From the IMG/VR virus record IMGVR_UViG_2541047827_000012: a DNA stretch of 39,749 bases. The stretch is one strand, 5' to 3'. The first letter of the stretch is position 1. Each line of letters opens with the position of its first letter. Origin of the DNA: a virus. Its lineage: Duplodnaviria; Heunggongvirae; Uroviricota; Caudoviricetes. Shown one piece after another: positions 1 to 39,749 of the stretch. The position numbers were made by a program, and so were the translations under genes. A model generated the notes under the pieces. The model was not told the origin of the DNA, ran no database searches, and was given only the letters and a program-made list of their open reading frames with translations.

Positions 1-516
1 ATGAAATTTAAAAAATGTCTTCTGCCTGTGGCAACGTTAGCGTCATTCACTCTGGCAGGATGCCAGTCAAATGCTGATGATCATGCCGCCGATGTTTATC
101 AAACCGATCAACTGAATACCAAACAAGAAACTAAAACCGTTAATATTATTTCCATTCTTCCCGCAAAAGTTGCCGTAGACAACTCCCAAAATAAACGAAA
201 CGCACAAGCCTTCGGCGCGCTTATTGGTGCAGTCGCTGGCGGTGTTATTGGCCACAACGTCGGGTCTGGCAGCAATTCCGGAACGACGGCAGGTGCAGTT
301 GGCGGCGGAGCTGTTGGCGCGGCAGCGGGTTCTATGGTGAATGATAAAACCTTAGTGGAAGGTGTTTCTTTAACGTATAAGGAAGGCACCAAAGTGTATA
401 CCTCCACCCAGGTGGGTAAAGAGTGCCAGTTTACGACAGGTTTAGCCGTTGTTATTACCACGACGTATAACGAAACGCGTATTCAGCCAAATACGAAATG
501 TCCTGAAAAGAGCTAA
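1..516 (+). CDS. Lipoprotein with glycine-zipper domain (SlyB/Pcp-like), probably host
   Basis: ATG at 1; signal peptide ending in lipobox LAGC; Gly/Ala-rich GAVAGGVIGHNVGSG...GAVGGGAVGAAAG glycine-zipper stretch; stop 514-516. Confidence 0.6.
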   Translation: MKFKKCLLPVATLASFTLAGCQSNADDHAADVYQTDQLNTKQETKTVNIISILPAKVAVDNSQNKRNAQAFGALIGAVAGGVIGHNVGSGSNSGTTAGAVGGGAVGAAAGSMVNDKTLVEGVSLTYKEGTKVYTSTQVGKECQFTTGLAVVITTTYNETRIQPNTKCPEKS

Positions 517-531
517 TGATCAGGAGGAGTC

Positions 532-1071
532 ATGAAGAAAGTTTTTCTTTGCGCCATCTTAGCCTCCTTAAGCTATCCGGCTATCGCCTCATCATTGCAG
601 GATCAACTCTCTGCTGTCGCAGAAGCGGAACAGCAAGGTAAAAATGAAGAGCAAAGGCAGCATGACGAATGGATCGCGGAGCGCAACAGGGAAATCCAGC
701 AAGAGAAGCAACGTCGCGCAAACGCCCAGGCCGCCGCTAACAAAAGAGCGGCAACGGCAGCGGCAAATAAGAAAGCTCGTCAGGATAAACTGGATGCCGA
801 AGCCACTGCGGACAAAAAACGCGATCAAAGTTATGAAGATGAGCTACGCAGCTTAGAGATTCAGAAACAAAAACTGGCGCTGGCGAAAGAAGAAGCCCGC
901 GTTAAGCGCGAAAACGAATTTATCGATCAGGAACTGAAGCACAAAGCTGCGCAAACCGATGTGGTGCAATCTGAAGCTGACGCAAACAGGAATATGACTG
1001 AGGGCGGTCGCGATCTGATGAAAAGCGTGGGCAAAGCAGAAGAGAACAAATCGGACAGCTGGTTTAACTAA
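532..1071 (+). CDS. Secreted Lys/Glu/Ala/Gln-rich coiled-coil protein, function unknown, probably host
   Basis: Strong SD (caggaggag) before ATG 532; N-terminal Sec signal MKKVFLCAILASLSYPAIAS; low-complexity charged helical body. Confidence 0.5.
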   Translation: MKKVFLCAILASLSYPAIASSLQDQLSAVAEAEQQGKNEEQRQHDEWIAERNREIQQEKQRRANAQAAANKRAATAAANKKARQDKLDAEATADKKRDQSYEDELRSLEIQKQKLALAKEEARVKRENEFIDQELKHKAAQTDVVQSEADANRNMTEGGRDLMKSVGKAEENKSDSWFN

Positions 1072-1118
1072 GCGATGTCAGTAACTTCAAGCCTATGATT
1101 CGTGAGTATAATAAATAT

Positions 1119-1142
1119 CCTCCGGCATAGCCGGAGGTTTTT
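1119..1142 (+). terminator. Rho-independent terminator after the host gene
   Basis: 8-bp GC-rich stem CCTCCGGC/GCCGGAGG with 3-nt loop, followed by TTTTT. Confidence 0.6.
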
Positions 1143-1151
1143 CAAATGCGC

Positions 1152-1858
1152 CTATAAGGCTCTCTTACCAGCCGCGCCCTAACAGGCGCACACGATCTGA
1201 CATTTGCATCCAACTTCGTTACTTACGGCCCGTAAACGGGCTGCCCGGATAGGGAATCGATAACTGCTCTCCCATTTTATCCTCTTCAAGCTGGTGCTTT
1301 ATGTAATCCTGTATCTTCGCCGTGTTCTTACCCACTGTATCGACGTAGTACCCTCTGCACCAGAACTCCCTGTTCCTGTATTTGAATTTCAAATCACCAA
1401 ACTGCTCGTAAAGCATCAGACTGCTTTTCCCTTTCAGATATCCCATAAACCCGGATACGCTCATTTTAGGCGGGATCTCCACAAGCATATGGATATGATC
1501 TGCACAGCATTCAGCTTCCAGAATCCGTACGCTTTTCCACTCACACAGCTTTCTCAAAATACTGCCTATTGCTCTACGCTTCTCTCTGTAGAACACCTGT
1601 CTTCGGTATTTTGGCGCAAAAACTATGTGATATTTACAGTTCCATCGGGTGTGCGCTAAGCTCTTTTCGTTCCCCATTGGGACCCCCTTTTGATTTCTTG
1701 TTTGACACTTGCAGTTGCCAGACCGCAAGGTGTTTTAACAAATCAAAAGGGGTTTTAATAACTGGCTCAAAGCTGAAAGCTTTCCGGAACCCCCAGCCTA
1801 GCTGGGGGTTTTCTGTGCACAAAAAACCCTCTGTAGTAACAGAGGGTTTTGTTCATTC
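1152..1858 (-). mobile_element. IS200 insertion sequence (IS200/IS605 family), ends approximate
   Basis: Contains the IS200 TnpA gene; upstream of tnpA are the two hairpins expected at the IS200 left end (CCCCCAGC/GCTGGGGG at 1790-1808 and A-run/CCCTCTGT-agta-ACAGAGGG/T-run at 1821-1850). About 707 bp fits IS200; exact ends not determined. Confidence 0.7.
1219..1677 (-). CDS. tnpA: IS200 transposase TnpA (Y1 HUH transposase), 152 aa
   Basis: Translation MGNEKSLAHTRWNCKYHIVFAPKYRR...HIHMLVEIPPK...GYYVDTVGKNTAKIQDYIKHQLEEDKMGEQLSIPYPGSPFTGRK matches IS200 TnpA as I recall it; the HxH and catalytic Tyr regions are present; start chosen at the internal ATG (1677) with SD AGGGGG, not the track start at 1728. 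Confidence 0.9.
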   Translation of the reverse strand: MGNEKSLAHTRWNCKYHIVFAPKYRRQVFYREKRRAIGSILRKLCEWKSVRILEAECCADHIHMLVEIPPKMSVSGFMGYLKGKSSLMLYEQFGDLKFKYRNREFWCRGYYVDTVGKNTAKIQDYIKHQLEEDKMGEQLSIPYPGSPFTGRK

Positions 1859-1999
1859 ATAGTGCAGGGTCAAATCATTCCCACTCAATTATTTACGATA
1901 ACCATAACCAATTGAGTGATAACATTTTTCCAAATCTCAATTTTTATCGTACCGTTTTATATACCGTCACCGGAAATCAGTACCATGAAAAATGCCATG

Positions 2000-2482
2000 C
2001 TATCTGGTCAGGGTGTCGTACTGTTTTTCACAGACTCTTCCGGCTTCGGCTGCCCGGTCAGCATACTCTGCCAGTTGTCTGTTTCTCTCGAGAGATTTAC
2101 TGAGCACGTCGGCAAGCAAAACTCCGGTGTCTGCGGCTGACGTCCCAGCGCCGACAATGGCGTTATACTGCCTGAGCTGCTCACGGATGGCAACGAGCTG
2201 TTGCTGCAACCGGCCAGCGCGAGCGGCAGCATCAAGAGCATCATTGCGCGCCTGGTCGATCCTCTGCTGCGCTTCACGTTCATTGATCGCTTTCTCCTGT
2301 TCGTAGTGCTGACGAATTCTCTCATCTTCGGTTTTGCGGTCTTCTTTCGCCTGCGCATACCCGGCGTCGTACTGACGACTGCCGTGTACACTCCAGGCAA
2401 CAACTCCTGATATGACCAGAACAGCAAGCACCGCCATGATAATCAACTGTTTCCGGTATGCTTTTACGAATGCCCAGATCAT
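2000..2482 (-). CDS. Rz-like i-spanin (lysis)
   Basis: N-terminal TM segment then Ala/Gln/Arg-rich coiled coil; directly downstream of the endolysin and overlapping its stop; contains an embedded lipoprotein ORF in another frame. Confidence 0.6.
2008..2283 (-). CDS. Rz1-like o-spanin lipoprotein embedded in Rz (+1 frame)
   Basis: Frame inside Rz encodes [26 protein letters not shown] (signal plus lipobox LAGC) followed by a Pro/Ser-rich short tail; start could instead be the ATG at 2244. Confidence 0.5.
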   Translation of the reverse strand: MNVKRSRGSTRRAMMLLMLPLALAGCSNSSLPSVSSSGSITPLSALGRQPQTPEFCLPTCSVNLSRETDNWQSMLTGQPKPEESVKNSTTP

Positions 2483-3108
2483 ACCGCCAGCACCTTACTG
2501 GCATTGATGTATCGCGCGCGCCGGTCGTCGATGCCGTTCCGGCCACCATTGATAATCAGAGTTACACGTGCAATATCGCCGGTATACTTCATGCATCCTT
2601 TGCTGGCAAAGAACCACGCCGCGCTACGAGCCGCGTATTCGTCCTGCGCCAGCAGTTCAGGACTCTCCAGCAGGTCAACCTTAAGACCGTTTCCACAGTC
2701 ACGATAGTTATTCAAACCGGTAACCTGGATAAGCCCGCGCCCACGGTAGTTCCAGCCATCACCAGGGGCATTGTTCCCCATGCGTTTGCTGTACACCAGA
2801 TTGGCAATCGCTCTCTGGCGCTCAAGTGGCAATGGTGGTTCGCCTGCACGTCGCCCCAATGCGTTGGCCTGTCCCTGAGTGAGACGCCCAGCCCGAACAA
2901 AGTTAGCCAGTCCGCTGACGCTGTAGTTGAAATTCTCCTGCAACCGGGTGAAGCCTCCAGACTCATGCCCGACCTGAGCAATAAACATAGCCTGATCTTC
3001 TGGTTTGCTGATACCAAACTCTTTCATCGCAGAAGTTATATGCGAGAACCAGCGTGCGGCCAGTGCCTCGCTGATACCAGCAGCTCGCTGGAATTGTTTA
3101 ATCTCCAT
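2479..3108 (-). CDS. Endolysin, glycoside hydrolase family 19 (chitinase-like lysozyme)
   Basis: Motifs GHESGGF and [15 protein letters not shown] resemble GH19 catalytic/signature regions; sits between holin candidates and Rz. Confidence 0.75.
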
Positions 3109-3406
3109 GTTTAGACCTCGATACTTTGAAAATTTGAACGACGTTACCGCGCGTTTTAATAACCGCAGCTAGCATGACAGCGTTGATAATGACCTCAGAT
3201 AAATCCACAGCCATTGGCGTACGTAACCAGATTGCATAGGCGACACGAACAGGAATACTGGCCGCAGCAACAATCAGGAAATAAGCAAGCCATCCTCCCC
3301 ACCTTCGGTGTTGAGAGCCGTTACGCCGGAATGTGACAACGCGAATTGCTATGCCAGTGCAAATAACTGCATTGGTGATAAGCAAAAAAAACTCATGCGT
3401 TACCAT
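3098..3406 (-). CDS. Small membrane protein, putative holin or antiholin
   Basis: 102 aa with 2-3 hydrophobic helices, directly upstream of and overlapping the endolysin gene. Confidence 0.45.
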
Positions 3407-3806
3407 CGTCTTTTCTCCCCGGAATTAACTCGCGTGGATTATCGGAACGGTGATAGAGCCATATACCAATACGCACAGCGACAATTGCTGACACGAATGC
3501 GCCTGCAGAGAAAACAATCCCTTTTTCAAAAGAGTCCTGCGTGATGGTAGGGATCAGGCTGGCTATGCCGATAAGAATTGATGCTGCTGGTTTGTAAAAG
3601 AGAAGGCCGCAAAGAAAGCTGAGCATCGACAGGAGCACCCGGCGACGGATGGGGTACTCTACTGCAGAGGTAACAAAAATTACCGCTCCAGCCAAAGCAC
3701 CCAAAGCAACCTCAGGAGGAACTCCTGCTATCACCGCCGCCAGAGAACTCATGCTAAGCCACTGATTTAAAGTTTCACTGGTTAGTTGAGCTGACATGTT
3801 TTCCAC
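3393..3806 (-). CDS. Membrane protein, putative holin
   Basis: 137 aa with about 3 TM helices and a charged C-terminus; first gene of the lysis cassette. Confidence 0.5.
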   Translation of the reverse strand: MENMSAQLTSETLNQWLSMSSLAAVIAGVPPEVALGALAGAVIFVTSAVEYPIRRRVLLSMLSFLCGLLFYKPAASILIGIASLIPTITQDSFEKGIVFSAGAFVSAIVAVRIGIWLYHRSDNPRELIPGRKDDGNA

Positions 3807-3999
3807 CGTTTATATGCATAACAACCTCCTGAACAGTAAAGCATTACGCATAATAAACCATTTATGGTTTTTTGTTACTTTAACATCGTCAATTCCCTGT
3901 TTTTCATGCCGAGAATAAAGCTCACCTTTTACATGACTCTGAAGAAACAAACAGTGAAGAGCAGGTTGAATACCGCACCATTTAATGGCGCGGTAGCAG

Positions 4000-4296
4000 T
4001 CAAATAGAGAAATAAACACAAAAACAAAAAACAACAGGAACAGCAAAATCCAACAGACTTCCCACATCCCACACGCGTGGATCAAAACCTCCCCACCACG
4101 GCATGTTGATACGTTTCCCTTTCCCAAACTTTTCTATCCAGCGATATTCTGCCTGGGTGTGTTCACGCGCAATGAAGAACGTACAACCGGCTATCGCACC
4201 GTAAGCCCAGTTTCCGGTAAAAATACCAACCAGTACCTGAGCCACAAAAGCGCAAAGCGAGTGAAGAAATGGAGTGACATCAATGCTCTTAATCAT
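4000..4296 (-). CDS. Small membrane protein of unknown function, translationally coupled to the tailspike
   Basis: 98 aa with two hydrophobic segments; start overlaps the tailspike stop; AT-rich. Confidence 0.45.
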   Translation of the reverse strand: MIKSIDVTPFLHSLCAFVAQVLVGIFTGNWAYGAIAGCTFFIAREHTQAEYRWIEKFGKGKRINMPWWGGFDPRVWDVGSLLDFAVPVVFCFCVYFSI

Positions 4297-6482
4297 GAAA
4301 CTTCCCCATTGGTTGAAAATATGGCTCCTCCAACGCCAAGTGTATTTCGTGTTGTGCTCAACCTCAGAGGGCTGGAGTCAGAATTAGAATATCCTGTAGC
4401 AGAAATAAAAGATCCTCCACTAATAGTCAACTGCGGAACATCGGCTATATCTGAATAAGTTCTGTCAGCAACAGTATTATTTATAGCCACATATGATCCA
4501 AAAAAACTTCTTATTGTTTGGTTTTTAACTTTACTTCCTTCAATGGTTATCCTACTACCACAGTCGGCAATAAATCCTGAATCTGCATCCAGCGTTGCAT
4601 TCATAAAAGAAGCTTCAGATCTCTCTACATCAATCCATCTAATATCTTTTGTGGGATTTGCACCAAATACATGACAAATATTAGAGTTAAACCTTACACC
4701 ATCTTGGAGGTGCATTAATTTTTTTATATCTGTACCCCATAGCCTTGGAAAATTAACAGATGCTCCTGCATGGCAATCAAATCCCAGCTCAGCCCCTGAG
4801 ATATCTACAGCCTTTCCTGAAATAACAGCACCAGTGTCTGCATTAACGGCTGTTCCACAATTGCGCATATCATTACCAGCAACATCAACGCAACCCGCAC
4901 CATCAATACGCACACCAAGTGCACATCCATAAAAACCTTTTTCAATATTTGGTTCAAGGACTTTACCACTTGTTTCTGCATCACTTTCTTCAACGTCATG
5001 TCGTCTTGCATCAACATATGCTGTATGAATGCAGGTTAATCCACGATATGAGCAATGTATAGTTTTATGGTCGCGTATATTAACATTTGAACCATCTCTT
5101 ACATTCCATCCTATATAACAATAGCTTGCACTTGACCCCTGAAAATCTGCTTTAACATTATAAATACAATTAACTGACGCAACCGTACTCTCTGTGCACC
5201 GTTCAAACTTGCTTACAGGCATTGATGCCTTGACATTATTTACCAGTTGCAGGGAAGAGTATCTGCTATAAGAAAAATCACATACGTAATACCCTTCTGG
5301 CATATATGCAGCAACACTTTCCTCATCAGGAGCACATCCGGTATGATATGCACTAATTTTTGCACCAAAACTACCATGAATTCCAACGTAGAACTTTCGA
5401 GCACCTGAATACGGATAGAAATTAAGTTCAGCTTTTTGAGTTACAATAAATGCACAAACATCGCTATCATCTCTATTTTCTTCGATCTGAATAGCAAATA
5501 CAGGACTTTTTGCTGCATCGCAAATGTAAAATAAATACTTGTATTCGTAATACGTTCTAACGATTTTAGTAAACAAACGAGTGTCAGAGAAAACCACTGA
5601 GTCTTCTGATGTTATTTTAATCCAAGACAAATCAACACCTGAACTGAATTCAATTTGATAGTTGATAATATGCCCGGTCTTAATTCTTATTTCGCAGAAA
5701 GCATTACCACCATCCCACATAGGTCTCATTGACTGGGCTGCAATGATTGCATCTTTGAGTGTAGGGTAATCACCCCATTCGCCAACAGTAATAACAAAAG
5801 TATAATATGAGTTAAAAACAGCGGCATTTTTGCCTTTGGATATCAACTCCTTAATCATAAAAATATTATCTTCGTAATCACAAGGAGAAATTATATCCCT
5901 CATTTTGCTTTGAAATGTTCGTTGTCTTGCCCCGCTTCCTGACGGTATAAACCAACCAAAACCACCAACAACCCCGGCGATTGCAGCATCGACATAATTA
6001 CGCATTGAGCGATTATTTACAGCGTCCTGCTCAAATGATGGATCTGCAAGGTTAGAAATTTTGTTTTGCTTTGCATCGTAATATTTTGCAAGCAAAGATG
6101 GTTTCATCAATGCACGTCTGAACCACCCAAAACATCGCTGGATCAGCATCGTCAGGTAGTCAAATGCATCTTCATGAACTTCGGGGAAAAATTTTCCCTG
6201 ATTGCGAAGATCAGTCTCCTGCACCACATCAAGCACACGCTCTATCGTAATTCGCCAGCCAGCAGCAAGCGGCGACGGGAGAACCACTTCACCGCCACTA
6301 TAAGTGCCCGCTCCAGTTACCTTATAACCGGTATCCAGAACCAATTCTGTTACGTTCCCGTTCAGGTCAGACACCTGAACAACCAGGTCGGTTTTTTTGA
6401 AAATACGGAAGGTATACGGAAATGATGTCGTAACGCCGTTACCGGTGTATTCGTTGTGGTCAACTTCGGTTGAGACCGTCAT
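4293..6482 (-). CDS. Tailspike/tail fiber: conserved T7 gp17-like N-terminal domain plus divergent C-terminal receptor-binding domain
   Basis: 729 aa; N-terminus MTVSTEVDHNEYTGNGVTTSFPYTFRIFK...DTGYKVTG follows the tail-fiber N-terminal adaptor pattern; C-terminal 500 aa is AT-rich with Gly/Ser/Asn/Cys-rich repeats typical of beta-helix receptor-binding domains. Confidence 0.8.
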   Translation of the reverse strand: MTVSTEVDHNEYTGNGVTTSFPYTFRIFKKTDLVVQVSDLNGNVTELVLDTGYKVTGAGTYSGGEVVLPSPLAAGWRITIERVLDVVQETDLRNQGKFFPEVHEDAFDYLTMLIQRCFGWFRRALMKPSLLAKYYDAKQNKISNLADPSFEQDAVNNRSMRNYVDAAIAGVVGGFGWFIPSGSGARQRTFQSKMRDIISPCDYEDNIFMIKELISKGKNAAVFNSYYTFVITVGEWGDYPTLKDAIIAAQSMRPMWDGGNAFCEIRIKTGHIINYQIEFSSGVDLSWIKITSEDSVVFSDTRLFTKIVRTYYEYKYLFYICDAAKSPVFAIQIEENRDDSDVCAFIVTQKAELNFYPYSGARKFYVGIHGSFGAKISAYHTGCAPDEESVAAYMPEGYYVCDFSYSRYSSLQLVNNVKASMPVSKFERCTESTVASVNCIYNVKADFQGSSASYCYIGWNVRDGSNVNIRDHKTIHCSYRGLTCIHTAYVDARRHDVEESDAETSGKVLEPNIEKGFYGCALGVRIDGAGCVDVAGNDMRNCGTAVNADTGAVISGKAVDISGAELGFDCHAGASVNFPRLWGTDIKKLMHLQDGVRFNSNICHVFGANPTKDIRWIDVERSEASFMNATLDADSGFIADCGSRITIEGSKVKNQTIRSFFGSYVAINNTVADRTYSDIADVPQLTISGGSFISATGYSNSDSSPLRLSTTRNTLGVGGAIFSTNGEVS

Positions 6483-6586
6483 GTTAAATCTCCAGATAGT
6501 CGCAGCACCCGTTGCGCCGCATATCTGGTTATTCTATTACCTGTAAAACCACATATGGATAGAAAGACTGTAAATACGAATAGATA

Positions 6587-6601
6587 TTACCTTTCAGGTA
6601 A
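6587..6601. promoter_or_regulatory. Operator-like palindrome TTACCTTTCAGGTAA
   Basis: Perfect TTACC-N5-GGTAA inverted repeat about 40 bp upstream of the LexA box and antirepressor-paralog gene. Confidence 0.6.
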
Positions 6602-6638
6602 TTTGCAAAACGTGCTGGATAGCAAACAAATTATTTGA

Positions 6639-6658
6639 TACTGTATAAATATACAGTT
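6639..6658. promoter_or_regulatory. LexA (SOS) box
   Basis: TACTGTATAAATATACAGTT matches the CTGT-N8-ACAG LexA consensus; 20 bp upstream of ATG 6678 and overlaps a TATAAA -10-like element. Confidence 0.7.
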
Positions 6659-6677
6659 ATTGCATGGAGAAGATAAG

Positions 6678-6935
6678 ATGCAGCAGTATCACTATCCACT
6701 GGAAGACGGATTTACCGAAAGGATTCACACGCCGGGAGGCGTCAGGTCACTGGTGGAGGGATCGCACTTGATGAAATTACTCCGGGATCTCGATAAGGAT
6801 GGATTTAATGTCGATGGCCCACTTGCCGAACTGACTGCACTGATTAACTACGTCACCAGCTCACAGATGTCTATGCGGGATCTGCAAACACATCTCGACT
6901 ATTGTGCCGAACAATTACGAAAACAAACCAGATAA
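6678..6935 (+). CDS. Antirepressor C-terminal-domain paralog (lacks Bro-N domain), 85 aa
   Basis: SD GGAG before ATG 6678; sequence ...GVRSLVEGSHLMKLLRDLDKDGFNVDGPLAELTALINYV...RDLQTHLDY aligns at roughly 40-45 percent identity to the last 85 residues of the Bro-N protein at 7249..7935. Confidence 0.6.
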   Translation: MQQYHYPLEDGFTERIHTPGGVRSLVEGSHLMKLLRDLDKDGFNVDGPLAELTALINYVTSSQMSMRDLQTHLDYCAEQLRKQTR

Positions 6936-6966
6936 GGTTTGCAATTGCCAAGTGGAGTGCTTATAT

Positions 6967-6981
6967 TTACCTTTGCGGTAA
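6967..6981. promoter_or_regulatory. Operator-like palindrome TTACCTTTGCGGTAA
   Basis: Perfect TTACC-N5-GGTAA in the 312-bp non-coding stretch between the paralog and the antirepressor gene. Confidence 0.55.
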
Positions 6982-7248
6982 ATTTACATCGCACTCCTCT
7001 TGTGCCATAGTAATCGGGCACTGGCAAAATCCAGTGCCGGGATTGGCGTCCCGAGTTACTACAGAGGCACATATGCCGCATAAGCGGTTTTTTTTATGTG
7101 TAAAGCGCACCTATTCTATGGTGGGCTGTGTGGGGGCACCGAAAGGTGCGCCGGGTCCTTTGTAGCCGGTTACGCCAACCCTGCACAGTTCACCACCAAC
7201 CGATTGGCGTCGGTAGTGGTGATTAACCTAACTACAAAGGTGATCACT

Positions 7249-7935
7249 ATGACTGCTAACGTAACCCCATCTGTTTTTCATTTTGAATCAGAAGCAACCA
7301 TTCGAGCCATTGTTATTGATGGAAATCCTTGGTTTGTTGCCAAAGACGTTATTAAAGCTCTTCAACTGACAAACCCCACTATGTCAATAAAATCTCTTGA
7401 TGATGATGAAAGGGCTAAATTTAACTTAGGCCGTCAAGGCGAAACCAATATTATCAACGAGTCAGGCCTCTACACACTGATCCTCCGCTGCCGCGATGCA
7501 GTAACACCAGGCACTATCCCCTACCGCTTTCGCAAATGGGTTACAGGTGAGGTTCTTCCTCAGATCCGCCGCACCGGAAGTTACATTAAAAACTCGCTCC
7601 CGCAGGAAGAACGCATAAAGATGGTTGCCGACCAGGTTGCAAACGCCACAGCATCAGCAGTGATGCAGGCAATGAAGATAGAGAACAAAACCTACAGCGC
7701 CCCACTGAAGCCCGGCTACCGCAGCCTGATTCATTCGCCGTCTGGTGTTCTCGGCCTGACGGAGAACTCACTGCTGATGAATTTGCTGAACCAGTTACAG
7801 GAAGACGGGCATGACGTATCGGGCGCGGCGGCGGAGCTGACTACCATGTTCTGCTACATCGTCGGTGTGAGCAAATGCCTGCGTGATATCCAGACGCACG
7901 CGGAGTACATCAACGACAAGGCAGGGTTCTTCTGA
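7249..7935 (+). CDS. Antirepressor (Bro-N domain plus KilA-C-like C-terminal domain)
   Basis: SD AAAGGTGA before ATG 7249; Bro-N pattern FHFESEATIRAIVIDGNPWFVAKDVIKALQL...ESGLYTLILRCRDAVTPGTIPYRFRKWVTGEVLPQIRRTGSYI. Confidence 0.8.
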   Translation: MTANVTPSVFHFESEATIRAIVIDGNPWFVAKDVIKALQLTNPTMSIKSLDDDERAKFNLGRQGETNIINESGLYTLILRCRDAVTPGTIPYRFRKWVTGEVLPQIRRTGSYIKNSLPQEERIKMVADQVANATASAVMQAMKIENKTYSAPLKPGYRSLIHSPSGVLGLTENSLLMNLLNQLQEDGHDVSGAAAELTTMFCYIVGVSKCLRDIQTHAEYINDKAGFF

Positions 7936-8008
7936 CAGAACGGCGGCACAGGGATGTGCCTTTAAATAATTCTGTACAGATTGCAGACCGGGGGTGAATA
8001 GCGTACTA

Positions 8009-8023
8009 TTACCTTAAAGGTAA
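8009..8023. promoter_or_regulatory. Operator-like palindrome TTACCTTAAAGGTAA overlapping a putative promoter
   Basis: Perfect TTACC-N5-GGTAA; putative -35 TTGCAG (7981-7986) and -10 TACTAT (8004-8009) with 17-bp spacing put the site over the -10 and start of the 8050 operon. Confidence 0.55.
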
Positions 8024-8049
8024 ACCATGTGTTTACATGAGGAGGAGAT

Positions 8050-8259
8050 ATGGGATTTTGGTTCGCTCGTACAAAAACGAGGGATAATGCACCCAGCCCT
8101 CAGGCAAAAAATGCAGAAGTTCCGGCGTCAGCGCAGGTTAACAAGCGTGGTGGTGTGTATATCTCATCACAGCAAATTTCTGAGCTTCCTGAGGTTAAGG
8201 AGATGCGTCGTCTCGCTGCTGCAATCGTTAAACAGGATCTTGCCACTGTAAGGAAATAG
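8050..8259 (+). CDS. Hypothetical 69-aa protein, first gene of accessory operon
   Basis: Strong SD GAGGAGGAG 6 nt before ATG 8050; stop overlaps start of the next gene. Confidence 0.5.
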   Translation: MGFWFARTKTRDNAPSPQAKNAEVPASAQVNKRGGVYISSQQISELPEVKEMRRLAAAIVKQDLATVRK

Positions 8260-9125
8260 TGTTGTTAGCTCTTCTAATTATCCCCATTCTGGTTAGTGGT
8301 TATATTATGATAACCGCTAACCAGTATCATTATTTCCGTTTATACCGACATGAAGGCCAGCTTCTTTATATGAAAGTAGCTGCATTAGGTACATATTGCC
8401 TTGTTGCTTCGGTAATAATTGCCGCATTTATAAAATATAAATATCCTGATTTTCACCTAGTTCACGATATGGTGGAAACTTTTAATGTAACGTCAAAACC
8501 AGAAACAGATAGAATTTACATGTGGCTGCTTCTTCTCTCAGCCACATCCATTTGCTTCTCTTTGTGTTATGTGTCTGTTGTGTGGGTGAAAGATTTTCTT
8601 CTTGGTTGTTTTTATAAACGTGATATTTATGAGCAAAAAACAGAGGCAATGAAGGCCAGAGTACTGCGAAAAACTTACTCGCAAGGTTCTTTAGACTTAC
8701 TATTGCTTGATGCTATTGAATCGGATCCTAAACGACCAATGCTGATTACTTTATCATCAAACAAAGTGTATGTTGGAATAATAAATGGTTCTGGTGAACC
8801 AACGGAAAATCAGGGTCCGCATCAGCACATATCTTTTGTTCCTTTAATGTCAGGATACAGGAACAAAGACAACTTATCTGTCACATTCACTAATGCTTAT
8901 CCAGGAGAAATACAGGTCAAGCGGACTGCAGCAATAAGAGGAATTAGCAGAAAGAAAGTGCCAGGACTTGAGATCATGGTGTCTATTGACGAAATAAGTT
9001 ATATATCATGGTTTGATTTTGAAGTATATAAAGCAACAAATAACAAAGTAGAATCCAGGGGGCACGTTATTCGTGTTACCAAAAATGGAAGAAATATATA
9101 TCAAAGAAATAGCAAAAAAGAATAG
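8259..9125 (+). CDS. Membrane-anchored protein of unknown function (N-terminal TM helices plus 160-aa soluble domain)
   Basis: GTG start at 8259 overlapping upstream stop (SD AGGA 8251-8254); about 3 hydrophobic helices in the first 110 aa; markedly AT-rich versus flanking phage DNA; followed by a terminator. Confidence 0.6.
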   Translation: MLLALLIIPILVSGYIMITANQYHYFRLYRHEGQLLYMKVAALGTYCLVASVIIAAFIKYKYPDFHLVHDMVETFNVTSKPETDRIYMWLLLLSATSICFSLCYVSVVWVKDFLLGCFYKRDIYEQKTEAMKARVLRKTYSQGSLDLLLLDAIESDPKRPMLITLSSNKVYVGIINGSGEPTENQGPHQHISFVPLMSGYRNKDNLSVTFTNAYPGEIQVKRTAAIRGISRKKVPGLEIMVSIDEISYISWFDFEVYKATNNKVESRGHVIRVTKNGRNIYQRNSKKE

Positions 9126-9145
9126 CCCGCGCTGCGGGCTTTTTT
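9125..9145 (+). terminator. Rho-independent terminator after the membrane-protein operon
   Basis: GCCCGC-gct-GCGGGC hairpin followed by TTTTTT. Confidence 0.6.
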
Positions 9146-9217
9146 GTGGACGAAACAAAAGCCAGTGCTACACTCATTGACGCCACATTGAGGTGGCTTA
9201 TAGATGGAAATTTCACA

Positions 9218-9379
9218 ATGAAAAAAGCATTTGCTGCACTGTTCGTTTTGTTGTCTCTGGTAGCTTCAACTCAGGCCTTTGCCGGTCGTTGTCAGCACGA
9301 CAGCGATACTGCCGCTGACGGCTCCCGCTGCGGTGGGCGTTCTGCGGATTCCCGCCCGGGTGGCGGTGGCATTCGTTAA
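9218..9379 (+). CDS. Small secreted peptide (signal peptide plus about 31-aa Cys-containing mature part), hypothetical
   Basis: MKKAFAALFVLLSLVASTQAFA then GRCQHDSDTAADGSRCGG...; weak RBS; the track ORF from 9146 starts inside the upstream terminator so the internal ATG was chosen. Confidence 0.35.
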   Translation: MKKAFAALFVLLSLVASTQAFAGRCQHDSDTAADGSRCGGRSADSRPGGGGIR

Positions 9380-9401
9380 AAACAAGGCCGCGAAAGCGGC
9401 C
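9378..9401 (-). terminator. Rho-independent terminator for the minus-strand gene 9411..9707
   Basis: GGCCGC-gaaa-GCGGCC hairpin (9386-9401) followed on the minus strand by TGTTTTT. Confidence 0.55.
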
Positions 9402-9402
9402 T

Positions 9403-9414
9403 GTGACATGTCAC
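9403..9414. repeat. 12-bp palindrome GTGACATGTCAC (copy 1 of 3)
   Basis: Exact 12-mer shared with 26927-26938 and 29192-29203; overlaps the stop codon of 9411..9707 and abuts its terminator. Confidence 0.8.
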
Positions 9415-9707
9415 GTCCCTTTTCTGAATGATAGCCATTCGAAAAATGATGACATTCCACCGCAGACAATAGCAAAGATGATCCCACCAAAGAAGAGAAG
9501 GCCAGCCTGCCACCACTCCCACCGCCATACATCCACAGCGCCAACCATACCAACAATCGCTCCAACAAATGGAATATAGCTCACGATGAAAGCAATGGGG
9601 GCTGCAATTATCCAGTGCAATCCCCACCATGATTCAAGCCCAGCCATAATTGCTGCCAACTGAAAAAGACCAACGACGATATAAACAATGAATCCTATAG
9701 CTTGCAT
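9411..9707 (-). CDS. Small integral membrane protein (3 TM, Trp-rich), unknown function
   Basis: SD AGGTGA before ATG 9707; 98 aa, almost entirely hydrophobic helices. Confidence 0.55.
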   Translation of the reverse strand: MQAIGFIVYIVVGLFQLAAIMAGLESWWGLHWIIAAPIAFIVSYIPFVGAIVGMVGAVDVWRWEWWQAGLLFFGGIIFAIVCGGMSSFFEWLSFRKGT

Positions 9708-9719
9708 GTAGTCACCTAT

Positions 9720-9893
9720 TTACCCAGTAAAAATAAGAGGCCTCCCCTCAATAAGGCTTGCAACAAGAACTACTCCCTGCACAACAAAGATGAACCAGCA
9801 AATAGCTTGAGTCTGAGGGTTAAGAAAATATTTGTAGCGGTCAATAAATAACAATACACCAGAAATTATCACACTCAAAATAATTAAAAACAC
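9720..9893 (-). CDS. Putative 57-aa hydrophobic membrane peptide (GTG start), not in the supplied ORF track
   Basis: My own translation: GTG at 9893 preceded by SD AAGGAAG, encoding VFLIILSVIISGVLLFIDRYKYFLNPQTQAICWFIFVVQGVVLVASLIEGRPLIFTG; stop abuts the SD of the next gene; AT-rich. Confidence 0.35.
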   Translation of the reverse strand: MFLIILSVIISGVLLFIDRYKYFLNPQTQAICWFIFVVQGVVLVASLIEGRPLIFTG

Positions 9894-9902
9894 AACACTT
9901 CC

Positions 9903-12377
9903 TTATTGCGGAGTGACATCCTGAGGTCGCCACCAGTATGTCTGGTTAAACTCTTTCTTCGAACGTTGCTCCATTTTACGCAAATAGCCTGGTGAAAAAT
10001 ACTCCTGCATCTGGTTAAAGATCATGTGATCGAGAGCCGCCTTCAAGTACCAGAGATTCGCACCAGGCATCAAACCTTTCCCCAGCTTCACCAGATCACC
10101 ACCAGTCTGCTCACTCTTCCCTTCCACAGCATTTAACGGTATGCCCTGAGCAATCTTCACTACGTCATCAACTAGACCAGCTACCGGGCCAAGCATCGAC
10201 GCCAGCGCGCCGCTTCCGTACCTAGTGTGATCTGACAATAAAAAGTCACCGTAAAGGCCAAGACCACCACCTTTCAGTAGAGCACCAAGCCAGAATTTTG
10301 CGGCATCTTCTCCTGTCATCTCTCGAGGATTACGACCAGACGCAAGGTCGTTAAGTTGTTGCGACAAAGCGCCAAGAATGGTCGTACTGGCAATAAACGT
10401 CGCAATATATGCCGCACGCCCACCAGCAGACGGCATACCCATAGCGCGTGACCAGTGACGCATAACAACCGAGATAGGGAACGATTTAAACAGGAAAACA
10501 CTTCTCGTTAATTCACCTTTCCATGTTCCACGCTGAATACCAGAACCGGTTATCAGTTGCTCACGTGCTCCCGGTGTAATAACAGCCATATCAACTTCTT
10601 CAGTTACGGCACCGAGCAGTTTACGCATTGCCTCAAATTTCACGCGTTCAGGCTCACCAAGATGTTTAACTGCTGAATCAGGGATACGCATAATGCTTTC
10701 CGGTGTCAGCATCGTATTATTACCGTTCCCCCAGTCCTCCTGTTGCGCCAACTTCCATACGCTCCAGTCTGTGTCAGTAATCCCTTTGCTTTTCAGGATA
10801 CGAAAATCAGAGTCATCGAGGCGACGAAGGTCTGGTGTCCGTGACACTACTTCTCCCAGGCTTCCCATCATGGTTACGCCATAGGCGCGCTTGTGCGCAT
10901 CTGACCATGCTGTAAGCCCACTGGCACGCATTACCGCCGTTGCAGCCCAACGAGACACAGACGGCCCCATATTATCCATCGCCCAGCGGTTAACGCTGCC
11001 AAGTAGAGATTCCATCGCCAGACCAGCGCGGCGCGCCCGCGCAAGTTCTGTACGGTTCGTTGGGTCCATAGCTTCAAGCTGGTTGCGGAATAACTGGTTC
11101 ATTGGAAGGTTGGTAACCTTCGCAGACAGATACATGGTTCCAAGATCAGAGAACGATGACAGCAACGCGGATCCGAGTCTGCTGGCAACCAGCCAGTTGC
11201 GGATATTGTCAGACCATCGCGCGATGTGCGGATTCGCTACAGGCTGTGTCTTTCCGGAAATAAAGTTGTACAGATTCTCTGTGTTGTTCGCCAGCCGCTC
11301 GACTTTACCGGTTTTACTCGGGTTAGCTGTTGCCGTTTCTGCCTTCACCTGATCAAGAAGAGAGCGGAAAACATGATCGGGGTTTGGACCATATGTTTCC
11401 ACCAGTGCAATATCTTTACTGATACCTTCCAGGTGACCGACCATGATTTCCCATAGAGAGCGATCGCCATAAAGTTGCTGATATTGCAGATAGGAATCTG
11501 CATCTTTGAAATGTATCTGTCGTGATGCATTACCACGGTTAGCACGTGCGCCGGAAATTCGCATTCCGGTATCAGTAAGCTTATTCAGCCCACCAGTAGC
11601 GATCGTGTTATAAGCCTCTCCAAGAAATGCAGACAACTCGGCATCGTTCATCAGTTGTCCATCGGCTCGGGTATAATATTTGCGATCCAGCTTACCTATA
11701 ACATCGCTAACCCATTTATCTTTTGATACCGCCCCAACCTTTTCCATAGAATGATGTTGAGGGATCCCCCAGTTTTCGAGATAGCCAATGTCCCCACCAG
11801 CATCATTAAACCGGCGGCGCAGTAGCTCTGTCACTTCTCTCCACGCCTTAGCACCTTTTCTTGCTTTAGCATTGCCAGTATTTTGCCCCCGCATTTCATA
11901 TACCAGGTCACGTACGCCCGCTTCATCTTCAAACAGACCAAAAAAGCGAGGATCAACTGCTTCGAATGCCTCCTGCAATTGACTCAATGCATAATCACGG
12001 GTGGCTTTTGTTCTGGATTCAACAGAGAGGAAATTCGATTTACCGTCTGCATTAAAAGCAATAGTACGGTTAAGAGCGCCAAGTTTCCCATCAGCCCCTT
12101 GATAGCTATTGATAAATTTATCCAATCTCTGACGTGCGGCTATAGTGAGGGCCACACGACGTTTCTTTAATGCCGCTTCTCGCTGTAATTCTTCAGATGC
12201 CAATTGTGCTGCACGATACAGCCGCTCTGATTCGGAAAGTTGTCGCCACGACATCGGGTCATCACGAGCAATGGAGCGCATATTTCGATAAATGCGGTCT
12301 TCAATGTTCTGTATTTCTCGCGCCGTTAACGTGCGCTGCGCCGCCTGCTGGACCGCTTGTATACATTCCTGTCTCAT
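9903..12377 (-). CDS. Internal virion/ejection protein (824 aa), T7 gp16-like position
   Basis: Large protein at the distal end of the structural operon; no enzymatic motif recognised; assignment by position. Confidence 0.65.
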   Translation of the reverse strand: MRQECIQAVQQAAQRTLTAREIQNIEDRIYRNMRSIARDDPMSWRQLSESERLYRAAQLASEELQREAALKKRRVALTIAARQRLDKFINSYQGADGKLGALNRTIAFNADGKSNFLSVESRTKATRDYALSQLQEAFEAVDPRFFGLFEDEAGVRDLVYEMRGQNTGNAKARKGAKAWREVTELLRRRFNDAGGDIGYLENWGIPQHHSMEKVGAVSKDKWVSDVIGKLDRKYYTRADGQLMNDAELSAFLGEAYNTIATGGLNKLTDTGMRISGARANRGNASRQIHFKDADSYLQYQQLYGDRSLWEIMVGHLEGISKDIALVETYGPNPDHVFRSLLDQVKAETATANPSKTGKVERLANNTENLYNFISGKTQPVANPHIARWSDNIRNWLVASRLGSALLSSFSDLGTMYLSAKVTNLPMNQLFRNQLEAMDPTNRTELARARRAGLAMESLLGSVNRWAMDNMGPSVSRWAATAVMRASGLTAWSDAHKRAYGVTMMGSLGEVVSRTPDLRRLDDSDFRILKSKGITDTDWSVWKLAQQEDWGNGNNTMLTPESIMRIPDSAVKHLGEPERVKFEAMRKLLGAVTEEVDMAVITPGAREQLITGSGIQRGTWKGELTRSVFLFKSFPISVVMRHWSRAMGMPSAGGRAAYIATFIASTTILGALSQQLNDLASGRNPREMTGEDAAKFWLGALLKGGGLGLYGDFLLSDHTRYGSGALASMLGPVAGLVDDVVKIAQGIPLNAVEGKSEQTGGDLVKLGKGLMPGANLWYLKAALDHMIFNQMQEYFSPGYLRKMEQRSKKEFNQTYWWRPQDVTPQ

Positions 12378-12382
12378 TTAAT

Positions 12383-14185
12383 TTAACCTCTCAAGAAACA
12401 CGCCACAGCAACATCAAACAGGCTGGAATCCTGTATTGCCTGCTCACTTTCCCTGTTCGCTTCATCCAGTACTTCACGCGCACTGCGCGATTGTGGATTA
12501 CCATCATCATCCAGCACGGTGATTATCATGTCAGGTGATTCAAGCAGCGAGTCTTCAGCTATACGCAGATCAATATCTCCTGCCGGATCTGCCATCATTT
12601 TTTGTTCTGTCTGTTGCAATATCTTACCGGGCTCAAAAGGAGCTACTTCTTCTGGCGTCCTGACCTCTGCTGTTTTATAGAATGAAACAGCCTGAGCATT
12701 AAGTTCACTTTCTGCCTGCTGTCGTCGTGCCAGTTCTGCTCGAGCTTCAAAAAACTGACCTCCAGGCTCGTGCGGCGCCAACGCGTTACGAGAAAATTCC
12801 AGGCGTTCTTGTGCCTGCCGGATTCGTTGGTCAATATCGCGAAGTCTGGCCTGTTTATCTGATCGAGCACGAGATAAAGCCTTACCGCTACCGGTTGGCT
12901 CTTCTGCAAGAATTTGTGCGCGCTGTTCAGTGAGATTTTCAATAATTCGTTGGCTATTAGCGATTTCAGACTGGTAAACCTTTCTATCGCCACGCGACAA
13001 AAGCTGCGCGGCCTGTTCTTCAAGCAACCGATTTTCTATAGCGCGCGCCGTTACTCCATCATCTACAGATGACAGAGCCTCATTAACTGCCTGAGACAGC
13101 AGACTCTTGCGCCCAGGAATTTCACTGAAAGATGCAGACTCAACAATGCTGGCAACGTCTACAGGTCTCCCCTGGCTAACATCAGACATGGCTTTTCGCA
13201 GAGCCTGAATGTGCGAATTACGCGAAAGCACGTTGATCGGAACGCCGGGAGCAATATCAATTTCAGCATGATGAGCGGCATTCGCCGCCAGTGCAGCATC
13301 AATATCAACTGGTGAAAAATTTGGTGCGCTTGTAGACTCGCCGCGAGAGTTAATAAATCTGCCGACACCACCAAACGCCACCCCAAGAACAGCATCAATA
13401 GCAATTGCCTGTCGATCCAACACATCATACTGGTTAGCCATTTCGCTATAGCCACCATCACGAAGCGTTTTTGCAGTAAGCCCACGCTGTGCCATACCGA
13501 ACGCAATATTTGTACCTGCGGCATAGGCAATATCTGGCGTTGCACGTACTGCTGTTGCTGCGGCGCGTCGCACTGAACTTTCACCCGTCCGCGCAAGCTG
13601 AGCCGCCACACCTTCCGCCAGCGCACCACCAGCACGTAACCCGAGGCTCATAGGGATCAGTGTTCCGGCACCAGCAGTAATACCCTGCACTAATCCCGCT
13701 TCCTGCGCCGTCCTGAAATCAACACCCTGTGCTGTCAACCGTTCAAACTCAGAAAAACCCTGTAGAGAAGTTACCGCCGCAGCACCTCCGACCGGACCAC
13801 CGAGCGTTGTACCGACAACAGCCTGCCCGCCCATATCGAACAACCCATAAAGGACCTGCCCGGCGGTTCCGGTTGTCGCGGCATCAGGCGTCAGCCGCTT
13901 AACCTGCTGCTCTGCTAGTTTTCTCTGCTCAGCAATGTATGAAACTGAAGTGTCATTGAGCGAGGTGTTTTCGTTAACAAGCTGAGCAATCGGGGATACG
14001 ATTTTATCCATCCCTGCCCATAGCAACTGATCTGGCTTTGCCACCAGCCCGGAGTACAAACCAGACAATGCCGCTCCTACAGCATTGTCGAAAAAACCAA
14101 CATCGCTGTTAAAGCCAACTGGATTTGATGCTGCTTCGTCAAGCTGCTGATTCTGGTTTACTGGATTAAGGCCAAAGTAACTCAT
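12383..14185 (-). CDS. Internal virion/ejection protein (600 aa)
   Basis: Gly/Ala-rich N-terminal half, coiled-coil C-terminal half; in the tail-tube/internal-core block. Confidence 0.65.
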   Translation of the reverse strand: MSYFGLNPVNQNQQLDEAASNPVGFNSDVGFFDNAVGAALSGLYSGLVAKPDQLLWAGMDKIVSPIAQLVNENTSLNDTSVSYIAEQRKLAEQQVKRLTPDAATTGTAGQVLYGLFDMGGQAVVGTTLGGPVGGAAAVTSLQGFSEFERLTAQGVDFRTAQEAGLVQGITAGAGTLIPMSLGLRAGGALAEGVAAQLARTGESSVRRAAATAVRATPDIAYAAGTNIAFGMAQRGLTAKTLRDGGYSEMANQYDVLDRQAIAIDAVLGVAFGGVGRFINSRGESTSAPNFSPVDIDAALAANAAHHAEIDIAPGVPINVLSRNSHIQALRKAMSDVSQGRPVDVASIVESASFSEIPGRKSLLSQAVNEALSSVDDGVTARAIENRLLEEQAAQLLSRGDRKVYQSEIANSQRIIENLTEQRAQILAEEPTGSGKALSRARSDKQARLRDIDQRIRQAQERLEFSRNALAPHEPGGQFFEARAELARRQQAESELNAQAVSFYKTAEVRTPEEVAPFEPGKILQQTEQKMMADPAGDIDLRIAEDSLLESPDMIITVLDDDGNPQSRSAREVLDEANRESEQAIQDSSLFDVAVACFLRG

Positions 14186-16695
14186 TGCGGAATATCTCCG
14201 GAGAATCTCTGACGCTTCTGTGTCAGATCAAGAACAACGGGAGAACCATCATCTTTTAGCAGATAACCAGTACCAAGTTTCACCAGGTACTGACTATCGC
14301 CGTAACTTTGCAAACCATACTGACCAGGCGGTGTTTTTATCCCTGTGCCAACAACTTGTTCATTCCAAGCCTGATTAACCTGCTTATCGAATTGCTCTGC
14401 AGACATTCCCCACGGCAAAAGAACATTCCCCATTCCGTTATAGTCATGCACGCCACCTGTAGCTACGTTAACAGCCTGTTTCCAGATATCATTGTCAATT
14501 TCGCCTGATACCACGCCTTTTTTCGCCATCACACCAGCGTAATAGTCCTTTGCGATCTCGTATGCCATTGATGCCCCCTGAGCATCACCAGCAAATGCAT
14601 TCTTCACCATGTCAGAAAACTCAAGGCGAAGATCAGCATCTTTAGGCATCGGAATACCTTTCTCGTCATCAGTACCTTTACGAGCCGCCGCGCCAGCAAG
14701 AATTGTCTGCGCAGCGGTTTCTGGAGACACGGAAACATCCGGATTAAACCAGTTTTTTTCTGCCAAAATACCACCTGGCTTATCCATCAGTATCCCGGCA
14801 ACGGCAGCAGATGGAGCGTTGGCACTGATCTGCTGTAGTGCTGACATATACACCTGCCCACCACCAGTGCTCTGCCTGATGGTATCGAGATATGCTGCCT
14901 GTTGGGAAACGGGCGCATCACGAAAGAAAACACCGATCTGATTGGCCTCGTCTTTGGAAAAGAACGTCAGTGGAGTGCCATATGACTTAGCAAGGTCACT
15001 GACCTGAGCAGCACGCAAGGCAACGCTCTGTCCAAAGTTATCCTTATTGCTCATGTCGATAGGCTTTGCCTGTCCGGCGGCAAGAGAGAACTGTACAGGA
15101 TCAGCCTGTCGCTGCTTTATCACCTGACTTGCAGCCGACACAACGTTGTCATAAAGAGCGGCTCGTGCCGCATAACCCTCCCCTGTCTCACCAGTATCCG
15201 GGCGTAATTGCTCAACATATGCTGTAATGCTGCTTGTCGGCATGTTGCGGAAAGAGCCTATATACTGTCCGGCGATTTGCGTATTTCTGAACTCGGTATA
15301 TCGCAGGTTTCCTTCTCTTACTCCATAAGCTGCAATAAAATCAGCCTCACCAGGTGGGTTAGGAAATTCAACGCCACGCATATACGCAGCTGTCGCATCG
15401 CGAACCTGGCTGTCAATCATCGTTTTATATTCAGCCTGCTGCTGCCGACGCAGTTGATCCGCCTGTCGCATAAAACTTGCCTGCGCCTCAGGAGATGCCG
15501 CATCGAATGCTGCATTACCGGTATAGCGTTTGGTGTTGGTTGGAATTGTTGATAAACCAAGTGCTGCACTGACACCAGCAGTTAACTGCTGATCACTGTA
15601 TGGCTGGCTACCGTTCTCATGATGGATAATGGCTGCACAAAGCGCCTTCAGGGTATCAGGATTAGATGCATCGAGAGGCTCATCAGCAGAAACGCCAAGT
15701 TGTTCGCACACTGCTTTGATATACGACATAGTGTCATTTTTATCAGCAGGCGGTGCCCAGCGATTAATTATCTCGCTGACGGTATCAATACCCTGCCTCT
15801 GATACGACATCAGGTTCCGCCCTAATGCACGAATCCCGTGTTCAGGTGTTTCGAATTTAGCAAATCGACCATCATCACCGGTCTGGCCTACCCACGGATT
15901 AGTTTTGCTGTATTCGAGATTTCCTGGGTTATTGTTGCGTATGCCACGGGCACGCTCGGAAGAGTCACTATCTGCTACAGCACGGCGAGCTCCAGCAGCA
16001 GTATCACTTAACTCGCCATTACTTTGGATGAATGCGGTCGCATTGTTTGCCGACCACTGGGACAATGCGGCATCAGCAACCTTCTCTTTAAACTCGATTT
16101 TCTTGGCCTGGATTTGCTCGTCGCTCCAGCCATGCGCAATGCCGTAATCCTCAATTTGCTGGAAAGTTTGCTTATTAGCCAATACGTATGCGGCGTTGTC
16201 GCCATACAATGCTGCGGCATTTTTACCATTGTTCAGCAGCGTCGCCTGAAACTGGCCTTCTTCGTAGGCATTTATTTGCCCTATCTCGTGCCGCCCGGCC
16301 TGCGTAGTGAACTGAATGCGCTGCTGCTGCGCCTGCTGCATGAAAGCATTACGAGCCTGTTCATCCGGCAGCGACATAGCCAATTGTTCGACCTGAGCAT
16401 CAAACTGCTGCGTATACTCATGGCCTTTTCCAATAGCATTTTTCCCTTTCAGGTTAAGCAATCCTGTTTCAGGATTATTCAGCAAATCACTGCTTATCTG
16501 ACTGAGGTTAAGAGATGCCTCCTGAGCCAAGGCAATATTGGCACGCTGTTTTGCCTGCCCAAAAACATCAATTGCCTCTTCCCCTGCCAGAACAAAAGCA
16601 TCACCAATACCTGGCTGAGAAAACGTCTGCAAGCCTGCTGACTGAACTCCACGGCTCTCAACCTGACGTCCGGATACTGTTGGTACGACTGGCAT
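14182..16695 (-). CDS. Internal virion protein (about 837 aa) with conserved NNPGN-containing domain
   Basis: Start set at ATG 16695 (SD GGAGG; overlaps upstream stop as TAATG) rather than track start 16770; contains RNNNPGNLEY...FAKFETPEHG motif of unknown function. Confidence 0.65.
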   Translation of the reverse strand: MPVVPTVSGRQVESRGVQSAGLQTFSQPGIGDAFVLAGEEAIDVFGQAKQRANIALAQEASLNLSQISSDLLNNPETGLLNLKGKNAIGKGHEYTQQFDAQVEQLAMSLPDEQARNAFMQQAQQQRIQFTTQAGRHEIGQINAYEEGQFQATLLNNGKNAAALYGDNAAYVLANKQTFQQIEDYGIAHGWSDEQIQAKKIEFKEKVADAALSQWSANNATAFIQSNGELSDTAAGARRAVADSDSSERARGIRNNNPGNLEYSKTNPWVGQTGDDGRFAKFETPEHGIRALGRNLMSYQRQGIDTVSEIINRWAPPADKNDTMSYIKAVCEQLGVSADEPLDASNPDTLKALCAAIIHHENGSQPYSDQQLTAGVSAALGLSTIPTNTKRYTGNAAFDAASPEAQASFMRQADQLRRQQQAEYKTMIDSQVRDATAAYMRGVEFPNPPGEADFIAAYGVREGNLRYTEFRNTQIAGQYIGSFRNMPTSSITAYVEQLRPDTGETGEGYAARAALYDNVVSAASQVIKQRQADPVQFSLAAGQAKPIDMSNKDNFGQSVALRAAQVSDLAKSYGTPLTFFSKDEANQIGVFFRDAPVSQQAAYLDTIRQSTGGGQVYMSALQQISANAPSAAVAGILMDKPGGILAEKNWFNPDVSVSPETAAQTILAGAAARKGTDDEKGIPMPKDADLRLEFSDMVKNAFAGDAQGASMAYEIAKDYYAGVMAKKGVVSGEIDNDIWKQAVNVATGGVHDYNGMGNVLLPWGMSAEQFDKQVNQAWNEQVVGTGIKTPPGQYGLQSYGDSQYLVKLGTGYLLKDDGSPVVLDLTQKRQRFSGDIPQ

Positions 16696-17240
16696 TATAA
16701 TCCTCCGGGTAATCTGGTTCCTGCTGCTGCCCCGATTGGCGCAGGAGTGCTTTGAGTAAACGGACTCCACGTCCCACCAAACATCTGGTACGCACCGTAT
16801 GCCTTCAGAGGCGCAGTGAGCAATGTTGTTGCTGCTCCCACATTCCCCTGTTTACGGGCTGAACTGGCTTCTGCTTTATAGTTAGCAGCCTGCATCTGAT
16901 AACCGTAAGCCTCGCGTTGCGCATTATTCACCGTCGTCAGAGAATCAAGAGCGCCAAACTGAGCTGTGTCGCCAAATATATCCAGCGCGTTACCGGTAGA
17001 TAAATCGGCGCCGGTCGCCCCCATTGTCGCCGCCTGTGTACCAAGCCGCTGTCGGGTCTCTCTGCGCCGTTGCTCAGCTTCAGCGTTACCTCTGTTTATT
17101 GCATCATTTGCCTGAGCTGTGGCTATATCTGCGTTCGCTTCTGCAACCTTCGAGGCATACTTTCCCTGTTGGTACTGGGTGTATGCCTGAATGCCACTCA
17201 TGGCGAGCATTGCGCCACCAGCAATAACCGGATCGCACAT
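16695..17240 (-). CDS. Internal virion protein (181 aa), T7 gp14-like position
   Basis: Ala/Gln/Gly-rich small protein in the internal-core gene block; by position. Confidence 0.55.
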   Translation of the reverse strand: MCDPVIAGGAMLAMSGIQAYTQYQQGKYASKVAEANADIATAQANDAINRGNAEAEQRRRETRQRLGTQAATMGATGADLSTGNALDIFGDTAQFGALDSLTTVNNAQREAYGYQMQAANYKAEASSARKQGNVGAATTLLTAPLKAYGAYQMFGGTWSPFTQSTPAPIGAAAGTRLPGGL

Positions 17241-17704
17241 TATTTTCTCTCCATGTGAAATCTGTGGAAATTAAGACCAAGAGCACCATAAGGCGCGGCT
17301 TCTTCAAGCCTGAATCCAAGCCAGTGCAGCCATGCTTTGGCAACATGGTTTCGCTCGTCGACATAGTTTTCCAGGCGCGGATAAACTGCCAGCATCTGCT
17401 GCAATACAGGGCGGCAGTGGCGAAGAAATGTCTTCTGATATTTTTCGATACGGCTGGTTCCGACCAGCCAGGGCGTACCATTGCCACCGATCATTGACGC
17501 CGGAGATACGCCAAACATGGTTACCAGTTCTCCGTTCGCAAATCCTGACCAGGCCATAGTCGCAGTACGCAGACCAACACGCAGCGCATCTTCGGTAGTC
17601 ATCAGTGATACCGCATACAGTTCGTCAATATCAGCCTGACGAACATCCGGCAAAATCATCTGAAGATGCTCTTCGGTTGCGGGAATAATTTGAACATAGA
17701 TCAT
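17240..17704 (-). CDS. Virion-associated protein (154 aa), T7 gp13-like position
   Basis: Follows the tail tube B gene with a 1-nt overlap; by position. Confidence 0.5.
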   Translation of the reverse strand: MIYVQIIPATEEHLQMILPDVRQADIDELYAVSLMTTEDALRVGLRTATMAWSGFANGELVTMFGVSPASMIGGNGTPWLVGTSRIEKYQKTFLRHCRPVLQQMLAVYPRLENYVDERNHVAKAWLHWLGFRLEEAAPYGALGLNFHRFHMERK

Positions 17705-20175
17705 CAGAATCCCCCAACAGTAAGGCGAGGAATAACGGCAAGAACAGACAGCGGCAACGGATCAAGCTGACGGATTTTTACACGTCCGTTTTTGCCCCAG
17801 TTACTGTCCAGTTTCACTTCTACTTTTCCGGTAGCATCATCAACAGGATCATCGTAGAACTCGAATTCACGCTGTGGATATTCGTACCATTTACCGCCGG
17901 GCGTAGTCGCCCAGATGCCGCGACTGGCATTCACAACCAGAGTAACGGAGGGGATCACCTGTTTTTTGTCCAGCAGCGTTTCCTGTCCGTTAATGTTGAT
18001 ATCCAGTGTTTCGAATTCAGCAGTTATTGGCAGGCCGATGTGCACTACAGCCCCCGGAGATTCCAGCGTGACGGCACCTCTGGAAACCACTTTCTGTGGT
18101 TCCACGTTCGCATCAGAGAGAATGTTTACGGTCTGGCCTTCAAGATGAGACAGGCCTCCAAATGTCCGGCGCGCCATCTGCCAGTTCGTGGTGGCCACAT
18201 TCCTGAGGGATGGCGGGACGTTCCTGTTAGCACGAACCACTACAGCGGTATTGCTGGTTACAGAAATAATGTCGCAACGTAATTCTTTTGACACTTCATC
18301 GCCAGTACCAGGATCAGTTCCGGTATAAGGGAACTGTAGTTGCGCGCCGACATCACTACTGGTGAAGTACGCACCACCAGAAACACTGATTGTATATTCT
18401 GCACGGTAATCCCATTCACCAGAACCACCAGTGATGGTCATCGTTCTGTCAGACGTATTTCTTCCATCATAGCTAAGGCCAGAATCAACAAAGAAAGCAT
18501 CTTCATCGCTGGTAAATAAACGGCTGGACAGTCGCTCGATGTATCTCACTGTTTGCCCGTTAACGGTTCGGTTAATGACGAAATACACCGCATCTTCATT
18601 GCCTTCGCTGATACTGCATGTGCTTTCATATTTTCCGGTACTGGACTGTGGTGCCCATGCAAAAACCTGTTGATCACGCAAATAGGTCATCACCAGTAAT
18701 TTACCGTCATCACGAATGCAGAAGGCGCTGGAGTAAGGGACAATAGAGAAGCACCAGTCAACAATGCTGTGCTTCTGAAAAAGATGATTGGCAAGGATAG
18801 TAAGGTCGTTCCCCTGATAGCCGTCAACATCGAATGAGTAGGCCAGATCACGGACAACACTGCCTTTCTCCTGTACGAACAGAGCAATATTCGCCACGGC
18901 AATTGGTGGGACATTGCTCGAGCCATTTGATCCCTGAGAGCTGAATGCAAATGATGATGGGGTTAACACTTTGTTCTGGTCGCCGGTGATGACGTACTCA
19001 CCTCCGGAAGTCAGCGCCACCAGCGAACCAACATCAATCAGGTGGCGGATCTCATTAACCTGACGCCCGGCATAGGTGTAGATAATTCTGTCGTCATCCT
19101 GCGTAGGATTGCTTTTGCCAAAATCCTTATAATCCCCGGTACGGCTGGCCCAGATAGTCTGAGGGAACGCAGTCGATGCGGCGAAGTAAAGACGCTGTTG
19201 ATAATAAACAACAGTGCCAGGATAACCATTAACACTGTTCCAGGCATATTTAGCCCATTTATAGCTGGCATTATCCTCGCCAACTACCTGCGAAGGGATA
19301 TAGGAAATCACCTCAGCAGTTGCAGTAGTGCCATTTACAGCAGTTATACGGGCAATGCCAAAACCACTGTGCAGATACTCCCACTCAATGCCAGTATCAT
19401 CATCACCGGATCCGCCCCAGCCATCCCATGATGTGCCTTCTGTATGCGAAGGGCGCAAAGTGCCTGTTTTGCCTGCTGTAACGGCTCGATAGTAGTTACT
19501 GTCTGCACGGCGAATATCGCCAATCGACGTACTCTTACTGGTTTCCCATACCGGCACTGAATCCACTGCAGGCTGTTCCAGATAGAACAATTTGCCTACC
19601 TGCTCCGCGCCAAAAATAGAGGCGCTTGCCGTTAACGTAATTGTCCCGGTGCTGGCGCTGGCATAAACCGTCACTGACTCGTCAATATTGATATCTTCAA
19701 ATGGCCCGTTCTTCGTTACCACATCAACCAGTTGCCAGTTGTCATGAGCATATCGGCGCAACTCTTTCGGCGGGTATGCCGGGTGAACCAGCGTAAGCAC
19801 GTCGGCGCTTTGCGTGAATTTAATTCGGAACAGATCGGCTTCAGTATATGGCGTGGCAATTTCATAAATAACATTGCTGCTGTTCAGCACCAACGCACCA
19901 TCTTTGATAACGCGCATGTACTGGTGTCCGAACTCCAGAGCATAGGTCTGAACCGTCGAGAACTGGAACGGGATCAGGCGGCATTTCCGATTTGGGTATT
20001 TGGCGGCACCGACAAAACGCGTACCAGGTCGATTCTCAACGCCGCCATACTGCCGCACGATAAAGTTATCGCACTTGCGCAATGCCACCTGGTACTTCGC
20101 CATGTCGATACGACCGTACAACGACGGTCCAATCTCACCACCGGCAAAGCTGGGCTGGATCCAACTGATAGCCAT
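17704..20175 (-). CDS. Tail tubular protein B-like (T7 gp12-like nozzle), 823 aa
   Basis: Size, position after the gp11-like gene and N-terminus MAISWIQPSFAGGEIGPSLYGRID resembling the T7 gp12 N-terminal pattern. Confidence 0.7.
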   Translation of the reverse strand: MAISWIQPSFAGGEIGPSLYGRIDMAKYQVALRKCDNFIVRQYGGVENRPGTRFVGAAKYPNRKCRLIPFQFSTVQTYALEFGHQYMRVIKDGALVLNSSNVIYEIATPYTEADLFRIKFTQSADVLTLVHPAYPPKELRRYAHDNWQLVDVVTKNGPFEDINIDESVTVYASASTGTITLTASASIFGAEQVGKLFYLEQPAVDSVPVWETSKSTSIGDIRRADSNYYRAVTAGKTGTLRPSHTEGTSWDGWGGSGDDDTGIEWEYLHSGFGIARITAVNGTTATAEVISYIPSQVVGEDNASYKWAKYAWNSVNGYPGTVVYYQQRLYFAASTAFPQTIWASRTGDYKDFGKSNPTQDDDRIIYTYAGRQVNEIRHLIDVGSLVALTSGGEYVITGDQNKVLTPSSFAFSSQGSNGSSNVPPIAVANIALFVQEKGSVVRDLAYSFDVDGYQGNDLTILANHLFQKHSIVDWCFSIVPYSSAFCIRDDGKLLVMTYLRDQQVFAWAPQSSTGKYESTCSISEGNEDAVYFVINRTVNGQTVRYIERLSSRLFTSDEDAFFVDSGLSYDGRNTSDRTMTITGGSGEWDYRAEYTISVSGGAYFTSSDVGAQLQFPYTGTDPGTGDEVSKELRCDIISVTSNTAVVVRANRNVPPSLRNVATTNWQMARRTFGGLSHLEGQTVNILSDANVEPQKVVSRGAVTLESPGAVVHIGLPITAEFETLDININGQETLLDKKQVIPSVTLVVNASRGIWATTPGGKWYEYPQREFEFYDDPVDDATGKVEVKLDSNWGKNGRVKIRQLDPLPLSVLAVIPRLTVGGF

Positions 20176-20780
20176 CAGGACAACCTCGCAATGGTAAACT
20201 CGTCAACCGGTGGCTGTGGTTCCTGTGATTCATTCTGGCTATGCGAGCCAGCACTAAGAATCACGCGATTGTACATATTGAGGGCAAACGTACCGAGGTC
20301 TGCATTCCCAGTCAGCGCCATGTTAATGGCTGCCGCAAGACGCCAGGCCAACGCCTCCATAAAAATGGCATCAAACATGTTCACATCTGAAACGCGAGAT
20401 ACATACTTGAGCCATGCCTGCGGCTGGTCTGTGTAGATCAACTTTCCTGTTCCGTTGGTGTCTGCACCAACTTCGTACTGAACGCGCATTGCTGCTGTTG
20501 GATTGCGTACACCAGGAAGCATAATTTCAGTAATGCGCAGACAATCGGACGGGTACTGGTACGCATATTCCCAGTCAGGCGGTGGATTGCTCGTATCTGC
20601 AAGCGCCACGCGTTTGGTAGCAAAGTTCCAGTCAAAATCAGAAAGCACAGCATCACGGCAGGCCTCAAAGTGCAGCGAACATTCCCCCGCTTCCTTGCTG
20701 GCTTCCGTCAGGCTGTTAATACTGCGGCTATTGCCAATATTGGACAGCGCACGATTGCAGATCTCTACTACAGAGGCCAT
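20175..20780 (-). CDS. Tail tubular protein A-like (T7 gp11-like adaptor), 201 aa
   Basis: N-terminus VEICNRALSNIGNSRSINSLTE resembles the gp11 N-terminal motif; size and position fit. Confidence 0.65.
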   Translation of the reverse strand: MASVVEICNRALSNIGNSRSINSLTEASKEAGECSLHFEACRDAVLSDFDWNFATKRVALADTSNPPPDWEYAYQYPSDCLRITEIMLPGVRNPTAAMRVQYEVGADTNGTGKLIYTDQPQAWLKYVSRVSDVNMFDAIFMEALAWRLAAAINMALTGNADLGTFALNMYNRVILSAGSHSQNESQEPQPPVDEFTIARLS

Positions 20781-21109
20781 TACTCACCCCCATTGCCGTA
20801 CAGGGTTTCAGCCGCTGATTTTTCTACATCCCCGGAAACAGGAGCGATCGCCATATCAGTGATCTGCAGATCGGCGCTGCGATTAACACCATCGTCAGTT
20901 TCTCTGGCAGACAGGCCTCGAATAACAGCTTTTGCAGTTATCATCACTTCTGTTCCGACGCCCTGAGGTTGCGCCTTCAGCTTATTCAATGTGTCGTTAT
21001 TAAGAGTGATGCACAGCCCCCACGGGTATTCATCGCGAGTTCTGGTTTCTCCGCTCTCATCCTGGTAGCTGTCAGTGCCGGTTTTGAGGTTTACGAGTTC
21101 CATATACAC
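20780..21109 (-). CDS. Hypothetical head-tail joining or virion protein (109 aa)
   Basis: Tightly coupled between the capsid-proximal genes and the tail tube genes. Confidence 0.5.
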   Translation of the reverse strand: MYMELVNLKTGTDSYQDESGETRTRDEYPWGLCITLNNDTLNKLKAQPQGVGTEVMITAKAVIRGLSARETDDGVNRSADLQITDMAIAPVSGDVEKSAAETLYGNGGE

Positions 21110-21153
21110 TCCTGCAATAAAGGGGCCGAAGCCCCTTGTCGGATTCGCGAGGC

Positions 21154-21498
21154 TTACACGCCTAGTTCTTTACGCTTATCTGCGATCTTCTCGCGGAGCG
21201 TTTCGGCTTTAGCGTTATGGTGTGGCTTCTCGTTAAAGAGCAATTCGTACTCTTCACGGAGCTTATCCAGTTCACCATCATCTGACACATCGTTGATGAT
21301 TTTGGTGCTGGTTGCTGCCATTGACACCTTTCCTGCAACTTTTGCTTTTGCCTGTCTGGCTGCATCGTTAACAGGTTCCAGTGCGCTACCAGGCTCACCT
21401 TCGTATTCGATTTCTGCCCCCTCCGGCCACAGAGTGTTATGGATATGAGAGAGGCGCAGAACGCGGTATCTTGGTTTCTCACCTGACATCGATATCAC
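21154..21498 (-). CDS. Hypothetical virion protein (114 aa)
   Basis: ORF with start adjacent to upstream stop; followed by a GGGGC-ttcg-GCCCC hairpin at 21118-21135. Confidence 0.5.
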   Translation of the reverse strand: MISMSGEKPRYRVLRLSHIHNTLWPEGAEIEYEGEPGSALEPVNDAARQAKAKVAGKVSMAATSTKIINDVSDDGELDKLREEYELLFNEKPHHNAKAETLREKIADKRKELGV

Positions 21499-21499
21499 C

Positions 21500-21937
21500 T
21501 TAACCAGTTACTTTTGAGCGGATCGGATACGGCGTATTGGCATCAACATCAAGACTGATACCAGCAGTGAATTCGCCAGCCGTTAGTGGGCCAGTTGCGA
21601 CGGAGTAGTTAACACGCAGATATCGCTGAACACCGGCAGGCACCTTTGCAGAAACAACTCGTTTACCTGCTGTCAGGGCGGTCTTTGCCAGTGCGCCACT
21701 ATCATAAATAGTGGTCCATGAGCTGTTATTCTCACTCGTCTGCAACTGGATGTTTACAGTTGCATCACCGCTTGCCGCGGCGGCTGTGTTAACCAGCGCC
21801 CAAAACTCAAGCGGGTAACCCACGCCGATATCACGACGTTTTCCGTCAATTGGACCGAGATCGATTACGTCAGTAGAAGCCGCGGTATTCGTAACCGCCT
21901 GAGCTTCGGAGAACATCAACAGTTTGTCGGTGATCAT
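21500..21937 (-). CDS. Putative capsid decoration/accessory protein (145 aa)
   Basis: Immediately downstream of the major capsid gene; Thr/Ala/Ser/Val-rich, beta-rich-looking sequence. Confidence 0.45.
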   Translation of the reverse strand: MITDKLLMFSEAQAVTNTAASTDVIDLGPIDGKRRDIGVGYPLEFWALVNTAAAASGDATVNIQLQTSENNSSWTTIYDSGALAKTALTAGKRVVSAKVPAGVQRYLRVNYSVATGPLTAGEFTAGISLDVDANTPYPIRSKVTG

Positions 21938-21988
21938 CTTCTTTCTCCATTAGTGGGTCTGTTACGACCCACAGGTTAATAACAGGCG

Positions 21989-22981
21989 TTACACCACGCG
22001 GGCTTCTGTTTCCAGAAGCGCATCAGTTTCACGGATTGGTACACCACGGAATGAAGTCCACCACTCGCCTTCTGTCTCTTTTACGCTGATCGCCAGAGAT
22101 GTTTTCTCCAGAGATTGCAGATCAAGAGCCTGGCCTACAGTGCGGTTCATGTAGAACACCGGGCGACCCATGCCACGATTTGGAATGCGATGCAGTGCTT
22201 TAACCATCAACTTCGCAATATTTGCGGCAGAGGAAGGTTCTGAAAGATTGCTGACATCGATGTTTGCAATGCGAACAACATAACGCCAGTCACGCAGAGC
22301 AAGTCCGTTGTCCCATTTGTAATGGGTACGGTAGCCTTCGTACTTGCCGCCATTAGCATCTTCCAGTGTCACCTGGCCTTTATCTTCCATCTGAATGCCA
22401 GCCTTCTGCCCTTTCGGGAAGATGCCATGCACGGTGTTTTCGCCCCACACCACTAACCAGATTGAGGTGTTATCTGTACCCGTGCCACCAGCATCAATGA
22501 TGTTCTGAGCATTACCTGCAGACAGGCTGGAATAGCGGGAGGACAGTCCCATAAACTGCTGAGGGTTAACGCTGGAATCACCATAAAACAGCGTCTGCGC
22601 CATCTGCTGATTCATCGCTTCAATAAATGCGCGGTCTTCAGACAGGCGGAATTCGGCGGTATTGCCGTTCAGATCAGCCAGTGACTTATCGACTTCAGCA
22701 TAGGTTTCCAGCATGCCAACGGAATCGGTTACCTGCACTGTGGTTGATTTGCTTGGCTGTACGCCATAGTTCAGCAAACGCCAGGTAGCTGAAGGTAAAC
22801 CAGAACGAATGGTGGTTCGGTGTCCGGTAGGAAGGTTCCCTTCGACAAAAGGCATATCCTGAAGGATCGGGTTAGTTTGACCGAGAAGCTCGATAATCTT
22901 ATCGACTTTCCCGTTTGGATCGACGCGCTTACCCCAGTCAGCCAGCGTTAGCGCAGTTAAGCCTTTAACAGCCATTGTCAT
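21989..22981 (-). CDS. Major capsid protein (330 aa)
   Basis: Position after the scaffold gene, size typical of HK97-fold capsid proteins, hairpin after stop. Confidence 0.7.
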   Translation of the reverse strand: MTMAVKGLTALTLADWGKRVDPNGKVDKIIELLGQTNPILQDMPFVEGNLPTGHRTTIRSGLPSATWRLLNYGVQPSKSTTVQVTDSVGMLETYAEVDKSLADLNGNTAEFRLSEDRAFIEAMNQQMAQTLFYGDSSVNPQQFMGLSSRYSSLSAGNAQNIIDAGGTGTDNTSIWLVVWGENTVHGIFPKGQKAGIQMEDKGQVTLEDANGGKYEGYRTHYKWDNGLALRDWRYVVRIANIDVSNLSEPSSAANIAKLMVKALHRIPNRGMGRPVFYMNRTVGQALDLQSLEKTSLAISVKETEGEWWTSFRGVPIRETDALLETEARVV

Positions 22982-22989
22982 TTCCTCTC

Positions 22990-23691
22990 TTATTTGCCAT
23001 AGAGCACTTCGGCCGCACTACGCTGGCCTTCATTACCACCGGTGACCATGCCATCTTCAGACATCGCCTTTCCGATTTTCACGAACGTTTTGACCAGATC
23101 AGGGTGATTACCCAGCCCGGTGGTGTTCAGATATTCTTTGAGTTCAGGTGTCCCGAACTGGTCAAGCGCACGCTGTGCGGCGCTAAGGTTAGAAATCAAC
23201 TTGTCGCCACCGATTTCTTTGTCAGCTTTTACATCAGCAGCCCACTGCTCGGTTGTTTTCTGCCAGGCTTCTGCCTGGCGCTGCTGCACACCTGCCAGAA
23301 TCTTCGGATAAGCATCAACCAGCTTTTGCGCTTGCTCGTTGGTCAGGTTAAGTTCTCGCGCCACCGGCTCGAATTCCTTCAACGCTTCTGTATCCAGCTC
23401 TACGCCTTCGGCAGCCTGAAACTCGTACTTCTCAGGCGCACCCTCTGGTTTATCGCCGTCCTTTTTTTCATCCTGCTTATCGTTTTCAGGCTTTTTGTCA
23501 TCAGCAGGTTTATCGCCATCAGCAACAGGTTGTGGCTTATCACCTTCCGATTGTGATGGATCACCAACTGGAGCAGGGTTATCACCTGCAGGCGCTGACG
23601 GTTCTGACGCAGCCGGAGCTGCTCCACCATCGACTGGTTGCTCATTGCAAAGACGGCGATACAGCAAACGCTCAAATAAATTCATGATCAC
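22990..23691 (-). CDS. Scaffolding protein (233 aa)
   Basis: Acidic Pro/Asp/Glu/Lys-rich N-terminus and helical C-terminus; between portal and capsid. Confidence 0.6.
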   Translation of the reverse strand: MIMNLFERLLYRRLCNEQPVDGGAAPAASEPSAPAGDNPAPVGDPSQSEGDKPQPVADGDKPADDKKPENDKQDEKKDGDKPEGAPEKYEFQAAEGVELDTEALKEFEPVARELNLTNEQAQKLVDAYPKILAGVQQRQAEAWQKTTEQWAADVKADKEIGGDKLISNLSAAQRALDQFGTPELKEYLNTTGLGNHPDLVKTFVKIGKAMSEDGMVTGGNEGQRSAAEVLYGK

Positions 23692-23984
23692 TCCTGTTCA
23701 CTGGCCTCTTTGGCCATCTTCAAATACTGTTCAGGGCAATGCGCCATAACGCGCTGAAACAGTTCCAGCGCCAGATTGCGTTGCCCCTCATTAAATGCCA
23801 TTGCCATAGCGTCCATCGGTGAGATAGCGGAAAACACACGGCCTTTCTCCAGCACCGACCAGACAACGCGACGCCCCTGTTCACTGCTCATGACAAAGCG
23901 AATGTCATCAATTTCACGCTGTGCCATGTCACGTTGCTTACGGGCGCTTTCTTCTTTCAGTTGATCATCTTCGTAATCTGTCAT
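23688..23984 (-). CDS. Hypothetical head protein (98 aa)
   Basis: Overlaps portal stop and scaffold start by 4 nt each. Confidence 0.5.
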   Translation of the reverse strand: MTDYEDDQLKEESARKQRDMAQREIDDIRFVMSSEQGRRVVWSVLEKGRVFSAISPMDAMAMAFNEGQRNLALELFQRVMAHCPEQYLKMAKEASEQE

Positions 23985-25660
23985 TGTGATTGCCCACCCT
24001 GACCACTAACTGCATTCGCCATAGCTGACAAAACACTCGGATCCGAAGTTTTAGCTTCGCTTAGCGTCTTGGCGCCCTGTGCCGCCGCCATTCCCATCGC
24101 CATCATTTGTTGCTGCTGTTGCTGCTGTGCCCGTTGCTGGCGAGCCTGCTCAACCTGTTCCTGCGGAACAATGACGGTTGGAGACACTCCGGACATATCA
24201 GCGAATGCATCGATCGCCTGATCAACGTTGAGTTTGTCGAGAGCTTCTGGTTTCGCTTGCGCAAGTTGACCAATGAAGTTGACCGTAGACGCCAGACTGG
24301 ACAGGCCGATAGACTTCTGCGCCTGAGCCATGACGGAAATGTATTCGACCTTCAGGGGCATACCTTCCATCGCGTCAGGCGGTGGCGGCAGCATGTTTTT
24401 ACGCACCATCATCGAGAAAGCGCGGTCAATGAGAGGATTAAGACATTCGTCGTTCAGACGCTCCAGAACCGGCCCCAACATCAGAAGTTTTTCTTCTTTC
24501 ATTTCGATCACCGCTTCAACAGGCATCGAGCGGGTATTGATGTTCTGCAACATCATGAACAGATCGACAAAGTAGGCGCTGTTAATGATTTGACGAGTGT
24601 CCTGAATGTCTGCCACCAAATCTGCTGTACTGGGGTTAACCAGATAAGCAGGCCTGAAACCATCCTGACCAGTAATCTGATCGATATACGTGATGTCGCC
24701 AGGAAGAAGGGAGGCACGCTGATTCTTGAGGGAAGTCGGAGCAACCATCGGCGGATTGGTGGCTTTATCAATCAACTGCGACTTGCGCTTCTGGAGAAGC
24801 TGCAATGCCTTAACAGGTCCAAGCGCCAGCATACCCGGGCATGATGATCCATAAACATCTTCGCCGTTAACTTCCCAGCGCGGAGCCATAATTGGAAACT
24901 CATCGAATCCGGACTCACGCAACAACTTGTCGTTATCGCCACCAACCTCGTAATAAACCGATTTGAATGGCTTGTTCTTGCTATCCAGCTTCGATGTATC
25001 GCGGTCAATGTTCGGGTAAACCGAATGCATCACTTCAATCCACTTCTCGTAGGTTCCGCTTTCCCACATGCTTTTTACGGATTCGCTGACGTTATTTAGC
25101 CCGAACTCCTGAACAAGCTGACGAACAGTCATAGAGAACTTGCGAAAACAGGTGTCCACACTGCCACGAGGTGAGTTAGCCAGGTAGTAACTGCCTATCG
25201 GGAATGGCATTGTGCGAATGATGTCCTCATCATCCTCCAGTACCGCCATTGCACCGGTGCTGTATGTGCCGAGGCTTCCGTATAACTGCGGCAGCGACTG
25301 ATAGAGATTCGACTTATTGAACATATCGTTCATGCGGTTCTGCACCGCCTCAAGCCACAACTTAACAGGGCCATAATCCATCATTTCAGGATCTGGCGTA
25401 GCCAGGCGAAACCACGGACGCGCGGGGCTTGTGATGCCTGACATCATGCCGCTGGCGAGAGTGCGCGCCGCCATAGTCCCGGTCGAATCAATAATGCGTG
25501 TATTGCGTCGATCGTTACGGTTGACCTCAGAAGTCAGAAAGCGGGAACCACGCGGGTTGATGTAATCACTCAACTCGCGCCAGTGCGGCTCGAACGACTG
25601 ACGCTCGCTTTCAAGTTGTGCGAACTGTTTGTTCAATCGCTCTTTAGTTGTTTCCGCCAT
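23981..25660 (-). CDS. Portal (head-to-tail connector) protein, 559 aa
   Basis: Size, position downstream of terminase, Gln/Ala-rich C-terminal tail. Confidence 0.75.
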   Translation of the reverse strand: MAETTKERLNKQFAQLESERQSFEPHWRELSDYINPRGSRFLTSEVNRNDRRNTRIIDSTGTMAARTLASGMMSGITSPARPWFRLATPDPEMMDYGPVKLWLEAVQNRMNDMFNKSNLYQSLPQLYGSLGTYSTGAMAVLEDDEDIIRTMPFPIGSYYLANSPRGSVDTCFRKFSMTVRQLVQEFGLNNVSESVKSMWESGTYEKWIEVMHSVYPNIDRDTSKLDSKNKPFKSVYYEVGGDNDKLLRESGFDEFPIMAPRWEVNGEDVYGSSCPGMLALGPVKALQLLQKRKSQLIDKATNPPMVAPTSLKNQRASLLPGDITYIDQITGQDGFRPAYLVNPSTADLVADIQDTRQIINSAYFVDLFMMLQNINTRSMPVEAVIEMKEEKLLMLGPVLERLNDECLNPLIDRAFSMMVRKNMLPPPPDAMEGMPLKVEYISVMAQAQKSIGLSSLASTVNFIGQLAQAKPEALDKLNVDQAIDAFADMSGVSPTVIVPQEQVEQARQQRAQQQQQQQMMAMGMAAAQGAKTLSEAKTSDPSVLSAMANAVSGQGGQSQ

Positions 25661-25674
25661 TTCAATGACTCCGG

Positions 25675-25881
25675 TTACTGACCAAGCAGCGTTTTACCGC
25701 TGGTATTAGCGGTTGATGTGTCGCCCTGAGAACCGGTAAGCAGCGTAGAACTACGACCAGCAGCAGCGCGACGGCGACGTGTTTCTTCGTCGCGGGCATC
25801 AACAACGGCGGCATCCTGCTCCTGTGGTGCTGCCTGAACTTCTGGTGTTGCAGGCACTGATGGTGAGCTACCCATGCACAT
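25675..25881 (-). CDS. Small hypothetical protein upstream of portal (68 aa)
   Basis: ORF in frame with plausible start; low-complexity Ala/Gln/Arg-rich; the alternative frame 25662..25901 looks less protein-like. Confidence 0.3.
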   Translation of the reverse strand: MCMGSSPSVPATPEVQAAPQEQDAAVVDARDEETRRRRAAAGRSSTLLTGSQGDTSTANTSGKTLLGQ

Positions 25882-25971
25882 ATCAATGACTCCGTACGCA
25901 ATTAAATTATTACCAATTTAACCACATATGATTTATTTATCGTAGGTGGTTGACATTTAACGCATAAATTA

Positions 25972-25986
25972 TTACCTTTCAGGTAA
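25972..25986. promoter_or_regulatory. Operator-like palindrome TTACCTTTCAGGTAA at head-operon promoter
   Basis: Identical 15-mer to the site at 6587; lies upstream (minus direction) of the 25881/portal operon next to a TTGACA hexamer. Confidence 0.55.
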
Positions 25987-26308
25987 GTAAAGAGTTCATT
26001 CCGGTTATTAACCTGACTGGCTTGTCGTTAAATTGAACAGATGGGGTGAGCTTTTATTTTGAGCAGTACGGTGTATGGCACATGCGTCGATAGCGGTCTG
26101 GATACGTTTAAGGGGCACCCTCCCTTGCTCGAGCAAACGAACCAGGTAGCCGGAATGTGCAAGTCGAGCGGTTTTATTCCGCGCACGGGGATTCACCATC
26201 CCGGCGATTCGGTGTGACGCCTCGGAAGAGACGAGGGTACAACGATGAGAGCATTTATGGAGCCGCGACAAAGTGTGGCGCCTTAACAGGCTAAGTGCTC
26301 TCAGCGTT

Positions 26309-26385
26309 GTGGCATTAGCTCAGTTGGACAGAGCAACCGCCTTCTAAGCGGTTGGTCGCAGGTTCGAATCCTGCATGCCACGCCA
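26309..26385 (+). tRNA. tRNA-Arg (anticodon TCT, reads AGA)
   Basis: Cloverleaf folded by hand: acceptor GTGGCAT/ATGCCAC, D-arm GCTC-AGTTGGACA-GAGC, anticodon stem ACCGC/GCGGT with loop CTTCTAA, T-arm GCAGG-TTCGAAT-CCTGC, discriminator G plus CCA. Confidence 0.9.
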
Positions 26386-26547
26386 GAATCACGCCTAAGG
26401 ACCGTGATGCCAGAAGTTCCAGGTGCTTGGCGGTGATGGTTTCCTTTGAAGGACTATCACCGCCCTTTTTACAGCAGGACGCCATTGCGATGACTTCATG
26501 CTGTAAACCAGTACAGCCACGGAAGGCATAACTCATTGCTTCCAGTT

Positions 26548-26570
26548 CGCCCGGTTCGCCGGGCATTTTT
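26548..26570 (+). terminator. Rho-independent terminator between tRNA and gp49-like gene
   Basis: GCCCGG-ttcg-CCGGGC hairpin followed by ATTTTTTT. Confidence 0.5.
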
Positions 26571-26583
26571 TTAAGGTGAGATT

Positions 26584-26922
26584 ATGAACAACCAGCAAAT
26601 CGAAAAAGAAATCGTTGAGAAAGGCAAAACGGCACCGCGCGTTACGCCAGGCCATATCGAAAGCATTATTCTTGCGGAAACGTACTTCACTGCTGCTGAT
26701 GGGGCTATTGCAACTGGCGATGACTATCACGACAGTTTGGCTCTGCTGACATTTTGTGTATTGACTCTACAAAATGGCTTCACCGTCACCGGAGAGAGTG
26801 CCTGTGCAAGCCCTGAAAACTTTGACGCAGAAATTGGTCGGAAGATTGCCCGGCAGAATGCTGTAAACAAAATCTGGATGCTCGAAGGTTACTTGCTGAA
26901 GCAGAAGCTAAGCGAGCAATAA
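26584..26922 (+). CDS. Phage Gp49-like protein (112 aa), function unknown
   Basis: SD AAGGTGA before ATG 26584; resembles the small gp49/Sf6 gp66-like phage protein family by recollection. Confidence 0.55.
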   Translation: MNNQQIEKEIVEKGKTAPRVTPGHIESIILAETYFTAADGAIATGDDYHDSLALLTFCVLTLQNGFTVTGESACASPENFDAEIGRKIARQNAVNKIWMLEGYLLKQKLSEQ

Positions 26923-26926
26923 CACC

Positions 26927-26938
26927 GTGACATGTCAC
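26927..26938. repeat. 12-bp palindrome GTGACATGTCAC (copy 2 of 3)
   Basis: Exact 12-mer, 5 bp after the gp49-like stop and 4 bp before the terminator hairpin. Confidence 0.8.
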
Positions 26939-26942
26939 AAAC

Positions 26943-26970
26943 AGCCAGCCGATGAGCTGGCTTTGTTTTA
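26943..26970 (+). terminator. Rho-independent terminator of the tRNA/gp49 moron
   Basis: AGCCAGC-cgatga-GCTGGCT hairpin followed by TTGTTTTA. Confidence 0.6.
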
Positions 26971-27012
26971 TCCTCATCAGAGGATATCAACGACATTATC
27001 CCCACCAGCGGA

Positions 27013-28488
27013 TTAAGCATACGGGTCATAATCTGTGATGGCCTTGCCTTGCTGGTTCTGCTGCCCAGGAATTCGCAGACGCTTCGACACAGGGAAAGCA
27101 AACGTCAGCAGTAGCGCATCGCCTTTACCAGGAGAACGCCCAAGCCGCTCCTTGATATCTTCCTTCGGTTCGATAACGATTTTACCGTCCACTCGAACTT
27201 TGTACTCTGCCGCAGACAGGTCGTCCGCTGTTTCCTGGTCATCCAGCATGCCGCCCAGCCTCAGCCATGTCTTGCATGAATTGAACATCTCCCCACGCTT
27301 GTTAAGCATCTGCGGGTCAGTAGACGCGCCACCGAACGGAACAAGTTGCCATGTACGACCCCAGCCATCACCGATTGACTTCAGACCAGTTCCGTAACCG
27401 AAGTCGATGAACACTGCGTCAGCCTGGTACTGGTCTTCAAAGTCAGCGATACGCTTCGCCATAATCAGATCGTCGGTAGTCTTGTTGCCAGTCCACAGCA
27501 CCTTACTGTGTAGCCCCTGCCGTAGGTATATCACCGCGTCATCAACGCCTGAATATGCCGGGTCAACACCGATTATCACCGGAGCATGCGCCACCTGCGC
27601 AGCGGTTACCACCCGTTTCATTGCCTCATCAGTAAGACCGGTAGGGATAAACTGCAATTCAGATGCATCAGGGAATATGCCGCGCACACGGATTTTAACG
27701 AAGTCGCTGTCTTCCCCGTAGTCATCAACCCATTTCTGCAACTGCTGTTTGTTAGTGCCTTCCACCGTCCGGCTGTCAATCTGCGCAGTTTTCCAGCGGT
27801 GTTTATATTTGCGGAAACATTCGCGGAAACGCCCGGTGTTACGTGTAGGGTTTCCGAACGCCACCCAGATAATCTCAGTGTCTTCGTCCGTAAGCGCACC
27901 CTCAGCAACTTCCCACACCAGATCCGCAATGTTCGACGCTTCATCGAATACCACGATGATGCGTTTGCGCTCGTTGTGTAGTCCGGCGAATGCCTCAGTG
28001 TTGTGCTCAGACCAGGGGATTGCGTCAGCTCGCCACCGCTTGTCGTGCCCAGGATCATTGCTGTACATCGCGGTAGCGGTACAGGTAAACCAGTCTTTCG
28101 TGATAGCAAGGTTCGACCACTTGATAATTTCCGGCCAGGTCTTCGTTCGTAGCTGGTTGTCGGTGTTGGCGGTCACCACGACCTTACAATCCTCGCAAGT
28201 GGACATGCCCCAGTTGATCAGCATTGAGATGAATGCGGATTTACCAATACCGTGACCAGAAGCGCGTGCCAGCATAAGCGGCTGATAGCGCGTCTCTGGA
28301 TTCTGCAGGTGATCACGTATCTCTCGGAACGCATCAGCCTGCCACTGACGTGGGCCGGTAGCATGTGCCAGTTCAGTCCCCTCTTCCCCCCACGGGAACG
28401 CATAGAGGGCATAGCCAAGCGGATCGTGAGTGAACCCTGCAATATCATCGATCAACTGCTCTTCAGGAGATAACGCTGTATCTGTCAC
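27013..28488 (-). CDS. Terminase large subunit
   Basis: P-loop ARASGHGIGKS and acidic nuclease-domain motifs; 491 aa; ATGA overlap with TerS stop. Confidence 0.9.
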   Translation of the reverse strand: MTDTALSPEEQLIDDIAGFTHDPLGYALYAFPWGEEGTELAHATGPRQWQADAFREIRDHLQNPETRYQPLMLARASGHGIGKSAFISMLINWGMSTCEDCKVVVTANTDNQLRTKTWPEIIKWSNLAITKDWFTCTATAMYSNDPGHDKRWRADAIPWSEHNTEAFAGLHNERKRIIVVFDEASNIADLVWEVAEGALTDEDTEIIWVAFGNPTRNTGRFRECFRKYKHRWKTAQIDSRTVEGTNKQQLQKWVDDYGEDSDFVKIRVRGIFPDASELQFIPTGLTDEAMKRVVTAAQVAHAPVIIGVDPAYSGVDDAVIYLRQGLHSKVLWTGNKTTDDLIMAKRIADFEDQYQADAVFIDFGYGTGLKSIGDGWGRTWQLVPFGGASTDPQMLNKRGEMFNSCKTWLRLGGMLDDQETADDLSAAEYKVRVDGKIVIEPKEDIKERLGRSPGKGDALLLTFAFPVSKRLRIPGQQNQQGKAITDYDPYA

Positions 28489-29081
28489 TGATTACCATCC
28501 TGACGTTCTTTGAGTCGCTTCCTGGCTGCTGCTATGCGATCAGCAATTGTCACATTCACATTAACATCCAGACGTTCTTTGAACGCGTTGACATCAACAT
28601 GCTTACCAATCAGCTCAAGGTTCTTCACCTTGTCAGGCCATTTAATTTTTTTGAGGATTGTCTCTATCGAATCCTCGTTCATGTTCATGATGGTCGATGA
28701 CAGATCAAAGCCACTAAGCGTAGTGCGCCAGATTTTCGGCCACTCACGGATTGGTTTAAGGCTCCCATCGTCGTTGAGGATGTCGATCACGTCCATCTGG
28801 TCGATCTCCACCAGGCGCATGAGAACGTAATCAGCACTGACGCGCATTCGTTTGTTGCGCTCCTCCATCAACTCGGCAATCCGTTTTTGAATGCGTTCAT
28901 CGCGCATCATGACACTGGCTTTAACTGCCGCTGTATTTGGGGAGAATCCTGCGTTAATCGCTGCCTGAGTCTGGTTTTCAGGCGTTTTGATGTATGACTG
29001 GCAATAAGCCTCCTGCATTGCTGTTAGTGGCTTAAATTGCGTTGATTTGCGTTTATAGGTTTTAGGTTCAGCAGGCATCAT
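28485..29081 (-). CDS. Terminase small subunit
   Basis: Start set at internal ATG 29081 because the track N-terminal extension runs through upstream direct repeats; typical TerS size and position. Confidence 0.65.
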   Translation of the reverse strand: MMPAEPKTYKRKSTQFKPLTAMQEAYCQSYIKTPENQTQAAINAGFSPNTAAVKASVMMRDERIQKRIAELMEERNKRMRVSADYVLMRLVEIDQMDVIDILNDDGSLKPIREWPKIWRTTLSGFDLSSTIMNMNEDSIETILKKIKWPDKVKNLELIGKHVDVNAFKERLDVNVNVTIADRIAAARKRLKERQDGNQ

Positions 29082-29088
29082 AACCACC

Positions 29089-29120
29089 GTGGTAATAGTT
29101 ACCGTTGTGGTAATAGTACC
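29089..29120. repeat. Direct repeat GTGGTAATAGT(T)ACC x2 upstream of TerS
   Basis: Two copies at 29089-29103 and 29107-29120; each contains GGTAA-N3-(T)TACC, the operator half-sites in inverted order. Confidence 0.6.
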
Positions 29121-29122
29121 AT

Positions 29123-29150
29123 GCAAAATAAAGCCGCCATAGTTGGCGGC
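29123..29150 (-). terminator. Rho-independent terminator upstream of the TerS/late operon
   Basis: GCCGCC-aactat-GGCGGC hairpin followed on the minus strand by TTTATTTTGC; 42 nt before the TerS start. Confidence 0.55.
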
Positions 29151-29191
29151 AGTATTCAAAACCCATCAAATTCATCATGCATAATCTACTC

Positions 29192-29203
29192 GTGACATGT
29201 CAC
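29192..29203. repeat. 12-bp palindrome GTGACATGTCAC (copy 3 of 3)
   Basis: Exact 12-mer overlapping the stop codon of 29200..29541, about 40 nt upstream (minus direction) of the terminator at 29123-29150. Confidence 0.8.
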
Positions 29204-29541
29204 ACTATTAATTTCGTTTCATGCCAGCCTTTAGTCACCCAGCATTGCGAGTCACCATTGCACGGGCATGAATTAACTGGAACTCTCTCGCCGCACTTAC
29301 CGCAACGTTTTCTGCTGATCGATTTTATACGCCCGCGCACGCGTGCATCATCCTGGCGGATCAGTAACGCTATATACTCACCAAATTCGTAAGGTGCACG
29401 CCCGGGGCGACGCGTGGCACAGTTACGCTCCAGCATTTCAATTTCCTGAGCATCAAGCACAATCTCCAGCTTACGCACACCAGATGCAGCTTGTCTGGCT
29501 CTCTGAGCGGCTTTGCGCTCTGCTGCTGATTTAGCCATCAA
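29200..29541 (-). CDS. Small Arg-rich protein with C-terminal Cys cluster (putative zinc-finger regulator)
   Basis: 113 aa; C-terminus CGKCGERVPVNSCPCNGDSQC (C-x2-C...C-x-C); last gene before the late-operon terminator. Confidence 0.5.
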   Translation of the reverse strand: MMAKSAAERKAAQRARQAASGVRKLEIVLDAQEIEMLERNCATRRPGRAPYEFGEYIALLIRQDDARVRGRIKSISRKRCGKCGERVPVNSCPCNGDSQCWVTKGWHETKLIV

Positions 29542-29818
29542 TATTCACCTTTATCGCGAACACCTTTACCGGTTTATCACCGAAGTGCGGATGTGTGATT
29601 GTCTTGATTTCATACCCTTCATACGGGACGTCAATTCTTCGACTGAAGTCGTCGCGCTTCGGATATCCCTTTGTGATAATCAGGAGGTCATACTCCCTGA
29701 ACATAATTCGCTTATTCCAGTAGTCATTACACAGGCGATACTCCTCGGTTTTCTCTCCGCGCTTCATCGCGTCAAAGTATTCGCCATTAACGGCCAACTG
29801 TAGATCAGCCACCTGCAA
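29531..29818 (-). CDS. ASCH/DUF3850-like small phage protein
   Basis: Pattern VNGEYFDAMKRGEKTEEYRL...YDLLIITKGYP resembles the DUF3850/ASCH fold family by recollection. Confidence 0.45.
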   Translation of the reverse strand: MQVADLQLAVNGEYFDAMKRGEKTEEYRLCNDYWNKRIMFREYDLLIITKGYPKRDDFSRRIDVPYEGYEIKTITHPHFGDKPVKVFAIKVNIDG

Positions 29819-30332
29819 CCTCCTCCCGTCCTACTGGCGGAAGCATATAAAACCAGTGGGTCGCGTCTCTGCAAACTGTCTTAAAGAGCGAGGCGGGCAC
29901 GAAGCGGTAGCGCATATCTTCATGGTTGGTAGGTGTGAACGCGCACACGCGCTTTTCGCTAGACGGATCCGGCATTTCTTCGAAGCGGGAGATCCAACTA
30001 TCCGGAGTTACCGGAGAGTTGCCATTTATATCGAAGTTTGGCTCTGCGTCCTGAACCAGGAGGATGTAACCATTCTTGGCAGTATCAAGTTCTAACGCCT
30101 CGGTGACGGTACCGAAATAGCGATTACCTAAATCCGCATCACAAGTGCTTACATCAATGGAAACCTCCATGCCTTCGATTAATTCTGGCAAGTTGTAAGT
30201 TTGGCTTACAGGTTCTGCTCCCAGTGATGCCAGTGCAATTCGTGCCAGTTCCATTTGTTCGCCACGAGTAAGCCCGTTTTCAAGCGGATTTTTAATGAAT
30301 AATTCGATACGTTCTTTGGTAATAGTGGTCAT
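29805..30332 (-). CDS. Hypothetical phage protein (175 aa)
   Basis: SD AAGGTGA before ATG 30332. Confidence 0.55.
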   Translation of the reverse strand: MTTITKERIELFIKNPLENGLTRGEQMELARIALASLGAEPVSQTYNLPELIEGMEVSIDVSTCDADLGNRYFGTVTEALELDTAKNGYILLVQDAEPNFDINGNSPVTPDSWISRFEEMPDPSSEKRVCAFTPTNHEDMRYRFVPASLFKTVCRDATHWFYMLPPVGREEVAGG

Positions 30333-30334
30333 AG

Positions 30335-30526
30335 CTATTTCACCTTAATCTCAACATTTCGCAGCTTTAGCTCTACTGGCAGGTCTGACTTTCCTGTTAA
30401 TGCTAATGCGAGATTTTCTGGGGTAATGAGAGCAGTTATTGCTTTCCCCATTGCCAGACGAATAATTATTCGTATTTCGCGATCGTCACATGCTCCTGGT
30501 CGAACGATTGATATTTGTCCGTCCAT
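30335..30526 (-). CDS. Hypothetical small protein (63 aa)
   Basis: Start set at ATG 30526 (SD AAGGAG; 1-nt gap to upstream stop) rather than track start 30577. Confidence 0.4.
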   Translation of the reverse strand: MDGQISIVRPGACDDREIRIIIRLAMGKAITALITPENLALALTGKSDLPVELKLRNVEIKVK

Positions 30527-30527
30527 C

Positions 30528-31181
30528 TCACTCTCCTTTGATGCGAATGCCAGCGGCGCGGATTGCAGCGATGACATCAGAAACTTTGTATGCCATTACC
30601 GTTTGGTAATCATCGTGAAAATCTGTTCGATGAAGCATGCTGCTACGTTCCGGGAGCAGTATTTCCCGCTCCTCCAGTTCTGCTATGCGCTTACTTCCAT
30701 CCGCGATTACTCCCTCGTAATATTCACGCTGCTCGTTGAGTCTTGATTTTGCTGCTTCAAGCTCAACGCGCAGCTTCCCTACCGTTAGCGCAATTTCCTC
30801 GTTCTCCTGGTCGCGGGATTTGATGTATTGCTGGTTCCTTTCCCGTTCATCCAGTAGTGCCAAAGCAACCTTTGGATTAAAGGCAGCAATAAATTCAGCG
30901 TTGTTTTTCAGAACGTGTTGCGCAATCGCCTGACTACTTAGTCGGACCTCATAACCACGTGCGCCACGGTTGATAACCTTGATTTCGTCCATAGCGCCAG
31001 ACTTCAGCCCCGCATTCTCCGCCGCCAGCGCATTAGCACGCGCCAGTTGCACTTCCAGTTGCGTTGCCAAATCGCTGATCAGCTTTGCCACACTGCGCAT
31101 ATCAACGGCACCACATTCTGCTTTCAGTTCCGAAGCCATCTCATGCCCGGCGGCAACTAACCCTTTGATATTACTTTCCAT
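30528..31181 (-). CDS. Hypothetical coiled-coil protein (217 aa)
   Basis: Long predicted coiled-coil segments; early/nin-like region. Confidence 0.5.
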   Translation of the reverse strand: MESNIKGLVAAGHEMASELKAECGAVDMRSVAKLISDLATQLEVQLARANALAAENAGLKSGAMDEIKVINRGARGYEVRLSSQAIAQHVLKNNAEFIAAFNPKVALALLDERERNQQYIKSRDQENEEIALTVGKLRVELEAAKSRLNEQREYYEGVIADGSKRIAELEEREILLPERSSMLHRTDFHDDYQTVMAYKVSDVIAAIRAAGIRIKGE

Positions 31182-31242
31182 CTTTACCCTCGCTTATCCA
31201 CATAACTTATTGATTACATTGATAACTAAAAAGATCGTCGAT

Positions 31243-31587
31243 TCAGAACTCTTCGATGTTCCAGCCACCACCTGCTTTCTTTGGTTTAACCGTTACCCCG
31301 ATGATTCGGAACGGATACTGATCTGCGGCGACTTTGGTTTTCACCCTGGCGTCGTCGGTCCAGAAACCTTTCACTTCGTGCAGTTCCATCTCGCCGGTGA
31401 CGAGCATCACAGCGAAATCGGGCGTATAGAACGTGTTGTCAGCTAACCGCAGCTTGATACCCTCGAATCGATACCAGGCGATTTCCCCTGCACGTTTACG
31501 CTGCTCAAGGTGCTGGCAATACGCAGATTCTGTTTTGTTCATCTGGCCTGTTTTGAGTCGACCAAGAGCCTGTATCTGTTTTCTCAT
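31243..31587 (-). CDS. Putative PD-(D/E)XK-fold nuclease (114 aa)
   Basis: Motif YTPDFAVMLVTGEMELHEVKG resembles the D...E-x-K nuclease core; SD GAGG lies within the palindromic site at 31591-31605. Confidence 0.45.
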   Translation of the reverse strand: MRKQIQALGRLKTGQMNKTESAYCQHLEQRKRAGEIAWYRFEGIKLRLADNTFYTPDFAVMLVTGEMELHEVKGFWTDDARVKTKVAADQYPFRIIGVTVKPKKAGGGWNIEEF

Positions 31588-31590
31588 GAT

Positions 31591-31605
31591 TTACCTCTGA
31601 GGTAA
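31591..31605. promoter_or_regulatory. Operator-like palindrome TTACCTCTGAGGTAA
   Basis: Perfect TTACC-N5-GGTAA, 4 bp upstream of the nuclease start codon and overlapping its RBS. Confidence 0.55.
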
Positions 31606-31652
31606 TTAAAAACCACATAAGACACTAAATCAATAGAATTTAGAATATTTTG

Positions 31653-31667
31653 TTACCCAATAGGTAA
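31653..31667. promoter_or_regulatory. Operator-like palindrome TTACCCAATAGGTAA
   Basis: Perfect TTACC-N5-GGTAA in the 117-bp gap between the P-like and nuclease genes. Confidence 0.55.
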
Positions 31668-31704
31668 CTATCGAGGCGTAAAAAAATGCGCTATCGCGCT
31701 GGTA

Positions 31705-32505
31705 TTACTTGATAAATCCTGCCGCCTTTCCCCGCCTGTATTCCTCCATCAGCCACTGCGCCGGTGTTATTCCCCCAAGGGTGGCGGCGTTAGGCATGCA
31801 CCCGAAACTTCGCCCTGGCGGGTGGTAAACGTCTCTCCCTGTGTCCGGAGGTGTACTCATGGGTTCTGGCTTTGCCTGTATGCTGATCACCGGATCGGGT
31901 ATCTGCTGTCCGGAAGCCACCTTTTTCGCCCAATCATCGAGCAGCCTGCGCGCGTGTTTCTCAACCTCAATCTCGCTAAGCTGGCGCTGATACATTGCAC
32001 GGCGGGTATCACATACGACCCAGTACATAACCGGATGTCGCCACGGGAATCTTTCGGGACCGCCAGGATATAAACTTTTTTCCTTGCTGTACCGGTGAAA
32101 CTCCGCCATCACATCGTCAATGGTGACGCCAAGAACCATCTTGCTGTCTTTGCACCACTTGATGAATTGCCCTGGCGACGGCCAGAACGGAGATTCACTG
32201 GCGCGGGCGTGGCGCATACCAGCAGAAACCTGTTCACGGGTTCGGATCCCCCCTTCGGCAAACGCAGCAATCCACTGCTGTTTTGCAGCAACTTCCTGCT
32301 CTGGCGTCTTCAGGTTGGTTACCACTGCCGCCGGAAACAGTTGTTTCAGCTGTTTAAAAAGGGCATCAACAAGCCTCTCTGCTGACATGTTCACCACATT
32401 GTCATTGTTGACGTATTGATGCTCATAACCTGACATGCGAGAAAGGGCTTCTCCGTCACGGTTTTGTATCGCGGTAAAAACGTTGTTCACAAGAAATCCT
32501 CCCAT
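31705..32505 (-). CDS. Replication protein P-like (DnaB helicase loader)
   Basis: Central region ...QQWIAAFAEGGIRTREQVSAGMRHARASESPFWPSPGQFIKWCKD... closely parallels lambda P as I recall it. Confidence 0.75.
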   Translation of the reverse strand: MGGFLVNNVFTAIQNRDGEALSRMSGYEHQYVNNDNVVNMSAERLVDALFKQLKQLFPAAVVTNLKTPEQEVAAKQQWIAAFAEGGIRTREQVSAGMRHARASESPFWPSPGQFIKWCKDSKMVLGVTIDDVMAEFHRYSKEKSLYPGGPERFPWRHPVMYWVVCDTRRAMYQRQLSEIEVEKHARRLLDDWAKKVASGQQIPDPVISIQAKPEPMSTPPDTGRDVYHPPGRSFGCMPNAATLGGITPAQWLMEEYRRGKAAGFIK

Positions 32506-33278
32506 GCTTCAGGGCTGTTCCAGTGCGGAACGTTGTTATCAGGTAATGTTGATTGCTTCTGTCTGCTAATCTGCAGCCGCCTTGCCAGCTTCTGCTCCCA
32601 CTGTGCCTGATGGTATGCCTTACCCTCAGCCATCCAGTAAATTCTGAACTCTGCAAGTTCCTGTGCCGTTGGCAGACTGTCCAGGTAGATCCCCTGCAAT
32701 GAGCTTTTCCGAAGAAAGTCATCTGATGGCTGCCATTGTTCATGCATGACAAATTTGCCTAATTGCCCTGGCCCACCAGGAGGAACAAAGTTATTCATCA
32801 CGGCGTTGTTTGCGCCGGGGTCATGAGGCACAGAATCCCCGCTTTTTGTCCTGCTCTCCCTCTCTTGGTTAAATGACTGGTTATATGACTGGTTCTGGAT
32901 CCCGTTTTTGGGATCATTCAACATCCCGTTTTTGGGTATATTCCCTTTTTCGGTAACATTACCGTTTTCGGGTTCATTGCCCCCCTCTCGGTTGCCTTTA
33001 ATGTTCCCGTTTTTGGTTATATTAAGAGAGAAAACCCGCACTCTTTTTGTCGCTCCCTTTCTCTCCCCGGTATCTGAAATAAGCCCCATTTTCATGAGCG
33101 ATATAAGTCCGGCCTGCACGGTTTTTTTATTCAGGCAAGTGTCTTTAACGAGGCGTTCTATGCTGGGGTAGCAGAGGTTATATTCATCGGCTCTGTCAGC
33201 CATCGAGAGCAGTATGAGCTTTAATGACGAGCTACCTGGATCTGTCTCCCAGGCCCAATCTGTTGCATGTCTGCTCAT
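32487..33278 (-). CDS. Replication initiator (lambda O-like / DnaD-like HTH), contains the origin
   Basis: N-terminal HTH-like segment, low-complexity Asn/Gly/Lys linker encoded by iteron DNA, conserved C-terminal domain; overlaps P-like gene start. Confidence 0.65.
   Translation of the reverse strand: MSRHATDWAWETDPGSSSLKLILLSMADRADEYNLCYPSIERLVKDTCLNKKTVQAGLISLMKMGLISDTGERKGATKRVRVFSLNITKNGNIKGNREGGNEPENGNVTEKGNIPKNGMLNDPKNGIQNQSYNQSFNQERESRTKSGDSVPHDPGANNAVMNNFVPPGGPGQLGKFVMHEQWQPSDDFLRKSSLQGIYLDSLPTAQELAEFRIYWMAEGKAYHQAQWEQKLARRLQISRQKQSTLPDNNVPHWNSPEAWEDFL
32866..33020. repeat. Putative replication origin: five iteron-like repeats (CCCGTTTTTGG) plus tandem ATGACTGGTT repeats
   Basis: Iteron cores at 32901-32911, 32925-32935, 32943-32953 (CCCTTTTTCGG), 32961-32971 (ACCGTTTTCGG), 33006-33016; tandem ATGACTGGTT at 32873-32882 and 32885-32894; all inside the O-like linker region as in lambda ori. 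Confidence 0.6.
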
Positions 33279-33293
33279 GATTAATCTCCGCTA

Positions 33294-33494
33294 TCAGCTT
33301 GAATGTTGTGGGGAGGAATTAATCATGATCTGCTTAATCTCTGCCCTGATACGACGGTTTGATTCCATGGTGCACTCAACACAGTGTCCGTTGTAAACCC
33401 AGCGTTCACTGTCATGTCCGTGCTTACATGTTTTTCCGGTGTAGTAGCGTTTAAGTCCGCGCTTTGCGGCATCAATACGTGTAATGATTTCCAT
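33294..33494 (-). CDS. Small Cys/His-containing protein (66 aa), hypothetical
   Basis: Start set at ATG 33494 (SD-like AGGG); motif C-K-H-G-H...C-V-E-C; the two upstream in-frame ATGs lack RBS. Confidence 0.4.
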   Translation of the reverse strand: MEIITRIDAAKRGLKRYYTGKTCKHGHDSERWVYNGHCVECTMESNRRIRAEIKQIMINSSPQHSS

Positions 33495-33574
33495 GGTAAG
33501 CCCTGTTATTAGTATTGGGATTACGGTCATTTTGTGCTGACACAAAAAAAATATCAACCAGATTTGGTTTTTTA

Positions 33575-33589
33575 TTACCTTTGAGGTAC
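33575..33589. promoter_or_regulatory. Operator-like site TTACCTTTGAGGTAC (one mismatch)
   Basis: TTACC-N5-GGTAc between the Cro-like terminator and the next early gene. Confidence 0.4.
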
Positions 33590-33593
33590 GAAT

Positions 33594-33622
33594 AGATATG
33601 AAAAGACCGCCGGGTGGCGGTC
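33594..33622 (-). terminator. Rho-independent terminator after the Cro-like gene (tR1-like position)
   Basis: GACCGCC-ggg? hairpin (GACCGCC/GGCGGTC at 33605-33622) followed on the minus strand by TTTTCAT. Confidence 0.5.
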
Positions 33623-33644
33623 TACAGAGGGTTGTAGCTGGATA

Positions 33645-33875
33645 TCATGAGTAGAAGAAGTATGCCAGTTCTGCTTTTGAGCGCAGCCATTGTCTTGTTT
33701 TACAGGCTTTAAAAAGCCCATTCATCAATACTTTACCTGGCATTTTGCGCTTACCTGTTAAGTGAGTCTGGATATAGTGACTCGTCGTTCCGGCTTCCTG
33801 TGCGAAGGCTTCACGCTCATCCGGAGTAAGTGCAAGCCAGTGCTTTTTGAAATCGAAATGTCCGTTATCGCTCAT
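33645..33875 (-). CDS. Cro-like HTH regulator (YdaS/Cro family)
   Basis: 76 aa; ...EREAFAQEAGTTSHYIQTHLTGKRKMPGK... parallels the lambda Cro HTH; divergent from the repressor gene across a three-operator region. Confidence 0.6.
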   Translation of the reverse strand: MSDNGHFDFKKHWLALTPDEREAFAQEAGTTSHYIQTHLTGKRKMPGKVLMNGLFKACKTRQWLRSKAELAYFFYS

Positions 33876-33911
33876 AGCTATTGCCTGATATTTATTTCAG
33901 ATAATAAATAT

Positions 33912-33974
33912 TCACCCATAAGGTAACAAAAATCAAGGATAGTTACCTATGAGGTGCATTTACCTGTTGGGTAA
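33912..33974. promoter_or_regulatory. Three clustered operator sites between the Cro-like and repressor genes (OR-like)
   Basis: 33912-33926 tCACC-N5-GGTAA, 33943-33957 TTACC-N5-GGTgc, 33960-33974 TTACC-N5-GGTAA; centre spacings 31 and 17 bp. Confidence 0.6.
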
Positions 33975-34029
33975 TATTGCTTTAAATTGAATCATCTACT
34001 GATTCATATATGAGGCGATTTTCCAGAAA

Positions 34030-34614
34030 ATGAAAAGTATCCAGGACGTCCGCAGGCAAAATCTCAACGACTTGATCGACCGTGAATTCAATGGTGTTCA
34101 GACGCGGATGGCAGAAAAACTTGGAACTCAGGCAAATCTGGTAAACCGCTGGGCTCTTGGCAAGAAGGTTATCGGCGACCAGGTTGCACGAAAAATTGAA
34201 GCTGCCGCCAATAAACCCCGTAACTGGCTTGATATTGATCGCTCGCTTTCTCAGGAGGGTTTTCAGCCTGTCGGCCCGAGCGATATAGGTCAGCTGGCGG
34301 CTCACAACCTGGAACGCTGGATGAGCGAAAGCCGCGACCTTTCAACGCAGGGAAAACTACACCGCGCATCCGGCGTCGCCCAGGTGACAATCAGCCGCCT
34401 GTTAAACAATGAGGTCAGCGTTTCCATTTCCACCCTGGAGAATGTTGCATCCGCATTCGGGCGTCACGGCTATGAATTACTGATTCACCCGCACGACCCT
34501 GCGACCATCAACTATGATCGCTCGCGCTACGCATTGTTACCCGAAACCGAGAAAGCAAAGATCGAAAGTTACATTGAATTTGTCATCAACCAGAACGAAA
34601 AAAACAAACAATAA
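34030..34614 (+). CDS. Prophage repressor, double-HTH, no S24 peptidase domain (CI-like position)
   Basis: 194 aa with two HTH-like segments; no Ala-Gly cleavage site or Ser/Lys peptidase motifs seen; flanked by operator clusters; followed by a terminator. Confidence 0.65.
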   Translation: MKSIQDVRRQNLNDLIDREFNGVQTRMAEKLGTQANLVNRWALGKKVIGDQVARKIEAAANKPRNWLDIDRSLSQEGFQPVGPSDIGQLAAHNLERWMSESRDLSTQGKLHRASGVAQVTISRLLNNEVSVSISTLENVASAFGRHGYELLIHPHDPATINYDRSRYALLPETEKAKIESYIEFVINQNEKNKQ

Positions 34615-34636
34615 AATCATATTTTTCAGTAAGTAA

Positions 34637-34658
34637 GCCGCCAGAAGGCGGCTTTTTT
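34637..34658 (+). terminator. Rho-independent terminator after the repressor gene
   Basis: GCCGCC-agaa-GGCGGC hairpin followed by TTTTTT. Confidence 0.7.
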
Positions 34659-34671
34659 ATTGCCTATTCGA

Positions 34672-34686
34672 TTACCTAATGGGTAA
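34672..34686. promoter_or_regulatory. Operator-like palindrome TTACCTAATGGGTAA (OL-like, distal)
   Basis: Perfect TTACC-N5-GGTAA upstream of the TTGACA hexamer at 34706-34711. Confidence 0.55.
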
Positions 34687-34733
34687 TTTTTTTAACTCAT
34701 ATCTATTGACATCAAACCAGATACGCATAATTA

Positions 34734-34748
34734 TTACCTCAACGGTAA
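34734..34748. promoter_or_regulatory. Operator-like palindrome TTACCTCAACGGTAA overlapping the early rightward promoter (OL-like, proximal)
   Basis: Perfect TTACC-N5-GGTAA just downstream of TTGACA-N17 and followed by a GGTAAC half-site within the RBS of the first early ORF. Confidence 0.55.
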
Positions 34749-34767
34749 CAGACCGAGGTAACAAGTT

Positions 34768-34920
34768 ATGCAGTGGAAAATCATCAACGGTTGGTACTGC
34801 GTTACTGCATGCGGATTCATGAGCTGGAAGTTCCGCACCTTACAGGAAGGCATTAAGTGGGCTTTCGTCAGCAAAGAAGCTCGCGATGTGGCAAACGATA
34901 ACGAGATATGGGAGGGCTGA
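34768..34920 (+). CDS. Small early ORF (50 aa), hypothetical; not in the supplied ORF track
   Basis: My own translation MQWKIINGWYCVTACGFMSWKFRTLQEGIKWAFVSKEARDVANDNEIWEG; SD GAGGT 7 nt upstream; stop 2 nt before the next start. Confidence 0.4.
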   Translation: MQWKIINGWYCVTACGFMSWKFRTLQEGIKWAFVSKEARDVANDNEIWEG

Positions 34921-34922
34921 TA

Positions 34923-35222
34923 ATGAACGTTAATCAGCAGAAAAATCTTCAAAAAATCATGCTGGCATTCGACAAGGACTACCGCCTGTCAGAACAGCTA
35001 TATGACCGACAAGTTGAACTGATTGAGAGTATCCGGCTTCATCAACTGACCTCAACTTTCGACGTTGTAACAGGCAAAGGCGTTCGTCAGGAAGTGCTGG
35101 AGGCTGCTAAAGACAGCCCTGAGTTCGAAGAACTGATGGATGCCTACCGGCGCGAGGCAATGGCAATTATCGCCCGCTGGGATCTGGCGGATCAGCTTGA
35201 TGGACAGAGGGACGCGGCATGA
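34923..35222 (+). CDS. Hypothetical early protein (99 aa)
   Basis: Start set at ATG 34923 with SD GGAGG; ATGA overlap with the exonuclease gene. Confidence 0.5.
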   Translation: MNVNQQKNLQKIMLAFDKDYRLSEQLYDRQVELIESIRLHQLTSTFDVVTGKGVRQEVLEAAKDSPEFEELMDAYRREAMAIIARWDLADQLDGQRDAA

Positions 35223-36040
35223 ATCCGGGAATTTATTTCGATATCAGCAACGAAGACTACCACGCCGGTGACGGCGTGAGTAAGTCGCAACTGGACATGG
35301 TTGCCAAGAATCCGGCGCTTCTTAAATGGGTTCAGGCAGCACCAGAAGACGAAGAGAAAAAGTCTGCACTGGATATGGGAACCGCATTGCACTGTCTGCT
35401 TCTGGAGCCTGGAGAGTTCGACAAACGCTTCATTGTTTCACCGAAATTCGATCGTCGGACGAAACAAGGTAAAGCTGACGAAGAGGCATTTCTTCGTGAT
35501 GTGGCGGATATGGGGATTACGGTACTTGATGCCGAGCAGTGGCGGAAACTGGAGTTGATGCGTGATAGCGCAATGGCTCATCCGGCGGCACGCTGGATGC
35601 TGGAAGCACCTGGTTACTGCGAAGCATCAATGTACTGGAACGATGAAGAGACGGGTGAGTTGTGCCGAATTCGTCCAGACAAATGGCTAAACGAGCACAA
35701 CGTGATCGTCGACGTGAAAAAGGTTGCAGATATGGACCGTTTTGCACGCCACATCGAGGAATTCCGCTACCACGTGCAGGACGCAATGTACCGCGAAGGC
35801 GCAATGAGGGTTACTGGTCAGCCACATGGTTTTTTCTTTCTTGCCGTGAGCGAAAGCATTGATTGTGGTCGGTATCCGGTACGCGTGTTCGGGCTGGATG
35901 CGCCAGATGTCGATGCCGGGCACGCTCTGTTCCGCCGGGATCTGAATACCTATCACGAATGCCGCATCAACGATGAATGGGGCGGCGTGGAAATTATTAA
36001 ACGCCCTGAGTGGGCACGCAAACAGGATATGTACGTATGA
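35219..36040 (+). CDS. RecE-like exonuclease (exodeoxyribonuclease VIII-like PD-(D/E)XK nuclease)
   Basis: 273 aa; directly upstream of and overlapping RecT; acidic/Lys catalytic-looking core (...VIVDVKKV...). Confidence 0.65.
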   Translation: MNPGIYFDISNEDYHAGDGVSKSQLDMVAKNPALLKWVQAAPEDEEKKSALDMGTALHCLLLEPGEFDKRFIVSPKFDRRTKQGKADEEAFLRDVADMGITVLDAEQWRKLELMRDSAMAHPAARWMLEAPGYCEASMYWNDEETGELCRIRPDKWLNEHNVIVDVKKVADMDRFARHIEEFRYHVQDAMYREGAMRVTGQPHGFFFLAVSESIDCGRYPVRVFGLDAPDVDAGHALFRRDLNTYHECRINDEWGGVEIIKRPEWARKQDMYV

Positions 36041-36954
36041 GCAACGAAATTGCAATCACCAATGATGTGTTGGCTATTCGGGGAATCGATGAAGTTACAT
36101 GGAGCGCTCTGAAAAACAGTATTTACCCTGGGGCAAAAGATGAATCGGTAATGATGGCAGTCGATTACTGCCGGGCGCGTCAACTCGATCCTCTTCTTAA
36201 GCCGGTACACCTGGTACCAATGAGTGTTAAAGACTCGAAGAGTGGAAAGAATGAATGGCGCGACGTGGTCATGCCTGGCATTGGACTTTATCGCATTCAG
36301 GCCTACCGTTCCGGCGATTACGCAGGCGCTAATGAACCTGAGTTCGGTCCAGATGTAACACAAACGCTTTCAGGCGTGGAGGTTACCTTCCCTCAGTGGT
36401 GTAAGTACACCGTCAGCAAGCGAATGGCAAGCGGGGAAATCGTAGAGTTTAGCGCCAAAGAATACTGGATTGAGAACTATGCAACTGGGGGGCGTGACAC
36501 ATCGGCACCAAATGCCATGTGGAAAAAGCGCCCTTATGCGCAGTTGGCAAAATGCGCAGAGGCACAGGCATTACGTAAAGCATGGCCGGAGATTGGTCAA
36601 CAAGCCACAGCTGAGGAAATGGAAGGTAAATATATCGACTCACCTGACATTATTGAACGTGACGTAACTCCAAGAAGTCAGGCAAAGCACGGCACAGCAT
36701 CCAGCATGAACAGTCTGATCAACGCTAAAACAGTGAAAAAGCCTGATGAGCAAACGCGTAAAGCGGATAGCCGTGATCCAGAAGAAATGCTGATGGCCTT
36801 TACCAGCGCAGCGATGAATTACAGCACTGTCTCCGAACTGGATAAGGCTTACAAATACATTGCACAAAAACTTTCAGATGATGACGAACTGCTGGCAAAA
36901 GCCACCGACGTTTACAGCGTTCGTCGGGAAGAATTAAACGAAACATCTATGTAA
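36037..36954 (+). CDS. recT: RecT-family single-strand annealing protein
   Basis: Start set at ATG 36037 (ATGA overlap with the exonuclease stop); conserved RecT-like central region; paired with the RecE-like nuclease. Confidence 0.75.
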   Translation: MSNEIAITNDVLAIRGIDEVTWSALKNSIYPGAKDESVMMAVDYCRARQLDPLLKPVHLVPMSVKDSKSGKNEWRDVVMPGIGLYRIQAYRSGDYAGANEPEFGPDVTQTLSGVEVTFPQWCKYTVSKRMASGEIVEFSAKEYWIENYATGGRDTSAPNAMWKKRPYAQLAKCAEAQALRKAWPEIGQQATAEEMEGKYIDSPDIIERDVTPRSQAKHGTASSMNSLINAKTVKKPDEQTRKADSRDPEEMLMAFTSAAMNYSTVSELDKAYKYIAQKLSDDDELLAKATDVYSVRREELNETSM

Positions 36955-37003
36955 CCACCACCGCGGCGCCACGCGCGCCGCACTGCAACCAAGAGAGGTA
37001 TTT

Positions 37004-37252
37004 ATGAAAGGTGCATTAGGTAAGAAGGAACTCCTGGCGGTGGTGCCACTGTCATGGAGCACTATCGACCGTATGGAGCGCGCAGGGGAATTTCCTAAAC
37101 GCTGGTATATCACCGATAAACGCTGCGCATGGAACCGTGATGAAGTTGAGCGTTGGCTTGATGAACGTCAGGCAGCAAGCCCGGCAGAGTTCCAGGGTAA
37201 AAAGCCTCCTGTTCAGCAACGTGTATATCGTCCCGTGAGCAACGCTGCATGA
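37004..37252 (+). CDS. AlpA/Xis-like HTH protein (putative excisionase or regulator)
   Basis: 82 aa; ...LAVVPLSWSTIDRMERAGEFPKRWYITDKRCAWNRDEVERWLDE... fits the AlpA-family winged-helix pattern usually associated with P4-type integrases. Confidence 0.65.
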   Translation: MKGALGKKELLAVVPLSWSTIDRMERAGEFPKRWYITDKRCAWNRDEVERWLDERQAASPAEFQGKKPPVQQRVYRPVSNAA

Positions 37253-37412
37253 GTGCGCTGCTAAGGCACTGGAGCAAATGGTCAGGATGGTACTTATTCC
37301 TGGCCTCTGTTTCAGCATGGCTTTATCTGCTGGCATTAATTTTCAGAGAGGGTTGGATTAAGTGAGAAAGTTAAGCCGACTTGAAAAATATCACATGAAT
37401 AAGGTTTCAATG

Positions 37413-37661
37413 CGCAGTCCGTCAAAGATTGTCGCCGTTACTCCTGCGGCGATAGAGATCGAAAAACGCGCGATTGAAAGAGAGAAAAAAGGGCAATTCC
37501 GCATTGCCGCTCACCTTTGGCTTCAGTGTATGGATGTTGCTTCTGGTGATGTTGAACGTGCAAGGATCGCGGTTCGCAGGGACCAATGTATCACAAAAGG
37601 TAACGGCCTTCGCCGTGGCGACTATAGCGGCATAGGATGTTGTGGGGTGGTTTATGACTAA
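37413..37661 (+). CDS. Hypothetical protein (about 82 aa)
   Basis: Start set at ATG 37413 (SD AAGG); the frame is open back to 37362 (GTG) and 37395 (ATG), both without RBS. Confidence 0.4.
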   Translation, partial: RSPSKIVAVTPAAIEIEKRAIEREKKGQFRIAAHLWLQCMDVASGDVERARIAVRRDQCITKGNGLRRGDYSGIGCCGVVYD

Positions 37662-38304
37662 GAAATACACACTAATCTATGCAGATCCACCCTGGGTATA
37701 CCGGGACAAAGCCGCAGATGGTAATCGCGGTGCCGGTTTTAAATATCCGGTTATGAGTGTGCTGGATATCTGCCGCCTTCCTGTATGGGATTTGGCCGAT
37801 GAAAACTGTCTGTTGGCCATGTGGTGGGTGCCAACACAACCACTCGAAGCACTAAAAGTTGTTGAAGCCTGGGGATTCCGTCTGATGACGATGAAGGGCT
37901 TCACGTGGATAAAATGTGGTAGTCGACAACCAGATAAACTGGTTATGGGTATGGGACACATGACTCGCGCCAATAGTGAAGATTGCCTGTTTGCGGTAAA
38001 GGGAAAACTACCTCCGCGCATTAATGCAGGGATCGTTCAGTCATTTACCGCACCGCGGCTTGAGCACTCAAGAAAACCAGATGTCGTTCGTGAAAAACTT
38101 GTGCAATTGTTAGGCGATGTTTCTCGCATTGAACTGTTCGCCCGCCAGTCGTCTCATGGCTTCGATGTTTGGGGTAATCAGTGTGAAGACCCGGCAGTGC
38201 AACTACACCCTGGATACGCGTTGGATATTGCCAGATTAACAAATGCATTCAGCAATGCTCCGCTGTCACCAACAGACAACCAGGGGCGGGAGCGTGCAGC
38301 ATGA
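37654..38304 (+). CDS. MT-A70 family DNA N6-adenine methyltransferase (orphan)
   Basis: Catalytic DPPW motif in MTKKYTLIYADPPWVY; start set at ATG 37654; no adjacent restriction endonuclease. Confidence 0.8.
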   Translation: MTKKYTLIYADPPWVYRDKAADGNRGAGFKYPVMSVLDICRLPVWDLADENCLLAMWWVPTQPLEALKVVEAWGFRLMTMKGFTWIKCGSRQPDKLVMGMGHMTRANSEDCLFAVKGKLPPRINAGIVQSFTAPRLEHSRKPDVVREKLVQLLGDVSRIELFARQSSHGFDVWGNQCEDPAVQLHPGYALDIARLTNAFSNAPLSPTDNQGRERAA

Positions 38305-38495
38305 ACCGGGCATCACCAGCAGATTTAAGGAAATGCCTTGAAACTGCAAACATGCTTGCACACAGCGGGATCAGGTTTGTTCCAATTCCCGCTGTCACCG
38401 ATGCTGAATTTGCAATGCTGTCAGCAATATTCGCAGACAAAATTGAATCACTGGCAGCAGAAGCCGAGATGGAAGAAAATCAGCAGAACTATTAA
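38301..38495 (+). CDS. Hypothetical small acidic protein (64 aa)
   Basis: ATGA overlap with the methyltransferase stop. Confidence 0.45.
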   Translation: MNRASPADLRKCLETANMLAHSGIRFVPIPAVTDAEFAMLSAIFADKIESLAAEAEMEENQQNY

Positions 38496-38498
38496 ACG

Positions 38499-39749
38499 TT
38501 ATTCCCCCGCCATCCACTTCTCAAACTTCGACGGGGAGAACGGAATCAGATCCGTATGCTCCCCGTTAATCCAGGAATCAATCATATCGGCCCACTGCTG
38601 CAACATGTAGGCGCGCTGTCTGGCGTATTCCGCTTTGTTATATACGGCGCGCACACCTTTCTGCTCATGTGCCAGAGCCTTTTCAATCCAGTCTGAAGGA
38701 TAACCAGCCTCATGCAACAACGTACTGGCTGTACGGCGCATATCGTGTACGGTGAAGTCCTGAATATGCTCACCATCTTCATTTATTATTTTCACCGTTC
38801 TGTCGATCAGAGAGTTCAGCGCGGCATTAGATAATGGCTTCCGGAAATTGTAACGACCAGGAACCAGATATTCACTTCCACCAGCGCACATCTGCAACCC
38901 GACCAATATATCCTGTGCCTGTTTAGGCAGGTAAATAACGTGCGCCCGGCTTCCCTTCATGCGGTCTGAAGGAATTGTCCATGTCCATTTTTTAAAATCT
39001 ATTTCATCCCACGTTGCATTGGTGAATTCGCCTTTACGAACCATAGTGATAAGCACCAGCTTTAAAGCCATTTTCATAGTGCCCATAGCACCAATGGCAT
39101 CCAGCGTGCGGAAGAACAGGCCAATTTCTTCTGGTGTCAGTGTTCGCTCTCGTGGTTTAAATATGGCGATAGACGAAGGTTTAATGTCAGCCGCAGGATT
39201 AAACAAACCATGACCACGGTCATTGGCGTGACGGTATACGCTGCTGATGATCTCCCTGGCCTGTACTGCTGTTGCCCGACCACCGCGTTCGACAATCCGG
39301 TCACACAAATCACGAACCATCGATGTGGTAATTTCAGCCATCATTTTGTTGCCAAGAACCGGAAGTATGTCACGGTCGATCACCGCCTGCTTCATTGCGC
39401 GGGTACTGTCAGCCAAGATGACGTGTTTCATATAACTGTCGGTATGTACCGCAAACGTCTCGGCACCACGAATCTTTTTGATACCGTCACGTTTAGCCGC
39501 AGCCGGCGACTGGCCTGCTTTAAGCAGCTTCTTTGCAGCAATCAGTTCTTCTCGCGCTTCTGCCAGGCTGATACCGTCACGCCCATACTGCCCGATTACC
39601 AATGTTTCGCGGCGACCGTTGATACGGTAGTCATAGCGAAACGAGACCGTGCCTGACGTAAGCACAGCTACATACAGCCCGTCACGATCGGAGACCTTGT
39701 ACAGTTTGTCCTGCGGCTTGAGGTTTTTTAATTTTGTATCGGTAAGCAC
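38499..39749 (-). CDS. int: Tyrosine integrase, P4-like; N-terminus at or just beyond the window edge
   Basis: N-terminal LTDTKLKNLKP arm-binding motif; C-terminal catalytic residues (HDMRRT...AHE...VRAVYNKAEY); the ORF is open to the last base, so the first codon(s) may lie outside. Confidence 0.85.
   Translation of the reverse strand: MLTDTKLKNLKPQDKLYKVSDRDGLYVAVLTSGTVSFRYDYRINGRRETLVIGQYGRDGISLAEAREELIAAKKLLKAGQSPAAAKRDGIKKIRGAETFAVHTDSYMKHVILADSTRAMKQAVIDRDILPVLGNKMMAEITTSMVRDLCDRIVERGGRATAVQAREIISSVYRHANDRGHGLFNPAADIKPSSIAIFKPRERTLTPEEIGLFFRTLDAIGAMGTMKMALKLVLITMVRKGEFTNATWDEIDFKKWTWTIPSDRMKGSRAHVIYLPKQAQDILVGLQMCAGGSEYLVPGRYNFRKPLSNAALNSLIDRTVKIINEDGEHIQDFTVHDMRRTASTLLHEAGYPSDWIEKALAHEQKGVRAVYNKAEYARQRAYMLQQWADMIDSWINGEHTDLIPFSPSKFEKWMAGE

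Follow-up and report, generated by a model that had tools for sequence, protein, structure and literature searches.

A probable replication origin of phiV10-like prophages within the linker of their own initiator gene

In phage lambda, the best-known case of an origin located within a replication gene, the record shows four annotated iterons right after the part coding for the Phage_rep_O domain (aa 22-115), followed by an AT-rich tract. The number of these iterons differs among lambdoid phages, with six in Stx phages compared with four in lambda, and the Stx O protein is longer by 13 aa (PMC7466680). Gene 18 of P22 contains four repeats of about 20 bp, and gene 18 of phage L harbours six imprecise repeats of the 11-bp sequence TGTCCAACGGA, which have been proposed as an origin from the sequence alone (PMC8022706). 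Deducing an origin from repeats inside an initiator gene is, in this respect, established practice. Outside phages, staphylococcal plasmids of the RepA_N type possess direct repeats inside the rep coding sequence, to which their winged-helix initiator binds. Full-text literature searches (phiV10, epsilon15, the iteron sequence, and O, DnaT or prophage iterons) retrieved neither a description of a phiV10-type origin nor experiments on binding or replication involving any member of the initiator family considered here. PMC6118388 was set aside because it concerns the iterons of IncX1 plasmids.

The window, namely the whole stretch of 39,749 nt that was analysed, corresponds to a phiV10-type Uetakevirus prophage of E. 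coli, in keeping with the podovirus-type prophage anticipated in the preliminary description. Its nearest phage records are phiV10, phiv142-3 and PAS61, which are Uetakevirus podoviruses of about 39 kb sharing 94-97% identity with it. Of 5,426 complete E. coli genomes, 424 carry the initiator gene, which is almost always chromosomal, and matches in plasmid collections are mostly prophage-like regions on large replicons. A different kind of match is the 8,461-bp circular E. coli record NZ_CP148379.1, in which a homologous immunity-initiator-P region makes up the whole molecule and no further replication gene is annotated. Reminiscent of lambda-dv, it is a hint that such a region may support replication, but it may also be an assembly artefact.

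The genes follow a lambda-like order, that is, repressor, cro-like gene, terminator, small ORF, initiator and P, with the repressor divergent and all the others on the - strand. The repressor gene (34030..34614, + strand) codes for an HTH_3 protein according to Pfam, and is annotated as a repressor in phiV10 and phiv142-3. At the head of the early operon, the small cro-like regulator gene (33645..33875, - strand) matches the transcriptional repressor family phrog_35 (5.6e-13). Between it and the replication genes lies a terminator-like hairpin (33604..33623, - strand), and the phiV10 record carries a putative rho-independent terminator at the matching position. A promoter-like site upstream of the cro-like gene (33901..33929, - strand; 9 of 12 consensus positions) is a candidate early promoter, although it represents a consensus match only, as the count of promoter-like matches in the region does not exceed that of shuffles. 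With this reservation on the promoter, the gene order on the - strand is compatible with early transcription running through the candidate origin. Directly downstream of the initiator gene, and overlapping its stop codon, the gene at 31705..32505 (- strand) codes for a helicase loader of the lambda P family (Pfam Phage_lambda_P, 1.5e-56; phrog_109 'P-like helicase loader', 4.7e-92), as had been proposed.

The repeats themselves are found between 32866 and 33024. On the + strand, a repeat finder detected a 21-nt unit in five copies, with starts at 32899, 32923, 32941, 32959 and 33004, which agrees with the five direct repeats of an 11-bp core initially noticed by inspection. Within the 39.7-kb window, three exact copies of the 11-mer CCCGTTTTTGG are present, all of them in the array (32901, 32925 and 33006), for a chance expectation of 0.03 +/- 0.17, and none of 100 shuffles reached three copies; the two remaining copies, at 32943 and 32961, carry two mismatches each. 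Start-to-start distances are 24, 18, 18 and 45 nt, so that the spacing of 18-24 bp given at the outset applies to three of the gaps, but not to the fourth. The latter contains a decayed iteron-like copy (about 32980..33000, - strand), which fits a spacing of 21+24 nt. Where at least four direct repeats inside the initiator gene, right after the part coding for the DNA-binding domain, were looked for, five plus one decayed copy are thus present.

Numbered in coding order, and all read on the - strand, these are iteron 1 (TAACCAAAAACGGGAA, 33004..33019), with an exact 11-mer core; iterons 2 (AACCCGAAAACGGTAA, 32959..32974) and 3 (TTACCGAAAAAGGGAA, 32941..32956), detected by the repeat finder and a mismatch scan; iteron 4 (TACCCAAAAACGGGAT, 32923..32938), again with an exact core; and iteron 5 (GATCCC-AAAAAC-GGGATC, 32898..32915), which has an exact core as well, is fully dyad-symmetric and is the sole copy forming a stable hairpin when single-stranded. 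The array is followed by a 12-mer box (32866..32895, - strand) reading AACCAGTCATAT / AACCAGTCATTT / AACCA. Tandem Repeats Finder reports it as a 12-nt tandem repeat at 32866-32894 (period 12, 2.4 copies), and it includes the adjacent tandem pair of ATGACTGGTT already spotted in the preliminary description, with two copies (32873 and 32885) compared with 0.08 expected.

All these repeats are encoded at aa 87-138 of the ORF 32487-33278 (- strand), with the iterons at aa 87-128 and the 12-mers at aa 128-138. This replication initiator gene specifies a protein of 263 aa belonging to phrog_1032 'replication initiation protein' (PHROGs, 1.9e-102), in which Pfam recognises HTH_36 at aa 18-67 (1.7e-10) and the DnaT DNA-binding domain PF17948 at aa 176-244 (1.1e-15). 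The first coding part (33021..33278, - strand; aa 1-86) specifies the presumed iteron-binding domain, a winged helix according to AlphaFold2, for which Foldseek returns matches to phage replication and O-like proteins. The AlphaFold2 model is confident for aa 1-89 (pLDDT 89-98, topology H-H-H-H-E-E), while pLDDT falls below 50 for aa 97-200. For this model, a protein search with the N-domain profile, which retrieved mainly truncated proteins, served to build the alignment, and was not used for domain architecture. The DnaT-like C-terminal part (32547..32753, - strand; aa 176-244) would be a recruitment or ssDNA-binding module. Iterons and 12-mers are therefore encoded between the two domains, in a linker, as originally suggested, which is predicted to be disordered, and little constraint is expected there at the protein level because of this predicted disorder.

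The term O-like that had been applied to this initiator holds in the sense of remote homology and common architecture, but not of family membership, nor for the C-terminal part, which does not resemble that of lambda O. On the one hand, the N-terminal regions of both proteins match phrog_678 (window 6.9e-13, lambda 1.7e-35) and phrog_345 (window 1.9e-8, lambda 5.2e-17), two 'replication initiation O-like' families, at overlapping profile positions for both proteins. A Foldseek search against the BFVD viral models also returned 'replication protein O' (2.8e-9) and 'GpO N-terminal' (1.1e-5). On the other hand, Phage_rep_O (PF04492) gives no match on the window protein at E <= 1, compared with 5.7e-36 for lambda O, and BLASTP between the two proteins is not significant. 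Direct sequence homology to lambda O was discarded, the links through PHROGs and fold being transitive only. The same applies to two other affiliations. The last 70-85 residues resemble the DNA-binding domain of E. coli DnaT (Pfam 1.1e-15), whereas the N-terminal two thirds are unrelated to it; with 85.1 bits against a cutoff of 201 for the equivalog NF002770 (NCBIfam), and only aa 173-256 aligning, the protein is not DnaT, and labels like 'primosomal protein I', given to the phage gene in databases, are over-annotations. Likewise, there is no Pfam match to the plasmid Rep_3 or RepA_N families. In the PDB, fold searches gave generic winged-helix matches only and none at E <= 0.001, the RepA N-terminal matches (4pql, 5kbj and 4pt7) being weak (E ~0.01-0.03), and membership of these plasmid families was rejected.

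With regard to organisation, the locus closely parallels lambda, as the preliminary description had stated. In both, the initiator gene houses the iteron array, immediately behind the part coding for the winged helix; the iterons are 16-19 bp long, A-tract-containing and of similar appearance (lambda ATCCCTCAAAACGAGGGA, window GATCCCAAAAACGGGATC), with a dyad symmetry that is partial in the window, and with spacings of about two helical turns (20/24/23 nt in lambda, 18/18/24 nt in the window); a P-family loader gene is found immediately downstream; and the module belongs to an early operon, in which a cro-like gene and a terminator precede it. The differences concern the half-sites, which are about 3 bp closer together in the window, the N-domain (Pfam HTH_36 instead of Phage_rep_O), the C-terminal domain (DnaT-like, compared with the P-binding domain of lambda O), and the region next to the iterons, where a tandem 12-mer box and a moderately AT-rich flank replace the 40-bp AT-rich tract of lambda. 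P22, phage L and Stx phages also carry in-gene arrays; their iteron sequence and initiator subfamily differ from those of the window, and in P22 and L the initiator is paired with a DnaB-type helicase (gp12) rather than with a P-type loader. Iteron plasmids of the RepA_N and Rep_3 types share with the window the combination of a winged-helix initiator and direct repeats, binding being presumed in the case of the window, but not the context of a phage early operon with a P-type loader.

The survey was extended to 80 homologous loci from contigs sampled at one genome per species, covering more than 25 genera, with N-domains sharing 41-87% identity. The family is large, with 567 clusters at 50% identity (E <= 1e-10). 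HTH_36 was recognised in all 72 complete homologues, whereas their C-terminal domains are diverse: DnaT in six, Phg_2220_C in five, DnaA_N in two, and none recognised in most. A lambda-P-like gene comes next in 15 of 61 loci; elsewhere, this position is occupied by a gene for a DnaB, IstB/DnaC-like, AAA_25 or unrelated protein. E. coli PPompW, Vibrio H20, Edwardsiella GF-2 and Acinetobacter AP22 have only the N-domain in common with the window (35-47% identity), and all four carry CCCAAAAACGG-type repeats right after it; in GF-2, N-domain and iterons are fused to a C-terminus of the lambda O type (phrog_277 and phrog_2357). Conversely, no such repeats are present in Tyrion, SPN1S and TL-2011b, which share only the DnaT-like C-terminus. 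The repeats thus co-occur with the N-domain, a pattern that would be expected if a DNA-binding domain and its cognate sites moved as one module.

Downstream of the last iteron, the 12-mer box of the window has its counterpart throughout the family. The motif GAAYCNNYCA, of which the ATGACTGGTT pair is the window version, is repeated in tandem, two or three times, immediately behind the last iteron in 70 of the 80 loci; the spacing is 12 nt in 36 cases and 13 nt in 10, and the motif is read in two frames. It is often followed by an A-rich run, which is absent in the window. Just after the array, the family-average AT content shows a modest peak of 0.60-0.67. In the window, AT content is 60-62% in the 12-mer box and the downstream flank, which rank near the 90th percentile for duplex instability; taken overall, the sequences flanking the array have 60-68% AT and reach the 90th-95th percentile of instability for 40-nt segments. 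A thermodynamic search did not point to a strong unwinding element at the array; the 40-mers of lowest stability occur at other places in the window (25900, 8992 and others). GC skew was also put aside as origin evidence, because its cumulative minimum, at about 32-34 kb, falls where transcription changes direction and is uninformative. The 12-mer box is a candidate unwinding or second binding element, and represents the weakest link of the model.

Comparison of the iterons across the family shows an invariant part, CC-AAAAAC-GG, flanked on each side by three or four bases that vary by lineage. These arms show a tendency to remain complementary, for instance GATCCC..GGGATC, AGTCCC..GGGACT, ACCCCC..GGGGGT and AGTACC..GGTACT. 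Over 133 distinct sites, 69% of the arm cells are paired, compared with 63.4 +/- 1.0% after shuffling (none of 500 shuffles reached 69%), and arm covariation amounts to 0.178, compared with 0.110 in shuffles and at most 0.110 in slid controls. In the window, dyad symmetry is restricted to iteron 5, with arms of 6 bp, and iteron 4, with arms of 3 bp. By eye, the first residue of the recognition helix (R/K versus E/I/V) seems to be linked to the arm base (T versus C); as phylogeny was uncontrolled, this link is not claimed. The covariation of the arms fits symmetric recognition by an initiator dimer, as for lambda O.

It would be expected just as well of a conserved hairpin, and this leads to the best of the alternatives, namely that the repeats are functional DNA or RNA elements other than an origin, such as operators through which the initiator would autoregulate the early operon, sites for another factor of the phage or the host, or hairpins in mRNA or ssDNA acting on translation or processing. 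Iteron 5 does fold with -9.4 kcal/mol (z = -3.6), and a 146-nt stretch has a more stable fold than all shuffles (z = -3.6). In addition, plasmid Rep proteins use their iterons for autoregulation and copy control as well. The four other copies in the window fold with -1 to -3.8 kcal/mol only, inside the shuffle range, for which reason the hairpin reading was rejected. Recognition of the duplex is favoured, given that one iteron out of five folds significantly and that the best-conserved bases include the would-be loop. Moreover, the repeats are strictly linked to the DNA-binding domain of an initiator, both their location and the 12-mer/A-rich element that follows them correspond to what is seen in known origins, and autoregulation is compatible with origin function. 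We therefore consider a role exclusive of an origin unlikely, and origin function by far the better reading of the array.

A second alternative holds that the repeats are the by-product of a low-complexity peptide linker, made of N-x-P-K-N-G units and selected as protein. The window offers some ground for it: its five iterons are all in one frame and encode similar hexa- or octapeptides (N-x-P/T-K/E-N/K-G units), their spacings are multiples of three, and the region is a predicted disordered linker. As all copies share a single frame, the window alone cannot decide, and the argument from reading frames comes from the homologues. There, the 11-mer CCCAAAAACGG occurs in exact form 71 times in the 300 nt following the N-domain (29 loci and 20 genera, out of the 80 loci examined), compared with six times in 419 kb of flanking sequence, both strands counted, which represents an approximately 200-fold enrichment. 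It is found 71 times in sense and once in antisense orientation. The three reading frames are used 48, 20 and 3 times by exact copies, and 80, 34 and 24 times when up to one mismatch is allowed, in which case 24 of the 80 loci use at least two frames. The corresponding peptides, PKNG, T/SQKR and VPKTE, are unrelated. In 75 of 123 representatives of 50%-identity clusters, the linker shows peptides of two or all three frames, and in PPompW, GF-2 and H20 the word is read in two frames inside one gene, giving for example PKNG in one place and TQKR or DPKT in another. Sequencing or annotation errors are an unlikely source of the frame-shifted copies, since these recur in independent genera. The exact 11-mer is conserved across 20 genera, whereas the surrounding linker peptide is not. 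Since one nucleotide word yields three unrelated peptides, a protein-only explanation, which the preliminary description had named as what would refute the origin reading, is rejected and appears most improbable. We are nearly certain that the repeats are selected as DNA.

The array is also polymorphic in length. Among 80 IMG/VR relatives with 99-100% identical N-domains, it measures 159-255 nt, varying by steps of 12, 18 or 24 nt, each of them a complete unit; 183 nt is the most frequent length, and the allele carried by the window is the short one of 159 nt. The lengths of clusters in protein databases show matching steps. Whole-unit polymorphism in iteron number is a trait shared with Stx phages as compared with lambda. 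Variable sites among close relatives cluster in the decayed spacer, the most variable element of the array. Nucleotide diversity (pi) is 0.010 in the iteron cores compared with 0.021 at other array positions, a difference that is supportive only, in view of the small sample of close relatives. A functionless, slippage-prone minisatellite drifting neutrally in a tolerant linker would account for such extensive length variation among near-identical phages, but is very hard to reconcile with cores less variable than spacers and with an 11-nt word kept across Acinetobacter, Vibrio, Pseudoalteromonas and Enterobacterales at 41-87% protein identity, and lambdoid origins vary in iteron number too (PMC7466680).

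Taken together, we propose that the array is in all likelihood the replication origin of phiV10-like prophages, situated inside the linker of their own initiator gene. By analogy with lambda, dimers of the initiator N-domain would bind the five iterons (32898-33019), which are 16-18 bp long with the core CC-AAAAAC-GG, phased, A-tract-containing and partly dyad-symmetric in their arms. Bound initiator and iterons would then assemble into an O-some-like nucleoprotein complex, straining or opening the neighbouring 12-mer box with its moderately AT-rich sequence (32866-32895), a step in which early rightward-type transcription on the - strand through the array may help. Through its C-terminal part, the initiator would next bring in the loader of the lambda P type, and the latter would deliver host DnaB, after which replication is presumed to proceed bidirectionally in the theta mode.

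A wider reading, which we put forward tentatively and regard as rather doubtful, is that the N-domain, the CCCAAAAACGG iterons and the 12/13-mer box constitute a portable origin cassette, which would have been recombined onto many C-terminal domains and helicase or loader partners in Gammaproteobacteria and beyond. In this framework, the 12/13-mer box might serve for unwinding or for the capture of ssDNA, as an element of a class not described so far. The near-invariant core is found in two types of E. coli prophages, the phiV10 type and the PPompW/Qin type, the N-domains of which are about 49% identical; as this core is common to both, their initiators might cross-bind co-resident origins. 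If true, this would make possible the trans-activation of cryptic prophages, replication interference or incompatibility.

In its layout, the array is a well-supported further example of the textbook lambda-type arrangement, which extends the lambda paradigm and does not change it, and a specialist of phage replication is unlikely to be surprised by an in-gene origin here. On the practical side, coordinates can now be assigned to the probable origin of phiV10/Uetakevirus prophages, 'primosomal protein DnaT' annotations can be corrected, and a defined target is available for building mini-replicons, blocking prophage replication or engineering phiV10-type phages. The array also accounts for the length variation of the initiator gene and for its frequent splitting or truncation in assemblies. 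For the initiator family, which is a large one, a family-wide iteron, CCCAAAAACGG, and a second element of 12/13 nt are now defined. Finally, the locus provides an example of overlapping constraint, in which a DNA-binding site that can be read in any frame shapes the coding sequence in which it resides.

Next after the P-like helicase loader gene, the window carries on its minus strand a DUF1064 gene (31243-31587; Pfam, 5.6e-07) that also matches phrog_190, annotated 'Holliday junction resolvase'. A DUF1064/phrog_190 gene likewise adjoins the replication genes on their 3' side in SPN1S-type relatives devoid of a P gene. Elsewhere in the window, two plus-strand Rfam matches at gathering level, isrK (7018-7094; 74 bits) and C4 antisense RNA (7114-7200; 79.5 bits), lie directly at the start of a plus-strand ORF of 279 aa (7096-7935), an arrangement reminiscent of the C4-icd-ant antirepressor immunity region of P1/P7. 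The Hfq-binding sRNA family STnc490 is matched over its full length on the minus strand (1687-1810; 146 bits for a cutoff of 56), and a plus-strand tRNA-Arg gene with anticodon TCT (26309-26385) is located within the prophage.

PP488543.1, the record of 'Escherichia phage BP9', has a length of 138 kb and belongs to Vequintavirus, a lytic, rV5-like type, yet harbours near its end (record positions 133437-137228) a 99%-identical copy of the temperate repressor-initiator-P region of the window. Such a temperate copy within a lytic-type record points to chimerism of the assembly or to contamination by a prophage. 'Phage PH444' (115 kb), which carries no annotation, represents a similar case. In the record of Escherichia phage YDC107_2 (1790-2160), several iterons have T6 in place of T5 runs, further single-base indels occur, and the initiator is annotated in several fragments, one of which, called a 'membrane protein' and placed on the other strand, is spurious. 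These features likely stem from homopolymer sequencing errors in the iterons.

NZ_CP148379.1 is a circular E. coli 'plasmid' of 8,461 bp consisting, over its whole length (1-8461), solely of a Qin/PPompW-type prophage segment, which codes for an HTH repressor, Cro/CI and YdaT, for an initiator whose N-domain is homologous to that of the window initiator, and for replication protein P, HokD and Rem. In the annotation of these 8,461 bp, there are no replication genes beyond the initiator and replication protein P, and the record is a naturally occurring mini-replicon of the lambda-dv kind or else an artefact of assembly. NZ_CP079771.1 and NZ_CP079768.1, from duck-derived E. coli, were deposited as 41-kb non-mobilizable plasmids (41,027 bp). 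Since the N-domain that they encode is 100% identical to that of the window initiator, they apparently represent a phiV10-like genome captured as an extrachromosomal circle.

In Edwardsiella phage GF-2 (comparison record L008, 1501-2343), the initiator is a hybrid, in which an N-domain and iterons of the window initiator's family are joined to a lambda-O-type C-terminal domain. The fusion point falls directly after the 12-mer/AT region, and a P gene then follows downstream. The GF-2 fusion marks the recombination joint between the origin-binding and recruitment modules.

Follow-up and report, generated by a model that had tools for sequence, protein, structure and literature searches.

A putative orphan MT-A70 family N6-adenine methyltransferase encoded in the left-hand operon of a phiV10-like Escherichia coli prophage

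Protection from host restriction is the function conventionally assumed for phage methyltransferases. The Dam-type phage enzymes (T4 Dam, P1 Dam and VT2-Sa Dam, the last of which is listed as GATC-specific) are orphan N6-adenine methyltransferases for which anti-restriction, packaging or regulatory roles have been proposed. M.EcoGII and M.EcoGI are typical N6_N4 methylases. These two enzymes, encoded by prophages of E. coli O104:H4, are likewise orphan, beta-class adenine methyltransferases that are non-specific and presumed to protect phage DNA (PMC5778455). M.EcoGII also exemplifies prophage methyltransferases that are silent in lysogens and promiscuous when expressed (PMC5778455), a behaviour taken up in the discussion of PMC4659465 as well. 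Within the MT-A70 family, the eukaryotic writers (METTL3-METTL14; MTA1-MTA9 plus p1/p2) require a dead MT-A70 partner and accessory DNA- or RNA-binding subunits, and carry extra domains. A bacterial DNA m6A subfamily was reportedly noted by Bujnicki et al. in 2002. For characterised phage or bacterial MT-A70 enzymes, the literature searched yielded eukaryotic work and reviews only, and it contained neither a characterised close homolog of the protein described here nor a measured specificity for one. As M.EcoGII and M.EcoGIX are of another type, this agrees with the initial annotation of the gene, according to which its target cannot be inferred from sequence.

We analysed a window of 39,749 nucleotides that carries a phiV10-like (Uetakevirus; epsilon15-like temperate podovirus) prophage within an E. 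coli chromosome. Apart from a few replaced segments, the whole window is collinear with Escherichia phage phiV10, and between positions 37000 and 39749 it is 98.6% identical to phiV10 at the DNA level, with comparable identity to phage ZX5, to the O157 typing phages 9 and 10, and to others. The DNA match to epsilon15 is limited to the integrase. Positions 1-1071 correspond to the E. coli chromosomal genes yfgH and yfgI and are followed by a copy of IS200C, and in a sister prophage the integrase abuts guaA; the window thus consists of an integrated prophage plus a short piece of host DNA at the left end.

The gene of interest (Table 1) is an intact plus-strand ORF of 216 codons running from the ATG at 37654 to the TGA at 38304. 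Starting instead at the in-frame GTG (37642) would lengthen the protein by four residues; the ATG is preferred because it is in agreement with RefSeq and with the N-termini of homologs (MTKKY, MNKKY or MKKY), and it is the start used in phiV10. In a profile search the protein matches Pfam MT-A70 (PF05063) with an E-value of 7.2e-22 and a score of 78.6 bits, above the curated gathering score of 23.9 bits, and the alignment places profile positions 1-172 of 172 on residues 5-176 (i.e. the whole domain). As the match is full-length, the DPPW sequence is not a mere chance tetrapeptide. Further matches are to the profile phrog_359 ‘DNA methyltransferase’ (E 2.9e-120) and to the PADLOC Type II MTase model PDLC03262 (E 5e-77). 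No NCBIfam model matched the protein, and scans with Rfam and for tRNAs found none within or overlapping the gene. Minus-strand ORFs within the gene (e.g. 37677-38021) were rejected as mechanical artefacts, as it is the plus frame that has the full-length family match. The ORF encodes an MT-A70 (Ime4-like, circularly permuted beta-class) family protein with intact catalytic and cofactor motifs, and it belongs to the bacterial and phage branch of the MT-A70/Ime4 clade. The initial annotation had placed an MT-A70 adenine methyltransferase with a DPPW motif here; its coordinates prove exact, and Pfam, structure prediction and Foldseek concur on the family.

The phrog_359 profile has an N-terminal extension of 117 positions relative to the methyltransferase, which was considered as a hint of a lost domain. 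The long database variants that were inspected are rare in-frame PerC-MTase fusions or carry C-terminal extensions, some with a CxxC...C tail. The PerC-MTase fusions amount to 2-3 sequences from read assemblies and are probably deletions or errors.

Conservation was assessed across 31 aligned homologs with identities as low as 60%, and 49 of the alignment columns are invariant. Of the residues of DPPW, a form of the catalytic motif IV [DNSH]PP[YFW], P12 and W14 never vary, and D11 and P13 are retained in at least 90% of the homologs. The C-terminal block is marked by the invariant residues S139, K141, P142, R146, R158, E160, F162, W173, G174 and N175, and from established knowledge of METTL3 we take the HSRKPD...WGNQ block to bind SAM. 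Other conserved blocks read MWW, EAWGF, TW.K, GMGHMTRANSEDCLFA, PR..HS.KP, RIELFAR and WGNQ. With DPPW in the N-terminal and the cofactor block in the C-terminal part, the motif order is circularly permuted, and both blocks align with those of the ciliate enzyme MTA1. The conserved core extends over about residues 1-180, whereas the tail (residues 181-216) is hypervariable in sequence and in length. In the central region, where beta-class enzymes have a target-recognition domain, the protein has a loop of ∼20 residues; in the homolog P0074 this loop region is enlarged by 24 inserted residues. Pairwise dN/dS is about 0.06 against the Stx-phage homolog, a comparison in which dS is saturated, and 0.15-0.30 in comparisons with near-identical copies. 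Purifying selection on the gene is strong and, judged from these sequence comparisons, its product is presumably a maintained, active enzyme.

A Rossmann-like MT-A70 fold is predicted for the 216-residue protein by an AF2 model built from the alignment (mean pLDDT 75.6, pTM 0.77), which is of moderate confidence. The parts of low confidence are the loops 18-29 and 97-105, which presumably lie at the positions of the flexible gate loops of METTL3, together with the tail. When the model is compared with the PDB by Foldseek, the best matches are METTL3 catalytic domains (E about 4e-14, TM 0.65-0.71, probability 1.00), and MTA1 is matched as well (TM 0.59-0.64, probability 1.00). By sequence (HMMER), the closest solved proteins are ciliate MTA1 (PDB 7f4r/7yi8) with E-values of about 1e-12 to 1e-13 (best 3.5e-13), whereas METTL3 is matched with an E-value of about 4e-6. 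The DPPW and HSxKP...ELFAR blocks line up in the HMMER alignment with MTA1, where the second block reads ‘sqkpe...lEiFAR’. By counting from the gap-free start of this alignment, D11 corresponds to Asp209 of MTA1, the residue mutated in PDB 8xyx (‘D209A’).

The genes between 34908 and 38495 all lie on the plus strand and mostly overlap by 4-8 nt, in the order small ORF, DUF3799 RecE-like exonuclease, RecT, AlpA, 38-codon ORF, PerC, methyltransferase and DUF1382. The end of the PerC gene overlaps the start of the methyltransferase gene by 8 nt (ATGACTAA), and the methyltransferase stop in turn overlaps the DUF1382 start codon (ATGA). The methyltransferase is the penultimate gene of this left-hand operon with its tight overlaps. 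The RecE-like/RecT pair is one fused ORF in the phiV10 annotation. The convergent integrase gene lies 195 bp downstream of the methyltransferase; the initial placement of the latter ‘next to the integrase’ is therefore right as to vicinity but not as to direct adjacency, because the DUF1382 gene (38301-38495) intervenes.

Expression of this operon would start from the candidate promoter that follows the repressor gene. The operator-like palindrome TTACC-N5-GGTAA (15 bp) found on either side of this promoter is also present in the divergent repressor/cro-like intergenic region (33912 and 33960). It occurs in 13 copies in the window, mostly at intergenic sites, against 0.65 expected, and none of 100 shuffles reached 13. 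On the plus strand, no terminator-like site was found between the candidate promoter and position 38495. This sequence pattern fits an early-left operon under repressor control. The gene had initially been assigned to an ‘early operon’, an assignment that is suggested by the candidate promoter, the palindromes, the gene overlaps and the lack of an intervening terminator-like site.

Table 1. Features of the left-hand operon and of the methyltransferase gene, with their positions in the window.
Feature	Position	Strand	Basis or remark
cI-like HTH repressor gene	34030..34614	+	Domain search; terminator-like hairpin 34635-34654 after it
Operator-like palindrome TTACC-N5-GGTAA	34672..34686		Upstream of -35 hexamer
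Candidate early-left promoter TTGACA-17-AATTAT	34706..34734	+	Sigma-70-like consensus match, 10/12
Second operator-like palindrome	34734..34748		From last base of -10 hexamer, over expected transcription start
RecE-like PD-(D/E)XK exonuclease, DUF3799	35219-36040	+	Domain search
RecT	36010-36954	+	Domain search
AlpA-family regulator	37004-37252	+	Domain search
38-codon ORF	37249-37365	+	phiV10 counterpart annotated as membrane protein
PerC-family gene, directly upstream of methyltransferase	37362..37661	+	PF06069, E 6e-7
MT-A70 family orphan N6-adenine methyltransferase gene (putative)	37654..38304	+	216 aa; Pfam, PHROG and PADLOC matches, conservation, predicted fold
Catalytic motif IV DPPW codons, aa 11-14	37684..37695	+	GAT CCA CCC TGG read from sequence
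C-terminal conserved block HSRKPD...IELFAR...WGNQ, aa 138-176	38065..38181	+	MT-A70 cofactor-binding region; 31-homolog alignment
DUF1382 gene, 64 codons, last of operon	38301..38495	+	PF07131, E 4e-30
P4-type tyrosine integrase, convergent with operon	38499..39749	-	Start codon is final base of window

The claim that the methyltransferase has no partner endonuclease is upheld at each level examined. The domains of the flanking genes are PerC, DUF1382, AlpA, RecT, RecE-like exonuclease and integrase, with no restriction endonuclease among them, and profile searches of the scanned window-specific ORFs against known families returned no nuclease, methyltransferase or PADLOC defence match. The remainder of the prophage is collinear with phiV10, the annotation of which contains no endonuclease. 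The only PD-(D/E)XK protein found is the RecE-like partner of RecT, and these two constitute a recombination pair and not a restriction enzyme. Searching all six-frame ORFs of at least 40 residues with a family HMM (--max) picked up the gene itself (E 5e-117) and nothing further of the MT-A70 family, the next match having an E-value of 1.5. The gene product is thus an orphan (solitary) methyltransferase, with no cognate endonuclease in the neighbourhood or in the element by profile search and phiV10 annotation; nor does it show the eukaryote-type obligate pairing with a catalytically degenerate MT-A70 subunit.

The gene itself is already known from phiV10, where it was annotated by similarity, and from ZX5, and it is ordinary and widespread. 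Its product is 97.7% identical in amino acids to PhiV10p33 (YP_512288.1) and 100% identical to the protein of phage vB_EcoP_ZX5. A copy at 95% DNA identity or higher is present in 538 of 5426 complete E. coli genomes (∼10%), where RefSeq labels it ‘MT-A70 family methyltransferase’. By tblastn, homologs were detected in 512 of 50,697 phage records, including 110 ‘Stx2a-converting’, 9 ‘Stx2-converting’ and 188 Vibrio phage records, and further in Klebsiella, Salmonella, Rhodobacter and Gordonia phages. A protein search gave 2248 clusters, mostly from Enterobacterales and with a typical length of 190-200 residues. Some databases call homologs ‘N6-adenosine-specific RNA methylase IME4’, which is an automatic COG-derived label.

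The surroundings of these homologs vary. Stx and Oslovirus phages show the gene order 143-residue ORF, MT-A70, DUF1382, DUF1627, two small genes, and then xis and int, and the 143-residue ORF has no similarity to PerC. P22-like nin regions have the MT-A70 homolog flanked by NinB and NinD. The homolog of Klebsiella prophages is preceded by a ParB-HTH gene and stands back to back with an oppositely oriented AAA_21/RloB (AbiL-like) pair, and in another type of E. coli prophage the gene comes after the lysis cassette, ∼2 kb upstream of ParB_N and ParB-methyltransferase genes. Sister phiV10-like prophages carry a Ser/Thr phosphatase gene in place of the downstream DUF1382. No endonuclease was found beside the MT-A70 homologs in at least four other phage contexts examined. 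Some Stx2a phages keep only a truncated remnant (tblastn matches over residues 94-187), which shows that the gene is dispensable. PerC and DUF1382, both of which overlap the gene, were considered as conserved functional partners and rejected, because Stx phages have an unrelated upstream ORF, because sister prophages swap DUF1382 for the phosphatase, and because the nin, Klebsiella and lysis-proximal homologs have neither gene. The gene behaves as a mobile single-gene accessory cassette without a fixed partner.

We consider it probable that the product is expressed early and acts alone as a SAM-dependent orphan N6-adenine DNA methyltransferase with a short or relaxed target, and that it shields phage DNA from restriction. 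The operon would be transcribed from the repressor-controlled promoter, such that the enzyme would be silent in the lysogen and produced, together with the recombination functions, early after induction or infection. It would then transfer methyl groups from SAM to the N6 of adenine in replicating phage (and host) DNA. The sequence requirement of this reaction may be short or relaxed, because the protein consists of a ∼180-residue catalytic core with a loop of ∼20 residues instead of a target-recognition domain. The active form may well be a homodimer, by analogy with the beta-class enzymes, which have been argued to act as dimers (PMC7544214). Progeny DNA methylated in advance would escape adenine-sensitive restriction in new hosts. 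The activity of a lone 216-residue protein is an assumption here, because every solved relative works as an obligate heterodimer with a dead paralogue.

With regulators (AlpA, PerC) and recombination genes as its neighbours, at a position equivalent to the lambdoid exo-xis region, the gene could also serve phage regulation by DNA methylation, be it by tuning how promoters or operators are occupied or by acting on the lysis-lysogeny decision, on recombination or on packaging. A passage of PMC3342100 cites a requirement for host Dam in the stable lysogeny of Stx phage 933W, and the 13 mostly intergenic 15-bp palindromes are putative protein-binding sites that methylation could modulate. The gene, however, turns up as a lone cassette at unrelated positions and in different phage types, with differing flanking genes, it is truncated in some Stx2a phages, and the epsilon15 DNA match covers the integrase only. 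As mobility, truncation and the epsilon15 pattern fit an accessory function better than a wired-in regulator, a regulatory role appears unlikely. A different substrate, i.e. RNA or single-stranded rather than duplex DNA, would make the enzyme an m6A writer on transcripts or on replication or recombination intermediates. Such a substrate would suit a protein that comes closest in structure to the mRNA methyltransferase domain of METTL3 and that is encoded shortly after a RecE-like/RecT pair, the products of which generate and anneal ssDNA; METTL3-METTL14 reportedly favours ssDNA over RNA, and M.EcoGII reportedly accepts both RNA and ssDNA (PMC7544214). The ‘RNA methylase IME4’ names of some homologs point the same way, though they are automatic and COG-derived. 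[quoted passage not shown] The protein moreover has no RNA-binding domain and the RecET linkage is not kept in other phages, and we regard RNA or ssDNA as the main substrate as highly improbable.

That the protein is inert alone, either as a relic or as a subunit in need of a partner (as METTL14 and MTA9 are, in the opposite sense), is in our view highly improbable too. In its favour, the MT-A70 enzymes with solved structures are all heterodimers, no DNA-binding domain can be recognised in the phage protein, and the genes on both sides overlap the methyltransferase as would suit co-translated partners. Yet the protein retains its DPPW motif and cofactor block, in contrast to inactive paralogues, in which, as in MTA9, the motifs have decayed (NALW; PMC7544214). 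The dN/dS of 0.06 points to a selected function, neither PerC nor DUF1382 accompanies the gene consistently in other contexts, and the window contains no second MT-A70 protein. All three alternatives are rendered less likely than a protective DNA methyltransferase by the nomadic distribution of the gene, its intact motifs and the better sequence match to MTA1 than to METTL3. A bolder form of the stand-alone enzyme, which we hold to be rather doubtful, is a naturally minimal MT-A70 protein that consists of the ∼180-residue catalytic core, lacks both a target-recognition domain and a dead paralogue as partner and, as a monomer or homodimer, methylates adenines almost regardless of sequence context, perhaps in ssDNA or RNA in addition to duplex DNA. 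Were this to be the case, the protein would represent a living model for the bacterial forebear of the eukaryotic writers METTL3 and MTA1, and would serve as a compact tool enzyme on a par with M.EcoGII.

As a discovery the gene is of little importance, being annotated by similarity in phiV10, labelled in RefSeq and present in ∼10% of complete E. coli genomes. The specificity of one member would, on the other hand, annotate thousands of genes in a very common enterobacterial phage clade, and the activity of a lone MT-A70 core would bear on the need for partner subunits of the eukaryotic type.

Among known systems, PhiV10p33 (‘DNA methyltransferase / putative adenine methylase’) and the ZX5 protein are the same gene in the same operon, with no difference of substance. 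The shared order is AlpA, small ORF, PerC, MTase, DUF1382 and convergent integrase, at 97.7-100% amino acid identity, and the present copy differs from phiV10 in being an integrated prophage with host yfgH/yfgI and an IS200C element. The ‘adenine methylase’ of Stx2a-converting and related phages (TL-2011c; Ss-VASD, AU154_gp07; Stx2 phage 86, orf39) is 82-83% identical over the core and shares the adjoining DUF1382, the early-left region and a position a few genes from xis/int. It differs in its unrelated upstream gene, in its C-terminal tail and in its host phage, which is of lambdoid siphovirus or podovirus type and not a Uetakevirus. With ciliate MTA1/AMT1 and human METTL3 (PDB 7f4r, 7yi8, 8xyl and 5il1) the phage protein has the Pfam family, the permuted motif order and the fold in common, and by analogy it should perform the same chemistry, i.e. 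SAM-dependent N6-methylation of adenine. At 20-26% identity to these multisubunit writers, it is a single polypeptide of 216 residues with no paralogue in the element. The Dam-type phage enzymes are of the alpha class, with the opposite motif order and GATC specificity, and have no sequence relationship to the phage MT-A70 protein. Kinship to M.EcoGII/M.EcoGI or M.EcoGIX, well-known and characterised enzymes from E. coli mobile elements that would have supplied a specificity, was considered and rejected, as these are DPPY beta-class enzymes and the papers that describe them never mention MT-A70. M.EcoGII and M.EcoGI still provide the best functional analogy, though from another family, from which the phage protein is set apart by the published description of M.EcoGII: the latter has 349 residues, a DPPY motif and a central target-recognition domain (PMC5778455), whereas the phage protein has 216 residues, a DPPW motif and no such domain.

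The palindrome TTACC-N5-GGTAA occurs 13 times in the window when up to one mismatch is allowed (15 nt per site), against an expectation of 0.65, and none of 100 shuffled sequences reached this count. Judged by position, the majority of the copies appear intergenic, and they are found in the immunity region, on both flanks of the candidate early-left promoter, 5′ of the Bro-N gene and 5′ of ORF 8259-9125. TTACC-N5-GGTAA is probably the repressor operator, in which case many scattered promoters would be under the control of a single repressor.

Several segments depart from the related phage phiV10. In the window, a RecE-like PD-(D/E)XK exonuclease and RecT (35219-36954) are encoded by two overlapping ORFs, likewise in a RefSeq sister prophage, whereas in phiV10 they are annotated as one 586-aa fusion; the interval 36063-36705, in the middle of RecT, has no DNA match to phiV10. 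Window 3870-6482, the tailspike region, exhibits no DNA match to the tail fiber/O-acetyltransferase interval of phiV10, which points to a difference in O-antigen specificity between the two. ORF 8259-9125, which is window-specific, gave neither a Pfam nor a PADLOC match. The tRNA-Arg(TCT) gene falls in an interval collinear with phiV10 2563-2924. At the left edge, window 1-1872 is non-phage DNA, with an IS200C copy placed between the host genes yfgH/yfgI and the prophage lysis cassette.

The start of the MT-A70 methyltransferase gene is overlapped by 8 nt by a gene for a PerC-family activator (37362-37661). Prophage-borne PerC homologs are known activators of virulence genes in EPEC and EHEC. 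In-frame PerC-MT-A70 fusions are rare database variants (the homologs P0003 and P0004; 2-3 sequences, from read assemblies) and are probably the products of small deletions or errors. Some homologs, of 264-274 aa (P0048 and P0118), are extended at the C-terminus, and the extension ends in CPRCG...C, a motif resembling a zinc ribbon. Specificity for a substrate or a partner might lie in the hypervariable tail that follows the catalytic core. In the Klebsiella prophage loci L018-L022, an 84% identical homolog lies back-to-back with an AAA_21 ATPase and RloB pair, which is AbiL-like and likely a prophage-borne defence module. A predicted ASCH-domain protein, so labelled from the phiV10 p54 annotation, and a putative m6A writer are present in one phage; ASCH is among the PUA-like folds, which are proposed binders of modified nucleic acids.

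Coordinates of features in the window and, where stated, in a Klebsiella prophage locus
Feature	Position	Remarks
yfgH	1-516	glycine-zipper lipoprotein, E. coli chromosomal gene
yfgI	532-1071	DUF5384, E. coli chromosomal gene
IS200C tnpA	1219-1728	- strand
STnc490 RNA	1687-1810	within IS200C copy
Tailspike-region ORF	4293-6482	729 aa; no Pfam match
isrK	7018-7094	Rfam match, at start of Bro-N domain gene
Bro-N domain gene	7096-7935	
C4 antisense RNA	7114-7200	Rfam match, at start of Bro-N domain gene
ORF 8259-9125	8259-9125	288 aa; in segment 7937-9356; operator-like palindrome copy ahead at 8009
tRNA-Arg(TCT)	26309-26385	inside prophage, near terminase genes
phiV10 p54 counterpart	29531-29818	- strand; ASCH-domain protein per phiV10 annotation
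TTACC-N5-GGTAA, copies 1-7	6587, 6967, 8009, 25972, 29081, 29099, 31591	15 nt each
TTACC-N5-GGTAA, copies 8-13	31653, 33575, 33912, 33960, 34672, 34734	15 nt each
AAA_21 ATPase and RloB pair region	about 4656-6415	in L018

The arrangement of isrK, C4 RNA and the Bro-N gene is found here in an epsilon15-like prophage, and its predicted elements resemble the P1/P7-style immI module, in which an antirepressor is controlled by antisense RNA.
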